Shown here piece by piece: positions 1 to 64,000 of a stretch of DNA of 64,000 bases; position 1 is the stretch's first letter; every line of letters begins with the position of its first letter. A model generated the notes under the pieces. The model had not been told where the DNA came from, searched no databases, and was given only the letters and a program-made list of their open reading frames with translations. The translations under genes were made by a program, and so were the position numbers. This stretch comes from an uncultured Clostridia bacterium (lineage in GTDB: Bacteria; Bacillota; Clostridia; Christensenellales; DTU072), in assembly GCA_944349655.1 (NCBI GenBank), contig CALVNL010000003.1, positions 15,252 to 79,251 of the forward strand, given 5' to 3'.

Positions 1-3000
1 CGGTTATTGTTACATTTATATTGCTGATATGAAGGTTTACACAAACAATTCCATACCCGCCGTCATATCCGTTAGCACCGTCACCTCCGTTCGCACCGAT
101 GTTGTTATCTGCGGCTGTATTAGAATAGCCGATACCGCCTGTTCCTGTATTTCCTATCCCGCCCCATACGGTTAGACTTGCTCCGCTTTCACCTGTAATA
201 TTGAGTGTATTAGTGTAAATTCCGGCAGAAGAATAATCTAATATCGGACCATTCGTAGACAATACCCCTCCGGTAATTACGTTTGTTCCTTTACAATACA
301 GGTTGATTGTTGCATAATTCCCAATAATTCCGTTAGTTGTATTTGTAGCTATACTGTAATAATTTATTAAAATAATTGTTATAGGAGTGTTTCTGCTTAA
401 CACCTCTATCCGCTGAAAATTATTCGCAAACAACGCTAAACCCGTAGTATTTGAATGATCTTCGAACGTTATAACATTTACGCTGGAGGCGATTTTGTAT
501 AGGGCACCTTTTATCGGATTACTGCAATCTACATAAACGGCATAATCCGAAAAAGTCATTGTACCTGAATAATTATTTGAAATTATATAAGATGAACGAC
601 TGAATTGTGCCGTGCAAACCAAATTTTCCGAATTTACGTTAGAATAACTACAATCCCAACCATCGAATTTATAACCCAATCTGGATACCGCAGGGGGAGT
701 GGCGTTACCGCCGTAAAGCACATATTCGGTTTTCAAAACGCTTCCGTCAAAGTTTTTGAATTTAACTTCGCACCGTCTTCTTAGCAACGCATATAAGATA
801 AGAGCGTTTGACGAGAACAATTCGAGATCTTGTCCCGGCGTAAAATCGTAAATAGTCGAAGAATCGTACGGACCGTCGGGAGTAGCTGCAGACGGCGCCA
901 AAGAATCTAACGATTGGGTGCTCCATTTCACGAAATCACAGTGAAGATCGGCGATGTATCCGAGTTCGGGGAGCAAATCTCCATAGGTATAGGTGCCTGA
1001 AATAGCGTTTTGTAGCTGATTATTCAAATATAATTTGATATAATATGTCTCCGGCTCATACAAGGCATAAAGATAATAAGAATCCGCATCCGAAGAAAGC
1101 GGGGCATTCGACGGACCGGGTAAATTATCTGCATTATCGAATTCCCCCGTAACCGTGACGGTATTCCCGTCTTCACCCATATACGGAACGGTAAAACTCG
1201 TATGTTCGCCTGTCGTCGCTCCGTTTGACGGTCCATCTATACCGCCGCTACCTGCAGAGGGATCCGTAAAAGAAAAACCTACCAAGGTGTAACCGGTGCG
1301 AAATCCTAATCCGTGCGATTTGAACTCCTGGATCAACAAAGACTTGTTTATTTGATCTCCGTATCTGATCCACTGAACACTGCCGGATAATGCGGGAAGC
1401 GAATCGTTATCCAAATAAATCCACCAACCGCCGTTTTCTTCCACTTTTAATTCATATCTGTTGGGTGCCCATTCCGCTTTAATCGTCCAACCGCTTGTAG
1501 CCGTGAGATCGTTGTTTAATTGCCATGATGTGGTTGACGCAAGGTATGATCCTTCATTGGTGAGATTATTCCAACCGCTCAGATAATATCCTTCTTTTAC
1601 AGGGGTCGGAAAAGAAAAATAATCGTGGTAAATGACGCTTTGAGTAACATCGGCTTCACCGTTATCAAGCACGAATGTAACCGGATACTTATAAAATGCG
1701 TATAAATTTATATCCTGTTCGGCGCTAAGAATAGTTGTTTTTCCGCTAAAAGAGTTTGAATTATCGCTCCAACCTGCAAAAGTGAGATCGGATCTCGGAG
1801 ACGCGACGTTTATTGTGAGAGGCAGATCTTCGTCTATAAACTCTTGTGTGACGTAATAATCGGGATCGGTAATGTCGTAATAGCGCACATTACAGATATT
1901 ATAAAAAGGTCCGTTATATGCTTTCAGATAAGACAAATTTTCTTCATAAAGATTACGATATGAATAAGGAACATATATTTTTAACGCCATATTGCCTGTT
2001 CCGTCGGTCAACAATCCTTCGACCGTAGGAGTAATCTGTCCTCGGAACTCCACCCTTTCGATACTTACGCAATCTTCTAAAATTCTTCCTTCTATATATT
2101 GCAATCCTGCGGGAAAACGGATACTGTGCACTGTGCTCCCCTTAAAAGCTTTCGAAAAGATACGTGTTACGTTCGAAGGTACGGTTATGTCCGTAACCCC
2201 CTCCACGTCTTTGTATCTTACCAAACGGTTGTTCAATATAAAGAAACCGTTCACACAATTTGCGTTAAGCCACGATGTCCCTTCAAAAGCGCACTCTCCT
2301 ACGCTTTCTACGGCAGAAGAATAGTTGACCGTGCTCAGTCCGCTTTGATAAAAAGCATACTTGCCTATTTTCTTTACGCCCGGCAAACTTATAGTCGTAA
2401 ACAAATTGTTGCCGTAAAACGCAAAATCGGCAATTTCCTCGACAGACGAAGGTAAAGTTAAACTGCTTCCCGTTCCGCCGTACTTTATCAATACTTTTTG
2501 AAGCTTATCATATAAACTCCCCTCTGAAGACATAAAATAAGCGTTTCCGCTATCGACCGTAAAGGCAACCGAATTTTTTCCGAAAGCCAGTTCTCCTATT
2601 TCAGAAACATTTTCTCCGATCCCTACGGTACTGAGAGCGCATTCGAGAAACGCTCTTTCCCCTATTTTGATCAAAGTAGAGGGTAAAGAAACGGCTGTTA
2701 AACTTCCGCAACCTAAGAAAGCTTCGGCGCCTATTTCTTCCAATCCGCTCGGCAGAACGACGCTACTTATCGACTTTTCCTTAAAAGCACCTTCCCCTAT
2801 CTTGACTACCGTGTAATTCAAGATTTCGTCCGGCAATACCAAAGCGCCGTTATCGGACAAATTCAAATTCCTGACCCCGGTTATGGTAGCGGTTTTATTC
2901 AGATCGTCTAAAATAAAGTTATAATCGAGCATGTTCGGATTATTGATCTCTATTGTTTCCATGATCTTATTTATAAAATCTACGTCCATCGTTTGCAGAT

Positions 3001-4978
3001 AATGCGCAACGGGGAAAGGTATGTTGCCGAGAGAACTTTTGTTCAATTTAATTTCTTTATCGGAAAAAATCTTCCCCGTATGTTCAAATTTTTCATATCC
3101 TTGTGCGATTTGTGAATCGTAACCTACCAAAAAGTCGCTCATAAAAAGGATTTCGTCAGTAAAAAACAGATTAGCTCCGTCATTATTGAATTCCGTATAA
3201 TCCCTCAATTTTACGTCGTCCAAGAATTGAGAAATAGCCTGATTATTGACCTGGTCGAAAATAGCCGCCGTTGCCATACCTGCGCCGATCAACCCGGGGA
3301 CGAAAACCGACGGATAGGTAGCGATTACCAACCCCGTTACTTCTACAGCCGTAACGGCGAGAGCCGTCGGTAAACAAGCCATCACCTTCGCAACGGTATC
3401 GGCGAATTTCCCCACCTTGACGATATCGTTTTTAGCATTGGTTAAATCTTCTAAAAATTTATCGACTTTGCCGGTTTTGCTTAAGAAATATCCTACCGTC
3501 CTGTTTGCCGTATTTTCAAACAGTTCGTCGTCGGAAAAAAATTTCGAGAGGACAGAATATACTGTTTTCGCCGCTTGTTTATTAATGGTTAAGATAATAT
3601 TTGAATTCAGAATGGAATCCAAACTTTCTCCGAAGGTCTGACCTGTGGGATACATATCTTTATATGTATCGTAACAAGATTTAAGCGTGTTTAATCCAAA
3701 TATAATAAATGAACTTACACCAAATTTTGTAACCTCGTTCCCGTCAGACTCATTCTCGATCCACTCCTTTACTATATTTGAATCTAAGTGCTTTAAAATA
3801 AGATAAAAATAGTTATTGACTAATTTGCCTAAAAATTCAACGTCTTCCAATAACTCGACGACAGGCTTGTGATAATCGACTCCGTCGCTGTCTTTCGATA
3901 TTGTGTAGAGCCTTGATAAGAGTTTATACTCATTTTCTCCGAGATATTTTTCTGTCAATTCTCTTTTTGATTTAAACAAAAGTACCAAATAATCGTCCAT
4001 ATCCATTTCCGTTTCTATCCCTTCGGCAATACTCGCAAACCTGCTTATTTCGGCAAAATGACTCCTGTCAATTGCACCCGCGAAAGAATAGGCTTTGATA
4101 TCGGGATTTTGAACGACGGTCACGTTATTCCAAGCGGACTTTAATTGCGAAAGTAACGACGAGTTCCCGTCCGCAAACTCATAGATATTGCTTCCGCCCA
4201 ATATCTCTTCCGGTTTTTGCAAATTAGCTCCGTATTGTTTCAGCATTTGAAAGAGCTTTAGAGTGTCCGCTCCGTTATGGGGCGTTCCTATATTATAGAG
4301 TGCGTTAACAGCGGTAGGGTGGTCGTTGGCATATTTAATCCCCAGCAATCCCCCTCTGCCGTGTCCGATAATGTTAACGGAGGCATTAAGCGCTGTGGAT
4401 TTTTTCAAGTCATACAGAACCAGTGTGATAAGTTTGTTTAATTCGGCATAAGCCAAAGCGAAATTACCCTTTTTTTTCGAAAAATTTATTAGTATAACTA
4501 TATGCTCCACACCGTTGTCGGAAAAGTTCGAAAATACTCCTTCGGAACTTTTAATTTCGTCTTTTTCTAAAACGAAATCTTCATTTTGAAGAAGTTTTAT
4601 GTACAAATCGGAATTTTCGAAAAAAGCCGAATACAGCTGAACGTTGCTATGTGTCGAAGCCATTTGTTCGGGCAGATACTCGGCGTTGTAAGAAAAACCG
4701 CCCTTAAAATAATTGTTACTCCACACCGATGCGTTTTCGTTGATATCCGGGACTAATACCGTCAACATCGGGACTTTTGCGGATATCGACGGATAAGCGA
4801 TTACCGATGATTTTTGCGACAGCGTCAAATTCGGATCTGTTCCCGTAAAGGCGGATATGTCGATATCCGCTTTTGCCGCATTCGGCTGAGTCGGTATGCC
4901 GATAATCGTCATTACCGCAAATAAAATCAGAAAAACCGCGATCATAACTGCTAAACTTTTGTTTCTTTTCGTTTTCAT
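1..4978 (-). CDS. Large secreted surface protein, 1659 codons visible, C-terminus runs off the window start. Contains a signal peptide, a lipase-like alpha/beta-hydrolase domain with a degenerate nucleophile motif, BspA-type leucine-rich repeats and Listeria-Bacteroides (InlB B-repeat-like) modules
   Basis: Absent from the ORF track because no stop lies in the window. My own reverse-complement translation starts at the ATG at 4978 (GGAG at 4986-4990). It reads MKTKRNKSLAVMIAVFLILFAVMTIIGIPTQPNA and is still open at nt 2 (last codons NLHISNINVTIT). Motifs read: NIIGHGRGGLLG..IGTPHNG (lipase-like); repeated VVKIGEGAFKE..VVLPSGLEEIGAEAF (LRR); GYYLSGW, GYTLVGF, GYKFDGW repeats. I did not translate every codon of the middle. 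Confidence 0.8.
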   Translation of the reverse strand, partial: MKTKRNKSLAVMIAVFLILFAVMTIIGIPTQPNAAKADIDISAFTGTDPNLTLSQKSSVIAYPSISAKVPMLTVLVPDINENASVWSNNYFKGGFSYNAEYLPEQMASTHSNVQLYSAFFENSDLYIKLLQNEDFVLEKDEIKSSEGVFSNFSDNGVEHIVILINFSKKKGNFALAYAELNKLITLVLYDLKKSTALNASVNIIGHGRGGLLGIKYANDHPTAVNALYNIGTPHNGADTLKLFQMLKQYGANLQKPEEILGGSNIYEFADGNSSLLSQLKSAWNNVTVVQNPDIKAYSFAGAIDRSHFAEISRFASIAEGIETEMDMDDYLVLLFKSKRELTEKYLGENEYKLLSRLYTISKDSDGVDYHKPVVELLEDVEFLGKLVNNYFYLILKHLDSNIVKEWIENESDGNEVTKFGVSSFIIFGLNTLKSCYDTYKDMYPTGQTFGESLDSILNSNIILTINKQAAKTVYSVLSKFFSDDELFENTANRTVGYFLSKTGKVDKFLEDLTNAKNDIVKVGKFADTVAKVMACLPTALAVTAVEVTGLVIATYPSVFVPGLIGAGMATAAIFDQVNNQAISQFLDDVKLRDYTEFNNDGANLFFTDEILFMSDFLVGYDSQIAQGYEKFEHTGKIFSDKEIKLNKSSLGNIPFPVAHYLQTMDVDFINKIMETIEINNPNMLDYNFILDDLNKTATITGVRNLNLSDNGALVLPDEILNYTVVKIGEGAFKEKSISSVVLPSGLEEIGAEAFLGCGSLTAVSLPSTLIKIGERAFLECALSTVGIGENVSEIGELAFGKNSVAFTVDSGNAYFMSSEGSLYDKLQKVLIKYGGTGSSLTLPSSVEEIADFAFYGNNLFTTISLPGVKKIGKYAFYQSGLSTVNYSSAVESVGECAFEGTSWLNANCVNGFFILNNRLVRYKDVEGVTDITVPSNVTRIFSKAFKGSTVHSIRFPAGLQYIEGRILEDCVSIERVEFRGQITPTVEGLLTDGTGNMALKIYVPYSYRNLYEENLSYLKAYNGPFYNICNVRYYDITDPDYYVTQEFIDEDLPLTINVASPRSDLTFAGWSDNSNSFSGKTTILSAEQDINLYAFYKYPVTFVLDNGEADVTQSVIYHDYFSFPTPVKEGYYLSGWNNLTNEGSYLASTTSWQLNNDLTATSGWTIKAEWAPNRYELKVEENGGWWIYLDNDSLPALSGSVQWIRYGDQINKSLLIQEFKSHGLGFRTGYTLVGFSFTDPSAGSGGIDGPSNGATTGEHTSFTVPYMGEDGNTVTVTGEFDNADNLPGPSNAPLSSDADSYYLYALYEPETYYIKLYLNNQLQNAISGTYTYGDLLPELGYIADLHCDFVKWSTQSLDSLAPSAATPDGPYDSSTIYDFTPGQDLELFSSNALILYALLRRRCEVKFKNFDGSVLKTEYVLYGGNATPPAVSRLGYKFDGWDCSYSNVNSENLVCTAQFSRSSYIISNNYSGTMTFSDYAVYVDCSNPIKGALYKIASSVNVITFEDHSNTTGLALFANNFQRIEVLSRNTPITIILINYYSIATNTTNGIIGNYATINLYCKGTNVITGGVLSTNGPILDYSSAGIYTNTLNITGESGASLTVWGGIGNTGTGGIGYSNTAADNNIGANGGDGANGYDGGYGIVCVNLHISNINVTIT

Positions 4979-4989
4979 ATTTATACTCC

Positions 4990-5721
4990 TTATTTGTTTT
5001 CTCTCCACCCTGCATAGAGATACACGATCTCTTCGTCGTCTTTGACGTATCCGTCAAGACTGATACCGTTGACGCATTCCGCTTCCGCATACCACCCGAC
5101 GAAAGTATATCCCTCTCTTTTGGGCGTTTCGGGTATGACCTCCAACGTCTCCCCGACGTCCAGATCGTCTATGAAAAACACTCCTTTATTCGGCGCCTCG
5201 TCGTAGTTATACATATATTGCATATTGGCAAAGGTATAAACCGTAGGATTGGGAATGTTCTCTTGATAACTTTCCAGCGCCTCGGTCGCTATATAGAAAT
5301 CGGGTTCCATGATCATTCCGCGACGATATTCGCAGGAAACATACAAAACTTTTAAATCATCAGGCCAATCGTTGACAAACATGGAACCGGGTGCTATTCC
5401 ACCGAATGAATTTATTCTTGTCATATTATATGAAACGATTATTTTCCTCACGTTGGGCGCTGTTGCAATTCCTGTATATTTTGTAACCGGTATCCCGTCT
5501 ATTTCTAAAGGAATTACAATATTTTTCAATTTCGTACCCTTTTCTGTCAAACCGTCTATGAAAACTACTTCATAATCTTTGCCGTAATAGATATGATATC
5601 TGAAATACTCGCTTTCAAAATTATTGTCTTTATCGCCACAACCGTACAAAACCGCCGTCGATAACACTATCAGCACGAACACAAGCAGAATACTCGTTAT
5701 TTTCTTTGATTGACTTTTCAT
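4990..5721 (-). CDS. Lipoprotein, tandem paralog 1 of 3 (LRR-like N-half, Listeria-Bacteroides repeat C-half)
   Basis: ORF 4990..5760 trimmed to the internal ATG (MKSQSKKITSILLVFVLIVLSTAVLYGC, lipobox-like LYGC). An AAGGAGA RBS precedes it. C-terminal REGYTFVGWYAEAEC..YLYAGW. Confidence 0.75.
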   Translation of the reverse strand: MKSQSKKITSILLVFVLIVLSTAVLYGCGDKDNNFESEYFRYHIYYGKDYEVVFIDGLTEKGTKLKNIVIPLEIDGIPVTKYTGIATAPNVRKIIVSYNMTRINSFGGIAPGSMFVNDWPDDLKVLYVSCEYRRGMIMEPDFYIATEALESYQENIPNPTVYTFANMQYMYNYDEAPNKGVFFIDDLDVGETLEVIPETPKREGYTFVGWYAEAECVNGISLDGYVKDDEEIVYLYAGWRENK

Positions 5722-5738
5722 TTCTTTTCTCCTTGCTC

Positions 5739-6476
5739 TCATATTGTGTTTTCTCTCCACCCTGCATAGAGATACACGATTTCTTCGTCGTCTTTGACGT
5801 ATCCGTCAAGACTGATGCCGTTGACGCATTCCGCTTCCGCATACCACCCTACGAAAGTATATCCCTCCCTTTTGGGTGTTTCGGGTATGACCTCCAACGT
5901 CTCCCCGACGTCCAGATCGTCTATGAAAAACACTCCTTTATTCGGCGCTTCGGCGTAGTTGTACATATATTGCATATTGGCAAAGGTATAAACCGTAGGA
6001 TTGGGTATGTTCTCTTGATAACTTTCCAACGCCTCGGTCGCTATATAGAAATCGGGTTCCATTATCATTCCGCGACGATATTCGCAGGAAACGTATAATA
6101 CTTTTAAGTTCGGGAGAAATCCGTTAACGAATAAAGAGCCGGGTACTAACCCACCAAAAAATGCATTAATGGTTGTAACATTATATGAAACGATTATTTT
6201 CCTCAAGTTAGGTGCTGTTGCACTTCCGTTACATGTTTTAACGGGTTTTCCGTCTATTTCTAAAGGAATTACAATATTTTTTAATTTTGCTCCCTTTTCT
6301 GTCAAACCTTGAATAAGAACAACTTCTCCACCGTTAAAAGGAACGGTTCGACACCTGAAATACTCGGTTTCAAAATCATTGTCTTCATCGACGCAACCGT
6401 ACAAAACCGCCGTCGATAACACTATCAGCACGAACACAAGCACAATACTCGTTATTTCCTTTGATTTACTTTTCAT
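5739..6476 (-). CDS. Lipoprotein, tandem paralog 2 of 3
   Basis: ORF 5739..6515 trimmed to MKSKSKEITSIVLVFVLIVLSTAVLYGC. Same architecture as its neighbours; the C-terminal ~115 aa are nearly identical to paralogs 1 and 3. Confidence 0.75.
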   Translation of the reverse strand: MKSKSKEITSIVLVFVLIVLSTAVLYGCVDEDNDFETEYFRCRTVPFNGGEVVLIQGLTEKGAKLKNIVIPLEIDGKPVKTCNGSATAPNLRKIIVSYNVTTINAFFGGLVPGSLFVNGFLPNLKVLYVSCEYRRGMIMEPDFYIATEALESYQENIPNPTVYTFANMQYMYNYAEAPNKGVFFIDDLDVGETLEVIPETPKREGYTFVGWYAEAECVNGISLDGYVKDDEEIVYLYAGWRENTI

Positions 6477-6493
6477 TTCTTTTCTCCTTGCTC

Positions 6494-7228
6494 TCATATT
6501 GTGTTTTCTCTCCACCCTGCATAGAGATACACTATCTCTTCATCGTTTTTGACGTATCCGTCAAGACTGATACCGTTGACGCATTCCGCTTCCGCATACC
6601 ACCCGACGAAAGTATATCCCTCTCTTTTGGGTGTTTCGGGTATGACCTCCAACGCCTCACCGATGTCCAGATCGTCTATGAAAAAAACTCCTTTATTCGG
6701 TGCCTCGTCGTAGTTGTACATATATTGCATATTGGCAAAGGTATAAACCGTAGGATTGGGTATGTTCTCTTGATAACTTTCTAAAGCCTCGGTCGCTATA
6801 TAGAAATCGGGTTCCATCATCATTCCGCGACGATATTCGCAGGAAACGTATAGAACTTTTAAGTTCGGGGGAAATCCGTTAACGAACAAAGAACCGGGTA
6901 CTATTCCTCCGAATGAATTAATGGTTGCACAGTTATATGTCACGATTATTTTCCTTACGTTGGGCGCTATTGCACTCCCGTTATACGCTTTGACAGGTTT
7001 TCCGTCTATTTCTAAAGGAATTACAATATTTTTCAGTTTCGTACCCTTTTCTGTCAAACCGTCTATAAAAATCGCATCATAATCTTTAGCCTGGACAATA
7101 TGATATCTGAAATACTCGGTTTCAAAATTATTGTCTTCATCGACGCACCCGTACAAAACCGCCGTCGATAATAATATCAGCACGAACACAAGCACAATAC
7201 TCGTTATTTTCTTTGCTATACTTTTCAT
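6494..7228 (-). CDS. Lipoprotein, tandem paralog 3 of 3
   Basis: ORF track 244 aa, MKSIAKKITSIVLVFVLILLSTAVLYGC. Same architecture. Confidence 0.75.
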   Translation of the reverse strand: MKSIAKKITSIVLVFVLILLSTAVLYGCVDEDNNFETEYFRYHIVQAKDYDAIFIDGLTEKGTKLKNIVIPLEIDGKPVKAYNGSAIAPNVRKIIVTYNCATINSFGGIVPGSLFVNGFPPNLKVLYVSCEYRRGMMMEPDFYIATEALESYQENIPNPTVYTFANMQYMYNYDEAPNKGVFFIDDLDIGEALEVIPETPKREGYTFVGWYAEAECVNGISLDGYVKNDEEIVYLYAGWRENTI

Positions 7229-7387
7229 TTTTCTCCTGATTTTTAGACCTTTATACTTTTATCCGCGACTTATAAATATCGATTATTATTTTTGAATATC
7301 CTTTTATATATTAGTTACAATTTACACGGTAAAAAGTGACAACGTCTTTTAAATTTATAAAAAAATTTTCGTTTTTCCATAAGCGAC

Positions 7388-7415
7388 AAAAAAGAAGTGT
7401 CCGTAAAACACTTCT
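7388..7415 (-). terminator. Rho-independent terminator ending the sigma/peptidase/membrane-protein operon
   Basis: On the plus strand: A-run, then AGAAGTGT (7393-7400), 7-nt loop, ACACTTCT (7408-7415). On the minus strand this is a stem followed by a T-run, 33 nt after the stop at 7448. Confidence 0.65.
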
Positions 7416-7447
7416 TTCAATTCATTCTTTTTATAATTTATATATTT

Positions 7448-8116
7448 TTATTTTTTTTCTATTATTCTGTTCAACTGTTCGATGAAATGACTATCTTCAT
7501 CGAAACTAATAATTTCAGCCGTTATATAAACTGTTTCTTCTTCAATATTTATTTCCCCTTTTACAGTAAAAAAATAGAGTCCTTCGTCTTCTGAATATGT
7601 TTCAACGTATTCGATTGCGTATCCGATAACGGTATCTCTTTTTATATACTCTTTATGCTCAAATTCAATATTATAATTCGGATTAACTGCAACCACAAAA
7701 TCCATCTGATTCAGCCCGTCTTCGTCGACAAAATTTACCGAATAAAAAAGAGTTTCTCCGTAATCCTCGTCTTCGAATCTGTTTATACTATAATTACCAT
7801 TGACAAAAGTAAAATATTGTAACTCTTCGTTCAATGCTTCGACTGTTATATTTTGCGAGGATAAGTTTTCCTCTAAATACACTCTTGGAGCCGTATCGTT
7901 TGTTTCGTCTTCGGACCCTATAAAAAATACGCAAAGTAAAACAACCGCTATCGTGATAACGGAAAATACCGTGCCGACAATCAAAGGAATAAATTTCCTT
8001 TTATTCCATGTAACCGATCTCATTTCTTTTTGTTTTTCTTTTAACGTTATCAAAGATTCGGTCTTAGCCAAATTCTTCGTCTGCCTTGCTGCGTATTTTT
8101 TTAATTTCTTATTCAT
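7448..8116 (-). CDS. Single-pass membrane protein (basic cytoplasmic N-terminus, one TM, extracytoplasmic domain); possible anti-sigma factor
   Basis: 222-aa ORF with AAGGTGG RBS. The TM segment FIPLIVGTVFSVITIAVVLLCVFFI follows a ~40-aa K/R-rich N-terminus. Third gene of the sigma-factor operon. The function is an inference only. Confidence 0.6.
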   Translation of the reverse strand: MNKKLKKYAARQTKNLAKTESLITLKEKQKEMRSVTWNKRKFIPLIVGTVFSVITIAVVLLCVFFIGSEDETNDTAPRVYLEENLSSQNITVEALNEELQYFTFVNGNYSINRFEDEDYGETLFYSVNFVDEDGLNQMDFVVAVNPNYNIEFEHKEYIKRDTVIGYAIEYVETYSEDEGLYFFTVKGEINIEEETVYITAEIISFDEDSHFIEQLNRIIEKK

Positions 8117-8127
8117 TATACCACCTT

Positions 8128-9306
8128 TTATGATATCGATAATGCGTACGCGTCATCGATCTGCGTATTATAATTTATATTAAAATAGCCTCTTTTCCTA
8201 AGAAAGAAACCTGAAGCCACCGCTATGTATTTGTCTTGTCTCGTTCCTCCGCTTGTTAAAGCATAAGTTACCTCTTTATATCCGAAACCTGCCATTACAT
8301 GCGCTCCGCTTCCGATTTTATAAGTTAAGTAATCACTGTTTTCTTCGGTGTAAAAGTCGCTTACGGTATAAGTATATAGAAATAATGCCAAAGGTTCCCC
8401 CGCATTTAACTTTTGTTTAGCCGCCGTATAATTAAAAGTGCTGCCGCTCATGCAGGAACTAAACGTTGCCGTGTAACCTTTTCTCGTGCAAAAAGTGCTT
8501 ATTCCGTTCTTAAACTGCGCAACTGTAGTTCCCGATTGCGAGCTTCCCATATCGGAATATAACTGCGTAATCATATTATCCGTAGCCGAACTGCTTTCTT
8601 TATACAGATATAAACTGCCGACTGTTGTTCCCGGTGAATAATCGCCGATAAGATTTGTCTTATATCTGTCCCAATACTGAATTAAATTCCCCCCTGCAAT
8701 CGCCGCACACGCATTTGATAATCCGCCCACTTCATATAACCCGGGATGACGCTTTGCCAATTCATGTTTTACTTCCGTTCTTTCAGAATAATAAACATAT
8801 TCGGATAAACTTCCGTAAATCGTATCATCGGCGCAATAAGCGACTATACTTAATGCTGTTAATGTTTCGTCATCGATTAAAATCCCGTTATCCGCAAAAT
8901 AATAATTGTTATCGTAAAAATAAATATATATTAAAGTTGAAACGTAGATTCTTTGAGCCGCTTCGGGTATAACTTTATACGGGTTTTCCGTGTAAAAAAA
9001 GAATTCTGTCGCAACGAACTGTCCGTCTATGCTTATAATTATCGCATATCCTTGTTCTCCGTTACAGTTGAAATCGTATATAAATCCAAGCAAATTAAGG
9101 TTAATATCAAAAATAGGCTCTTTTGTAACCGTAACCGTCAGAAATTCCTCGTTTCCTTCATATAACTCGCTTATATTTTCCCAAAATACTAAATCGCATT
9201 CGTCGTTATCAAGTTCCTCCGCATAAGCAATACCGCCTATTGTAAATGCGGCTCCCATACAGATTATGATCGTCAAAATTGCCGCTAAAAAAAATATTTT
9301 TTTCAT
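8128..9306 (-). CDS. Secreted papain-like (C10/C1-like) putative cysteine peptidase
   Basis: ORF trimmed to MKKIFFLAAILTIIICMGAAF (GAGGAG RBS). Candidate catalytic Cys context GGLSNACAAIAGGNLIQYW; candidate His context SGAHVMAGFGY. Family assignment is from motif resemblance only. Confidence 0.5.
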   Translation of the reverse strand: MKKIFFLAAILTIIICMGAAFTIGGIAYAEELDNDECDLVFWENISELYEGNEEFLTVTVTKEPIFDINLNLLGFIYDFNCNGEQGYAIIISIDGQFVATEFFFYTENPYKVIPEAAQRIYVSTLIYIYFYDNNYYFADNGILIDDETLTALSIVAYCADDTIYGSLSEYVYYSERTEVKHELAKRHPGLYEVGGLSNACAAIAGGNLIQYWDRYKTNLIGDYSPGTTVGSLYLYKESSSATDNMITQLYSDMGSSQSGTTVAQFKNGISTFCTRKGYTATFSSCMSGSTFNYTAAKQKLNAGEPLALFLYTYTVSDFYTEENSDYLTYKIGSGAHVMAGFGYKEVTYALTSGGTRQDKYIAVASGFFLRKRGYFNINYNTQIDDAYALSIS

Positions 9307-9317
9307 AAACAAACTCC

Positions 9318-9875
9318 TCAAATATCGTTTTTCATAATATAGTTGCATAAAGAGTCCGTAAAAGTGACAGATGAAAAAAATTTTTTTAACTTTTTTATAA
9401 TTCTTTTATGTCTTTGCCTGACCGCATCATAACGTAAATTCAAAATCGCCGCAATTTCTTTTAACTTGTATCCTTCCCAATAATACAAGTCAACAATTTC
9501 CTGTTCGGTTTTATCTAATTGCTTAATTGCATAGTATAAATCACCATAGAGTTCTTCCTTTGTCAGCACATCAACTTCCGCTATGATTTGATTTAAATCT
9601 GAATAAGCGTATCTTGAATCGTATTTAACTTTTCTTTTTGCTAAACTGTCACAGTTCAAATAAACCCAAGTTGTGGGATTAGCAACATACCCGAATTTTT
9701 CTTTTTCCAATAAGCTGTTGAAAAAATCCTGCGCTATATCTTCGGCAAATGTTCTACCGTATTTTTTTCCGATATGATAAATTATTTTTCCATAGTAAAA
9801 ATTATAGAGTTTCTCTAAAGCACGTTCACTTGTCCGTAATGTTTTTAATAATAAGTTAAATTCTATTTCGTTCAA
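9318..9875 (-). CDS. Sigma-70 family (ECF-like) RNA polymerase sigma factor
   Basis: 185 aa. C-terminal region-4 HTH: LYYWEGYKLKEIAAILNLRYDAVRQRHKRIIKKLKK. N-terminal region-2-like segment. Confidence 0.75.
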   Translation of the reverse strand: MNEIEFNLLLKTLRTSERALEKLYNFYYGKIIYHIGKKYGRTFAEDIAQDFFNSLLEKEKFGYVANPTTWVYLNCDSLAKRKVKYDSRYAYSDLNQIIAEVDVLTKEELYGDLYYAIKQLDKTEQEIVDLYYWEGYKLKEIAAILNLRYDAVRQRHKRIIKKLKKFFSSVTFTDSLCNYIMKNDI

Positions 9876-10057
9876 GTGAATTTCTCCTTCATTTGTTTTC
9901 GAAAATTATATCAAAAAATATAAATAATGTAAATACTTCAAAAATGCTTTCGCAGTTAAGACCGGTACTGAAAAAACACTGCAAAAACGAAACTTTAACT
10001 ATCTTATAAAGAATACAAAATCTACAAACAATAATTATATATTTTTAAAATCTATAT

Positions 10058-10097
10058 AAAAAAACTCAACCTAACCTTTTTTCTGGTTCCGTTGAGT
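10058..10097 (-). terminator. Hairpin plus T-run, read as the orphaned terminator of tRNA-Ser(GGA), displaced by island insertion
   Basis: ACTCAAC (10064-10070) pairs with GTTGAGT (10091-10097). An inner AACC/GGTT helix is also present. The A-run 10058-10063 is a T-run on the minus strand. No minus-strand gene ends upstream of it in the present arrangement. Confidence 0.55.
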
Positions 10098-10101
10098 CCG
10101 T

Positions 10102-10109
10102 CTTGGCGG
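10102..10109. repeat. Left copy of the 8-bp direct repeat CTTGGCGG (putative att core)
   Basis: Identical octamer at 22909-22916. The extended match CTTGGCGGnGAnAn is 11 of 14. Confidence 0.55.
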
Positions 10110-10179
10110 CGAAACCGAATGTCAGTTTGAACTATTCTGCGCTTCTCGATTATTAGTGGTTTCAAAAACCATTGCGTAG

Positions 10180-11718
10180 TTATACCTTGATGCCAGGTGT
10201 TTCTAGGATGGTCGCTTTTTCCGCAGATAGTTTTTTAATCGTGTTAATTCCAGTTTTGATAGCTGTAATTATACTCTTGTATTTGCTTGATTTATCTATT
10301 ATTCTGTGCGTTTCAAATAGCAACAAAATCTCTTTTAAGATAAAAACCAAGCAATGATCTGTTGCCATAATAATATTCACTATGTCACCCCAGGAGCCAC
10401 TATTTGCATACCATAAGTAACCATTTGCATGAGATATCATTTGACTCTCAACATAATCTAAAAGCATTACTCGATCCCAAGAGGTAGAAGATTTTGGATT
10501 CTTGACAGAAAACTTTGATACAAAATCTTTTACTATTCGGGTAAGGCTTTCCGTGGAACCTTTATCGTCAATGGAATACCCTGTTGTTGTACGGAAGTTT
10601 TTCTCAAATATGCTTTGTTCGATTCCATTAGGGTATAATGATTTATAATAGTTGTACGCTTTATCTAACGGGTATTCTTCACCTATGTTTCGTTTGATCT
10701 GCATGCGTTCATGTTCTTCAAGTAGCTTAAAACGCTCCTCTCGGGGGAAGGCACTCAAATAGCATTTTTGGAACGATGCTAGCATATCTAATATGATTTT
10801 CCATTTAGATTTTACTTGTTCGGGCAATCCAAGGAGTTTATCGGAGCAGATCTCTGAGAGTATAAGAGAGAGACTTGTTAATGTATCTGACGTATAATTC
10901 TTTCCAAAAGTCTTTTGAAATTCATTACTTATTTGATTTAGCGAATTACACTCTTGGACAACTAAATCATTGTATTTTCGTGATAAAACCGCGGTATATA
11001 TTGCGGTATAATACACCTCGAAAGTCAACCGTGTTAGAGGAAGAGTTGAGTACTCTTGTGTGATGAGGAGCAGGATGTCAGGAATAGTGGACCAAATTCC
11101 TTCGTTTGAATAGAAATCATTTACAGACGGATGAATTGCTTGGCTATACAGTCCGTAAAGTTTTGCATAATCCTCACCCAAGGTTTCTGCCACCGTTTTA
11201 CGATGGACAACATGGTCTTGGCATAGGAAGGGTAAGTTGCTTTTTACTATGTCATTTATTTCTTTAGCGGTATGACTACTGGATAGTTTTTCGCGGAAAA
11301 AAGTAACTGCGTCATCTTTGTCTTTCAAAAGTTTTTCGGGAATAAGAATTATGTCGGCAATATCTTGAAAATTTTTATAATAATTGTATTCAATCAGGTG
11401 AACTTGCTTTCTTAATAGTTCTATTTGTAGGTCTGAAATCTGCCCTTTTTGATATAGACGTTTTAACGCTAATCCTTCGAGAAAACAGCGTGCAGTAAGC
11501 AACATACCCGGACTACCAATATGTTGCAACAAAACGTCTTTTACGAAGGTTAATGCTTGGGAGGTCAAATAAAAATCTATAATATCGGTAAAAGATTCTG
11601 TCCCAAACAGTTCTTCATCTTCGGAACGCTTCATAAGGGCGTGATTATAAGTGAATAGTCTCCCCCAAAAAGTGTTTAATTCCTCAACAATTATTTGTGT
11701 GACATATTTCATCTGCAT
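10180..11718 (-). CDS. 512-aa predicted all-alpha protein of unknown function, partner of the SIR2 gene
   Basis: Starts 10 nt downstream of the SIR2 stop on the same strand. I find no P-loop or other catalytic motif. Two similar segments occur: YGLYSQAIHPS and YVESQMISHANG. One R-x6-H string is present (REKLSSSH). Confidence 0.7.
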   Translation of the reverse strand: MQMKYVTQIIVEELNTFWGRLFTYNHALMKRSEDEELFGTESFTDIIDFYLTSQALTFVKDVLLQHIGSPGMLLTARCFLEGLALKRLYQKGQISDLQIELLRKQVHLIEYNYYKNFQDIADIILIPEKLLKDKDDAVTFFREKLSSSHTAKEINDIVKSNLPFLCQDHVVHRKTVAETLGEDYAKLYGLYSQAIHPSVNDFYSNEGIWSTIPDILLLITQEYSTLPLTRLTFEVYYTAIYTAVLSRKYNDLVVQECNSLNQISNEFQKTFGKNYTSDTLTSLSLILSEICSDKLLGLPEQVKSKWKIILDMLASFQKCYLSAFPREERFKLLEEHERMQIKRNIGEEYPLDKAYNYYKSLYPNGIEQSIFEKNFRTTTGYSIDDKGSTESLTRIVKDFVSKFSVKNPKSSTSWDRVMLLDYVESQMISHANGYLWYANSGSWGDIVNIIMATDHCLVFILKEILLLFETHRIIDKSSKYKSIITAIKTGINTIKKLSAEKATILETPGIKV

Positions 11719-11728
11719 TGTTTGTAAG

Positions 11729-13075
11729 CTAAATTGCTAAATAATCAAGGAATTGTTTTAGATCAATTACAGTCGGGAACCAAATACACTCTACTCCAAT
11801 TCTCATAAAATGTCTATGAACAATGAATTGATCTTTTGTCGAGAGACCATCTGTCAACATTAGCGCAATATGAGTTTTTCCTTTAATTTGAGTTGTTTCC
11901 AGTATTCTTCGCAAATTAGGATCTGTTAAACTACAGCCAACGAATAGATACGTATTATCCCTATAAAGATAGTTTTGGAGAACTACCGACCAATGATAAG
12001 GATTATTATAAAGCTTATGATACTCAGATTCACTAAAAACAATATAATCTTTATACTGGCAATAATCTTTTGGTAAAATATTAAATGGTAAGTAACCATG
12101 TGTGTGATAGATACTTAATTCATTGTTGGAAAGCATACTTTCATTGAACATAATATTATGTTTCACGCCACAGGCGTCTAATTCTTGCTCTAAAAAATTA
12201 TCATAATTATATGTAATAATATTAAACTTTTTCTCGTTGTGCAATTTAACAACCAGTTTGGCAACATATTTCAAAGTGGAGTCAGGATAATTACTTATTG
12301 GCGGAGTATACTTATCATATAATCCTTTGTATAAACTTTTAATAAAGTCTTTTAAATTTTCTTGAGTAAATTGTCCATTTATAATACTCGTTCCACCTAT
12401 TTTCTTTTGTACTGATATTGAATTGTCAATTACTCCAGCCGATTCTATTTCTTTAAAAAAATCAGAGATAAGGACATCCCATCCTTTAGAACCATAATCA
12501 AGTGATACTCCAGCACCTAGAGATAAAGAAATCATTTTTTTTTGAACTAATTCTTGTAAAAGCAATTTATTATTTTTAATTTTAATATCAAAGTTTAAAA
12601 CTTCATTTAATGAGGCATTCTTTTCTATTTTATCGATTTTTTCGTTATAAAAGCTGTAGTAATCAATAGAATATTCCTTTGCCCATGTTGCTATTGTATT
12701 TTGATCCCAAACGACTATGTTTTCTTCGGCAAATCTATTATTGCTTGAACGACTGCCTTCTTTTAAATATCCATTTACTATGAACAAGCTGATATATTTT
12801 TTCGAATCCAACAGTGGATAGAATTTCATATTCCTGGCATTGTATTTTACTTCAATAATTACAGGCATTTTAAAATCGTCAAATCCTTCCGGTGCGAATC
12901 CATCAAATATACGTATGCCATGTGCAATAGCATTACGAATTTCATTTTTTTGATTAACATACTTAAATATATTTGTGTCTTTGAATTCACTAAAAAACGG
13001 CTTCCCTTGAACGGCACATTTTTGCCTAATTACGGATAAAACAAATTTTTCGAAATCTAATTCTTTATTAATCAT
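11729..13075 (-). CDS. SIR2-family (SIR2_2-type) protein with an N-terminal Mrr-like PD-(D/E)xK domain; putative NAD+-consuming defence effector
   Basis: SIR2_2-like blocks: SLSLGAGVSLDYGSKGW, ITYNYDNFLEQ, IYHTHGYLPF, YLFVGCSLTDPNLRRILE. N-terminal FEKFV..IFDGFAPEG..VIIEVKY resembles the Mrr/PD-(D/E)xK pattern. Confidence 0.75.
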   Translation of the reverse strand: MINKELDFEKFVLSVIRQKCAVQGKPFFSEFKDTNIFKYVNQKNEIRNAIAHGIRIFDGFAPEGFDDFKMPVIIEVKYNARNMKFYPLLDSKKYISLFIVNGYLKEGSRSSNNRFAEENIVVWDQNTIATWAKEYSIDYYSFYNEKIDKIEKNASLNEVLNFDIKIKNNKLLLQELVQKKMISLSLGAGVSLDYGSKGWDVLISDFFKEIESAGVIDNSISVQKKIGGTSIINGQFTQENLKDFIKSLYKGLYDKYTPPISNYPDSTLKYVAKLVVKLHNEKKFNIITYNYDNFLEQELDACGVKHNIMFNESMLSNNELSIYHTHGYLPFNILPKDYCQYKDYIVFSESEYHKLYNNPYHWSVVLQNYLYRDNTYLFVGCSLTDPNLRRILETTQIKGKTHIALMLTDGLSTKDQFIVHRHFMRIGVECIWFPTVIDLKQFLDYLAI

Positions 13076-13111
13076 ATTTTTTCATAAATCCTTGTCAGCA
13101 GTTTTAAAACT

Positions 13112-13140
13112 ATTATAACACTAATTCTGTTTTATTTCAA
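13112..13140 (-). promoter_or_regulatory. Sigma-70-type promoter for the SIR2 operon
   Basis: Minus-strand reading: TTGAAA (13140-13135), 17-nt spacer, TG-extended TATAAT (13117-13112). The ATG lies at 13075. Confidence 0.55.
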
Positions 13141-13189
13141 GATTGTACGTCATTTTTCAAAAAATAATCTCCAAATTTTAGAGAATACC

Positions 13190-13218
13190 TTGAAAATCAA
13201 TAGGAGATATGGTACAAT
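13190..13218 (+). promoter_or_regulatory. Sigma-70-type promoter for the HTH/RM/PHP-ATPase operon
   Basis: TTGAAA (13190-13195), 17-nt spacer, TACAAT (13213-13218). Divergent from the SIR2 promoter. Confidence 0.5.
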
Positions 13219-13256
13219 GAATTAAAATCTTATACCCTTGATGATTGGAGATAATT

Positions 13257-13466
13257 ATGGCAGTTAGTTATAAGAAACTTTGGAAGTTGCTTATCGACAA
13301 AGATATGAAAAAAGAGGATCTGCGCAAGGCAACCGGTATTACTACAACGGCAATGGCTAAACTCGGCAGGAACGAGAACGTTAATACCGAAATACTCGTA
13401 AAGATTTGTGCGGCACTTCAATGTGAACTAAATGACATTGTTGAAATTGTTGGCACAGAACAATGA
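13257..13466 (+). CDS. Small XRE/Cro-type helix-turn-helix regulator (possible RM controller protein)
   Basis: ATG at 13257 with GGAG 6 nt upstream (the track used an upstream TTG). Sequence: MAVSYKKLWKLLIDKDMKKEDLRKATGITTTAMAKLGRNENVNTEILVKICAALQCELNDIVEIV. Confidence 0.75.
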   Translation: MAVSYKKLWKLLIDKDMKKEDLRKATGITTTAMAKLGRNENVNTEILVKICAALQCELNDIVEIVGTEQ

Positions 13467-13536
13467 ATATTGTAAAGAATGAGATTGGTTTAATAATATT
13501 GAAAACCAAAGCGAATAAAGTATTAGGAGAAAAAAG

Positions 13537-15417
13537 ATGAATAGACACGATATTATAGATAGCATTGGAGCTAAATATCATGTTGGGAACACCGAGAATG
13601 GTGAATTTAGTTATGTTCAGGCATTAAAGTCTGTAGGTAAAGACATAAAAGATTATCAAAAAGCGGCGACTGGAACGAAGCACCAGTTTTTGGATATCCG
13701 ATTTACCAATGATCGCTTGGTAATCTTGGTTGAATGCAAGAGCAAATTCAGCCGTTGGGATAAGGCAAAGATACAAGGACAACTCCAAGACTATGTAAGA
13801 TTTGAAAAAGCTTACTCCGATAAAAAAATTGTTGCTATTTTGGCAGAAACCGAAGGCAACGATGTTTGGGTTTGGTATGGTCAATCGGTTATTATTGACG
13901 ACGAGCATAAAGTGTCAACAGAAACCGTTATTCGCACGTTTGGAGAGTATGAAAACTTGTGTTTTGGCAAGGTAAACGATAAGATAAAAATCGTCGATTC
14001 TATCAAGCAATTAAACGAAAAATTACATTCGGATGGTATTAATGAGAAATTGCGTAGTCAATTTGTCGGGACGTGTCTTCTTGCCTTAAAAAACGGCTTG
14101 GTTTACAAAGATGTAAAAGCGACATTGGATCCTAAAACAGGAAAAGAACTTTCTCCTGAAAAAGTTGTCTTAAGAAACATTAAAGATATTCTCGAAGGTC
14201 TGCTAACAAAGAGTGGGACGGTCAATATAAACAAAGCGAGTAAATTGACGATACTTAATAATAAAGTTCTCGGCGACCAAGACGTTGAAAGTCTTACTTA
14301 TGAAGAATTAAAAGAGATTTTAGAATATATCGATACAAATGTCGTTCCATATATTAACGATAAAAGTACTGCAGGGCAAGATTTATTAAACCTCTTCTTT
14401 ACAACGTTCAACAAATATGTTGGTAAATCTGATAAAAATCAGGCTTTTACTCCTGACCATATTTGCGACTTTATGAGCAAAGCCGTTGGCGTAAACAAGA
14501 ATTCTCGTGTTTTAGATCCTTGTTGCGGGAGTGGAGCTTTCTTGGTTAGAGCAATGACCGATGCAATGGATGATTGTGATACAGAAGACGAAAGAGAAGA
14601 TGTAAAGAAAGGGCAGATTTTTGGCATTGAATATGAAGACGGCGCCTTTGGACTGTCCTCTACAAATATGTTGATTCACGGTGATGGAAACTCAAACGTC
14701 ATACAAGCATCTATGTTCGATAAGGCAAAGTGGATTTCGGATAATAACATTAATGTTGTTTTGATGAATCCGCCTTACAATGCGACTAAAAAATGTTGTA
14801 ATCCCGAATATACAAAGAATTGGAGTGCAAACCAAAAAGAAGATCCGTCAAAGGGTTTGCATTTTGTTGAATTTGTTGCAAAACATGTTTCGAAACCTTG
14901 TAAGATTGCAGTCCTTCTCCCTATGCAAGCTGCTATCGGGAATAGTGGAGAAACAGCAGATTTTAAAAAGAAAATGTTAGACAATTATACGCTAGAAGCT
15001 GTTTTCTCGTTGCCTAATGATATGTTCTATCCTGGTGCTTCGGCAATTGCATGCTGCATGATATTCGATTTATCACAGAAGCATGAAAAAGCGAACAGAG
15101 AAACGTTTTTTGGATATTATAAAGATGATAAATTTATAAAGCGCAAGGGGCTTGGGCGTGTTGAAAAAACAGATGCAGATGGGAACAGCCTGTGGGTAAA
15201 AACGGAAGACCTGTGGTTGAATTTGTATCGAAATAAAAAGGAAGTGCCGGGACTGTCCGTTATGCACAAGGTGTCTTGGAAAGACGAATGGCTCGCTGAA
15301 GCTTATATGGAAACGGATTATTCCACCCTAAGCCAGCAAGATTTCCAAAATACCATCAATGAGTATTTGTCGTATTTAGTTAAAGAAGGTGGAATCTATG
15401 AATCTAAAATTAAGTAG
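13537..15417 (+). CDS. BcgI A-like Type IIB restriction-modification subunit (N-terminal PD-ExK endonuclease fused to a gamma-class N6-adenine methyltransferase)
   Basis: D53-x12-E66-x-K68 (FLDIRFTNDRLVILVECK, nt 13693-13740). SAM motif VLDPCCGSGAFLV precedes the catalytic VVLMNPPYN. 626 aa; AGGAGA RBS. Confidence 0.75.
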   Translation: MNRHDIIDSIGAKYHVGNTENGEFSYVQALKSVGKDIKDYQKAATGTKHQFLDIRFTNDRLVILVECKSKFSRWDKAKIQGQLQDYVRFEKAYSDKKIVAILAETEGNDVWVWYGQSVIIDDEHKVSTETVIRTFGEYENLCFGKVNDKIKIVDSIKQLNEKLHSDGINEKLRSQFVGTCLLALKNGLVYKDVKATLDPKTGKELSPEKVVLRNIKDILEGLLTKSGTVNINKASKLTILNNKVLGDQDVESLTYEELKEILEYIDTNVVPYINDKSTAGQDLLNLFFTTFNKYVGKSDKNQAFTPDHICDFMSKAVGVNKNSRVLDPCCGSGAFLVRAMTDAMDDCDTEDEREDVKKGQIFGIEYEDGAFGLSSTNMLIHGDGNSNVIQASMFDKAKWISDNNINVVLMNPPYNATKKCCNPEYTKNWSANQKEDPSKGLHFVEFVAKHVSKPCKIAVLLPMQAAIGNSGETADFKKKMLDNYTLEAVFSLPNDMFYPGASAIACCMIFDLSQKHEKANRETFFGYYKDDKFIKRKGLGRVEKTDADGNSLWVKTEDLWLNLYRNKKEVPGLSVMHKVSWKDEWLAEAYMETDYSTLSQQDFQNTINEYLSYLVKEGGIYESKIK

Positions 15418-16555
15418 TTGGCAATATTTTGATTACATAAGAATTTTTGATATCAAGAAAGGGTTTTATAACAAAAAGCCTGATCCATCTGGTTCTGGAA
15501 AAATTAATTTTATAGGCGCGACTGATCATAATAATGGCGTTACAGAAAGGTATACCCTAGATGAGATAGAAAACGCTTCTAGAACAGGTGATTTGCCAAA
15601 CGAATCATTAAGCAGAAAAGTTTTTCCGGCTCATGCGGTATGCGTAACAAACAATGGCTCCGTAGGTTACGCCTATTATCAAGAAGAATCTTTTACATGT
15701 AGTCACGATGTAAATCCATTATACTTGAAAGACGGGGAGTTTAATAAGTATACAGGCCTTTTTGTCGCAACTGTAATCATGCATGATAAATATCGTTGGG
15801 GATATGGTAGAAAATGGAGGCCTGAAAGAATGGTCAAATCTAAGATAAAACTCCCGATAGTGCAAGATGAAGATGGAAACCCTTTAATAGACGGGAGTAA
15901 AAAGTATTCAGATGATGGCTATTTGCCGGATTGGGCATTTATGGAAAAATACATGATGAACTTGTCTGTTAATCCTGTTTCTACTAATAATAAATCACCT
16001 GTATGCTCTTTTAATACAAAAGATTGGAAAGAGTTTCAGTTCGGCAAACTTATAGAAAATAATAATATCTATAAAGCAAAAGCTTATAGCAAAATAGAAC
16101 TAGAAACGAAAAATATTGCTGAAAAAGGGTATATTCATTTTGTTTCTCGCACGGAAGAGAATAATAGTATCGACTGTTATGTGATGAAAAGCGATTTTTC
16201 TGATATTGAAGAAGGGAATGCGATTACTATTGGAGATACCACATCCACTATAGCATATCAAAGCGAACTCTTTGTAAACGGAGATCACATCATTGTCATT
16301 CGTGCAGACTGGCTAAACAAGTATACTGGTATGTTTATTGTAAGTTTATTAAGAAAAGAGCGTTATCGTTATTCATATGGTAGAGCATTTTTAATGGATT
16401 CTATCAAGAATACAAAATTACATCTTCCTGTAAAAAAGCAGGATGGCAAACCTATTATTGATGATAGCCATACTTTTTCCGATGAAGGCTACTTGCCGGA
16501 TTGGGAATGGATGGAGACTTATATAAAGTCTTTGCCATACAGTGATAGAATTTAA
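15398..16555 (+). CDS. BcgI B / HsdS-like bipartite DNA-specificity subunit
   Basis: Start moved to the ATG at 15398 (AAGGTGG RBS), overlapping the upstream stop. There are two tandem halves, each ending in a conserved block: KIKLPIVQDEDGNPLIDGSKKYSDDGYLPDWAFMEKYM and KLHLPVKKQDGKPIIDDSHTFSDEGYLPDWEWMETYI. Confidence 0.65.
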   Translation: MNLKLSSWQYFDYIRIFDIKKGFYNKKPDPSGSGKINFIGATDHNNGVTERYTLDEIENASRTGDLPNESLSRKVFPAHAVCVTNNGSVGYAYYQEESFTCSHDVNPLYLKDGEFNKYTGLFVATVIMHDKYRWGYGRKWRPERMVKSKIKLPIVQDEDGNPLIDGSKKYSDDGYLPDWAFMEKYMMNLSVNPVSTNNKSPVCSFNTKDWKEFQFGKLIENNNIYKAKAYSKIELETKNIAEKGYIHFVSRTEENNSIDCYVMKSDFSDIEEGNAITIGDTTSTIAYQSELFVNGDHIIVIRADWLNKYTGMFIVSLLRKERYRYSYGRAFLMDSIKNTKLHLPVKKQDGKPIIDDSHTFSDEGYLPDWEWMETYIKSLPYSDRI

Positions 16556-16600
16556 CGTTCGTTCAATGATTCTTAAAATACACAAGCAAAGGAGTTGCTG

Positions 16601-19417
16601 ATGGAATATACTAGAGGATCAGAGTGGAGAAGATGGGATTTCCATCTACATACCCCTGACACAAAAAAGAATGATCAGTTCCAAGCGAATGGCAAAGGAA
16701 AATGGGAACTGTTTTATGAAAATATAGCTAATTACATTGGAGATAAAACCAATCCTCAAAAAACAATTGCAGCAGTCGGAATTACCGATTATTTTTCAGT
16801 TGAAAATTATAGAAAAGTAAAATCAGATGGAATATTGGCACGACATATTGACTTTATTTTTCCCAATATAGAACTTAGGTGTCTCCCCCTAAAAGACGGA
16901 GTAAAAATGAATGTTCATTTACTGATTAATCCATCTTTTATCGATAAAGTAGACACTATAATTCTTAGCAATTTAAAGTATTGCTCAATGGATACGGAGT
17001 ATTGTGCTCGTAAAGATGATTTAATAAGATTTGGAAAAGATCTGGATGCATCTTTGGATGATGAAATGGCCTATAAAAAAGGTGTTGAAAATTTTAATAT
17101 CAATTTTGACGATTTAATAAAAATATTAAAAAATCATCCAGAATGTAAAGATAATGTACTTATCTTAATGCCCAATAGGAGTACTGATGGTGCATCTGCA
17201 GTTGGAAATCCTACAAGCCCGTCAGTGGATCTATGTGATTTATGCGAATATAGAAGAGAATTATATAGAACATCGGATATTATTTTATCTGCGAATCCTT
17301 CGGACATAAATTTCTTTTTAGGTAAACGAGATAAGAAACCTGAAAAGATAATGCCTTGCGTTTGGGGGTGTGATGCTCATACAAACGAAGCTATCTTTGA
17401 ACCGCTTAATAGCGAAAAACAACCGACTAAAAGGTATTGCTGGATTAAAGCAGACCCGACATGGGAAGGATTAAAGCAGGTACTATTTGAACCAGAAGAG
17501 CGGGTTCGCATTCAAGAACTATGCCCAGCGGATAGAATTGACAATTATCGAATTATTGATCAAATTGTTATCGAGGATGATACGGTGCCCCATAGATTTT
17601 CGAATGATGCTATTCCCATCAATGAAAATCTTACTTGCATTATAGGTTTAAAGTCAACAGGTAAATCTATATTGCTGCAGAACATTGCACAGGCAATTGA
17701 TCCTACGGAAGTAACGACAAGATTTAATACAGTTTATGCAGGCAAGAGAATTCCTTTTGAGTTTCCCATAAAAGTATATTGGAAAGATGGTACCGTCTCA
17801 TCAAAAGATTCTAAAGATGATAAGAAAATAGTTTATATAGCACAGTCATATCTTAACAAGTTGATGGATGATTGTGCAGAGAAAACAGAAATTGATTCAA
17901 TAATTGAAGGTATAATCACTCAGAACGAAGATTTCTGCATTTTAAAAAAGAGTTTTGATGCAGAATTGATAGATATTCAAAAACAAATAGAATCTAAGAT
18001 TTTAGATTTAATATACAAACAAAGAGAGTTAATTGGACAAGTAGCTGTTATTAAAGATATTGGTAATCGAGAATCGATTGAAAAGAACATCGAACTGTTG
18101 CGCGAAAAAAAAGAATCAATAGCAAAATCTTTAAATCTATCAGCAGAAGATATTGCTAAATACGATAATGCAATTAATAAAAAGCAAGAACTGGAAGAAA
18201 ATTTGATTGTTTTACAGACAGACAGGAATACTATCGAAAACTCACAGTTTAGTGTTTATGTATGTGGTGAAACAAAAATAGTTGATGCTGAAATAACCAA
18301 TATGTACAATAATGCTCTTTCGTTAATAGAAAGTGAAGCATCGAAAAGATGGAATGAGAAAAAGCAAAGTATTGTTAAGAAAATAGACGAAAAATTATCC
18401 ACAATTAATAATGAATTAAAATCTACGATTGATGTCATTGAAGCCTTAAAACCAATGATGGATAGTAATGAAGAGATTAAGAGAATTGAAAATAATTTGA
18501 GGGCAGAAGAAACAAATTTACGAAAGATAAATGCGGAATTTGAAACACTAACTAATATTCAAAAGTCCATAAACTCTATTATAGAGAATATTCTATCTCT
18601 TTCGACATCACGTGAAAACAAATATGATTTATTCGCAGAGCAATTCAAAACGATTCATTTCAAAGATACGAATGAAAACTTTAAAATCATTGCAATAAAA
18701 AGAAGGCGTAGAGTTTACTTCAGAGACACAATAACAAAGATCTTTACACAAAATGCTTTAAAAACAATTCATAATGGTGTTTTTAGAAATTTTGACGATC
18801 CCTCTTTTATTTTAGAAAATGAGTATGACGAGGCTTGTAAAAAAGATTATATAAATGCGATTCTTGAAAACGACACACAAAAAGTTTTGCTAAGTAAATA
18901 TGAAAAAGATCGTGCATTGCAAGAACTATTTGGCGATTTTGATAATATTATTTATACGGTTGAAATGGATGGTGATCTTATCGAGAGTATGTCTCCCGGT
19001 AAAAAGGCATTAGTTCTGTTGAAACTACTTATAAGTCACGATGAGTCAAAATGTCCAATTCTGTTAGATCAGCCCGAAGACGATTTAGATAACCTCTCCA
19101 TAGTATCCGATTTAGTTGCCTTTATAAAAGAACGAAAAAGGGATCGACAAATAGTTTTGGTGACACATAACGCAAATTTGGTCCTAGGCTGTGATGCTGA
19201 AGAAGTAATTGTGGCAAATCAGCAAATAGACAATAATTCACTTACACATAATAAATCATTTAGATTCGAGTATCGCTCTGGATCTATAGAAAATATAACC
19301 ACAACGGATTCAGATACTTTCCTAGGATCAAGAGGCATTCAACAACATATTTGTAATATTCTAGAAGGCGGAAAAGAAGCATTTATTGCAAGGAAAAATA
19401 AATATACCAATTTGTAA
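16601..19417 (+). CDS. Fused PHP-domain phosphoesterase / Rad50-SMC-like coiled-coil ABC ATPase (Ppl/TrlF-like defence protein)
   Basis: Start at the ATG at 16601 (AAGGAG 6 nt upstream). PHP motifs: FHLHTP (H15, H17), GITDYF, NIELR, NVHLLI, GCDAH. Walker A: GLKSTGKS (aa 349-356). A ~300-aa heptad-rich insert follows. Signature-like MSPGKKAL, Walker B ILLDQPEDDLD, H-loop VTHNANL. Confidence 0.75.
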   Translation: MEYTRGSEWRRWDFHLHTPDTKKNDQFQANGKGKWELFYENIANYIGDKTNPQKTIAAVGITDYFSVENYRKVKSDGILARHIDFIFPNIELRCLPLKDGVKMNVHLLINPSFIDKVDTIILSNLKYCSMDTEYCARKDDLIRFGKDLDASLDDEMAYKKGVENFNINFDDLIKILKNHPECKDNVLILMPNRSTDGASAVGNPTSPSVDLCDLCEYRRELYRTSDIILSANPSDINFFLGKRDKKPEKIMPCVWGCDAHTNEAIFEPLNSEKQPTKRYCWIKADPTWEGLKQVLFEPEERVRIQELCPADRIDNYRIIDQIVIEDDTVPHRFSNDAIPINENLTCIIGLKSTGKSILLQNIAQAIDPTEVTTRFNTVYAGKRIPFEFPIKVYWKDGTVSSKDSKDDKKIVYIAQSYLNKLMDDCAEKTEIDSIIEGIITQNEDFCILKKSFDAELIDIQKQIESKILDLIYKQRELIGQVAVIKDIGNRESIEKNIELLREKKESIAKSLNLSAEDIAKYDNAINKKQELEENLIVLQTDRNTIENSQFSVYVCGETKIVDAEITNMYNNALSLIESEASKRWNEKKQSIVKKIDEKLSTINNELKSTIDVIEALKPMMDSNEEIKRIENNLRAEETNLRKINAEFETLTNIQKSINSIIENILSLSTSRENKYDLFAEQFKTIHFKDTNENFKIIAIKRRRRVYFRDTITKIFTQNALKTIHNGVFRNFDDPSFILENEYDEACKKDYINAILENDTQKVLLSKYEKDRALQELFGDFDNIIYTVEMDGDLIESMSPGKKALVLLKLLISHDESKCPILLDQPEDDLDNLSIVSDLVAFIKERKRDRQIVLVTHNANLVLGCDAEEVIVANQQIDNNSLTHNKSFRFEYRSGSIENITTTDSDTFLGSRGIQQHICNILEGGKEAFIARKNKYTNL

Positions 19418-19792
19418 CATGACAACCACGCAAGTACTAAAATCGGGTTTCCAGATTGTTCGGCGCAACGGCGTGGAGGCTTCAAAGTAGCGACTTCTTA
19501 CTATTTCCATAACTCGCTTAGACCGTCGGAAATAGCCAATAAAACGGAGCAAAATAACAAATCGAAAAATTCATTATAAATATGGCTGAAATTGCTGGGT
19601 ACATTAAGGTATAATGAAGATTTTAAAGGTTAGCGCATCACTAAAACAAAAAGAAAATGACCGCCGAAACATCGAGCAAATACCTGTATTATTGTCCTTT
19701 AATAAAACAAGAAGTGCAGCTACACTCTCAAAAAGTTTTAATCATAAAGCGAGTTTTTACACTATATTTATAATAAATCAAGTAATAAATCA

Positions 19793-19818
19793 AGCCGAGA
19801 ATTTTTCTCGGCTTTTTC
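19793..19818 (+). terminator. Rho-independent terminator inside the island's non-coding stretch
   Basis: AGCCGAGA (19793-19800), loop ATTTT, TCTCGGCT (19806-19813), then a T-run. Confidence 0.6.
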
Positions 19819-19889
19819 CATTGTTATTTGCAAGAAAGTTTAATTATCTTTATTTTTTTCTTAATAACCTTGTAAAATCCATTGTCAAA

Positions 19890-20380
19890 TGTCCTATATA
19901 AGTGAGGGGCATTTTTCTTTTGCGAAAAATACGAAGTTTTTGCCCTCTACTGTCCATATGTAGTGAGAAAATCTTTTTCAAAATAAAAAAAGTTTCGTGC
20001 AAACCATTTACTTTCGTGCCGGAAGTTTCCAATTATAGTAGAGGGATATTTTTCAGGAAAGTACGAAGTTTTTACTCTCTGTTGTCCATATATAGTGAGG
20101 AGATTTTCTTCTGTAAGAAAAAAGTTTCCCGTAAACCATTAACTTTTGTACCGGAAGTGTCCAATTATAGTAGAGAAATAATAAATTACCGCGAATTTCT
20201 AAAAACACCCCGCCAAAAGGTATGGTAAGTGTCCAATTATAGTAGGAGAATTTTTTGAAAAAGTTCAGTTAAATACCCTAACAAAGAGATGAAAACTTTC
20301 CAATATAAGTAGAGATGTTTTCAAGAACTTACGAAAAACACCCCCGCAAACAGGCAAGCTAATGTCCATATATAGTGAAC
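19890..20380 (+). repeat. Array of eight ~18-bp direct iteron-like repeats (consensus TGTCCAWWTATAGTRRAG) containing a 132-bp tandem duplication
   Basis: Copies start at 19890, 19951, 20026, 20083, 20158, 20230, 20297 and 20363, all in the same orientation. Two subtypes occur: TGTCCATATATAGTGAG and TGTCCAATTATAGTAGAG. Segments 19931-20044 and 20063-20176 align without gaps, 93 of 114 identical. Confidence 0.85.
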
Positions 20381-20640
20381 GGTAAAGGAGATAACGGATC
20401 ATGAGTTACAAACAAGTGTACCCGCCTTAGCAGGCAGAAAACGGAAAGCAAAAGCCCGAAAAATAAATTGGAAAACGGGTACTTTTTACAAGCAGGATAA
20501 GGTTTTTGCAATCTATTTCAAAAACGGAACTCGAAACAAGTCGGAAACCGACTTTTCGAAAAGGACAACATTTGCTCGTATCCACAAGAAGAAATCGCCC
20601 TGCTTTTACTAAAAATATCGGCGGACTAACGCAAAAGCAC

Positions 20641-20696
20641 TTGACTTACGCACACAAAGCGTGTAAAATATAATCGTCGTATAGATACGATTATAT
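20641..20696 (+). promoter_or_regulatory. Promoter with an overlapping palindromic operator upstream of the small island gene and recombinase
   Basis: TTGACT (20641-20646), 17-nt spacer, TAAAAT (20664-20669). Perfect 10-bp inverted repeat ATATAATCGT (20668-20677) / ACGATTATAT (20687-20696). Confidence 0.55.
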
Positions 20697-20716
20697 ATTC
20701 ACGGAGGAATGAAAAA

Positions 20717-21007
20717 ATGGCAAAGTCAAGAAAGGAAAAAGACAAAAGATACGAAGAACGGCACAAGGAAGAACGCAAAGCCAAAAACGTTATATGGGGA
20801 ACGAGCGTTCCGAGAAAGACGGCGGAAGAAATAAACGAGTTTCTGAAAAAGCACGGCTATACGAAGGTGGAACTTATACAAGCTGGCTACGAAGAACTGT
20901 TAGCCCGACACGATACCGCCTTTGCAAAATTAAAGGACGGCTACGACGATTTTTTCGAGAGCGAACTTACGAAATTCGCAGAAGAAAGAAACAAAAACAA
21001 ATCATAA
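20717..21007 (+). CDS. Small charged protein (96 aa), unknown function; possible DNA-binding accessory factor of the island
   Basis: GGAGG RBS 9 nt upstream. N-terminal K/R/E-rich segment MAKSRKEKDKRYEERHKEERKAKN. The function is inferred only. Confidence 0.55.
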   Translation: MAKSRKEKDKRYEERHKEERKAKNVIWGTSVPRKTAEEINEFLKKHGYTKVELIQAGYEELLARHDTAFAKLKDGYDDFFESELTKFAEERNKNKS

Positions 21008-21130
21008 TCCGTAAGACGAGATACTCTCGCCTTGCGGAAATCTGAGATAAGGAGGATTTTGCGGTAATGGTGAGAGAACATTACAGCCATCAGGAAAGAG
21101 AACATAGTATCCGCGCAATAAGTATGAACG

Positions 21131-21328
21131 TTGAAGCGGATACAAGAAAACACCGTTGAGGTCAATCTGTCAACGGGACACAAAGAAAAAGGCAGATTAA
21201 ATCTGCCGAAAGAAAGAATACAAACAAGCGCAAAAATTTTAGCCGATATTTTACTCGACTATGCGAGAAACGGCGGTAATATGGACGTTTTAACGCCCGA
21301 GAGCGTATTCGGCAGGAGAAAGCAATGA
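21131..21328 (+). CDS. Hypothetical small ORF overlapping the recombinase start (ATGA)
   Basis: TTG start, no clear RBS. Support comes only from the 4-nt overlap with the recombinase ATG. Confidence 0.25.
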   Translation: MKRIQENTVEVNLSTGHKEKGRLNLPKERIQTSAKILADILLDYARNGGNMDVLTPESVFGRRKQ

Positions 21329-22932
21329 AAAAGCGAGTAGTTATATATGCAAGGTTCAGTTCGCACAGTCAGACGGAACAGTCTATCGAAGGACAACTTC
21401 GGGAATGCTACGAGTATGCAAAAAGACAGGACCTTCTCGTTGTAGCCGAATACATTGACCGTGCGCTTACGGGTACTACGGACAAACGCCCCGAATTTTT
21501 AAGAATGATCGACGACAGTAAGAAAAAGACTTTCGACTATGTTCTTGTTTACCAACTTGATCGCTTTGCCCGTAACCGTTACGACAGCGCGAATTACAAA
21601 GCAAAGTTAAAGAAAAACGGCGTGCGTGTTCTATCTGCAAAGGAAAACATAACGGAAGACGCAAGCGGAATTTTAATCGAGGGCGTGCTGGAAAGTATGG
21701 CGGAGTATTACTCCGCCGAACTTTCGCAAAAGGTAAAACGCGGAATACGGGAAAGTTACGAAAAAGGTTACTTTATCGGCGGATACGGATTATTCGGCTA
21801 TGACATCGTGGACAAAAAATGGACGATAAACAGTTACGAAGCGGATATTGTAAGAGATATTTTTACAAGATACAAAAACGGCGAAAAGGCGAAAGAAATT
21901 ATTGCAAGGCTGAACGGACAAGGCATTAAGACGAAAGCCGGTTCGTCGTTCAATATGAACAGTCTTGCAAGGATAATCCGCAACGAAAAATACATCGGGA
22001 AAGTAACTTCACACGGCACGGTTTACACTAATGTCATACCGCCTATCGTGGACGAAGAACTTTTTTATGAATGCAACGTCATTATGGACAAGCATAAACA
22101 TAAACCGCGCGATAGCAAGAGCGAACAGCCATATATTTTAAGCGGAAAATTGTTTTGCGGATTTTGCGGTAGTCTGATGACCGCCGAAACGGGAACAAGC
22201 CATACAGGTAAACTTCATCACTATTACAAGTGTTTCGGAAGAAAACGCAACAAACACAGTTGTAAAAAGGCAAATTACAGACAGCAAGACCTTGAAGATC
22301 TGGTCTTCGGCACGACGGTTAAATACGTTCTGCAACCCGACGTAATTCAAACCGTTGCCGAACAGGTCGTTTCAAAATTCAATTCGGAGATAACAAAGAC
22401 CGCAACGCTTGAAAATCTCGAAAACGAGTTGAAAGCCAAAGAAAAAGCGATATACGCACTGCTTGCCGCCATAGAACAAGGCATAGTGACTAAATCCACC
22501 AAAGAACGACTGATTTCTCTCGAAACGCAAAAAGAGGAATTAGAGAGCAAAATTTTACTTGAAAAGGCTCGGCAGATAAAACCGCTCGAAGTGGACAAAG
22601 TAAAAGCGTTTTTAACCTATTTTGCCCGTAAAAAGTATGAAAACGGGCAAGAAAAAAACGAGTTTTTCAACTCGTTCATAAACCGTGTTATTTTGTATGA
22701 CGACAAAATTTTAATCTTTTACAACACAGACGATAATCACCCGACGGTAATCAAGAGAAAAAATACGGAAGAATTGGTTTCGCAACTTAACGACATAGAG
22801 AGCAACGGCAAAACCGCAATAAATGACTGCCTGAACGCAACGGGAAACAACAGCCCAAGCGTACAAAATGAAAACTCGCTTGAACCTCAAGGGTTCAAAC
22901 GAGTTTCACTTGGCGGAGAGAGTGGGATTTGA
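21325..22932 (+). CDS. Large serine recombinase (resolvase/invertase N-domain, recombinase domain, zinc ribbon, coiled coil)
   Basis: VVIYARFSSHSQTEQSIEGQ and LDRFARN (serine-recombinase catalytic domain). Cys cluster CGFCGSLM..YYKCFGRKRNKHSC. 535 aa. The 3' end overlaps the tRNA by 22 nt. Confidence 0.9.
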   Translation: MKKRVVIYARFSSHSQTEQSIEGQLRECYEYAKRQDLLVVAEYIDRALTGTTDKRPEFLRMIDDSKKKTFDYVLVYQLDRFARNRYDSANYKAKLKKNGVRVLSAKENITEDASGILIEGVLESMAEYYSAELSQKVKRGIRESYEKGYFIGGYGLFGYDIVDKKWTINSYEADIVRDIFTRYKNGEKAKEIIARLNGQGIKTKAGSSFNMNSLARIIRNEKYIGKVTSHGTVYTNVIPPIVDEELFYECNVIMDKHKHKPRDSKSEQPYILSGKLFCGFCGSLMTAETGTSHTGKLHHYYKCFGRKRNKHSCKKANYRQQDLEDLVFGTTVKYVLQPDVIQTVAEQVVSKFNSEITKTATLENLENELKAKEKAIYALLAAIEQGIVTKSTKERLISLETQKEELESKILLEKARQIKPLEVDKVKAFLTYFARKKYENGQEKNEFFNSFINRVILYDDKILIFYNTDDNHPTVIKRKNTEELVSQLNDIESNGKTAINDCLNATGNNSPSVQNENSLEPQGFKRVSLGGESGI

Positions 22933-22936
22933 ACCC
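22891..22936. repeat. Perfect 9-bp inverted repeat GGGTTCAAA / TTTGAACCC spanning 46 bp, centred on the tRNA CCA end (att-site-like)
   Basis: Arms at 22891-22899 and 22928-22936; the right arm is the tRNA T-arm. A further TTGAACC copy lies at 22880-22886. Confidence 0.6.
22909..22916. repeat. Right copy of the 8-bp direct repeat CTTGGCGG (putative att core)
   Basis: Identical to 10102-10109. Covers the tRNA 3'-terminal CCGCCA plus 2 nt. Confidence 0.55.
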
Positions 22937-23001
22937 ACGGTACGCTTTTGGCGTACACACGATTTCCAATCGTGCTCCTTCGACCCCTCGGACATCTCTC
23001 C
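22911..23001 (-). tRNA. tRNA-Ser (anticodon GGA), class II with long variable arm, CCA encoded
   Basis: Hand fold of the minus-strand sequence. Acceptor GGAGAGA/TCTCTCC; D stem TCC/GGA; anticodon stem CACGA/TCGTG with loop TTGGAAA. Variable arm GTACGC/GCGTAC; T stem GTGGG/CCCAC with loop TTCAAAT; discriminator G then CCA. 91 nt. Confidence 0.9.
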
Positions 23002-23086
23002 TTGTGCGGGACGGTTATGGTCCTTTGCCCGTCCCCTTGTTGTTGATATCGTTGACTATTATATAATACTTTTTTCGGTTTGGCAA

Positions 23087-24298
23087 TTAAAAATCGCCTA
23101 TTGCGCGGATTTCTTTCTTGTCAACCAGTCTTAATCCGTAGCAATCGAAACTTCCGTCCGTTCCCACTTCGATAACCGTACCGCCGCGCTGAGCAGTTTC
23201 CTTGGCTATTCCGAAGTATGCAAGATAGTCTATGCTCATTCCGTAGGTCAGACGAATATAATCGTCTCCTTCGCCTCCGTTATAGTATAATGAGAAATTG
23301 TTGTAATGATCGTGTCCGGTGAATACGCCTTTAGTGCTTCCCAATTTCAGCATCGTTTCGAAAAGTTCGTCTTCACCTATTCCGCTGTAAACTACGTTCC
23401 CGCTTTCTCCCGCTATGCCGTAAACATATTTGACGTTTTCCGTATCTTTCTCGCCGTTGTTGTACCATTCGAAATATGCGTCTTTGCATTCCACAAGAGG
23501 TATGTGGAAAAATGCCAGACTCTTAAGAGTTTCGGTCGCACCGTTAGACTTATTTATATTGTCAAGACGCGTAATCTCGTTTTCATACCAGGTTATCTGA
23601 TTGGGATGAATGTTATCGTAATCACGGAAAAATCCCTTTGCATAAGCATGAGAGTCGAACAAAACGAGGGACTGGGTTATTATCCCGGCGCTGTTCTTGA
23701 CGTTTATGAAATAGTTGCCGTAACCGTCCACGTCCTCGGGCCCTTCCTGATAAAGGCAATATTTTAATTCGGGACGAGAATAATAGTCGGAAATTTGTTC
23801 ACGGTCGTAATAGCTGTACACTTCGCTGTCGTGGTTTCCGAATACCACCGCCCAGTAAACTCCGATAGCTTCCATCGTTTCCGCAAAGGTTTTAGTGGGA
23901 GCCATATTGTTGAAACTGCCGCTGGAGAACGGCACGGGATAAGCCATATCTCCCGTTACTATTACGAGATCGGGTTTTGTGTAAGCGATAAGGTCGTAAA
24001 CGGCGTTTATCGCCATAATATCTTTACGCAAAGAAAACGCTCCGCCGCCGATATGTACGTCGGTAAGCTGTAAAATCTTGAACTCTCTGTCCGTAGTAAA
24101 GGTGTAATAGCCGGTTTCTTCGTCGATGTACGGAGCGTCCAACGGATCGTCCTGTTCCACCTTGGAAAGACTGCGGGCATATTTGATGTTTGCGTTGTTG
24201 CCGATAACTGATACAAGACTTACAATCAATATGAAACATACGATAATGGCCAAAATTATACCGACGATCTTCAACGCCTTTTTAGCTCTGGGTTTCAT
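23087..24298 (-). CDS. Membrane-anchored metallophosphoesterase (calcineurin-like)
   Basis: LQLTDVHIGG, VIVTGDMAY, VVFGNHDSE, FFHIPL, TGHDHYNN. N-terminal TM. Confidence 0.8.
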   Translation of the reverse strand: MKPRAKKALKIVGIILAIIVCFILIVSLVSVIGNNANIKYARSLSKVEQDDPLDAPYIDEETGYYTFTTDREFKILQLTDVHIGGGAFSLRKDIMAINAVYDLIAYTKPDLVIVTGDMAYPVPFSSGSFNNMAPTKTFAETMEAIGVYWAVVFGNHDSEVYSYYDREQISDYYSRPELKYCLYQEGPEDVDGYGNYFINVKNSAGIITQSLVLFDSHAYAKGFFRDYDNIHPNQITWYENEITRLDNINKSNGATETLKSLAFFHIPLVECKDAYFEWYNNGEKDTENVKYVYGIAGESGNVVYSGIGEDELFETMLKLGSTKGVFTGHDHYNNFSLYYNGGEGDDYIRLTYGMSIDYLAYFGIAKETAQRGGTVIEVGTDGSFDCYGLRLVDKKEIRAIGDF

Positions 24299-25199
24299 TC
24301 TGCCTCCTCGATAAGCATATTTTCGTATCGTAACGGAATTTTTCCGAAATTATTTCGGTAAGCTCTCCGACGACTTTATCAATTATATCAAATGTTTCTT
24401 CTTTTGTAAATATAAGTTCCAAAACTAATTGTTTATTCTCCGCTCCGTAATCGTGAAGAGAAATGCTTTTGACTTCCGCCACTCCCTCGTAAGCCAAGCA
24501 AATTTCTTTTATTTCCTGCTCCCTTTCCGAAGAAATTTTTTCCCCGAGGATTTTTTTAGCGGCCGATATAAGCAATTTTATTCCGTTAATCAGCATAATC
24601 ACGCCTATAATCAAGCCGAAAACGGCGTCAAGTCTGAGATTGGCGTAACGGTTAAGGGAAAATCCTATCAGTGACATAGTCGTCACCCCCGCGTCGATGA
24701 AGCTGTCGAGGGAAGCTCCTTTCAGCACCCCGCTGTCCACCCTTTTATTGAAAAAACGGAAGAACAGTCCGAGAAGAATTTTAACGACGACGGTGGAAGC
24801 TATTATTGCAAAATAATTCCAGGTAAATACGAGAAGATAAGGTAATACGAACCTTTCCACGGCAAGATAAAGAAAACTTGCGCCTACTATACAAACTACG
24901 GTAGCTATGACGAAATCCGCTAGATATTCTATTCTTCCGTAACCGTAAACCATTTCGCCCGCGGCTTTTTTTCTGAGAAATGAAAACCCCACCGCCGCAA
25001 TTACAAAACTCAGACTGTCGGATAAATTATTGACGGCGTCGGTCATTACGGCAAGACTGTTGGAAGATAATCCTATATAAATTTTTACGATAAATAAAAT
25101 AAAATTAACCGCAACGCCCACGCTTATCGCCGCCAAGGCTTTATTTACACGCTCTTTCCCGCAATATAACTCAAGTTCTTTTATTTTATTTTGTTTCAA
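24282..25199 (-). CDS. Cation diffusion facilitator (CDF) family transporter
   Basis: SSNSLAVMTDAVNNLSDSLSF in TM2. Six predicted TMs plus a C-terminal cytoplasmic domain. Confidence 0.7.
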   Translation of the reverse strand: MKQNKIKELELYCGKERVNKALAAISVGVAVNFILFIVKIYIGLSSNSLAVMTDAVNNLSDSLSFVIAAVGFSFLRKKAAGEMVYGYGRIEYLADFVIATVVCIVGASFLYLAVERFVLPYLLVFTWNYFAIIASTVVVKILLGLFFRFFNKRVDSGVLKGASLDSFIDAGVTTMSLIGFSLNRYANLRLDAVFGLIIGVIMLINGIKLLISAAKKILGEKISSEREQEIKEICLAYEGVAEVKSISLHDYGAENKQLVLELIFTKEETFDIIDKVVGELTEIISEKFRYDTKICLSRRQNETQS

Positions 25200-25263
25200 T
25201 ATATTTCTCCTTTTTTTATTTGTAAAGCAAAATATAACTCGACTAAATTATAACTTTGACTTT

Positions 25264-26379
25264 TTACTCGACTGTTTTGCCGACGATTTTCTCGGCAAAA
25301 GCGCGCAAAGCTTTTTCCAGGTGTTCGCCGCAGAGGGCTACGTTTTCTTTTAAGGAAATCGTCCTGTCGTTTATTTCCACTATTTCCGCTTCGCCGAACT
25401 TAAATCCTTCGGATTTTTCGCCGCAGAAAACCGCAGCCTTTTTACCTGCTCTTATGGCGTCGGAAATAACTTTAGGACAAATTTTTCCGGCACGAGACGA
25501 GTCGCCGCCCGTTTCGTCGAATCGTCCCTCTCCGCTGATTACTACGTCACACTTTTCAAAGGCTTTTTCAAAGTCCTCCGTTGAAGTAAAGTACTCGGCT
25601 CCCGAAACGATCTCGGCATCGAAAAAGGCTTTGAAACAATACCCCAGTCCTCCTGCCGCTCCGGCTCCTTCAAAATTCGGGTCGACGCCTGTAAAGGAAG
25701 TTTGGGTAACGTAATGAAGCATATTGGTTTCCAGTTCTTCGACGTCTTGAGCCGACGCTCCTTTCTGCGGAGCAAAAATCCTGCTACAGCCTTCTTCGCC
25801 TGTCAAAGGGTTTTTTACATCGGTTAAGACCCTAAAGATTCTTCCTTCCACCGACTTTCTGAAATCCGAAACGTCGATAGCTTTTATATTTTTAAGGGTA
25901 TTGCCTACGGGTACGAAAGCCTGTCCGTCTTCGTCGTAAAATTTTACTCCGAGCGCCGAAAGCATCCCTGCTCCGCCGTCGTTGGTGGCGCTGCCGCCCA
26001 GTCCGACTATAATTTCTTTTTTCCCTAATTTCAGCAACAGTCTGATGATTTCTCCCAACCCGAACGTAGTGGTAAAAAGCGGATTTTTTATCATAGTATT
26101 GGCTAAAGAGGCACATTCGGAGACGGCGCAAACACCTTTTTCTCCGTCGAAAGCGTAGCGGGCAAATCTCTTTAAGAAATTTGCGTCGGAAACTTTACAC
26201 TCCGAAACCGTACCGCCGAAAACCGAAACGTAAGTGATTAAAAAACCGTCTCCTCCGTCGCTTAAGGGAAACAGGCGACATTCCTGCCCGTATCCCGACA
26301 ATACTCTTGCGGCGATATTGCAGAATTCGGTATTGCTCAATCCCCCTTTGAAACTGTCGGGGGCTATCAGAAATTTCAT
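25264..26379 (-). CDS. Glycerate kinase
   Basis: Start trimmed to MKFLIAPDSFKGGLS (GGTGGAG RBS). GGSATNDGGAGMLSALG motif present. Confidence 0.85.
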   Translation of the reverse strand: MKFLIAPDSFKGGLSNTEFCNIAARVLSGYGQECRLFPLSDGGDGFLITYVSVFGGTVSECKVSDANFLKRFARYAFDGEKGVCAVSECASLANTMIKNPLFTTTFGLGEIIRLLLKLGKKEIIVGLGGSATNDGGAGMLSALGVKFYDEDGQAFVPVGNTLKNIKAIDVSDFRKSVEGRIFRVLTDVKNPLTGEEGCSRIFAPQKGASAQDVEELETNMLHYVTQTSFTGVDPNFEGAGAAGGLGYCFKAFFDAEIVSGAEYFTSTEDFEKAFEKCDVVISGEGRFDETGGDSSRAGKICPKVISDAIRAGKKAAVFCGEKSEGFKFGEAEIVEINDRTISLKENVALCGEHLEKALRAFAEKIVGKTVE

Positions 26380-26475
26380 TTTTACTCCACCGTAAAACTT
26401 AAGATTATTTGACAATGTTTTATTGGATAATTATAATAAAATTTATAAATATAATCAAGTAGGTACAATTACGAT

Positions 26476-27990
26476 ATGAGAAAAATTCTGATTTTTGACA
26501 CCACTTTAAGAGACGGAGAACAAGCCCCCGGCAACAGTATGCACGCGTCCGAAAAACTGGAAATGAGCGCCCAACTCGAAAGACTCGGCGTGGACGTACT
26601 GGAAGCAGGCTTTGCCGCGGCTTCCCCCGGAGACTTCGCTTCGGTAAAAGAAATCGCCGAAGCCAGAAAAAATCTGATAGTTTGTTCGCTGTCCCGTTGC
26701 AAAAAAGAAGACATCGACGCAAGTTACGAAGCGTTGAAATCCGCCCTCGTCGCTCCGAGGATACACTTGTTTCTGGCGACAAGTCCCGTTCATATGCAAT
26801 ATAAACTGAAAATGAACGAAGATCAGGTTCTCGAACGTATAGCCGAGAGCGTGCGTTACACCAAAAAATTGGTTTCCGACGTACAATTTTCCTGCGAAGA
26901 CGCTATGCGCAGCGAAAGGTCGTTCCTTATCAAAGCCATTCAGACGGCTATCGACAACGGAGCCACCACGATAAACGTCCCCGACACCGTGGGATACAGT
27001 TATCCCGAAGAAATCGAAGATACCTTCCGTTTTATTCTGTCCAACGTAAAAAACGCCGACAAAGTTATTTTCGCCACGCACTGCCATAACGACCTCGGCC
27101 TTGCGGTAGCCAACTCCCTCGCCGCCATAAAGGCAGGCGCTTGCCAGTTGGAATGTACGGTAAACGGTATCGGCGAAAGGGCGGGGAACGCGTCCTTGGA
27201 AGAAGTTTGTATGGCGTTAAAGACGAGACGGGAGTATTACGACGCCGACACAGGGATCGACACTCGTCAGATATACACGACGAGTCAGCTTTTAAGCTCC
27301 ATAACCGGCGTAAAAATCCCCCCGACGAAACCGCTTGTCGGGAAAAACGCTTTTGCGCACGAAAGCGGAATACACCAACACGGAGTACTCGCCAACAAAG
27401 CCACTTACGAAATCATCGACCCGTCCTCTCTGGGTATCGTGCAAAACAATATCGTTCTCGGAAAACACAGCGGAAAACACGCTTTCAAGGACTACCTGAC
27501 GGGAATGGGCGTCGATGTAGCCGACGACGAACTGAATATGCTCTTCGAAAAATTCAAGAACATCGCCGACAAGAAAAAACAAATCACGCATAAGGATATA
27601 GAATATCTTATTTCTCACACCAACACCACGCAGGTCAAGAAGTCGGTCACTTTGAACAATTACGGTATAACCACCTTGAAAGGCGGGCCTGCCCTCGCCA
27701 CCATAACCTTGAACACGATGGACGGGATAAAGGCGGGCAACGCCACCGGGGACGGACCTATAGACGCCGCCTTCAAAGCCATTAACGCCATAACGGGCAG
27801 GGACTTCAAACTTATCGACTGGTCGGTAAGCGCCATAACCGAAGGCGAAGACGCTCTGGGCGCCGCAACCCTTCGCTTAAACTACAACGGCGTGGAAGTA
27901 ACGGGAAGAGGAATTTCCACCGACACCGTGGAAGCGTCGCTTCTGGCTTACCTGAACGGTTGCAATAAACTGTTCGATATGGTTCCATAA
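26476..27990 (+). CDS. leuA: 2-isopropylmalate synthase (a citramalate synthase cannot be excluded by eye)
   Basis: IFDTTLRDGEQAPG, HCHNDLGLAVANSLAA, C-terminal regulatory domain. First gene of the leuCDB cluster. Confidence 0.8.
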   Translation: MRKILIFDTTLRDGEQAPGNSMHASEKLEMSAQLERLGVDVLEAGFAAASPGDFASVKEIAEARKNLIVCSLSRCKKEDIDASYEALKSALVAPRIHLFLATSPVHMQYKLKMNEDQVLERIAESVRYTKKLVSDVQFSCEDAMRSERSFLIKAIQTAIDNGATTINVPDTVGYSYPEEIEDTFRFILSNVKNADKVIFATHCHNDLGLAVANSLAAIKAGACQLECTVNGIGERAGNASLEEVCMALKTRREYYDADTGIDTRQIYTTSQLLSSITGVKIPPTKPLVGKNAFAHESGIHQHGVLANKATYEIIDPSSLGIVQNNIVLGKHSGKHAFKDYLTGMGVDVADDELNMLFEKFKNIADKKKQITHKDIEYLISHTNTTQVKKSVTLNNYGITTLKGGPALATITLNTMDGIKAGNATGDGPIDAAFKAINAITGRDFKLIDWSVSAITEGEDALGAATLRLNYNGVEVTGRGISTDTVEASLLAYLNGCNKLFDMVP

Positions 27991-27999
27991 GGAGGCAAT

Positions 28000-29256
28000 A
28001 TGGGATACACAATTACCGAAAAACTTTTAATGAAGGCCTGTAAAAAAACCGAAATAAAAACGGGCGAACTGATTAAAGTCAACCTCGATATGGTACTCGG
28101 AAACGACATCACCACTCCCGTCGCCATAGCGGAGCTTGAGAAAAAAGGTATCGACAGAATTTTCGACAAGGACAAGATATCCATAGTCCTCGACCATTTC
28201 ACCCCGAACAAGGACATTAAATCCGCCACCCAGTCGGCTAAGTGCCGTACCTTTGCCAAAAGACACGCTATAACGCATTTCTACGACGTGGGCAGAATGG
28301 GAATAGAGCACGCCCTCTTGCCCGAACAGGGTATCGTTAAACCGGGCGACGTAATAATCGGAGCCGACTCGCACACCTGCACTTACGGCGCGATAGCGGC
28401 TTTTTCCACCGGAGTAGGCAGCACCGATATGGCTATGGGAATGGCTTGCGGAAAAACCTGGCTGAGAGTTCCGGCTCAAATAAAAGTAGTGCTGAAAGGA
28501 AAACTTGCTCCTTTCGTGAGCGGAAAAGATCTTATATTGCATCTTATCGGTATGATAGGCGTGGACGGAGCGTTGTATAAAACTCTGGAGTTCTGCGGCG
28601 AAGGCGTATCGTCCTTAAGTATGGACGACCGTTTTACCGTCTGCAATATGGCGGTGGAATGCGGCGCAAAGAACGGGATATTCCCTTTTGACGAAATAAC
28701 GGAAGAGTATCTCAAGGAAAGAGTCGCCGGTTACACGGTATTTTCTTCGGACGCCGACGCGTTCTACGAAAAAACCATTGAAATCGACTTAGCCAAACTC
28801 CGTCCCACGGTTGCTTTTCCGCATCTACCCTCCAACGTAAGGACCTTGCCCTGCAAGGAAACGGTCAAAGCCGACCAGGTGCTTATAGGAAGCTGTACCA
28901 ACGGCAGACTTTCCGACATAGAAAAGGCCTGCGCTATTCTCAAGGGCAGGAAGGTTGCCGACGGAGTAAGACTTATCGTGACCCCCGCCACGCAAAAGAT
29001 TTATCTCGAATGCGTAAAAAGGGGACTTTGCGAAATTATCGTGGAAGCGGGCGGCGTGGTCTCCACCCCCACCTGCGGAGCGTGCTTAGGCGGTCATATG
29101 GGAATACTCGCTTCCAAAGAAGTCTGCATCTCCTCCACAAACCGTAATTTCGTGGGCAGAATGGGAGCTATAGACAGCGAAATATATCTCGCCTCCCCCG
29201 AAGTCTGCGCCGCAAGCGCCGTTCTCGGCAGGCTTGCCTCCCCCGAAGAACTTTAA
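28000..29256 (+). CDS. leuC: 3-isopropylmalate dehydratase large subunit
   Basis: [18 protein letters not shown], aconitase-family Fe-S ligand cysteines. 418 aa. Confidence 0.85.
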
Positions 29257-29285
29257 TTTTCAAGTTTTAACAAGGAGTAATTATA

Positions 29286-29765
29286 ATGGGTAAAGTATAT
29301 AAATTCGCCGACAACGTGGATACCGACGTAATCATCCCGGCAAGGTACCTCAATCAATCGTCCGTCGAACATCTCGCTTCCCACTGTATGGAAGACGCCG
29401 ACGCGACTTTCGCCTCCAAAGTAAAAAAGGGCGACTTCATCGTCGCCGGCGAGAATTTCGGATGCGGCTCCAGTCGTGAACACGCTCCTATCGCCATAAA
29501 AGGGTGCGGAGTGGAAGCGGTTATAGCCAAAAGTTTTGCCCGAATTTTTTACCGCAACGCCATAAACATAGGACTTGCCATAGTCGTATGTCCCGACTGC
29601 GGGGAAATAAACGAGGGAGACGAACTGACTTTCGACGCTTCCAGCGGTGCGATAAGCGACCTTACCACGAGCAAAACGTATCAAGGCGACACCTTCCCTC
29701 CTTTTATAAAAAATATCATCGACAAGGGCGGACTTCTGAACTGCCTGGAGGATTTTTCCGATTAA
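29286..29765 (+). CDS. leuD: 3-isopropylmalate dehydratase small subunit
   Basis: [27 protein letters not shown]. 159 aa. Confidence 0.85.
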
Positions 29766-29807
29766 ATTCGGTCTTTTCGAAATAGAATAAAGCGAGGAGA
29801 AAATATT

Positions 29808-30872
29808 ATGAATAAAAAAATAGCGTTGATTTACGGGGACGGAATAGGTCCCGACATAGTGAAAGCGGCGGTAAAGGTATTGGAAAGGATAGCGGAAAAA
29901 TACCGCCATAAATTCACTTTTTGCGACGCTCCGATGGGCGGCAACGCGATAGACGAATACGGAGACCCGTTACCTAAGAAGAGCGTGGACGTCTGTCTTG
30001 CTTCCGACAGCGTGCTTTTAGGCGCCGTAGGAGGTAAAAAATGGGATAACCTTTCCGGCTCCAAACGTCCCGAAGCGGGACTTCTCGGCATAAGAAAGGC
30101 TCTTAAACTTTACGCAAACATCCGCCCTGCGAAACTTTTTCCGCAGGTAGCCGACCGCAGCCCCCTGCGTAAGGACATCGTGGAAAACGGTTTCGATATG
30201 GTGATAGTGAGAGAACTTACGGGCGGTATCTATTTCGGAGAAAGAGGTATCCGTCAAGGAAAACTGGGTCGGGAAGCGTACGATACCGAGTGTTATTCGG
30301 AAATCGAGATCGAACGTATCGCAAGAGTAGCTTTCGAAATAGCCCGGAAGCGTAACAAGAAAATAACCAGTATCGACAAGGCAAACGTTCTGGAAAGCTC
30401 CCGTCTTTGGAGATATGCGATACACGAAGTAGCTCAGGACTACCCCGACGTTACCGTAAACGATATGTTCGTGGACAACGCCGCTATGCAGCTTGTAAAA
30501 GACCCGTCGCAGTTCGACGTTATAGTTACGAGCAATATGTTCGGAGACATTCTCAGCGACCTTGCAAGCGCTCTGACGGGAAGCATAGGGCTTCTTCCCT
30601 CGGCGTCTCTGAACGACACCACCCTCGGTCTCTACGAACCCATTCACGGGTCCGCTCCCGATCTCGGCGAAAACGTGGCAAACCCCATCGCCACCATACT
30701 TAGCGCCGCTATGATGTTGCGTTACTCTTTCGATATGACGGAGGAAGCCGCCGACGTGGAAAAAGCCGTGGACAAAGTCCTCTGCGACAACCGCACTCAA
30801 GACCTCTGGTCGGAAGGAAAGCGTCTCTGCTCCACTTCGGAAATTACCGACCTCATAATAAAAAATATCTGA
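29808..30872 (+). CDS. leuB: 3-isopropylmalate dehydrogenase
   Basis: [39 protein letters not shown]. Confidence 0.9.
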
Positions 30873-30891
30873 CCTATATAAACACGTCGAA

Positions 30892-30919
30892 AGCGGCAAC
30901 TATGGTTGCCGCTTTTTTT
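30892..30919 (+). terminator. Rho-independent terminator after leuB
   Basis: AGCGGCAAC, loop TATG, GTTGCCGCT, then T7. Confidence 0.75.
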
Positions 30920-30953
30920 ATAATGAAAACTTAAATATTGACTTCGAGTTACT

Positions 30954-31505
30954 TTATTTTATCGGAGTTTCCGATAAAAAGACCGTGTCGCCCGTTCTGT
31001 AATAATGAACGTCTCCGCCCCATCCGAAACTTCTCTCCTCTGTCCGAAGAGATAATCGTATAGTACCTTTCTTCCCGACAAAAAGTTCTTCGGGTATGGT
31101 CAAAAGTTCGGTATGATTGAAAAATAGTTCGTCTACATATTCTCCGTCTTCATTCCAATGCGTAAAGCAATACTCTTCGGTATTATAGTCGTATATCGTT
31201 TTTATATAATGGTAAGTTTCCGTTTCTAAGTTTACGAAATAGACGTCGACTACGCTTTCCTCCGGAGGATATATGCTGTATAACCACCCGAAAGAATAAT
31301 AAAGAGTGACGTCGTTTACCGGAAAGACATTGACTTCGGATCGGTATGCGCATAAATTTGTAGGTAACATACAACCTTCCCCGGCTTTATATCCTTTTTC
31401 CAGTCCCTTTTTTTCGGGCTCTTCCTCTTCCGCTCCGCCGCAACCGCAAAATATCAAAACAAGAGTAGTTACGATAACGGTCAATATAATAAGTTTTCTT
31501 TTCAT
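30954..31505 (-). CDS. Lipoprotein of unknown function
   Basis: Trimmed to MKRKLIILTVIVTTLVLIFCGCGG (lipobox). Confidence 0.65.
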   Translation of the reverse strand: MKRKLIILTVIVTTLVLIFCGCGGAEEEEPEKKGLEKGYKAGEGCMLPTNLCAYRSEVNVFPVNDVTLYYSFGWLYSIYPPEESVVDVYFVNLETETYHYIKTIYDYNTEEYCFTHWNEDGEYVDELFFNHTELLTIPEELFVGKKGTIRLSLRTEERSFGWGGDVHYYRTGDTVFLSETPIK

Positions 31506-31717
31506 TCCGTCCCTCCCTTTCCTGTAAGCCGTTGCAGGGTGCAAATAATCTGTTTCATCGGTTTTTTTATTAAATCGTATGCAAAATTATCTTTGGTAAA
31601 AAAATAAAAAATTTATTATTTTCCTTATTTTTATTATATTATCGGTGTAACGACAAGTCAACCCGCTTTTTCGAAAGCGGGTTGACGGCAAAATCGGATT
31701 GAAATCGAAACGGATTT

Positions 31718-32428
31718 TTATTCTTGCGTTTCTCCGTTTCCGTCATCGGCGGACTGTTTCTTTTTCAATTTTTTATATTTAACGATAAAGGTCACGACTA
31801 ACGCGACTAAAGTAACCAGCACGAACAACGCCAGCACCAAAAGTATCAAGGACGAGTATTTTCCGAGGACTATGTTGAGTACGGTTATAATAAGTCCCGC
31901 CGCGAAATTTCCGAGAACTATGGCAGGCACGCTGTAACGGTATTCCAAATCCAGGAAAGCCGCAACCGCCGACCCCGTCCATACTCCCGTCATCGGCAGA
32001 GGTATCGCCACGAACACAAACACCCCCAACGCCTTGTTGAAACGGTTTTTTCGTTTTTTAGTTTCTTCGTCGAGAACTTCTTTCGCTTTTTCCTTCCCGT
32101 CTCCTTCCTTTTCGGCGTCGTTTTCCAGCTTTTTGGCCTTGCTCATAAACATTTCTTCCACGGCGGTGGCTATTTTGCAAAATGCTTTGGTCTTTTTCAA
32201 CGCTCTTAAAATGGGTTTCAAAAACAACAGAAGTATCGGACAGACTATAAGCGCGCTGCAACAGGACAGAACGTACGCTATCCACGGGTTCATTCCCAAA
32301 TTGGTGGCGACGGTTATCGCCCCTCTTACCTCGATCATCGGAATAATGCTTATTATTACCGTTACCAGATAATTATTGTTAAAAGCTCCCTGGAGCCAGT
32401 TTACTATAGCTTCGGTGAAGGCTTCCAT
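31718..32428 (-). CDS. Membrane protein, putative small multidrug export family (COG2426-like) with an inserted charged loop
   Basis: IISIIPMIEVRGAITVATNLGMNPW. Several TMs. Central K/E-rich insert. Confidence 0.5.
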   Translation of the reverse strand: MEAFTEAIVNWLQGAFNNNYLVTVIISIIPMIEVRGAITVATNLGMNPWIAYVLSCCSALIVCPILLLFLKPILRALKKTKAFCKIATAVEEMFMSKAKKLENDAEKEGDGKEKAKEVLDEETKKRKNRFNKALGVFVFVAIPLPMTGVWTGSAVAAFLDLEYRYSVPAIVLGNFAAGLIITVLNIVLGKYSSLILLVLALFVLVTLVALVVTFIVKYKKLKKKQSADDGNGETQE

Positions 32429-32433
32429 ATCGT

Positions 32434-33276
32434 TTATCTCCTGATTTTTTCTAAAATATATTCGGCGTAAACGCCTGCTATGTTAATTCCGCTCACTCTT
32501 TCCGCGTTTTCAAAATAAGCGTTGCCGTTGACTTCGATAATCGACGGTTGGTCGCAAAAAAGATCCACGCCGCAATAGTCTAATTTCAAACCCTCGGCGG
32601 CTTTTTCGGCTAAGGAAAGATACTCTTTACTAAGGATTGCTTTTTCGGCGATTCCTCCGTTGTGGGCGTTACTGCGGAAATCGTTTTCCGACTTAAGGCG
32701 CATACTCGCAACCGCCTTTCCGCCCACTACGATAACTCTGTAACTTTCTCCTTTGCTTCCCTCTTCGTAGGACTGGAAAAGTTTTTCTTCCGCTCCCGTT
32801 TCTTCGTCGAGTTCGATAAGCTCCGCCCTCGTCTTCGCCAGATAAACCCCCATTCCGAGGGAACTCCTCGCTTTCTTGACGACTAAAGGAAGCCCCAGTT
32901 CTTCTATAAGATAATCGTAAACGGAATTGTCTTTTTCGTAAACGTAACGTTTCGGCGACGCCAAGGTTTTCGGCATAGGCAAGCCGAGGGAAGAAAGTAT
33001 AACCGCCGTTTTTATTTTGTCGTCGGCGTTTTCCGTCCCTTCCGACCCGTTGAAAACTTTTATTCCCGCCTTTTCCAACGCCATACAGAACGCTACGTCC
33101 TTGTCGAAAAATACCGCAAAATCGGCTTTGGGTATTTTTTGACAGTCCCAAGGACGGGAAAAAGCTAAAACTTCGCTTTCTACACCTCTTTTTTCCAGTT
33201 CTTCCTTCATACGGCGGCATTGATGCGCCGAGGCCTGCGAGGTATAGAAAGCATTGATTACGATAAGAGCCTTCAT
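32434..33276 (-). CDS. RimK-family ATP-grasp ligase
   Basis: LPLVVKKARSSLGMGVYL, YRVIVVGGKAVASMRLKSENDFRSNAHNGG, GVDLF..IIEVNGNAYF. Confidence 0.65.
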   Translation of the reverse strand: MKALIVINAFYTSQASAHQCRRMKEELEKRGVESEVLAFSRPWDCQKIPKADFAVFFDKDVAFCMALEKAGIKVFNGSEGTENADDKIKTAVILSSLGLPMPKTLASPKRYVYEKDNSVYDYLIEELGLPLVVKKARSSLGMGVYLAKTRAELIELDEETGAEEKLFQSYEEGSKGESYRVIVVGGKAVASMRLKSENDFRSNAHNGGIAEKAILSKEYLSLAEKAAEGLKLDYCGVDLFCDQPSIIEVNGNAYFENAERVSGINIAGVYAEYILEKIRR

Positions 33277-35183
33277 TCGCTTACTTTTACCAGACAGTTG
33301 GCTATGGTTATCGCGTCGGCGTAATAACTGTTCATTGTTATTTTGGTATTGTATTTAGTGAAATTATGACCGTTAATCGTACGGTAATAAACGCCCGAAA
33401 CAGCCGACGCGGTCTGATAATAATCGTGACTGTCGGGAACAAACGTCAGACTGACGTAATGCGTGGAACTGAAAGCATAACCTTCTTTGGAAAGGTCTCC
33501 TTCGCTGTCCACTGTTTTATCGTCCAGTCTTACCACGTAAAAACCGCTATCGTCGGCGTTTACCGAGAAAGAGGCTATCTCGTTTTCCTTGCTGTCGGTC
33601 ACGCTGACCGTCAACGTGGCTTCGGAAATGCCTGCGTATCCGTCGTTCATATATCCGTCTCCGTCGTAATCCTTATAGACGTAACCGCAGATAAGGGTAT
33701 AGCTGTCCTGATCGGAAAGCTGGAAGTTCTCCGAACGGAAATACGCCATCGTGTAATCGCTGAAAGTGTAAACGGGATTGCCGTGGACGGTTTCCTTCGT
33801 GGTCTTGGTAAGGTATTTTTTCATACTGAAAGATATCCCTCTTAGCGCCCTGGTATAAACGGTGGGCGTCCAGGCGCTCAGACCGAAATTCTTGCCTCTG
33901 GAACTGGAAGCCGTGGAGGAAGAGTCGTTATTCAGCTGACGGTTGTTTATTATGGGACGGGTTTCGTTAGGCGCCCAGTTAAAGCCCGAATAACTGTAAT
34001 AGGTCTGAAAATCGTTCAGCGAACGGGGGTAACCCGAAGCATAACTTGCACCTGCGTTGCCCGAGTCGTCGCTTCCTATAATACTGTAAAGATACCAGTC
34101 CATAGCGATACGCTTCTTTGCTTTATACTCGTCGGAAAACTTGGTGGAATAACTTTCTCTGAACTCCAGATAAGTAAGTTTTTGTTTAAAAGAATTGAAA
34201 GTAACTTCGTCGTTTTCGCCCATCTCCACGTCGTAAGCGTAATTCACTACCTGTTGGTCTATAGTACCGCTGCCGGTTTCCACTTTTACGGTGGCTATTT
34301 CCTTACTTTCCACCATTTCTATGGCGGCGCCGTACGACGCCACTTTCTCCGACATTTTGTCGGCAACGTACAGCATACCGTAATCGTCGGAAATATTACT
34401 TCCCCAGGGTATCACACTGTCGGCAAGGTTCATATCGTCCACCGACAGATACGGGTCGCAAAGGGTCACTCTTGCGGGAAGTACGTTCTTGTCAAGCAAT
34501 CCTTTTTCTTGCTTGGAAGCAAGATAATAAGAAGCAGTTAAAGCAAGATCCGCTCCCGTGCCGTTTCCGACGAAACGTATCTCGTTCCCCTTTATCTGTT
34601 CGGAAAGTTCTTCGATATAAAGAGTTGCGAAAACTTCGGTGAGCGAATAATTGGGTACCTTGGTGGTTTCGTAACCGTTTTCCACCGAATAACGCATTTT
34701 GGGTACCGAAAAAAGTTTAGCTAAAATATCGTCGGGATTATCTTCGTCGGTGAAGTTTTCCCAACGGAAAATAACCACGTTCCAGCCGGCAACGTTAGTC
34801 CAGTAATCGGCAAGATTGAGTTTAAGCCCCTCCGCCCTGTAACCGATATTGTCGGCGACGACATAGTCGGTAGAGCTCGAACCGCTTTCCTTGAAAGTGT
34901 ATTCCGCCGCGTCCAGCGTCATTGAAAAATCCTCTCCTCCGCTTTCGCCGGGAATAACCACGAGAGTGGGTTTGAACGTGTTATAGGGTTTAACCCACTC
35001 GAAAACGAGATTTCCGCTCTTCCGAACTTCGGAAAGATACGCTATATCCGATTTTTTTAATAACGTTTCATCGGATTTTTCCCTGAAAAGCGGCGGTAAA
35101 AACACTCCGAGGAGAGTAGCCGTAACAGCTAAAATTACCACGCAGGCAACGATAACAATGATAAGTTTCGTTTTTTTCGTCAT
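33273..35183 (-). CDS. Membrane-anchored lipase-like protein with Gly at the nucleophile position, plus an SdrD-B/Cna-B-like C-terminal domain
   Basis: N-terminal TM. FVGNGTGADLAL (G206-N-G208-T-G210, nt 34554-34568) stands where the paralog has GLSLG. C-terminal GYVYKDYDGDGYMNDGYAGI. Confidence 0.65.
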   Translation of the reverse strand: MTKKTKLIIVIVACVVILAVTATLLGVFLPPLFREKSDETLLKKSDIAYLSEVRKSGNLVFEWVKPYNTFKPTLVVIPGESGGEDFSMTLDAAEYTFKESGSSSTDYVVADNIGYRAEGLKLNLADYWTNVAGWNVVIFRWENFTDEDNPDDILAKLFSVPKMRYSVENGYETTKVPNYSLTEVFATLYIEELSEQIKGNEIRFVGNGTGADLALTASYYLASKQEKGLLDKNVLPARVTLCDPYLSVDDMNLADSVIPWGSNISDDYGMLYVADKMSEKVASYGAAIEMVESKEIATVKVETGSGTIDQQVVNYAYDVEMGENDEVTFNSFKQKLTYLEFRESYSTKFSDEYKAKKRIAMDWYLYSIIGSDDSGNAGASYASGYPRSLNDFQTYYSYSGFNWAPNETRPIINNRQLNNDSSSTASSSRGKNFGLSAWTPTVYTRALRGISFSMKKYLTKTTKETVHGNPVYTFSDYTMAYFRSENFQLSDQDSYTLICGYVYKDYDGDGYMNDGYAGISEATLTVSVTDSKENEIASFSVNADDSGFYVVRLDDKTVDSEGDLSKEGYAFSSTHYVSLTFVPDSHDYYQTASAVSGVYYRTINGHNFTKYNTKITMNSYYADAITIANCLVKVSE

Positions 35184-35199
35184 TCTTGAAATAACCTCT

Positions 35200-36705
35200 T
35201 TAACCTTTTATTAAGCCTGAATTAACAATTTTCAAATCAATGGAACCCGAAACGGTAACCTGTGCCGTGCCGTTTCCGTCCAAGGCGTTACCGTAGTACT
35301 CGTCGTCGCTACGGTCGGCATAAGTCCAACCCTCGCAGGGAGTAACTTTCAGGGTATAAGTTTTTCCTACCGCACTGCCGTCGAGTATGAATTCGTAATA
35401 ACCGCTTTCGTCGGTAACTACCTCCCCTATCTTTTCTTCTCCGCAATACAGCTCCGCTTTGACCGAAGCGAGACGGTTCATAAGTCTGTCGTCGTTTATC
35501 CCGTTCGCGTTCGCGTCGTTAAAGGCGAACCCGGCAATCTTAGGCACGGTAACGTCGGAATACAAAACGTCGTCGGTAAATACGTTTTCGGTATTGTTGC
35601 GTTCCATCGAGTATCTTGCGCCCTGTCTTGCGTAAACGTAAGGGGTAGGCGTCAGCGGCCCGAAAGCGTACTGCGTTCCCGTTAAGTCGGTTTTATCCAT
35701 AAACGGATCCGCCGACACCGTGTTGAAATACCAGGTTTTTCCCGAGGTATGCTGTAACCCCTGATCCATTCCCGCAAAAGCGTTGTTGAACTGTAAAAAC
35801 ATCGTATTGTCGTGGAGTTTTTTAGTGCTGCCGGGAGAAACTATATCGGGCAGATTGCTGACCATACTGCTCGCTATATATTCGGTGGCTATCCCCATAT
35901 CGTGGGCTTTTTTCGTAACTTCCACCGCATAATACAAAGGACCGCCTTCGTTCATCGGTTCGTTGAGCCAGGGGACGTTATACGCTTCGATACCGCCCGT
36001 AAATTCCAGATAAGCGTCGAAAAGACTCATTCTGTCGGGCAGAAATTCCTTATCTATCCAACCGTCTTCCAGCAAAGCGAAAAGATAACTCATCGACGCC
36101 ACTACGGTACTTCCTCCGAGACTCAATCCCGTAAGGCGTATTTCACTGCCTTTGAAAGTGTTTTTTCCCATAAAATCGAGGTAATATGCCACAAAACACT
36201 CCGCTATGCTGTAATTTAACAAATCCTCGCTTTCTTCCGTCCGTTGCCCGTCGTCGGCTTCGTACATAAAGTTGCCCGCGCCGCGTCCCCACACCTTGCG
36301 CGTTCCCACGTTCGGCATAAAATCGGAAAGCTGACTCCAACAGAATTCCGCCACGTTGTAACCTTTTTCCAGCCAGCCTACGGCGTTGGGGATAAGTTCG
36401 TTACTGTGGTAACCGAAAGGATACAACATTCCGTGAATAAATATCACCAAGGGTTTCGACGGGTCGTAATTCACCGTTTCTATCGGTTCGGTAGAACGCG
36501 TCATACTGCCGTCTTCGTTATAGAAAAAAAGTCCGAAAAGGCGTTCGTCGTCCAGTTTTTCGGGGATATAAATATCTTCGGGTCTGACGAATTCCACTTC
36601 GTGAGTTTCCTTTTCGGGAATAAATACTATGAGAAGCACCGCTAACAGTACAGCTAACAGCACGCAAGAAGTGACTATTGAAAAAATTTTCCACTTTTTA
36701 CTCAT
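35200..36705 (-). CDS. Membrane-anchored lipase/alpha-beta hydrolase with an SdrD-B-like C-terminal domain
   Basis: VIFIHGM, LTGLSLGGS (intact GxSxG, S195). C-terminal GFAFNDANANGINDD..TDESGYYEF. Confidence 0.7.
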   Translation of the reverse strand: MSKKWKIFSIVTSCVLLAVLLAVLLIVFIPEKETHEVEFVRPEDIYIPEKLDDERLFGLFFYNEDGSMTRSTEPIETVNYDPSKPLVIFIHGMLYPFGYHSNELIPNAVGWLEKGYNVAEFCWSQLSDFMPNVGTRKVWGRGAGNFMYEADDGQRTEESEDLLNYSIAECFVAYYLDFMGKNTFKGSEIRLTGLSLGGSTVVASMSYLFALLEDGWIDKEFLPDRMSLFDAYLEFTGGIEAYNVPWLNEPMNEGGPLYYAVEVTKKAHDMGIATEYIASSMVSNLPDIVSPGSTKKLHDNTMFLQFNNAFAGMDQGLQHTSGKTWYFNTVSADPFMDKTDLTGTQYAFGPLTPTPYVYARQGARYSMERNNTENVFTDDVLYSDVTVPKIAGFAFNDANANGINDDRLMNRLASVKAELYCGEEKIGEVVTDESGYYEFILDGSAVGKTYTLKVTPCEGWTYADRSDDEYYGNALDGNGTAQVTVSGSIDLKIVNSGLIKG

Positions 36706-36825
36706 CGGACGCCTCTTTTATATATTTTTAATTATTGTAACATAAATATAACTCCTTGACAACAATAAACCGCCCTTTTCGGGGAGCGGAAAACATTCAT
36801 AATGCGTGCGACGACGGATTTTTAT

Positions 36826-36854
36826 TTGACTAAGCGGATTTTTCGGGATAAAAT
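36826..36854 (+). promoter_or_regulatory. Candidate sigma-70 promoter for the ECF S-component gene
   Basis: TTGACT, 17-nt spacer, TAAAAT. ATG at 36879. Confidence 0.35.
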
Positions 36855-36878
36855 AAAGGTTCAAAGAGGAGAAGGACT

Positions 36879-37553
36879 ATGTTTAAGAATCTCGAATGGA
36901 AAAAATACACCCGTAGTCAGATAATATCGATGAACGCCGTACTTTGCGCAATGGTACTTTTGTTCGTCGCCATTCCCATTCAGATAGGCCCTTTGAGTCT
37001 CGCCGTGATACCGATTATCGCAATAATAATTTCCGCCGAAGTTTTAGGCTGGCTGAACGGAATGATTACCGGTTTGTTTTTCGGGTTGGTTTCTCTCGTC
37101 GGTCATTTCATCAGACCCGGCGTACTGAGTTTTGCTTTTTATAATCCCCTTATAAGCGTATTCCCGCGTATTCTGATCGGGCTTTTCGCTTATCTTACCG
37201 TAAAGGGGCTCACAAAACTTTTCCCGAAAATGCCTCTTCTTTTAGCCAACGCTTTCGGAGCTGCGGTAGGCGTACTGACCAATACCGTGGGAGTCCTCGG
37301 ATTTACCTTGCTGTTTTATTACGGCAGAGAGTTGGGAACGGGCGGCAGCGCTATCGGTTGGGAGTGGCTTGCCGGGGTCCTTCTCACCAATTCCATACTG
37401 GAAATAGTCGTCTGCACGGTGGTGACGCCTCCCGTCGTCCTTGCCGTCAACAAGACCCTTTCTCTGACCGCCGTAAGGAAGAAAACTTCCGATAAAGAAG
37501 TTGCCTCGGCGCCTCGCTCCGAAGTCGATAACGCCGAAAAAGACGCGGATTGA
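36879..37553 (+). CDS. ECF-transporter substrate-binding (S) component-like membrane protein
   Basis: Five to six TMs, ~200 aa core, NPLISVFPRILIG motif. The substrate cannot be called. Confidence 0.55.
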   Translation: MFKNLEWKKYTRSQIISMNAVLCAMVLLFVAIPIQIGPLSLAVIPIIAIIISAEVLGWLNGMITGLFFGLVSLVGHFIRPGVLSFAFYNPLISVFPRILIGLFAYLTVKGLTKLFPKMPLLLANAFGAAVGVLTNTVGVLGFTLLFYYGRELGTGGSAIGWEWLAGVLLTNSILEIVVCTVVTPPVVLAVNKTLSLTAVRKKTSDKEVASAPRSEVDNAEKDAD

Positions 37554-37574
37554 GTTTTTAACTGTTGAATTTTT

Positions 37575-37608
37575 GAAAAAAAGTCTCCGTTCCGACGGAG
37601 ACTTTTTA
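37575..37608. terminator. Bidirectional Rho-independent terminator between convergent genes
   Basis: A-run, AGTCTCCGT, loop TCCG, ACGGAGACT, T-run. Confidence 0.75.
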
Positions 37609-37611
37609 CGC

Positions 37612-40086
37612 TTAAAGCACGTTCCTTTCTATACTCTGTTTCTTCCGACGGAAAAGAGCCGACATAAGGTAAATGAATCCGTAAAAAGCCACGGCGCAAA
37701 CCGCCGTCACGGCAAGAAACCACGGGAAAACCGCAATCGTGGGAAATCTGTCTATTATTTCAGCAAAAACGGGTACGAGTAAATTCGCAATCAACGAAAG
37801 TCCCACGCCTACCGCCGCTCCCGACAACCCCACTATAAGGCTTTCGGCTAAGGACAGTCTGACGTATCCGCTTCCGTCAAGTCCTACGGATTCGTAGATA
37901 TTGTATTCTCTTCTCCTGCTCATTAAGGTCACGAGAGTGAGATTGACTACGCCTACCGACGCCACCGCCCCTATCAACACCTGAAGTATCTTAAGCAAAG
38001 TAACCACTCCGCGTATTCCTACGCTGGTTGCGTACGCCCAGTCCGTAAATTCCAGAATATAACATAGCTCCCCTTCCAGTCTGTCCCGAAGTTCACGGTA
38101 CAGGTCGTCGTCGGACACGTCGCTCCTTACTTTCAAGAATATCATTCCGTCGTCGGGAGTGTAGTCTTTTGCGTCGATACGGAAGGAACTGTTTCGGATT
38201 ATCATAACCCTGTCGTTACTCGTGACCGTTTCGTCTATACCTATCACGGTGAATTCGTCATACAGAGTACGTCCGTCGGAAAGCGTAAGCTTGATGACGT
38301 CGCCTTCCTTCAAGCCGAGGCGTTTCGCCATATCGTAACTTATAATTACGGGATTGAGCGTAGTGTCGAAGTTTGACTTAATCTCTTCCGTCCAACCTTT
38401 ACCTAGTCCCTCCAACCCCGAGGAATTATCGGTGCCGTAAACGGTATATTCCACATTTTGGGTATCCGTTTCCCATATAAAGGTATCGTAAAAATGTAAA
38501 TTTATATCTTCGATTCCGTAAACGTTTTCCAACGATAAACTTACTTTTTTCAAATCGGTCTGCGTAATCGGAGCGACTACGAAATCCGCGTTAAACCGTT
38601 CGTTTGCCGGCGTGACGGCTCCTATTATCACGTTGACGATACTGACTATTACGAAGGTAAAGACCACCACGAACCCGACCAGTCCGCTCAGAGTGCGGTT
38701 GAGCGGATTGCGTTTTATGCTCATAGATGCAAGTCCCGCGCTTCCTTTTTTCCCGAATAACGCCGAAACCGCTCTTAACACATAAGGTATCGCAAAGAAC
38801 ACGAATACCGCCGCAGCCGCCACTAAAAATACGGTGAATACCACGGTATAAACTTTTACGAAAGCAACGCACAATGCAGCCGCCGTCATAACCGCCGCCG
38901 AAATTATCAAAGGCAGAACGGACTTCGGTCTTTTTGACGCGCCTGTTTTATCGGAAGTAACTTTTCTTACCGAATCCCTGCTTGCTCGGAGAGAAGGAAA
39001 CAATGCGCTCAGTCCCGAAACCGCCGTCCCGAACAGAATACTGAAAAGATAATCGGTAAACCCGAAAGTAACGGCGTCGGGGAAGTTGGGGATTACGTTA
39101 TCGGCGACGAGTCCCATTCCTATCCTGCCTATAACGGTCCCTACGACGGCTCCCGCCAGTCCGTAAACGAGACCTTCGGCAAAGAGCATCGCAACTATGG
39201 TTCCCCTGGACGCTCCTACGGTACGGAACAGCATAAGTTCGGGTATTCTTTTCCGCGCCATAACCAAAAACGCCGTAAAGAGTATAAACGCCATCAATGC
39301 CGCCACGAAAATCAACGCAATATTCAATAACGTCTGATTGCTTCCCACGATACGGTCTATTTCGGCATAATCCACGCTTTCGCCGACCTCTATCCCTTCA
39401 CCCATTTTGGCTTTCAAGCCTTCTTCGAAGGCAGTTCTGTCGGCGTTATCGGTAAGTTTGATGTTGACGAGATTCAGAAGTCCTTTGTTTGCGAGGGTGT
39501 CGAGGTCCACAAGTAAATTGTTCACCACGCTGTTAGCGAAAATCCCGTAGTTTTCGAAAACGTACGTTACGGTAAGTTTGCGGTAAAGCTGGTACATTTC
39601 CACGTAAACTTCCACCACGTCCCCTGCCTTAATGCCGTTTTCTTCGGCAAATGAACGCCCTATCCATACCGCAGGATAGGAATAGCTGTATTCGTACGAG
39701 TCGTAAATTACCAGGCTCGACGCGTGTCGGGAAATATATGAAGTAAGATCCGTGGCTTCTATCAGAACCGCTTTGCTGACGTCGTCGGACGACGGACGGT
39801 ACAACGCTCCCGTCTGCATATATTTTTCGGTATATTCCACCGAGTCTGCGTTTTCGGACAGATATTCGTCTATCGCGGCTTCGGAAAACACTCCCCCCGA
39901 AACGCTGAGGTCGGTATCTCCTCCGAGACGGGCTTTCAGCGAAGTTTGCAGATTGGTAAAAAGTCCGCCCACGGTAAGAGTGGCAAAAAACATCGCCGTA
40001 ACCACGGTGACCGTCAAAAGTATCACCGCAAGTTGCGCCGCATTGTCCTTAATGCTTCTTATCGTATGGCTTAAAAGTAACCTCAC
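37612..40086 (-). CDS. FtsX/MacB-type ABC transporter permease (two FtsX modules)
   Basis: 824 aa. Two four-TM blocks, each preceded by a large extracytoplasmic domain. Adjacent to the ATPase gene. Confidence 0.75.
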   Translation of the reverse strand: MRLLLSHTIRSIKDNAAQLAVILLTVTVVTAMFFATLTVGGLFTNLQTSLKARLGGDTDLSVSGGVFSEAAIDEYLSENADSVEYTEKYMQTGALYRPSSDDVSKAVLIEATDLTSYISRHASSLVIYDSYEYSYSYPAVWIGRSFAEENGIKAGDVVEVYVEMYQLYRKLTVTYVFENYGIFANSVVNNLLVDLDTLANKGLLNLVNIKLTDNADRTAFEEGLKAKMGEGIEVGESVDYAEIDRIVGSNQTLLNIALIFVAALMAFILFTAFLVMARKRIPELMLFRTVGASRGTIVAMLFAEGLVYGLAGAVVGTVIGRIGMGLVADNVIPNFPDAVTFGFTDYLFSILFGTAVSGLSALFPSLRASRDSVRKVTSDKTGASKRPKSVLPLIISAAVMTAAALCVAFVKVYTVVFTVFLVAAAAVFVFFAIPYVLRAVSALFGKKGSAGLASMSIKRNPLNRTLSGLVGFVVVFTFVIVSIVNVIIGAVTPANERFNADFVVAPITQTDLKKVSLSLENVYGIEDINLHFYDTFIWETDTQNVEYTVYGTDNSSGLEGLGKGWTEEIKSNFDTTLNPVIISYDMAKRLGLKEGDVIKLTLSDGRTLYDEFTVIGIDETVTSNDRVMIIRNSSFRIDAKDYTPDDGMIFLKVRSDVSDDDLYRELRDRLEGELCYILEFTDWAYATSVGIRGVVTLLKILQVLIGAVASVGVVNLTLVTLMSRRREYNIYESVGLDGSGYVRLSLAESLIVGLSGAAVGVGLSLIANLLVPVFAEIIDRFPTIAVFPWFLAVTAVCAVAFYGFIYLMSALFRRKKQSIERNVL

Positions 40087-40104
40087 GCTTTCTCCTCTTT
40101 GAAT

Positions 40105-40959
40105 TTATTTTCCCTCTCGGGTATTTCCTTCCTCCGCACATACGTCTTCTTTGTCCTCGCAGGCGGATATTTTGTCTTCTTTGTCGATATTTTCTTCGTC
40201 CTTTTCCGTAACCGCTTCGTCGGAATCCGTCACAGCCTTTGCTTCATCGCTTTCGGTTGTTTGGTCTTCTGCAATACTTTCTTCGATAATTTCTTCGCTG
40301 ACGATAAGTCCGTCCTTTATTCTTATAAGGCGGTTGCCGCAAAGAGCGTTCTGCTCGCTGTGCGTAACTTGTAAAATGGTGGTGGAGGTATCCTTATTGA
40401 TACTCCGCAATAACTTCATAATATCTTCCGCACTCCCCGAGTCGAGGTTGCCGGTAGGTTCGTCGAGGAAAATAATATCGGGTTCGTAAATCAACGCTCT
40501 GGCTATTGCGGTACGTTGCTGCTCGCCGCCCGAAAGCTCGGAGGGCATTTTTTTAATAAGAGGCGTGATTTTCAGATAATCTGTTAAAAAGGTAAACTTT
40601 TCCCGATATTTCGAAGGGCTTTTCCCGTCTAAAACTATAGGAAGAAAAATGTTTTCCTCTACGGTGAGATATGGCGCGAGATTAAAAAACTGGAACACGA
40701 AACCTACTTTGGTCCGTCTGAGTTTGGCAAGGTCTTTTTCCTTGAGTTCGGACAGCGCCTTTCCTTCGAACAAGACTTTCCCTTCGGTCGGTGCGTCCAT
40801 TCCGCCCAGAATGGTAAGAAGGGTGCTTTTACCGCTGCCCGACGCCCCGAGTATGGAGATAAAATCTCCTTTACGTACGGCGAGGTCCACCCCTTTCAGC
40901 ACTTCCGTCTTGCCGTCGAAACTTTTTTTCACTCCGCTACATACGAGTATTTCCGTCAT
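40105..40959 (-). CDS. ABC transporter ATP-binding protein with an acidic C-terminal tail
   Basis: Trimmed to MTEILVCSGVKKSF (GGAGG RBS, ATGA overlap with the upstream gene). GASGSGKST, LSGGEQQR, IIFLDEPTGNLD. ~60-aa D/E-rich tail. Confidence 0.85.
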   Translation of the reverse strand: MTEILVCSGVKKSFDGKTEVLKGVDLAVRKGDFISILGASGSGKSTLLTILGGMDAPTEGKVLFEGKALSELKEKDLAKLRRTKVGFVFQFFNLAPYLTVEENIFLPIVLDGKSPSKYREKFTFLTDYLKITPLIKKMPSELSGGEQQRTAIARALIYEPDIIFLDEPTGNLDSGSAEDIMKLLRSINKDTSTTILQVTHSEQNALCGNRLIRIKDGLIVSEEIIEESIAEDQTTESDEAKAVTDSDEAVTEKDEENIDKEDKISACEDKEDVCAEEGNTREGK

Positions 40960-42302
40960 TGAACCTCCCCTGCCAAGTCGTACAATATCTGCGACGACCA
41001 CATATAAATAACCGACGCATTGAAAACGTCTGCGACGTCTTCCAACGCCCACAACGAACGGGCTTTGTCCGCCAAAGGAACTATACTTCCGTCCTTTTCC
41101 ATTCCGATTAAGGTATCGTAATCGTAATTCGTGTTTTCCATTTCGACCAGTGCGTCGAAAAATTCATCGGTAGCGTTCAGATGATTATTCAGTCTTTCCA
41201 AGAATTTTTCCGCCTCCAAACTTCCGCCCGACGTCAGAGTCTGCGCTTTATAGAGATTTTCGATAACGGATTTTATCTGTAAAGCGAGAGTTTCCCTGTC
41301 AACACAACCGAACTTTTCCCCGTAAGACAAAATAAATTCGTCCAGACCTTTGCCTACGGATTTTGCTATAAGCGACTGCGAATAGACTAAATCCGCGTCT
41401 TTACCCGTATCTGCGTAAAGTCTGCCCCATTCCACTTCTTCTGCACCCACCGATCTCAGTACGCACCCGAAAAGCGGAATAAGATACCCTATCTTTTCCC
41501 GCAACGCGGCTGTATAAACGTTTATTCTTTCGTAGTTATTCTTATCCTCGCCGTAATTCCAGCGAAGCAACAATACTTTTTCCAAAGTATCTACTCCCGC
41601 CGCACTTTCGGCTTTTAAGAATACCGTTCCCAGTTGATAAAAAGCCGCGCTCATTGCGTGGGAATCCACGTATTCGCCCGTGCCTTCCTTGACGTCGTTT
41701 ACCGTGGTGATAAAATACGCGGTATCTCCTATCAGACTCACGAAATTGTCTTTCCCGAAAGCCGACAAAAGCAAGGAATATTCCTGTCCGCCGTACAAAA
41801 CAAAATAATTGTAAAGAACCAGCCCGAATTCCTCGCTGGTCAGTCCGCTTTTATCGAACAGCCCGTCCAAAAAGGAACTCACGAATTCTAAACTGGTGGT
41901 TTCGAATAATTCTATTATTTGTTCTTCGGTCAAAGACGCGTTGTTCAAAGCGTCTATAAGCCCCGTAAGGTCGTTTTGGTTGACGGCGTCCGCCATACCG
42001 CCCAGTTTTTCGGCAGGTATCCTGGATATCGACATCGCTTCCACGATTTGGTCGGTAAAATTCGATACGTTTATTCCCGTAATTTCCGCCAAAAATCCGT
42101 TTACCGCGTCGCGGAATTTCTTGACGTAAATGACGTTTTCTTTAGTGGTATAATCCACAGGCGCGGTATCTATAAAAAATTCCGTCACGGGATCGGGACG
42201 ATTGGAATCCACGGCGACGTAAACCACTCCGCCTATAATCGCCAGAGTGACAAGTATCACCAAAGCTATTCCCACCGCATTCCTTTTTCCGTACGAAGTC
42301 AT
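40956..42302 (-). CDS. Membrane-anchored protein of unknown function
   Basis: 448 aa. N-terminal TM (VGIALVILVTLAIIGGVVYVAV). Helical-looking ectodomain. Confidence 0.6.
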   Translation of the reverse strand: MTSYGKRNAVGIALVILVTLAIIGGVVYVAVDSNRPDPVTEFFIDTAPVDYTTKENVIYVKKFRDAVNGFLAEITGINVSNFTDQIVEAMSISRIPAEKLGGMADAVNQNDLTGLIDALNNASLTEEQIIELFETTSLEFVSSFLDGLFDKSGLTSEEFGLVLYNYFVLYGGQEYSLLLSAFGKDNFVSLIGDTAYFITTVNDVKEGTGEYVDSHAMSAAFYQLGTVFLKAESAAGVDTLEKVLLLRWNYGEDKNNYERINVYTAALREKIGYLIPLFGCVLRSVGAEEVEWGRLYADTGKDADLVYSQSLIAKSVGKGLDEFILSYGEKFGCVDRETLALQIKSVIENLYKAQTLTSGGSLEAEKFLERLNNHLNATDEFFDALVEMENTNYDYDTLIGMEKDGSIVPLADKARSLWALEDVADVFNASVIYMWSSQILYDLAGEVQ

Positions 42303-42325
42303 AAATTCTTAACCCGATTTCTTTT

Positions 42326-44185
42326 TCAAAAAATAGTATTTATTACCGTCAAATTCCCGTCTTCATCTATTTCGAACAAGTAACCTGCCGAGTAAAGTTT
42401 ATTGTTTTCCAAAGTATATTCCGCAGAAAACTGTATTCCGCTCCCGTCCTCCCCTGCGCATAATTTCAATCCGTTTTCGTACACGAGGACGTAAACGTCT
42501 TCGTAAACGTACGTCTCAACGGGAGTTTCCCCTCCGAAGTCATACCAGTCGTAAGTCTCTTCGTCAATGTCGTAATCGAAAAGGAAGGACAGTTCGCACC
42601 CTGTCATATAAACTTTTACGTTCAGAAACCCGTTCGCAAACTCGTACCTGCCGTAGCCGAGGTCGGACAATTCCGCCGTCCCGTCCCGATAAAGATAAGC
42701 CGTCCACGAAAGAATGGGATCGGCGCTCGTCAAGACGTACTCGACCTCTCCTTCGGGCACGACTTCCAGCGTCAGTTCGCTCCGGTATCCGCAATAGATG
42801 AAATAAAAGATATACGTTCCCGTAACGGAGGTGTCGGCGTCGGCATTGTCCACGGAATAGTCTCCTTGCGACAAGAGGACGTATTCCGCCGTTTCGCCGT
42901 TCACTTCTTCATAGTAATTCACGAGGACGGTCTGCCCCGTAAAAGTAAGGGCGAAATACCCCTCCAGATCAGTTCCCTGGCTCACTCTGAAAACGGTATT
43001 GTCGAAGGTCACGCTCCTGACGTTGGTGACGGCGGGATCATAGAGTTCCGCCGTGACGGAATAATCTTTCCCGTAATACTTTACGGTAAAGGTTTTTATT
43101 CCCGCGGTAGTGAAATCCGCTTCTTCCGCTATCTCGAGCAAATCGAGACCGACCTCGTCGGTATAGCCGTAAATATCGGTAAAGCAAACCGTCATTTCGG
43201 GTAAACCTTCCTTAACCGTGCGATAATAACCTTTGTCGGTAAAAATTGAAATTATCTCCGCAGTTCCTTTTTCGTAAAACGTAATACTCACTTCGTAAAC
43301 GTAACCGTCGTAAATTATCCCGAAAGTCTTGTCTCCCGCAACAAGGGGGTCCACCTCTCCTTCGATAATATCTTCGCTCACTTTAACCGAACTGAAATTC
43401 CCTTCGGCGTCGGTAATTTCGAAATATAATTCTTCGGGAAAGGCACCGCATAATACGTGATGCAAATTGAGCCTTGCCGATTTTGCGTTAAAAACAATTT
43501 CTCCTGCAAAATTTTCTCCCGTAACTCCGTCGGGAAAACTCGAGGAAGCAAAACACAGTTTATCCGCATCGATTAAAGCAATATCCGCTTTTATTTCTAT
43601 AACCGTGGCAGGAAAGTATATACCGTTAAAATGAGTATCCGTAAAAGCGTTTTCGGATACCGAAACAACGAATTTACCTTCGAACTTTTCGGGGATTATC
43701 AAAAATTCGTCTGTGACTGACGACGCCGAAGTCAAAGCGTATCCGTCGCCGTAAGGAGCAAAGACCAGCCCCTTAGAGGAATACGCTTCTCCGCATTTTA
43801 CGCATTCGAGGAGGGCGTTATACTCGTGTCCTTCGCTCTCTATCACGTTTTCGAGTACCGTATCGCCGCAACGGGAACACACTTTCGAAACGCTGCCTTC
43901 CTCTGTGCAGGTAGCGGGTACGGTAACGGTTTGATATGAATGACCTTTGGCGGGAAGAGAAGACGTTTCCACGGTTCCGCACAAAAGGCAGGTCCTCTCT
44001 CTGTTCCCCGTATCCAAGCAAGTTGCGTCTTGCGTGACACTCCACTCCGACCAGGAATGGTTACATTCCGGAGTGGGCGAAGGCGGAACCACGACGGGCG
44101 AATCGTTCCCCTCTTCCGCGCAGGAAGCCAGAAGAAACATAAAGAAAAGCATTATTATGGTTAACGCTAATAATCTCTTTTTCAT
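42326..44185 (-). CDS. Lipoprotein with a Cys-rich CxxC repeat region and an LRR-like segment
   Basis: Lipobox LLASC. CNHSWSEW..ATCLDTG..CLLCG..GHSY..ATCTEEG..CSRCG..GHEY..CVKCG. Confidence 0.65.
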   Translation of the reverse strand: MKKRLLALTIIMLFFMFLLASCAEEGNDSPVVVPPSPTPECNHSWSEWSVTQDATCLDTGNRERTCLLCGTVETSSLPAKGHSYQTVTVPATCTEEGSVSKVCSRCGDTVLENVIESEGHEYNALLECVKCGEAYSSKGLVFAPYGDGYALTSASSVTDEFLIIPEKFEGKFVVSVSENAFTDTHFNGIYFPATVIEIKADIALIDADKLCFASSSFPDGVTGENFAGEIVFNAKSARLNLHHVLCGAFPEELYFEITDAEGNFSSVKVSEDIIEGEVDPLVAGDKTFGIIYDGYVYEVSITFYEKGTAEIISIFTDKGYYRTVKEGLPEMTVCFTDIYGYTDEVGLDLLEIAEEADFTTAGIKTFTVKYYGKDYSVTAELYDPAVTNVRSVTFDNTVFRVSQGTDLEGYFALTFTGQTVLVNYYEEVNGETAEYVLLSQGDYSVDNADADTSVTGTYIFYFIYCGYRSELTLEVVPEGEVEYVLTSADPILSWTAYLYRDGTAELSDLGYGRYEFANGFLNVKVYMTGCELSFLFDYDIDEETYDWYDFGGETPVETYVYEDVYVLVYENGLKLCAGEDGSGIQFSAEYTLENNKLYSAGYLFEIDEDGNLTVINTIF

Positions 44186-44237
44186 AGATTATATTATACT
44201 ATAATAATATTTAATTTGCAATAAGCCGCCCCGCAAC

Positions 44238-44268
44238 AAAAAAAGCGACGCGTCGTAAAACGCGTCGC
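44238..44268 (-). terminator. Rho-independent terminator of gap
   Basis: GCGACGCG / CGCGTCGC stem with an 8-nt loop. The plus-strand A-run is a T-run on the minus strand. Confidence 0.75.
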
Positions 44269-44292
44269 TTTCGAAATAGTTATTTTCGGTAA

Positions 44293-45363
<1,071 letters not shown>

Positions 45364-45367
45364 TTAT

Positions 45368-45402
45368 AAAAAAAAATGCAACTGTTTTAGTCGCATTTTT
45401 TT
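45368..45402 (-). terminator. Probable terminator of leuS (imperfect stem flanked by A and T runs)
   Basis: ATGCAAC / GTCGCAT stem with one mismatch. T-run on both strands. Confidence 0.4.
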
Positions 45403-45423
45403 CTTTGTTTTCAAAAAAATTCT

Positions 45424-47820
45424 TTATTTTGCGATAATGTTCAGAATACGTCCTTTAACGTAAATTACCTTAACTATATTCATTTCTTTGAACGGCGGGA
45501 AGGCTTCTTTGGCTTTTTCCACTATTTCCGCCTCGCTTTCGTCCTTATGAACGAGGATTTTCGCTCTCAGTTTGCCGTTGAGCTGAACGGGGATTTCCAC
45601 CACGTCGTCCACCAGATCTTTTTCGTCGTAAGTAGGCCAGGACTCTTTTTCTATTTTTTTACCGAACAGGTTTTCGAACATTTCGCTGGTCATGTGCGGC
45701 GCTACGGGATAGAGAAGTTTCAAAAGAATTTCCAGCTCTCCCTTCGTCACCGAGCCTCTGTTATAGAACTGGTTGACCGCGGTCATGAGACAGGCTATGG
45801 CGGTGTTGTATTTGACCGCTTCGTAGTCGTCGGAGGTTTTCTTGATGACCGCCGCCATGTTTACGTCGTCGGTCGGCGTTTCCTTAATCATATCGGCAAG
45901 CGCCCATACTCTGTTGAGAAACCTTCTGCACCCTCTCACTCCTTCCACAGACCAGGGAGCGGGCTTTTCGTAATCCCCTATAAACAATATAAAAGTACGC
46001 AACGTGTCGGCTCCGTATTCTTTTATGACGTCGTCGGGATTGACTACGTTACCCCTGGACTTACTCATCTTTTCGCCGTCGCTTCCGAGAATAAGTCCTT
46101 GTGCGGTACGTTTGAGGTAGGGTTCTTCCTTGCTCACCACGCCGATATCGTAAAGGAACATATTCCAGAAACGGCTGTATATGACGTGCCTGGTGACGTG
46201 TTCCATTCCGCCGTTGTACCAATCGACCTGGTTCCAGTAGCGGTAGGCGTCCTTGTCCACGGGAGCGTTGTCGCAGAAAGGCGACATATATCTTAAGAAA
46301 TACCAGCTGCTTCCCGCCCACTGCGGCATAGTGTCGGTCTCTCTTTTTGCGGGGGCGCCGCATATCGGGCAGACCGTGTTGACCCAGTCGGTAACTTTAC
46401 TCAAAGGACTGGAAGCGTCGTCTGTGGGGCTGAAGTCTTCCAGCGGAGGAAGTTTCAAAGGAAGTTCGTTTTCGGGAACGGGTACCTGTCCGCAATGAGG
46501 ACAGTTGATTATGGGAATGGGCTCTCCCCAGTATCTTTGACGGTTGAACGCCCAGTCTTTCATTTTATAATCGGTCTTCGGAGTTCCGATACCGTTTTTC
46601 GCCATATAATCTATCATTGCGGGAATTGCTTCGGCTACTTCCATTCCGTTCAGGAAACCGGAGTTGACCATCTTTCCGCCTTCTTTAGCTATATACGCTT
46701 CCTTCTCTATATCCCCTCCCGAAATGACTTCGATTATCGGAAGGTTGAATTTCTTGGCGAATTCGTAGTCCCTCGTATCGTGCGCAGGCACCGCCATAAT
46801 CGCTCCCGTACCGTAATCCATCATAACGTAATCGGCGCAAAATACGGGTATTTCCGTACCTGTGACTGGGTTGACGGCGACTATTCCCTTGACGAGTTCG
46901 CCGCTCTTTTCCTTGGCAAGATGCACCCTTTCGAATTCTTTTTTGAGTTTGGCTTTCTGCTGGTAAGCGGAAATTGAGTCGAGATTTTCTATATCTGACG
47001 CAAATTCCTTCAAGACGGGATGTTCGGGGCTTACCACCACGAAGGTAACGCCGAAAATGGTATCGGGACGGGTGGTATAAACCTTGAGAGGATATTCTTT
47101 TTCGCCTGCGCGGACTTTGAAAACCACTTCGGCTCCGCGGCTTTTCCCGATCCAGTTGGTCTGTTCGATTTTTATTTTTTCCAGGAAATCCAGATCCTTC
47201 AATCCGCTCAGCAAACGTTCGGCGTAATTCCTGATACGCAGAAACCACACGTCTTTTTCCCGCTGTTCCACCATCGAACCGCAACGGTCGCAGACGCCGT
47301 TCTGACTTTCTTCGTTGGCAAGCACCACTTTGCATTTGGGGCAGAAATTGACAAGGGTCGTGGACTTGTAAGCCAGTCCTTTTTTGAACATCTGCAAGAA
47401 TATCCACTGCGTCCAACGATAATAATCGGGATCGGTAGTGTCCACCGCCCTGTCGTAATCGAAGGAAAAACCGACTTTACGGAGTTGTTCGTCGAAATGA
47501 CGGATATTGTCGTCGGTAACCAGACGGGGATGCCTGCCGGTAGCCATGGCGTAATTTTCGGTGGGAAGTCCGAATGCGTCGTAACCTATAGGGAAAAGCA
47601 CGTTGTATCCTTCCATACGGCGTTTTCTCGCAATAACTTCCATACCGGTATAAGCTCTCACGTGTCCTACGTGAATGCCCGCTCCCGACGGATAGGGAAA
47701 TTCGATAAGCCCGTAAAACTTTTTCCTGCCGGGTTCTTCGACGGCGTGAAAAATTTTGTTATCGTACCAGTAACTCTGCCATTTTTTTTCGATTTCGGCG
47801 GGATTGTATGCCTTTGTCAT
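45424..47820 (-). CDS. leuS: Leucine--tRNA ligase
   Basis: FPYPSGAGIHVGHVRAY (HIGH), KMSKSRGN (KMSKS). 798 aa. Confidence 0.9.
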   Translation of the reverse strand: MTKAYNPAEIEKKWQSYWYDNKIFHAVEEPGRKKFYGLIEFPYPSGAGIHVGHVRAYTGMEVIARKRRMEGYNVLFPIGYDAFGLPTENYAMATGRHPRLVTDDNIRHFDEQLRKVGFSFDYDRAVDTTDPDYYRWTQWIFLQMFKKGLAYKSTTLVNFCPKCKVVLANEESQNGVCDRCGSMVEQREKDVWFLRIRNYAERLLSGLKDLDFLEKIKIEQTNWIGKSRGAEVVFKVRAGEKEYPLKVYTTRPDTIFGVTFVVVSPEHPVLKEFASDIENLDSISAYQQKAKLKKEFERVHLAKEKSGELVKGIVAVNPVTGTEIPVFCADYVMMDYGTGAIMAVPAHDTRDYEFAKKFNLPIIEVISGGDIEKEAYIAKEGGKMVNSGFLNGMEVAEAIPAMIDYMAKNGIGTPKTDYKMKDWAFNRQRYWGEPIPIINCPHCGQVPVPENELPLKLPPLEDFSPTDDASSPLSKVTDWVNTVCPICGAPAKRETDTMPQWAGSSWYFLRYMSPFCDNAPVDKDAYRYWNQVDWYNGGMEHVTRHVIYSRFWNMFLYDIGVVSKEEPYLKRTAQGLILGSDGEKMSKSRGNVVNPDDVIKEYGADTLRTFILFIGDYEKPAPWSVEGVRGCRRFLNRVWALADMIKETPTDDVNMAAVIKKTSDDYEAVKYNTAIACLMTAVNQFYNRGSVTKGELEILLKLLYPVAPHMTSEMFENLFGKKIEKESWPTYDEKDLVDDVVEIPVQLNGKLRAKILVHKDESEAEIVEKAKEAFPPFKEMNIVKVIYVKGRILNIIAK

Positions 47821-47959
47821 AAATGCCTCACTATTTCAAGAATAAACTTAATAAATAATACCACGCTTAACGTCTTTAAGTCAAACATAAGGGGGAAAAT
47901 GCTTTTAATTTTTCCTTTGATTTGTTAAAATAAGAGTATTCTCGTCCGGGAGGTAAAAG

Positions 47960-48781
47960 ATGGACGCTTTTGTGGAAAAACTGAAAGTATTTCTTGCCGG
48001 CACGGGAAAGAATATCGTTACCGCTCTGGTGGTGCTTTTTATGGGGTTGGTCATCATAAAAATCGTCTCCCGAGTCAGTAAAAATTCCTTGCAGAAAACT
48101 TCTGTGGCGAGGACGACGATTTCTTTCGCGGTGTCGATAATTCATTTCGCTTTATACGCGCTACTCATCTATCTGGTGATAAGCATTCTCGTCCCCAACG
48201 TGAGCGCGGGACTTATCGCGGTTCTCGGCAGCGCGGCTCTCGCCGTGGGTCTCGCCCTTAAGGACAGTTTGAGCGACTTTGCCAGCGGTATAATGATTAT
48301 TTTCAACAAACCTTTCAAAGAGGGCGATTTTATCGAAGTCGACGGGGTGGAAGGCACCATAAGAAGCATTCATCTTATGCACACCGTAATTTACACTTCC
48401 GACAACAAAAAAATCGTCGTCAACAACAGCAGAGTCAACAGCGAAAAAATAATAAATTATTCCGCACGTCCCACAAGACGAGTCGATCTGGAATTTTCCG
48501 CCGCCTACGGGAGCGACCTCGACGTCGTGAAGAAAGCCATAACCGAAACCGCTCTCGCCCACGAAAAGGTCCTGAAAAATCCCGAACCGCTCGTAAGACT
48601 TTACCTTCACGGCGAAAGCAGCCTTATATTCCGCTGCCGCGTCTGGGTCAACAACGCCGATTACTGGGACGTTTATTACGACCTTACCGAAAATATCTAC
48701 AACCGCTTCAATCGCGACGGTATAGACATCCCCTTCAAAACCGTCACCGTCAATTTACCGAAAAAGGAGGACGCACAATGA
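47960..48781 (+). CDS. MscS-family mechanosensitive channel
   Basis: Three TMs followed by FKEGDFIEVDGVEGTIRSIHLMHTVIYTSDNKKIVVNNSRV. Confidence 0.85.
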   Translation: MDAFVEKLKVFLAGTGKNIVTALVVLFMGLVIIKIVSRVSKNSLQKTSVARTTISFAVSIIHFALYALLIYLVISILVPNVSAGLIAVLGSAALAVGLALKDSLSDFASGIMIIFNKPFKEGDFIEVDGVEGTIRSIHLMHTVIYTSDNKKIVVNNSRVNSEKIINYSARPTRRVDLEFSAAYGSDLDVVKKAITETALAHEKVLKNPEPLVRLYLHGESSLIFRCRVWVNNADYWDVYYDLTENIYNRFNRDGIDIPFKTVTVNLPKKEDAQ

Positions 48782-49278
48782 AAAACAAACTGTTGAACCT
48801 CTTTATCCTTATCGGACTCTGCGGCTTTGCCACCGCTTGTTTTCTGGTTGCGACAAACATTGCTCAATTCGGAGCGTTATGGTTGGATTACGTGTTTTTA
48901 GGGTCCCTTTTAATTGTTTTTGTTTGCCTGAACTTCAAGTTTCGCAAATATACTCCTTACGACGAAACGGTCTCCTGTCTGCGTCGTGCCAAAAAAAGCG
49001 TGGCGTCGGTAAAGACCGGTAAAGAAATAAATTACGTTAAACTCCTCGCCGTACAGAACCAACTTTCGAACGCGTCGATATACCTGTCCGATTTGACGTC
49101 TTCTCTCGACCTATACGAACTTAAGGACGCGGTAAGCGAACTGGAAATTATCCGTTCGCATTACAAAACGGACGAAAATTTCCGCCTGACTATGGACGAA
49201 CAAACTCACTCGTCGGACGTAGCCGCCCTCGGCAGAATAATAGACTCCGTCAAATCCGTCGGACAAAGTAAGGAATAA
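48778..49278 (+). CDS. Two-TM membrane protein of unknown function
   Basis: ATGA-coupled to the MscS gene. 166 aa. Confidence 0.55.
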   Translation: MKNKLLNLFILIGLCGFATACFLVATNIAQFGALWLDYVFLGSLLIVFVCLNFKFRKYTPYDETVSCLRRAKKSVASVKTGKEINYVKLLAVQNQLSNASIYLSDLTSSLDLYELKDAVSELEIIRSHYKTDENFRLTMDEQTHSSDVAALGRIIDSVKSVGQSKE

Positions 49279-49308
49279 AACTTTAGCTTTTTCCCCCGAT
49301 ACCGTCAA

Positions 49309-49334
49309 CGCCCGCCCGAAGCGGGCGTTTTTTT
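49309..49334 (+). terminator. Rho-independent terminator
   Basis: CGCCCGC, loop CCGAA, GCGGGCG, then T7. Confidence 0.75.
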
Positions 49335-49623
49335 ACGGCGAGGAAAATTTTACGTTAAAGAATTTAGTCAAAAGCCTTACGCTTCTATCCCTTTGCGCGG
49401 AAATGAAATTGCGCGAAAAGCCCGAACGGGCGGAATATTTCCTTATGGAAATCCTTTCAGAAAAGGTTTTAATGAGAATATCTTTTTCGTACGGCTCGAG
49501 AAAATTCAGACAATGCTCCAGAAACTCCGCTTCCTTATCGGGTTTGTCGAGCGCTTTGGCTTCTTTTTTACGGTCTTTCAGATTGACTAATAAATCCTTG
49601 AGGTCTTTTTCTTCGTAAATCAC
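49333..49623 (-). CDS. Small sigma-70 region-4-like HTH protein
   Basis: GTG start in a GTGA overlap with the upstream stop; GGAGG ~10 nt upstream. EPYEKDILIKTFSERISIRKYSARSGFSRNFISAQRDRSVRLLTKFF. The longer track ORF 49333..49842 overlaps the upstream gene in another frame. Confidence 0.55.
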   Translation of the reverse strand: MIYEEKDLKDLLVNLKDRKKEAKALDKPDKEAEFLEHCLNFLEPYEKDILIKTFSERISIRKYSARSGFSRNFISAQRDRSVRLLTKFFNVKFSSP

Positions 49624-49934
49624 TCTATCACAACCTCCAGCCATTCTCTGATGGTTCCGTTTTCTTCCATTTCGGGCGAATAATCGCACTTTTCGCAGAT
49701 ACCTTCCAATATCCACATTCTCATAAGTCCGAAGTCGTATCCCCTTCTCAAAAACAAAACGAGCTCCTTCCCGCTGTCGGGATCGGGATACGTCTGTCTC
49801 AGAAAAGCCGCATCTTCGTCTTTTACCGATTTTTCCGCCCATTTCTTTATTTTCTGCCTGTCGGCAGGTATCAGGCAGACGATCTCTTCGTAATCGAAAA
49901 CCGCCCCCTTTGTCATAACTACTTTGTTAATCAT
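49620..49934 (-). CDS. Small protein of unknown function (104 aa)
   Basis: ATG start with GGAGG RBS. Coupled to the downstream HTH gene. Confidence 0.55.
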   Translation of the reverse strand: MINKVVMTKGAVFDYEEIVCLIPADRQKIKKWAEKSVKDEDAAFLRQTYPDPDSGKELVLFLRRGYDFGLMRMWILEGICEKCDYSPEMEENGTIREWLEVVIE

Positions 49935-50156
49935 TACGCCTCCGATGTAATTTAATGTTGTAACTTAGCCGAAATTAGGTTATTTTGTCAAATTTCGTCA
50001 CAATGATATCATAGGTCTTGTTGCGTTTTCAAGCCATATTTTGGCTTAAAATAACGTTTTTTGTCGAGTTTTAGCCCATTTTACGACTTGTTTTCCTCTC
50101 TTGTAATATTTTGACGCAATTTCTTCACCTCCCGTGTGGGCGTTTTGTTTTTTTGG

Positions 50157-50185
50157 TTGCATAAACAACGGCGTTTTGATATAAT
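50157..50185 (+). promoter_or_regulatory. Strong sigma-70 promoter placed for a leaderless transcript
   Basis: TTGCAT (50157-50162), 17-nt spacer, TG-extended TATAAT (50180-50185). The ATG lies at 50192, 7 nt downstream, with no SD. Confidence 0.5.
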
Positions 50186-50191
50186 AAATTT

Positions 50192-51019
50192 ATGAAATAC
50201 TTTAATCAGACTTTGGCTTATCTCTTCAAATACGGTAAAGGAAAAAGATTTTTTATTTTCTTTTTGCTGATGTTGCCCTCTTGCGCGATATTCGCTTATT
50301 TCTTTCCGTTGAGCCGACACTTTACTTTCTTCTTCGATTATCTCAGGACTTCGTATTACTCCTGGGGTCGTCTGTGGCTGGATTTCGACCACTCGGCAAT
50401 TTCGCTGTCCCTTTCCTTTGTAGGCGCCGTGATTACCGTATTCGCCGTTGCTTATGTTGCCACCGTCATCACCCGACACGTACGCGTCGGAGAATTCGGT
50501 TTTCCCAAATTATTATATTCGGTCAACGAAGGCTTTTTTCCTGCACTCTCCGTAACTATCGCCCTTATGGCTCTCATACTCGTGACGCACACCGTTTATA
50601 CCATCTTTCTTTATATGTGGATGCGTCTCGCCAACAAAATTTTCGGCCTTATCCTTTCGCTGATAACTTTTTTGGGGTTATCCGTAGCCGTGGTTTACCT
50701 TATTTCCTCCCTTATACTTTGGTTGCCCATTATGTTCTATAACGGACTTTTCGCATTCAAGGCGATGGGAGTGGCTTTCTATAAATCCCGTACCTATCAG
50801 AGATTCTTTTTCCTGCCCAACCTGATGCACCTCGGTATACTTTACGTGGTCGCTCTCGGTGCCCATTTCACCCGAAGCGTCTGGTTCGTGGAATGGATAC
50901 TGAACGCTCTTGCATATACGTATTTTGCCGTGGTAACGCTTGCTTTTTCCGTAATATCCTATTGCGAAACCGAAAGCATTACCAGAGAAGACCTGGCGAA
51001 AAGCTATTTCGGGAGGTAG
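50192..51019 (+). CDS. Polytopic membrane protein, unknown function
   Basis: 275 aa, six or more hydrophobic segments. Confidence 0.6.
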   Translation: MKYFNQTLAYLFKYGKGKRFFIFFLLMLPSCAIFAYFFPLSRHFTFFFDYLRTSYYSWGRLWLDFDHSAISLSLSFVGAVITVFAVAYVATVITRHVRVGEFGFPKLLYSVNEGFFPALSVTIALMALILVTHTVYTIFLYMWMRLANKIFGLILSLITFLGLSVAVVYLISSLILWLPIMFYNGLFAFKAMGVAFYKSRTYQRFFFLPNLMHLGILYVVALGAHFTRSVWFVEWILNALAYTYFAVVTLAFSVISYCETESITREDLAKSYFGR

Positions 51020-51020
51020 T

Positions 51021-51914
51021 ATGCCGATATATCACTCGTTTTCCATTCTGTTTTGTAATTTCAAATTAGTAGCTAAGCTATTGCTTTTCATATTCGTTAT
51101 CTTTCTTGTCGCGGCGTCGATACTTATAGGTATCCTCAACCCCGTCCTCGATAACTTCTTCGAAGAATTGCAACAGGAAATCCCCATAGACGGCGACTAT
51201 TTCTTCAAACACCCCATTCTGTCGCTACAGATAATTTTGGATTATTTCGCGAACTTTTTGGAAAACAATCCCGCTCTCGTGGCTACCCGTTTGGTTTATA
51301 TATGGTTGCTGGTTACCGGATTCAAGTTTTTCGTAAGTCTGCCTCTTTTGCCCGTGACCAAAATTCTGCACAGCAAAATGACCACAGGTTTCGATATGGG
51401 CTTTCTGAACGCAACGATAAGCACGGTTAAGGAAAACCTGCTTTTCTGTCTGGTTTCGGCTATAGTGGTAGGGATAGCGGATCTGTTGATATTTGCGGCA
51501 ATGACCTATGTTTTTATAGGGTTGGCAAAACTCATCGGTATTTTGTCGCTACCCGTTTCTTTCCTCATAACCTTGGTTATTTACTCTTTGCGTATAACTC
51601 TGCTATGTCAATGGCTTCCCGAAATGTGCGCGTCGAGTTCCAAAAATATTTTCAAAGCCTTGAAACATTCCTTCAAGCCGGTTTTCCGTAACTTCCGCAA
51701 GAACTTTATATGCGTATTCGTGATACTGGTTACCGTTTCCTCGGTGGTTTTGTCCACCGTGTTGCCCACGTTCGGGTTGGTTCCCATTCTGATGATACCT
51801 ACTTATATCGTTCTTTATTGCTCGCTTTGCCTGACTTTGTCGTGTTCTTTCTACCATCAGAAATATTTTATCGACAACGGCGTTACTATCTATAATCCCG
51901 TTAAAAAATATTAA
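51021..51914 (+). CDS. Polytopic membrane protein, unknown function
   Basis: 297 aa, GGAGG RBS, multiple TMs. Confidence 0.6.
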   Translation: MPIYHSFSILFCNFKLVAKLLLFIFVIFLVAASILIGILNPVLDNFFEELQQEIPIDGDYFFKHPILSLQIILDYFANFLENNPALVATRLVYIWLLVTGFKFFVSLPLLPVTKILHSKMTTGFDMGFLNATISTVKENLLFCLVSAIVVGIADLLIFAAMTYVFIGLAKLIGILSLPVSFLITLVIYSLRITLLCQWLPEMCASSSKNIFKALKHSFKPVFRNFRKNFICVFVILVTVSSVVLSTVLPTFGLVPILMIPTYIVLYCSLCLTLSCSFYHQKYFIDNGVTIYNPVKKY

Positions 51915-51935
51915 AATATCTCATCTGTATTCCGA

Positions 51936-51961
51936 AGAGAGGCTTGCCTCTCTTTTTTTTT
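51936..51961 (+). terminator. Rho-independent terminator
   Basis: AGAGAGG, loop CTTG, CCTCTCT, then T8. Confidence 0.75.
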
Positions 51962-51995
51962 ACGAATTTTTATTCCCGAAAGCAATACATTTTAT

Positions 51996-52847
51996 ATGGA
52001 TATGAAAAAACTCCGCCTGCATCCTTTTTTCATAATCGTGGGAATATTCTTTGTTTTCCGCGGACAGATAACGGTTTTCCTGAACACTCTCCTCTGCGTT
52101 TTTTTACACGAATACGCCCATTCCGTCGCGGCAAAAAAAAGAGGTTACAGAATAACGTCCCTCACTCTTATGCCGTACGGAGCCGTTCTGAACGCCGACA
52201 GCGGACTTTCCGACGAGGACGCTTTTGCAATTTACGTTTCCGGTCCTGCCGGCAATTTTCTCGCCGCGCTAAGCGTAGTCGCCCTCTGGTGGACGATTCC
52301 CGAAACGTATTCCTTTACTTTGATTTTTTTCAAAGTCAATCTGGCTTTGGGCGTCTTCAATCTTCTTCCGCTTTATCCCCTCGACGGCAGCAGGATACTC
52401 CTCTCTATGGTTAAAAATAAAAAAAGATGCCTGCGTATCCTTACCGTTGTCGGGTATGTAGCGTCCTTTACTTTCGCCGCGCTTTTCGTTGCGAGCGCTT
52501 TTTACAAAATAGTTTACAGTTTTGCCATAGTTTCGGTAATGCTTTTTATCGGCGCGAGCGTGGAAGCCGAAAAAGAAAAATACGTTTTGTTCTGCAAAGA
52601 ATTTTTCTGTATCCGTGACCTTTCCCGTCCGCTCAGAAAAATCGAACTCTACGTCCATACTTCCGCTCCCGTCGGTTCAGTCACGAAGGAACTGACTTCC
52701 GACGCTTTTTACACGGTCAATATTGTGGACGGGAATATGCGAATACTGAAAAAACTGGAAGGAACGGAACTGGAAAAACTTTTCTTTACGGAAAAGAGCC
52801 GCCCTATGGCGGCTCTGCTAAGAAAAGACGACTCCGTCAGTCTTTGA
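51996..52847 (+). CDS. M50 site-2 metalloprotease, SpoIVFB-like
   Basis: LHEYAHSVAA (HExxH) and NLLPLYPLDGSRIL (NxxPxxxLDG). Confidence 0.8.
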   Translation: MDMKKLRLHPFFIIVGIFFVFRGQITVFLNTLLCVFLHEYAHSVAAKKRGYRITSLTLMPYGAVLNADSGLSDEDAFAIYVSGPAGNFLAALSVVALWWTIPETYSFTLIFFKVNLALGVFNLLPLYPLDGSRILLSMVKNKKRCLRILTVVGYVASFTFAALFVASAFYKIVYSFAIVSVMLFIGASVEAEKEKYVLFCKEFFCIRDLSRPLRKIELYVHTSAPVGSVTKELTSDAFYTVNIVDGNMRILKKLEGTELEKLFFTEKSRPMAALLRKDDSVSL

Positions 52848-55800
52848 ATTTTTCCATATATTTCCTTTCGCGTTCCTTTTTCTTGCGGTTGACCGCTATG
52901 ATTACCGCCACGACGCCCACCACGACGACTACGCCTATTACCGTTGCGCCCAAGGGAATATAGTCCGTTATAAGATCGGTCGCCGCCTTGGAGCTATATA
53001 CGGCTATACCGTAAACAGGTTCGGCAGTAAAGGTAACGGTAACGAGATTTTCCGAGCTTTCCGTTCCTTCTGCGGAAGTTTTGAGCGTAGCCGTTACTTC
53101 CTTATAATCGGTAAGTTCTTCTACAGAACCGTCTGCTTTCACCAGATAAATTTTATCGCCTTCATTTAACGCAAGGCTGACGGTATAAACTATTTCTTCT
53201 GCGGAAATTTCGCCGTAACGCAATTCGTAATAACCGCTAAGATAACGGCTGTTAGGCAGGAAAATATTATAATTCAACGCTTTATCCAACTGCTCCTGGT
53301 AAATCGACAACCCGATGGATTCGGCTTTAACCACCGTCAGAGAAGCCGTCGCGCCGAAATCTCCTTCCATCGTTACGAAAGTGTCGCTGATAGAAGTTTT
53401 GTTTACGGTTATGGTTCCGCTTAAGTAAATGAACTCATAATTCTTATCCGCGCCTCCCTTCGGAGTAACGTAATAAATCCCCCCTGCCGAAGCCACGGGA
53501 TCAACGGAAGGTTTGCTGTCCAGTACGCTTTCGTTGTCGCCGCCCACAAATCCGTCGTAAACAATTTCGGTCTTTATGACGTCCCCTTCCTTAAAGGTAG
53601 CCGATTTTACCGAAACGGTCAGTAAAGCGGGATAAATCACGTATTTAATCGAAGCTCCGCCCTCCAGTACGTAACGTGTCTCGTCTTCGGAAAGTCTTAC
53701 GGTGTAATAATATTCCCCTGCGTCTATGGACGGCACTTTGTCCGCAATAAGTTGTACCTTGTCGTCACCCACCGCATTGGACAAAGCTGCGGTAAATTCG
53801 CCCTGCACCTCGCCGTTATAAACATACTCGGTAACGCCCTCGAACACGACTTCGGCTATCCTCGGCAAAACGTTCACGATAACGTTATCGCTCCTTACCG
53901 CCGCAAAATTCGAGGTGTCGGGAGTAAACATCGCCGCAAGCGTATTTTCTCCTACTCCGCACTTCGTATCGGGGAATATCCAACTGAAAGTTCCTTGCAC
54001 TGCTTTTCCGTAAGCGTCTATAGCGCTCCCGCTCAACCTTAACGAAGAAAGAGCATTGCCGTAACGCAACGTCCCGTCAGGCACAAAAGTTACCGTGGGG
54101 GTCGCTTTATTGATACGGAATTTGTTACTCGAATAATCCACCGAAACTATACGGTAATTGTTTCCGCCGTCGTAACCCGACAAAGTGTAGGCGTATTCGC
54201 CCACGTTTTCACCCGGTTGACGGGTGACGGAAACCGTGACGGATTCCGCTCCGTCGTCGAACATAAAGGAATAACCGTCGTTAGGACGGAAAGTAATAAT
54301 CGGGTCGGGCTGACCGTAATCTTTCTCCACTTCGTCCACTATAAACTCTATATCCCTTTTCGCTATCACGTATTCGGAAACGTGCGTAGCGGAAAATACG
54401 ATATCGTAGTCGGGATTGTTTGCGCCGGTCAACGAGCCTTGCAGGATTTCGTAACTTCCTGCTGCCTCGCCTTCCTCACGGGATAGGAAACCGTTGAATG
54501 TTATCGCCTTGCCGTTAGGCAACGAGTCGGTAACCAGATTGGTCGCCTTGTCGTAAACTTTATATTTTATGAAAGAGTCCTGCTCCCCGTAGATTTTACC
54601 GTTGGTTTCCTCGCCTATTTCTATATTGGTACGGATTTCCACGGGTCGGGGCGTTATGGTAAGGGTATTGTTGTAAGAGGTGCGGAAAACGTATCCGTCG
54701 CTGTCGCCGCCGTAAAAACTGACGTCGTAACTTCCGGCTTTAAGTTCTCCTTTGTTTTCCACTTCGTACATTGACGGCACAAATCCCGCCACGGTTTCGG
54801 TCGCGATAACGTCGCTCTGCGCTTCGTCGGTACTGTAAACGAGGGTCAGGTCTATCACGTCGCCGTAATAAACGGTCTCTTCCTTTACCCCCACGTAAAT
54901 AACTCCCGCTTCCACTTTTATGGTATATTCCTCGCTGTAGCGGTCTTCGTAATTGGGACTGTTGGTCGCCTTGAAACGGAAAGTCAAAGTACCGTCGAGA
55001 GAATAGCGGGTCAGTTCCAACAGATAATCTCCGTTTTCGGACAAGGTGACTTTAGCTTCTCCCCGTCCGTTTACCGTCCTTTCCACTTGGAGGTCGGCTC
55101 CGTAAAGCTCTCCGGGCGTTATCGCTATACCTTCGCCGTAAGTCAATACCATATCCTCGAAGTTTCCGCCGTCGGATAGCGATACCTCTATCTCTCCGCC
55201 TTTATCGGAACGCAAAACCTCGAAAGCATATCTTCCTACGTTTGCGTCGAGAGTATAATTTTTGTCGTTAACGGACAGTTCGGCTTCGTAATTGCCTGCG
55301 TCCTTGACAGAGGAAACGAGCGTTTCGCTTTCGTCGTTCAATTTATAGAAAATTGCCGTTACTTTCCCGTCTCCGCCGCTGAGTTTGCGGAAAGTAATGT
55401 TTATCAGGGAAGACAGATCGCTCCCGTCGTACATCAGAACGGGAACGGAATAATGCAAATCCTCTTCCTTAACCGTCTTGGGCGTAATCGTATATTCCGT
55501 TGCGCCCGATATCGCGACTACGTAATTTTCGCTGTCGGTACAGCTTACCTCCACGGTGTATATCCCTGCGTCGTATTTTTTGCTGCCGTCTTCCGGCAAA
55601 GTTTGCGGAACAAACTCGAATTTCAAAGCCGCCGTTCCGTAAAGCGTACCGTCGAGGGTATAATTCGCGGTAGGACTTACGCCCGTATATTCGCTTTCCG
55701 TGACGTTCAAGGTAACGGTCAGCGTCATCCGAGCTATTGAGGCCGCAATCCCCGTCAAGGTTACCTCTGTGAGAGAATAATTCCCAGATGCGGTTCCCGA

Positions 55801-58800
55801 AATAGCGGAACAGGTTACCGTAGCAAGGGTTTCGCCCGCAGAAGCTTTCTCCCACGTCAACGACGCGGAAACCTCGACTTTCCCTGCGTCCGAACTTATT
55901 ACGCCGGAAATAAGGTCCGCCGGCAGTTCCTTGACCGAGGAAGTTTTGTTATCGTAAACTTTGGACACGAAACTTTCCCAAAGAGCTTTTTCGCTTGCGT
56001 AATCCGCTACCGTCAAAACCTTCTTGTCGACGACGTATTCCTCGGTAACGTATCCGCAGAAATGCTCGTCTTCTGCTTTTTTCAGCGAAACTTTAATCCT
56101 ATATGAGCCTGCGTTTATAATGGACGTGACTATCCCCTGAGTACTTAAATCGGTATAGGTAAAATCGTTTTCTCCGAAAAATCCCTCGTTATCGGCGGTC
56201 GGAGCGACGGTAAACACCTTGGCGGAGCCGTCGTAAGTACTGTCGGACGGCGTTACAAACGTCGCATAATCGGCAAAATCGAAAACTTCCGCATTCAAAG
56301 TAAGTACATAATTGTTTTCGGAATTAGTTACATATCCTTCTTCCGGCACGGCGAATGTCACCGTCACGCAATCGGAATTGTTGTTGCCGTAAGTAATATC
56401 GTTCAGCAAACCGTCTGTATCGAACGTATTGAGGAATTTACCGTACTGCAAAGCTAAGGTAAAGGTTACGTTCTGTCCGCGGTAATATTCTCCTCCGCCG
56501 TAACTACTCTCGCCTTCTCTGAGAAAAGTCACGTCGGCAAGTTCCACGCTCAAAACAAACCTTGCGTACAGCTTGGTCGCCCCCGAAACCGTCACGTTGG
56601 GGTTCACGGTCGGGTCGTAAACTCCGTTTCCGTCGAACTCCGCTTTATCCTGAGCGTTCATCAAAACGCCCTTATAACCCGTTTCCGCCGTCAAAGAGAA
56701 CGTAAAGCCGTTTTCGGTCACATTTATAACTACTTCTCCGCCTCTGTCCTCGAAAAGAACGTTGCCGTAATTGTTGTGGACGTAACCTTCTTTCCCCGCC
56801 TGCACGAAACTACCGTCAATATTTTTCTTCAGATACCAACTGTTGTAAGAGTTAATCGTTACCGTACCCGCTTCCTGCGCAGTCAGCCCGAAAGCCGTCG
56901 GAGCGGATAAAGTGCCTGCAAATACGGTATCGTTAATCGTAGTGGAATTTGCCGTGAACACGGTTATTCCGCCAACCCTCGATTGAGAGGAAACGGTTGC
57001 GTAGGAGAAACAATGGGAAATGAGACCGTTGTTGTAGCCTACGAAAGAGGCGGCGTCGGTACCGAGAGAAGTCACGGAGCAGGTTTCGTCCAGTATAAGG
57101 TTACGGAGTTCGAAACCTTTGGAGGTATAAGCAAACAACGCCGCATAACCGTAACCGGCCTGCTCGGAAATTATCAGAGAAGAAAATTTATGACCGTTCC
57201 CGTCGAAAACTCCGCCGAAAACTCTGTTGGAGGGATTGGCTGCCGAAATAAATCTGCCTATCGGACGGAAAGGCACGTCTCCGAAATCGATATCGGCGTC
57301 CAGACGGAAATAATTGCCCGAATAGTCGTATCCTGCGTCCACGTTGTTTCGTAAAACGTTCATTTCCGCAAGCGTGGTTATGAGATAAGGATTGCCGGAA
57401 GTACCCCATTCGTCGAGACTTTCGTTATCCCAGCCGAAAGAACGGATTTTTAATGCGTAAGCGCTGAGTTCTTCCACTCTCGCTATCCCCGTATTTTCAA
57501 AAACGGCGTTCCTGGGCGAATATCCGCTGTCCTTATCGGAACTTAAATTGCTTACGAAGTTTGCTTGAGTGAAATTGCTTTCAAATCCCGAAAGCATTTC
57601 CGCAGAAGTCTTGGCGTAAATTCCGCCCGGCGTTGCGCTTTCTCCTCTGTAAAAAGCAATGTTGGCCGTAAAAATATCGCCGTTATAAAATACAGCCGAG
57701 CCGAGATTGAAGGTGGAATAAACTTCTCCCGCCAGTCCTCCGCGTTTTCCGTCGGACTCGATAATAGCCGTCACGTAACTTTGAGAAACTGCGGACTCCT
57801 TTACGGACATAGTTATTTTACCGACGAGACCGCCCGCCACCGAACCGCTGCCGTAAGCGTAAACCGTCCCCGAAGCCACCGCTCCGAAAATAGTCCCTCC
57901 GTCGTTTTCGCCGGCTATACCGCCCGCCACCGAACCGTTCAGAAGTCCGGCAAAAAAGCAGTTGTTTATCTCGCCGTAATTTTTCCCTGCGACGCCGCCT
58001 ATCGTTGCGGCGCCTTCGGCTCTTCCCGTAAAGAAAGAACTCTCTATAATGCCGTAATTGACCGCAACGAGTCCGCCGACAAAATCCGCCGACGCGTTTA
58101 CCGAAGCGGTTGAATAAGAGTCGGTAAGCAACCCTCCTTCGAGTATCGTCCCGACTATCGACGCATTTTCATACACGCCGCCTTCCACTGCAACGTTTTT
58201 AACGACGCCTCCGTTACCTATGTAGCCGAACAGAGGACTATGCCCGTCGAAAACGCTTCTCAACGCATAATATCCGCCGTCGTACGTTCCGCAGAAAGCC
58301 GTTTCTTCGCTGTCCGACAAAGAAAATTGCTTCTCCAAGGTTATTTCGGCGCTCTGAAGATAAAACGCCGAGCGGTAAGTCTCGTAATTTGCCGCAAGGT
58401 AAGAAAGGTTCGATAAGTGAGAAGCTGAATTTACTATAAACGGCAACGAGTCGGTCCCTTCTCCTCCGCCGAAATAATTTACTTTCAAACGGGAGTCGTC
58501 GTCGGCAAAAGCTCCGTTAAGCCTCGGAAGATAACCGAACCCTACGCCCTGCGCAGGTTGAACCCAAGCTGTAGAATCGTCCGCAAACAGTCCTTCGGTA
58601 AACTCCACGGAATTGATCGCGGTCCCTTTCCCCGACAAGGTCAGAACGCCGTCAAGATAATAAGAATTCCTCACGTCAACGCCGTCAGGCGCAATCGCGC
58701 GGAAAGTATTTATATCGGTCTCCGCTTCGGGTACCGTGGCAAACGTTCCGTAAAAATAGGTTTCGGTAACCAGGGGACTCCCGACTATGCCGCCCGCAAA

Positions 58801-60705
58801 CGAGTCCGCATCTCCGATGATGCCTCCGGTACGTTTTGCGCCGCTTACGTTCCCCACGACCATGGCAAAGGATATCTCCTCTCCCGACGAAGCCGCAGTT
58901 CCGACTATCCCGCCGACGTAATTTCTTCCCGTAACGGAATTGACTACCGCAGCTTCGGAAATTTTGCAATTCGCTACGCTTCCCGCGACGCCTCCTACGT
59001 AATCGGCTTTATAAGCGGAAACCTGTCCGTAAACGTAAAGTTTTTCCGCGGCAATTCCTTCGCTTTGCACTCTTCCGAAAATCCCTCCGAAATAAGCGTA
59101 AGCGTTGCCGCTTCCCTGCGATACCCTACCTTCGTTGACGAGAGAGGAAACGCCGCTTGCAAGAACGGCTTCCCCCGCAATTCCGCCCACGTAACGGGTT
59201 CCTGTTACCGCGGCCTTGTTTTCGACTTCGGAAATACCTCCGTTTTCTATTTTTCCGATCAGTCCTCCTACATACGTATTACCGTTGACGGAGCCTTGTT
59301 CGGTGTTGATTGAAGAAACCGTCCCGAGAGAATATCCCGCCAAAGCTCCGACGTAATTCCCTCCCGAAACGACTGCGGACAAACGTAAAGCGTTTACCGA
59401 GCCTGTTTGTCCTATCTTTGCGAAAAGTCCGACGTAATCGTCGGAAGACGTAACTGAAAAACTTATCAGATTGCCGCCGCCGTTGAAATTACCTCCGAAC
59501 CCTCCCTCCGCGGTAAAAAGCGGAGTTATCTCTCCGAGGTTCAAAGACACGTTCAGCCTTACGAATTTTCCTTCGTAAGAAAAAAGAGCGGAGTTGACGG
59601 CAAAGAGGTTCCAGTTTTGTTCGTCGTTAATCAAATAAGGCGAAGCCTCGCTTCCGTCTCCTGCGGCAAACAGACTCCTTTCGAAATAATCCTTAAATCC
59701 CTCTTTTTCCGCAAAAGACGGGGCGTGCAGATATCCTTTACCTTCTTCGAAAGCGGGACGAACGAGTCCGTTTTCGCTGAATATGGCTTCTCCCGATAAA
59801 AATGCGTATAACGACAAAGCCGTAAAGGTTTCGGGAACGGTTATTTCGGAAAATCCCACCACGTTACGGGAACTGGCGGAGGAGAGATTATATACGCGTC
59901 CGCTGCCTTGTTTGGCGTTCAGAAGATAACCTACGACCGAACCTATCCTTTCGCCCGTCACGTTGATGGCGGCGGCATTGTAAACGTCGCTAATCAAACC
60001 TGCGTTACTGCCTGCTACGCCGCCCACGACAGAACTCGTTCCGCCGAAAGTTTCCGCCTCGCCGAGGTTTACGGAATTAAGAACGCTGCCCGCGTCTCCG
60101 TTCACGCCGACTATACCGCCGCCGTAAGAGGAAACCGTAAAGCCTCCGTAATTGACCGCCGATTCGACAAGACCTATGTTTTCGCCGACTATACCGCCGA
60201 CTCTCGTGTTCGCCGACACCGAAGCGCTATTGAAAACGTTTCTTATAATACCTGCGTTATAAGCGGCGATACCTCCTGCATGTTCGGTCGAAGCGGTAAC
60301 GTTTCCTTCGGTAACTACGTTTTCCACCACTCCCGACAACCCTACGTAACCGAAAAGTCCGCCGTAGCTATCCGCAGAGACGGAAAGAGTTATTGCGTGG
60401 AAACCGCCGTCGAAACGTCCGTTGAAGGGATTGCCTGCGTTCCCTATGGGAGTAAATCCGCTTTCTAACGCGATCGGCGCGGTAACTTTATAGTAAACGC
60501 CGTAAGTCGCTCCGCCTCCTGCCACGTAGTCGGACAGTGCGAGCAAACTTTCGGGGGAAGATATTTCGCAAGGATCGAGTTCGGTCCCGACGGAAAAATC
60601 GGGTTCGTCAACGGCATAAACAACGGCGCCCGAGTACGCGACGAACGCCGCAAGACAAACCGCAATCGTCAGAACTATTCCCATCAAACCCAATACCTTT
60701 TTCAT
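52837..60705 (-). CDS. Giant (2622 aa) surface protein: signal peptide, GLUG-motif repeats, MBG (YG-type) repeats, C-terminal TM anchor
   Basis: Many GG(I/L)(A/V)Gxnxgxixn units in the N-terminal ~1100 aa. Later repeats contain YDG/YGE/YGQPDP. The C-terminus is VIGVVVVVGVVAVIIAVNRKKKERERK. Confidence 0.8.
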   Translation of the reverse strand: MKKVLGLMGIVLTIAVCLAAFVAYSGAVVYAVDEPDFSVGTELDPCEISSPESLLALSDYVAGGGATYGVYYKVTAPIALESGFTPIGNAGNPFNGRFDGGFHAITLSVSADSYGGLFGYVGLSGVVENVVTEGNVTASTEHAGGIAAYNAGIIRNVFNSASVSANTRVGGIVGENIGLVESAVNYGGFTVSSYGGGIVGVNGDAGSVLNSVNLGEAETFGGTSSVVGGVAGSNAGLISDVYNAAAINVTGERIGSVVGYLLNAKQGSGRVYNLSSASSRNVVGFSEITVPETFTALSLYAFLSGEAIFSENGLVRPAFEEGKGYLHAPSFAEKEGFKDYFERSLFAAGDGSEASPYLINDEQNWNLFAVNSALFSYEGKFVRLNVSLNLGEITPLFTAEGGFGGNFNGGGNLISFSVTSSDDYVGLFAKIGQTGSVNALRLSAVVSGGNYVGALAGYSLGTVSSINTEQGSVNGNTYVGGLIGKIENGGISEVENKAAVTGTRYVGGIAGEAVLASGVSSLVNEGRVSQGSGNAYAYFGGIFGRVQSEGIAAEKLYVYGQVSAYKADYVGGVAGSVANCKISEAAVVNSVTGRNYVGGIVGTAASSGEEISFAMVVGNVSGAKRTGGIIGDADSFAGGIVGSPLVTETYFYGTFATVPEAETDINTFRAIAPDGVDVRNSYYLDGVLTLSGKGTAINSVEFTEGLFADDSTAWVQPAQGVGFGYLPRLNGAFADDDSRLKVNYFGGGEGTDSLPFIVNSASHLSNLSYLAANYETYRSAFYLQSAEITLEKQFSLSDSEETAFCGTYDGGYYALRSVFDGHSPLFGYIGNGGVVKNVAVEGGVYENASIVGTILEGGLLTDSYSTASVNASADFVGGLVAVNYGIIESSFFTGRAEGAATIGGVAGKNYGEINNCFFAGLLNGSVAGGIAGENDGGTIFGAVASGTVYAYGSGSVAGGLVGKITMSVKESAVSQSYVTAIIESDGKRGGLAGEVYSTFNLGSAVFYNGDIFTANIAFYRGESATPGGIYAKTSAEMLSGFESNFTQANFVSNLSSDKDSGYSPRNAVFENTGIARVEELSAYALKIRSFGWDNESLDEWGTSGNPYLITTLAEMNVLRNNVDAGYDYSGNYFRLDADIDFGDVPFRPIGRFISAANPSNRVFGGVFDGNGHKFSSLIISEQAGYGYAALFAYTSKGFELRNLILDETCSVTSLGTDAASFVGYNNGLISHCFSYATVSSQSRVGGITVFTANSTTINDTVFAGTLSAPTAFGLTAQEAGTVTINSYNSWYLKKNIDGSFVQAGKEGYVHNNYGNVLFEDRGGEVVINVTENGFTFSLTAETGYKGVLMNAQDKAEFDGNGVYDPTVNPNVTVSGATKLYARFVLSVELADVTFLREGESSYGGGEYYRGQNVTFTLALQYGKFLNTFDTDGLLNDITYGNNNSDCVTVTFAVPEEGYVTNSENNYVLTLNAEVFDFADYATFVTPSDSTYDGSAKVFTVAPTADNEGFFGENDFTYTDLSTQGIVTSIINAGSYRIKVSLKKAEDEHFCGYVTEEYVVDKKVLTVADYASEKALWESFVSKVYDNKTSSVKELPADLISGVISSDAGKVEVSASLTWEKASAGETLATVTCSAISGTASGNYSLTEVTLTGIAASIARMTLTVTLNVTESEYTGVSPTANYTLDGTLYGTAALKFEFVPQTLPEDGSKKYDAGIYTVEVSCTDSENYVVAISGATEYTITPKTVKEEDLHYSVPVLMYDGSDLSSLINITFRKLSGGDGKVTAIFYKLNDESETLVSSVKDAGNYEAELSVNDKNYTLDANVGRYAFEVLRSDKGGEIEVSLSDGGNFEDMVLTYGEGIAITPGELYGADLQVERTVNGRGEAKVTLSENGDYLLELTRYSLDGTLTFRFKATNSPNYEDRYSEEYTIKVEAGVIYVGVKEETVYYGDVIDLTLVYSTDEAQSDVIATETVAGFVPSMYEVENKGELKAGSYDVSFYGGDSDGYVFRTSYNNTLTITPRPVEIRTNIEIGEETNGKIYGEQDSFIKYKVYDKATNLVTDSLPNGKAITFNGFLSREEGEAAGSYEILQGSLTGANNPDYDIVFSATHVSEYVIAKRDIEFIVDEVEKDYGQPDPIITFRPNDGYSFMFDDGAESVTVSVTRQPGENVGEYAYTLSGYDGGNNYRIVSVDYSSNKFRINKATPTVTFVPDGTLRYGNALSSLRLSGSAIDAYGKAVQGTFSWIFPDTKCGVGENTLAAMFTPDTSNFAAVRSDNVIVNVLPRIAEVVFEGVTEYVYNGEVQGEFTAALSNAVGDDKVQLIADKVPSIDAGEYYYTVRLSEDETRYVLEGGASIKYVIYPALLTVSVKSATFKEGDVIKTEIVYDGFVGGDNESVLDSKPSVDPVASAGGIYYVTPKGGADKNYEFIYLSGTITVNKTSISDTFVTMEGDFGATASLTVVKAESIGLSIYQEQLDKALNYNIFLPNSRYLSGYYELRYGEISAEEIVYTVSLALNEGDKIYLVKADGSVEELTDYKEVTATLKTSAEGTESSENLVTVTFTAEPVYGIAVYSSKAATDLITDYIPLGATVIGVVVVVGVVAVIIAVNRKKKERERKYMEKFKD

Positions 60706-60820
60706 ATTACCTCTTCTTAAAAACCCGATATGGATATATTTTATTGTATCATACGACGAAGGTTATTTCAACAGTAAAATTATTTATATATTTATAATCC
60801 GCTCAACCGCGCGCAACAAT

Positions 60821-60849
60821 AAAAAACCGCCCCTTTTTTCACGGAGCGG
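60821..60849 (-). terminator. Rho-independent terminator of argH
   Basis: Minus-strand CCGCTCC / GGGGCGG stem followed by T6. Confidence 0.6.
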
Positions 60850-60874
60850 TCGTAACAATTCCTTAAGGGCGGTT

Positions 60875-62284
60875 TTAAATCAATCCGTTTTCTTTTTTCA
60901 CCGAAAATTTGTCGATAAACGCTTTCAAAGAAGCGATTTCTCCCTTAACTTCCTTTTCGGAAGGCGCGCCCGACGACTTTCTTCTGCTTACGCAGTTGAG
61001 CATATCCACAGCCTCGTAAACTTCTTCGTCGAAAATCGGGTCGAAAGAAGCGTACTCTTCGACGGATAAATTTTCCAGCGTTTTTCCTCTTTCGATACAG
61101 TAAGCCACGATCCTGCCGCAAATCTTGTAAGCCGTGCGGAAAGGCACCCCTTTCCTGACCAGATAATCGGCACAGTCCGTGGCGTTAATGAATCCTTCCC
61201 GACAGGCTCTGAGCATATTGTCCTTGCGGGCTTTCGACGTGGCAAGCATCGGAGCAAAAATCTCCAAACAGTCGTTAAGGGTATCCAAACTGTCGAAAAT
61301 GGCTTCCTTATCTTCCTGCATATCTTTATTGTATGCCAGCGGTAAACCCTTCATCAGGGTGAGAAGAGCCACCAAATTTCCGTTGACTCTTCCGGTCTTT
61401 CCTCTGATAAGTTCGGCAATATCGGGATTTTTTTTCTGCGGCATTATGGAGCTTCCCGTCGCGTAAGCGTCGTCCAGTTCCAGGAACTTGAACTCCCAGC
61501 TGCACCACAAAATGATTTCTTCGGCAAATCTCGACAGGTGCGTCATACATATCGAACAAGCCGAAGCGATTTCCAGGCAGAAGTCTCTGTCGCTCACTCC
61601 GTCTATCGAGTTGGCGCAATATCCGTCGAAATTCAGTTCGGCTGCGGTGAACGCCCTGTTTATAGGGTGAGTGGTGCCGGCAAGGGCGCAGCTTCCCAGC
61701 GGCGAATAATTCATTCTCTTAGCCGCGTCGGCAAATCTTCCGACGTCTCTTTTCAGCATTTCGGCGTAAGCGAGAAGATGATGACCGAAAGTCACGGGTT
61801 GCGCTCTTTGCAAATGAGTATATCCCGGCATCACGGCGTCGGCGTATTCCTCCGCCTTATCGACGATTACTTTCATAAAATCGATAATATTTTTTTCGGT
61901 GCGGTCTATTTCTTTCCGTAAATGAAGTCTTACGTCTGTCGCCACCTGGTCGTTACGGCTTCGGGCGGTATGGAGCTTTTTCCCCGCTTCGCCCTTTCTT
62001 TCCGTCAACAATGCTTCCACGAACATATGAATGTCTTCGCTTTCGGGGTCAATCTTAACCTTGCCGCTCTCTATATCGGCAAGAATTTCCTTCAATCCCT
62101 CGATAATGACGTCCCTGTCCTCGGAAGAGATTATTCCGCATTCGGCGAGCATTTCAGCGTGCGCTATGGACCCTTCGATATCGGACTCGTACATCCTGCC
62201 GTCCACTCTTATAGAGGAATTGAAATCGTTAAGCTTTTTGTCGGGACTCTTGGAAAAACGTCCTTCCCACATTATTTTAGCCAT
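60875..62284 (-). CDS. argH: Argininosuccinate lyase
   Basis: MWEGRFSK, GYTHLQRAQP, GSSIMPQKKNPD. Confidence 0.9.
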   Translation of the reverse strand: MAKIMWEGRFSKSPDKKLNDFNSSIRVDGRMYESDIEGSIAHAEMLAECGIISSEDRDVIIEGLKEILADIESGKVKIDPESEDIHMFVEALLTERKGEAGKKLHTARSRNDQVATDVRLHLRKEIDRTEKNIIDFMKVIVDKAEEYADAVMPGYTHLQRAQPVTFGHHLLAYAEMLKRDVGRFADAAKRMNYSPLGSCALAGTTHPINRAFTAAELNFDGYCANSIDGVSDRDFCLEIASACSICMTHLSRFAEEIILWCSWEFKFLELDDAYATGSSIMPQKKNPDIAELIRGKTGRVNGNLVALLTLMKGLPLAYNKDMQEDKEAIFDSLDTLNDCLEIFAPMLATSKARKDNMLRACREGFINATDCADYLVRKGVPFRTAYKICGRIVAYCIERGKTLENLSVEEYASFDPIFDEEVYEAVDMLNCVSRRKSSGAPSEKEVKGEIASLKAFIDKFSVKKENGLI

Positions 62285-62293
62285 ATAAAACTC

Positions 62294-62953
62294 CTATTCG
62301 TCGATTTTTAGATCGGCGTTTTTTATTGCGTATGAGATATTTATTCTGCGCCAGGACGCCAGCACTCTTATTACCGTTATCAGCCCTGCGCAAATATAGA
62401 CTGCGAAATAATGATTGAGTTTGTCGTGAATGAAAAAGTAAAGGATACTCCCCACTATAGCCGCCAGCGCGTAAACTTCCTTTCGCAAAACGATGGGTTT
62501 ACGCCCGCTTAAGACGTCCCTTATCATTCCGCCGCCCACGCCGGTCACCGCTCCCACGAAAACTATCATTATGAAATTGTCGGCGTAACCTAATTCGATT
62601 GCCGCCTGACAACCGTTTATCGCAAATACTCCCAACCCTACCGCGTCGAAGAAATCTACGGTTTTTTTGAGTATTTTTACTGATTTTCGGCTGAGTCTTT
62701 TGTCAACTATCTTGAAAAGAATAAGAGAAGCCACCACCGTAACGAGTACGGTTACGGTATAGACGGGACGGACGAAACTGACCGGAGGCGTAACGCCCAG
62801 CACGAGGTCACGGATTATTCCGCCCCCTAACGCCGAACAAAGCGACACCACGAAAATGCCGAACACGTCCAGTTCGTATTCGATACCGACGAAAACGCCG
62901 ACCATCGAAAACGCCACTACTCCGATTATTTCCAAAACCGCCGATACGTCCAT
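62294..62953 (-). CDS. Trimeric intracellular cation channel (TRIC/UPF0126) family protein
   Basis: Duplicated GGGIIRDLVLG / GGGMIRDVLSG motifs. Seven TMs. Confidence 0.8.
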   Translation of the reverse strand: MDVSAVLEIIGVVAFSMVGVFVGIEYELDVFGIFVVSLCSALGGGIIRDLVLGVTPPVSFVRPVYTVTVLVTVVASLILFKIVDKRLSRKSVKILKKTVDFFDAVGLGVFAINGCQAAIELGYADNFIMIVFVGAVTGVGGGMIRDVLSGRKPIVLRKEVYALAAIVGSILYFFIHDKLNHYFAVYICAGLITVIRVLASWRRINISYAIKNADLKIDE

Positions 62954-63052
62954 TTTTCCCTTTCAAACTCTTCTTTGAACTAAATAAAATTATAGCTTAT
63001 TCAACCTTTGCGTTGCAACACTTTTCGACAATGTGATATAATTATTACCGAT

Positions 63053-63655
63053 ATGAAATTAGTTAGTTACAATCCTCGCAAACTTACGGGAGAAATCCTT
63101 TATAAGGACAAAATTTTTCTTTTAAGCGAAGAAGCCTGTCTTACCTGCGGCGTGGATATCCGCAAGGAAATTCCCGAAGAAAATATTTCTCTTCTAATCG
63201 AAAAAAGTCAGGAATATTTCTGTCGGGTTTATCTTTACGACCAGATAGCTTCTTACCTGAAAACCGCCAAAGGTTATTACGATAAACTGATTAACAAAGG
63301 TTTCCCTAAAAAAATCGCCGCCGAAGAAGTGAAAAAAGCCAAGGAAAACGGTTATATTGACGACGCTTCTTTTGCCGAAAATTACATAAAAACGCACGGA
63401 AAAAACAAAGGCGTTTACCGCTTGAAAAACGAATTGAAACAAAAAGGAGTTTCTTCCGAAATAATCGAAGACGCGGTAAAAGACCTCTCCCCCGACGCCG
63501 ACGAACTGCTCCTTCTTGCCGAAAAAGCGGCAAAATCCGTTCCCGACGGTCCCGCCAAAAAAAGCAAAGTTTTTGCAAAACTCGCTCGCAGAGGATATCC
63601 CTACGAAGCTATTTCTTCGGCGCTTTCGGTTTTGTTTTCCGATATCGACGATTGA
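63053..63655 (+). CDS. recX: Recombination regulator RecX
   Basis: Trimmed to MKLVSYNPRK. GYIDDASFAENYI and three-repeat helical layout. Confidence 0.7.
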   Translation: MKLVSYNPRKLTGEILYKDKIFLLSEEACLTCGVDIRKEIPEENISLLIEKSQEYFCRVYLYDQIASYLKTAKGYYDKLINKGFPKKIAAEEVKKAKENGYIDDASFAENYIKTHGKNKGVYRLKNELKQKGVSSEIIEDAVKDLSPDADELLLLAEKAAKSVPDGPAKKSKVFAKLARRGYPYEAISSALSVLFSDIDD

Positions 63656-63720
63656 AAATATATTTACTCTGAATAGTTTTCCCCCGAATATTTGACAAAT
63701 TTCCCCATAATATATTTCCC

Positions 63721-64000
63721 GTGGGGAAAATATTATGTCTTATCCTGACCTTAGCGGTCGTTTTTTGTCTGTGCGGTTGCGTCGAAAGCGTAAACGATAA
63801 CTTTTGCGTGCAAATCACCTGTATTACCGAAACAACCGAATTCCGCGGCGTGGGAACGAAAATTGAAAGCGGATACATATTGACGGTGGCTCATATTTTT
63901 CCCGAAACAGATGACGAGAAAAAAATATGTTTCCTCGACCCTGCCGACGGAAATTCATATGAAACGGAAATCCTTTTTATAGACCGCTCGCAAGACCTTG
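63721..64000 (+). CDS. Trypsin-like (S1) serine protease lipoprotein, N-terminal fragment running off the window end
   Basis: Own translation from the GTG at 63721: MGKILCLILTLAVVFCLCGCVES (lipobox), then GYILTVAHIF (His-motif context). Open to nt 64000. The start codon is uncertain (no clear RBS). Confidence 0.5.
   Translation, partial: MGKILCLILTLAVVFCLCGCVESVNDNFCVQITCITETTEFRGVGTKIESGYILTVAHIFPETDDEKKICFLDPADGNSYETEILFIDRSQDL

Follow-up and report, generated by a model that had tools for sequence, protein, structure and literature searches.

Eight composite repeat units ahead of the mobility genes of a Clostridia defence island form a conserved non-coding cassette, most likely for transcription control or protein docking

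The window, which is the whole stretch of 64,000 nucleotides analysed here, carries a defence island of an uncultured Clostridia gut bacterium. The mobility module of the island consists of a gene for a 96-aa protein and a large serine recombinase gene, to which a relaxase gene is added in some relatives. The island itself has no relaxase gene, and any transfer would therefore depend on trans-acting factors. Its right end lies at the 3' end of a tRNA-Ser(GGA) gene, which is the integration site, while one relative (G027:C7) is located at tRNA-Ser(CGA). The related islands are integrative and often mobilisable, and make up a family of Christensenellales defence islands. The following features were located between the upstream defence operon and the right end of the island.

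19792-19821, plus strand: intrinsic terminator ending the upstream defence operon (10-bp stem and T-run), after which the array begins
19856-20383, plus strand: array of eight composite units, the body of the cassette, defined by unit-profile matches
19926-20175, plus strand: 132-bp tandem duplication carrying two units, a gain of units by duplication (TRF)
20385-20430, plus strand: Shine-Dalgarno sequence AAGGAG (20385-20390) and mini-ORF encoding MSYKQVYPP with its stop codon (20401-20430), by reading of the sequence
20418-20487, plus strand: long hairpin GTACCCG...CGGGTAC followed by TTTTT, predicted from the sequence only
20484-20558, plus strand: conserved non-coding element CAAGCAGGATAAGG ... 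GTCGGAAACCGAC with a T-run, terminator-like
20641-20699, plus strand: canonical promoter TTGACT-17-TAAAAT overlapped by the palindrome AATCGTCGTATAGATACGATT
20717-21007, plus strand: 96-aa basic protein, probably ribbon-helix-helix (RHH), a conserved partner of the recombinase (481 clusters of relatives)
21325-22932, plus strand: large serine recombinase with Resolvase, Recombinase and Zn_ribbon_recom domains
22911-23001, minus strand: tRNA-Ser(GGA)

The first-pass annotation of this DNA had described eight direct repeats next to the recombinase module, and these are present, all on the plus strand between 19890 and 20380, with start-to-start distances of 57-75 bp (61, 75, 57, 75, 72, 67 and 66 bp in order). 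Their cores are as follows.

19890-19907, plus strand: core 1, TGTCCTATATAAGTGAGG
19951-19968, plus strand: core 2, TGTCCATATGTAGTGAGA
20026-20043, plus strand: core 3, TTTCCAATTATAGTAGAG
20083-20100, plus strand: core 4, TGTCCATATATAGTGAGG
20158-20175, plus strand: core 5, TGTCCAATTATAGTAGAG
20230-20247, plus strand: core 6, TGTCCAATTATAGTAGGA, with an ACCCC box ahead at 20211-20223
20297-20314, plus strand: core 7, TTTCCAATATAAGTAGAG
20363-20380, plus strand: core 8, TGTCCATATATAGTGAAC, with an ACCCC box ahead at 20333-20346

A degenerate pattern of the core matched 10 times in the window compared to 2.1 matches expected, and 10 or more matches were obtained in none of 100 shuffles. Seven of the ten matches fall within the array; core 1 is too diverged for the pattern and was picked up by the profile. 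The 68-nt unit profile gave eight matches of 15-32 bits, which are confined to the array in the whole genome, the best score outside being 8.6 bits, and no single-copy site was found elsewhere. The motif cluster occurs once in the 1.66-Mb genome, and blastn against plasmid and phage collections gave no match. The alternation of two core subtypes noted earlier is real, as is the tandem duplication, which was found by TRF with a period of 132, 1.9 copies and 81% matches, and by a second repeat search as 131 nt with 79% identity. Two other elements of the earlier description stand in part. The 18-bp copies exist but are not the whole repeat, being only the core of a module of ~60-65 bp, and the secondary repeat AAAAACACCCCGC (20211-20223 and 20333-20346) also exists but is a fixed part of the unit, namely its ACCCC box. 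The stretch is effectively gene-free, as had been stated. Two mechanical ORFs (95 and 108 aa) matched no family and are not kept open in an 89%-identical relative. The exception is the conserved 9-codon mini-ORF after the last repeat.

The architecture of the unit is fixed across 77 non-redundant units from 24 arrays, with the boxes in the order A/T tract, ACCCC box, AAGTGTCC, TATAGT-like box, GGAGGG and AT-rich palindrome. Information in these 77 units peaks at the A/T tract, CCC, AAGTGTCC (up to 2.5 bits), TA.AGT and GGAGGG; the ACCCC box contributes 0.6-1.2 bits at a fixed position and is followed by CAAA in subtype 1. Measured start-to-start, the distance from the ACCCC box to the T(C/G)C of AAGTGTCC is 24-25 nt, and this value was found in 42 of the 55 units having an ACC box. 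The spacing of the units ranges from 54 to 78 bp across arrays, with clusters at ~56, 63-67 and 73-78 bp. The best period is ~10.6 bp (p = 0.006 against a uniform null), strongest in subtype 2 and with p = 0.07 in subtype 1 alone, and the test is weakened because the units are related by duplication. Such a helical periodicity is expected for proteins docking on DNA. The AT-rich palindrome, which is CodY-like, was present in 22 of 53 spacers compared to 1.7 in shuffles; CodY boxes were considered for this reason, but the genome has no CodY.

The flanks of the array are conserved as well. Of 23 related arrays, 18 have a terminator-like hairpin no more than 260 nt upstream, and a strong Shine-Dalgarno sequence with an ORF of 2-15 codons follows 22 of the 24 related arrays. 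The peptide MSYKQVYPP is kept in L021, L023, L025, L101 and L102, with the variants MRYKQVYPP and MSYKQGYPP elsewhere. As the 5' arm of the long hairpin lies inside the mini-ORF, the arrangement resembles an attenuator, which is proposed only for the subtype in this window. Homology reaches all close relatives from about 20484 on; with L022, L026, L027, L018 and L082 it begins at 20484-20494, and in L031, L086 and L095 the conserved non-coding element is found upstream of the array.

The 96-aa protein contains an invariant WGTS strand followed by two helices, and its AF2 monomer (pLDDT 66) has an extended segment at residues 22-32 with two helices after it. The top Foldseek matches are RHH proteins (ORF56, VapB and NikA) but are not significant (E > 1), and sequence, fold and HMM searches yielded no significant Pfam, PDB or HMM match. 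The palindrome AATCGTCGTATAGATACGATT is probably the operator of this protein. Of 79 related loci, 77 have a palindrome CGTAT-N1-3-ATACG and 76 have the promoter. The operator half-site is found in the arrays only at chance level (7 matches in 8.1 kb). The 96-aa protein had been put forward as the candidate binder of the array, and both its own predicted operator and the chance level of the half-site speak against that role. Moreover, the array subtype does not track the phylogeny of the 96-aa protein, and the residues in the presumed DNA-reading strand of the protein do not vary, whereas there are three subtypes of array core.

The cassette was found in 24 retrieved stretches (about 25 of 80 related loci), with 2-10 units and three sequence subtypes, in loci spanning several families of the order. 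The presence in related islands of a conserved, co-oriented array linked to the recombinase module of a mobile island is thereby established. All units detected in 764 kb of related loci sit in arrays and are oriented with the RHH, recombinase and relaxase genes. The position of the cassette is constant while the cargo changes, from SIR2 and restriction-modification (RM) genes here to type III RM and RES in G027:C7 and an AAA/radical-SAM/RNase III set in G027:C33. In loci with a relaxase, the cassette precedes Mob_Pre or DUF6291-MobL. The number of units varies from 6 to 10 among near-identical cassettes, and from this variation and the recent 132-bp duplication it seems that the multiplicity of the units is itself maintained. 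No array of subtypes 1 or 2 was detected in about 70% of the related modules, and the cassette is therefore dispensable to the mobility module. One array (G020:C7) occurs without any mobility gene. Of the matches to pattern scans of IMG/VR, about 100 were due to chance and one was a true array, located inside the same RHH-recombinase module. Related modules (L058, L060 and L073) also occur in the cultured Pumilibacter intestinalis CLA-AA-M10 and P. muris CLA-AA-M08, and subtype-3 units were seen in L058.

The cassette is most likely a transcription-control or protein-docking element, rather than a replication origin or a centromere. Our best explanation, to which we assign a probability of about 0.4, is that the array is a stack of non-canonical promoter or activator modules of sigma-I/ECF-like geometry, which would have an externally encoded reader and gate the excision genes. 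The repeats are the cores of eight composite cis-acting modules, which make up a separable non-coding cassette bordering the mobility module on its upstream side. Each module would be a non-sigma-A promoter or an activator-docking site, with a C-rich -35 box and its most conserved bases at the -10 position, and the reader would be a trans-acting factor that has no gene in the island and comes from the host or a helper element. Transcripts would begin inside the stack and enter a leader with the strong ribosome-binding site and the mini-ORF, which in this island overlaps the terminator-like hairpin, and read-through would reach the genes of the 96-aa regulator and the serine recombinase. The cassette may in this way control when the island is excised and transferred. 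In this scheme we infer that the units act as promoters, what kind of factor reads them and that attenuation takes place.

Canonical sigma-A sites are depleted in the 24 arrays (5 compared to 17.3 +/- 3.8 expected), and no sigma-A promoter (TTGACA, 16-18 nt, TATAAT) lies between 19615 and 20641 of the window. Canonical -35/-10 pairs did not fit on either strand, some cores having an antisense TATAAT without a -35 box. Given the upstream terminator and this depletion, a transcript of the mini-ORF would have to start at a non-canonical site inside the array. Sporulation-sigma promoters, the DnaA box and the Firmicutes dif site were also compared by eye, by their consensus sequences, and gave no convincing match. 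The sigma inventory of the genome comprises SigA, sporulation sigmas and two ECF sigmas; RsgI_N is absent and no sigI gene is evident in the genome, which is 96% complete. The ECF sigma gene adjoining the island was considered as the reader, but it has no homologue in other array-bearing loci. As no single-copy unit occurs elsewhere, a host sigma reader, if any, would have no other detectable target in the genome. Further observations count against a promoter stack: the units have GTCC or GTGC and not CGWA at the -10 position, helical spacing is not required of independent promoters and suits cooperative protein docking equally, the GGAGGG box downstream of the putative start is conserved for no obvious reason, and the G020:C7 array stands without a mobility gene.

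The strongest rival, which we consider possible but doubtful, is a non-transcriptional scaffold. A host or helper DNA-binding protein would coat the phased units and build a nucleoprotein structure aiding transfer or excision, the roles in transfer being those of a relaxosome or oriT enhancer, or of a priming region at the trailing end of the transferred strand. Both the ~10.6-bp period of the spacing clusters and the excess of AT-rich palindromes in the spacers are in its favour, as is the reliance of a relaxase-less island on trans-acting factors for transfer. In relaxase-bearing relatives, moreover, an oriT-like inverted repeat and the mob gene come directly after the array. However, a scaffold leaves the Shine-Dalgarno sequence and mini-ORF after 22 of the 24 arrays and the strict co-orientation with genes unaccounted for, the kinship of the units by duplication weakens the periodicity test, and the overlap with the oriT of pMV158 (PMC3105389) amounts to the 7-mer TATAGTG.

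A further possibility, and in our judgement a rather unlikely one, is a "hitch-hiker sensor", in which a diversified stack of promoters or docking sites is readable only by a sigma factor or activator that a helper conjugative element or phage provides. If this were true, excision and transferability of the relaxase-less island would require an active vehicle in the cell, and more kinds of helper would be sensed through the stacking of units and the mixing of subtypes.

Readings at the RNA level fare less well. The repetitive structured RNA suggested in the first-pass annotation is supported neither by an Rfam scan of 19000-21400 (E <= 1), which gave no match, nor by the folding of 53 non-redundant spacers, in which the mean z was -0.02 for the sense and -0.23 for the antisense strand. 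Hairpins between the GAGGGG and CACCCC boxes were promising by eye, but z was about 0 on both strands. An unstructured RNA, that is a long leader or non-coding RNA showing up to ten single-stranded Shine-Dalgarno-like motifs (UAGUAGGAGG, GUGAGGGG) and acting as a sponge or loading pad for ribosomes or an RNA-binding protein, appears improbable. It would fit the purine-rich box kept in every unit, the true Shine-Dalgarno sequence and mini-ORF after the array and the single orientation of all units. On the other hand, a terminator lies upstream and no canonical promoter is there to drive the transcript, the fixed A/T tract and ACCCC boxes and the ~10.6-bp periodicity reflect the geometry of the DNA helix and not of RNA, and neither a folding signal, a strand difference in folding nor an Rfam family was found.

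That the 96-aa protein binds the repeats as origin iterons or as a partition centromere, as had first been favoured, is very improbable. The repeats are direct, multiple and helically phased, and the small protein next to them is probably of the RHH type, to which ParG, omega and CopG belong. A few relatives have an uncharacterised DUF6291 protein after the array. However, the island encodes no Rep or Par protein, as had already been remarked: Pfam, PADLOC and PHROGs scans of all ORFs of the island and of three related islands revealed no Rep, and no ParA, ParM or TubZ was found in the island or its relatives, the 96-aa protein being the only small DNA-binding candidate. Iterons or centromere repeats would be contiguous and ~11-22 bp long, those of an origin 17-22 bp, about two helical turns apart and beside an AT-rich unwinding region, whereas the array consists of composite units 54-78 bp apart. 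In a centromere the repeats would match the binding motif of the neighbouring protein, whereas the half-site of the operator occurs in the arrays at chance level, the operator itself is separate in 77 of 79 loci, and one invariant DNA-reading strand faces three core subtypes. The large share of related modules (~70%) with no detected subtype-1/2 array also argues against such a function.

An array of recombinase accessory sites, another proposal made at first, is not supported, given the occurrence of the same array with different types of serine recombinase and the lack of likeness to att sites. A CCGCCAA in the ACCCC box does match the CCGCCAAG crossover core, but a relation to att sites was rejected because the ACCCC box also occurs with other recombinase types and targets. 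Finally, functionless debris, such as a decaying tandem duplication or the scars of past recombination, could be read into the recent 132-bp duplication, the variable copy number and the one orphaned array, but it is hardly credible in view of the fixed box spacing across 77 diverged units of three subtypes and several families, the strict orientation and position, and the depletion of sigma-A-like sites.

In gut Firmicutes, defence islands that depend on a large serine recombinase for their movement are common, and the switch for their excision and transfer is, to our knowledge, largely undescribed. The present analysis defines a conserved, separable non-coding cassette ahead of the mobility genes and sets out its grammar, that is the box order, fixed spacing, helical phasing and terminal leader mini-ORF, which offers an experimental handle. 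It also does away with an origin or centromere as the annotation of this stretch, which would be tempting but wrong. If the reader were a helper-encoded factor, the cassette would show how minimal relaxase-less islands sense their vehicle. Even if the units were ordinary alternative-sigma promoters, we did not find a 2-10-fold stack described in a limited literature search.

Among known systems, ToxI repeat RNAs and CRISPR share with the locus a repeat array in a defence island followed by a terminator-like hairpin. They differ in that the units of the array are diverged and of variable length, its spacers are related to one another and give no RNA structure signal, and no endoribonuclease toxin or cas gene lies downstream. 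A CRISPR array, in which near-identical repeats of 23-50 bp would alternate with unique spacers, was rejected on the degenerate cores, the spacers interrelated through the 132-bp duplication and the lack of a cas gene. A type III toxin-antitoxin RNA array would have exact tandem repeats of ~36 nt ahead of a ToxN, AbiQ or CptN toxin gene, and was rejected on the diverged units of 54-78 bp, the mini-ORF and RHH-like gene downstream and the absence of a PADLOC match. Iterons and sopC- or RHH-type centromeres share multiple co-oriented direct repeats, helical phasing and a small, probably RHH neighbour. Unlike them, the array has neither an initiator nor a partition NTPase, its composite unit measures ~65 bp and not 11-43 bp, its RHH-like neighbour has a separate operator, and it is absent from most related modules.

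The tandem early promoters and leader attenuators of mobile elements are a further known system. In Tn916, for example, the orf12 leader upstream of tet(M) feeds the excision genes. The locus shares with this type a putative non-coding control region upstream of regulatory and recombinase genes, a short leader ORF overlapping a terminator-like hairpin and predicted transcription towards the mobility genes, and differs in that the leader is preceded by up to ten repeated modules and that no drug or other signal is known. The oriT of MOBV plasmids, in which the nick region of pMV158 is GTATAGTGTG/TT (PMC3105389), resembles the locus in that the array lies upstream of a Mob_Pre relaxase in relatives and that TATAGTG is also part of the nick region. 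However, an oriT of this type (inverted repeat, 8 nt, GTGTG/TT) has only TATAGTG in common with the units, no inverted repeat or hairpin adjoins the motif, eight copies would be unprecedented, and in the Mob_Pre relative a long inverted repeat, separate from the array and located between it and mob, is the better oriT candidate. The sigma-I promoters, described as ACCCCC/CGAA and CCCYYAAA-13/14-CGWA (PMC4711584), share with the units an upstream A-tract, a C-rich -35 box (ACCCC) followed by A residues and a short fixed spacer to a second box, with no TTGACA/TATAAT, and the most conserved bases of the units lie where the -10 box would fall. The units carry GTCC or GTGC at this position instead of CGWA and, whereas sigma-I promoters are known as single sites, they are stacked 2-10 times.

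The stretch between the gene of a 940-aa PHP/SMC-like ATPase and a 96-aa ORF (19418-20716) contains eight copies of TGTCCAWWTATAGTRRAG, all in one orientation and with core-to-core spacings of, in order, 61, 75, 57, 75, 72, 67 and 66 bp. The eight direct repeats at 57-75 bp described in the first-pass annotation were thus recovered, as was its 132-bp tandem duplication of two units (81% identity, Tandem Repeats Finder). In the window, a degenerate pattern of the repeat has 10 matches where 2.1 are expected; none of 100 shuffles reached that number. A whole-unit profile run over the 1.66-Mb genome found the eight array copies alone, the next best match scoring 8.6 bits, and the array stretch had no match in plasmid and phage collections. 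The island that carries the array is inserted at the 3' end of tRNA-Ser(GGA) and is organized as follows:

Cargo, first in order: SIR2 protein; RM-like methyltransferase and specificity subunit; PHP/SMC ATPase
19792-19814: terminator, between cargo and array
19890, 19951, 20026, 20083, 20158, 20230, 20297, 20363: starts of the eight array cores, co-oriented
20401-20430: mini-ORF MSYKQVYPP*, ending Pro-Pro-stop
20418-20487: hairpin GTACCCG...CGGGTAC followed by TTTTT, its 5' arm being the 3' half of the mini-ORF
20484-20558: conserved non-coding element, CAAGCAGGWTAARG ... GYCGG-GAAA-CCGRC and a T-run
20641-20699: canonical promoter TTGACT-17-TAAAAT overlapped by the palindrome AATCGTCGTATAGATACGATT
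Next: 96-aa protein gene
21050-21121: two direct copies of GAGAGAACAT(T/A)...
Last: large serine recombinase gene, its 3' end overlapping the tRNA

The island has no Rep or Par gene, as had been remarked earlier, and no relaxase gene either. Immediately outside its left end is an operon with an ECF-type sigma factor (7448-9875). None of the other loci with arrays has a homologue of this sigma factor, and the adjacency therefore looks coincidental.

An information profile built on 77 non-redundant units and anchored at the core peaks at an A-run/T-run (-32 to -24), CCC(C) (-15 to -12), AAGTGTCC (up to 2.5 bits), TA.AGT and GGAGGG. Of the 55 units with an ACC box, 42 carry it 24-25 nt from the core's T(C/G)C, and an AT-rich palindrome (TTTTYNRAAAA-like) follows the unit in 22 of 53 spacers, compared to 1.7 in shuffles. 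The core subtype of the window is AAGTGTCCAWWTATAGT, a second one is AAGTGTSCTTGGTTAWRT, and GGCTTTATTATAGAGGG is seen in Pumilibacter. Units lie 54-78 bp apart, with clusters of values around 56, 63-67 and 73-78 bp. The spacings have a best period of ~10.6 bp (R = 0.40, p = 0.006 against a uniform null, allowing for the scan over periods of 9.5-11.5 bp; p = 0.0065 for subtype 2 alone, 0.07 for subtype 1 alone), which is suggestive, but not conclusive, of units repeating in helical register, as the units are related by duplication.

The family of the 96-aa protein comprises 481 clusters, with 282 loci in reference genomes, mostly of Christensenellales and including cultured Pumilibacter strains; 80 of these loci were fetched. 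The comparison with homologous islands proposed in the first-pass annotation showed that the array recurs: a profile search yielded 24 arrays of 2-10 units, and in the 764 kb of loci all units scoring 9 bits or more lie in arrays and are oriented with the mobility genes. About 30% of the related modules bear an array, a lower bound because the profile under-detects subtype-3 units. A stringent two-copy pattern matched 4 of 401 genomes of the order, from 3 genera, and IMG/VR supplied one further true array, likewise heading 96-aa-type and recombinase genes. In a genome of the same genus, one contig (G027:C7) is 89% identical over the array (from 20041 onwards), the 96-aa gene and the recombinase, with a wholly different cargo (RhuM, type III RM, RES) at tRNA-Ser(CGA), and another (G027:C33) carries an array of three units, followed by a small protein of 67% identity and two TnpX-like recombinases. 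A set of AAA/ClpB-like, radical-SAM, DEDDh exonuclease and mini-RNase III genes is recurrent cargo before arrays (L018 2722-9312; L061 1396-4293).

The array forms a separable cassette. Only from 20484-20494 on is there homology to near-identical modules (L022, L026, L027) and to distant ones (L018, L082). An opposite-strand IS-like gene lies exactly at this boundary (window ~20484) in L022 (700-1570) and at the ends of L026 and L027; these three contigs stop ~1.7 kb upstream of it. The cassette occupies three positions: directly before the 96-aa gene's promoter (subtype 2: L086, L091, L094, L095, L098, L099); ~330 bp upstream of it with a conserved terminator-bearing element between, as in the window; and upstream of relaxase genes, either Mob_Pre (L061, L066) or DUF6291 + MobL (L034, L036, L037, L045, L051). 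The relatives are therefore integrative mobilisable elements, of which the window island is a relaxase-less version. A seven-unit orphan array (G020:C7; L019 10556-10975), with its SD and a 15-codon mini-ORF, is flanked by trkH and a GNAT gene, and its neighbourhood lacks a small protein, a recombinase and a relaxase. Either it is a relic, or it works as a cassette in its own right.

The conserved element at 20484-20558 lies downstream of the array in the window and upstream of it in subtype-2 loci, where it has its own promoter (TTGCAA-18-TATTTT). Counted from the small-protein gene, it lies at ~-640 to -420 in L031 and at ~-520 to -330 in L095, and may be a ~170-190-nt small RNA gene or a terminator module. 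In L034, L036, L037, L045, L051, L058, L060 and L073, some 2.2-2.7 kb before the small-protein gene, the interval from the mini-ORF to the DUF6291-MobL genes contains a strongly conserved 27-bp sequence, GACTTGCAAGCGGTCTTAAAATGCTTG, with an inverted repeat (GCAAGC/GCTTGC); it is a candidate oriT of these MobL-type elements.

The 96-aa protein had been proposed as the array binder, which the data do not bear out. A CGTAT-N1-3-ATACG palindrome precedes its gene in 77 of 79 loci and a TTGACN-16/18-TANNNT promoter in 76 of 79, and the AATCGTCGTATAGATACGATT palindrome is probably the autoregulatory operator of this RHH-like protein. In arrays, the operator half-site is about as frequent as chance predicts (7 in 8.1 kb). 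The protein's presumed DNA-reading strand, WGTS, is invariant, and the array subtypes vary out of step with the protein identity classes. The RHH fold itself is probable from an AF2 model (pLDDT 66, beta-alpha-alpha order), whose best Foldseek matches, none significant, are the RHH proteins ORF56, VapB and NikA. The GAGAGAACAT copies between this gene and the recombinase gene are 84% conserved in a distant relative (L018 10300-10372); the relatives' form is GAGAGAACATAGTATCC.

Upstream, 18 of 23 arrays have a terminator-like hairpin at a distance of at most 260 nt; downstream, the last core of 22 of 24 is followed within ~110 nt by a strong SD and an ORF of 2-15 codons, which reads MSG*, MR(Y)*, M(M)NPNTS* or MKLDTS* in other elements. 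A terminator comes before the array, and a mini-ORF leader pointing at the mobility genes closes it. The arrangement at 20401-20487 has the geometry of a putative ribosome-dependent, translation-sensitive attenuator. The mini-ORF requires a transcript, and nothing else in the region is able to supply one. Sigma-A promoters were not found at 19615-20641 in the window and are depleted across all arrays (5 versus 17.3 +/- 3.8).

We are left with a module at the DNA level that is orientation-specific, consists of several boxes and repeats in helical register. Promoters are the commonest ~60-bp DNA elements with fixed internal spacing and strict orientation. Given such a module and a mini-ORF that needs a transcript, we favour, with a probability of about 0.4, a stack of non-canonical promoter/activator modules; a factor encoded outside the island would read the units, and the stack would gate transcription into the 96-aa and recombinase genes. 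A non-transcriptional docking scaffold is the next, rather unlikely, explanation. A function as unstructured RNA is more doubtful still. The structured RNA suggested earlier fails on folding, since dinucleotide shuffles of the 53 non-redundant spacers fold just as well as the spacers themselves, whichever strand is taken (mean z -0.02 sense, -0.23 antisense), and on the proposed Rfam search of the array stretch, which matched no family. The iteron or partition-centromere idea was rejected for want of an initiator and an NTPase, for its wrong repeat geometry and because the array is dispensable to the module.

As to known systems, the array units have only TATAGTG in common with the pMV158 oriT (PMC3105389), and the better oriT candidate of the Mob_Pre relative is a long inverted repeat separate from the array. 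The sigma set of the genome consists of SigA, sporulation sigmas and two ECF sigmas, and RsgI_N is absent from it. The sigma-I consensus is ACCCCC/CGAA in Bacillales and CCCYYAAA-13/14-CGWA for C. thermocellum sigma-I3 (PMC4711584). The array units resemble sigma-I promoters in the C-rich -35 box, the A residues after it and the overall geometry, but differ from them at the -10 position, where they have GTCC or GTGC.
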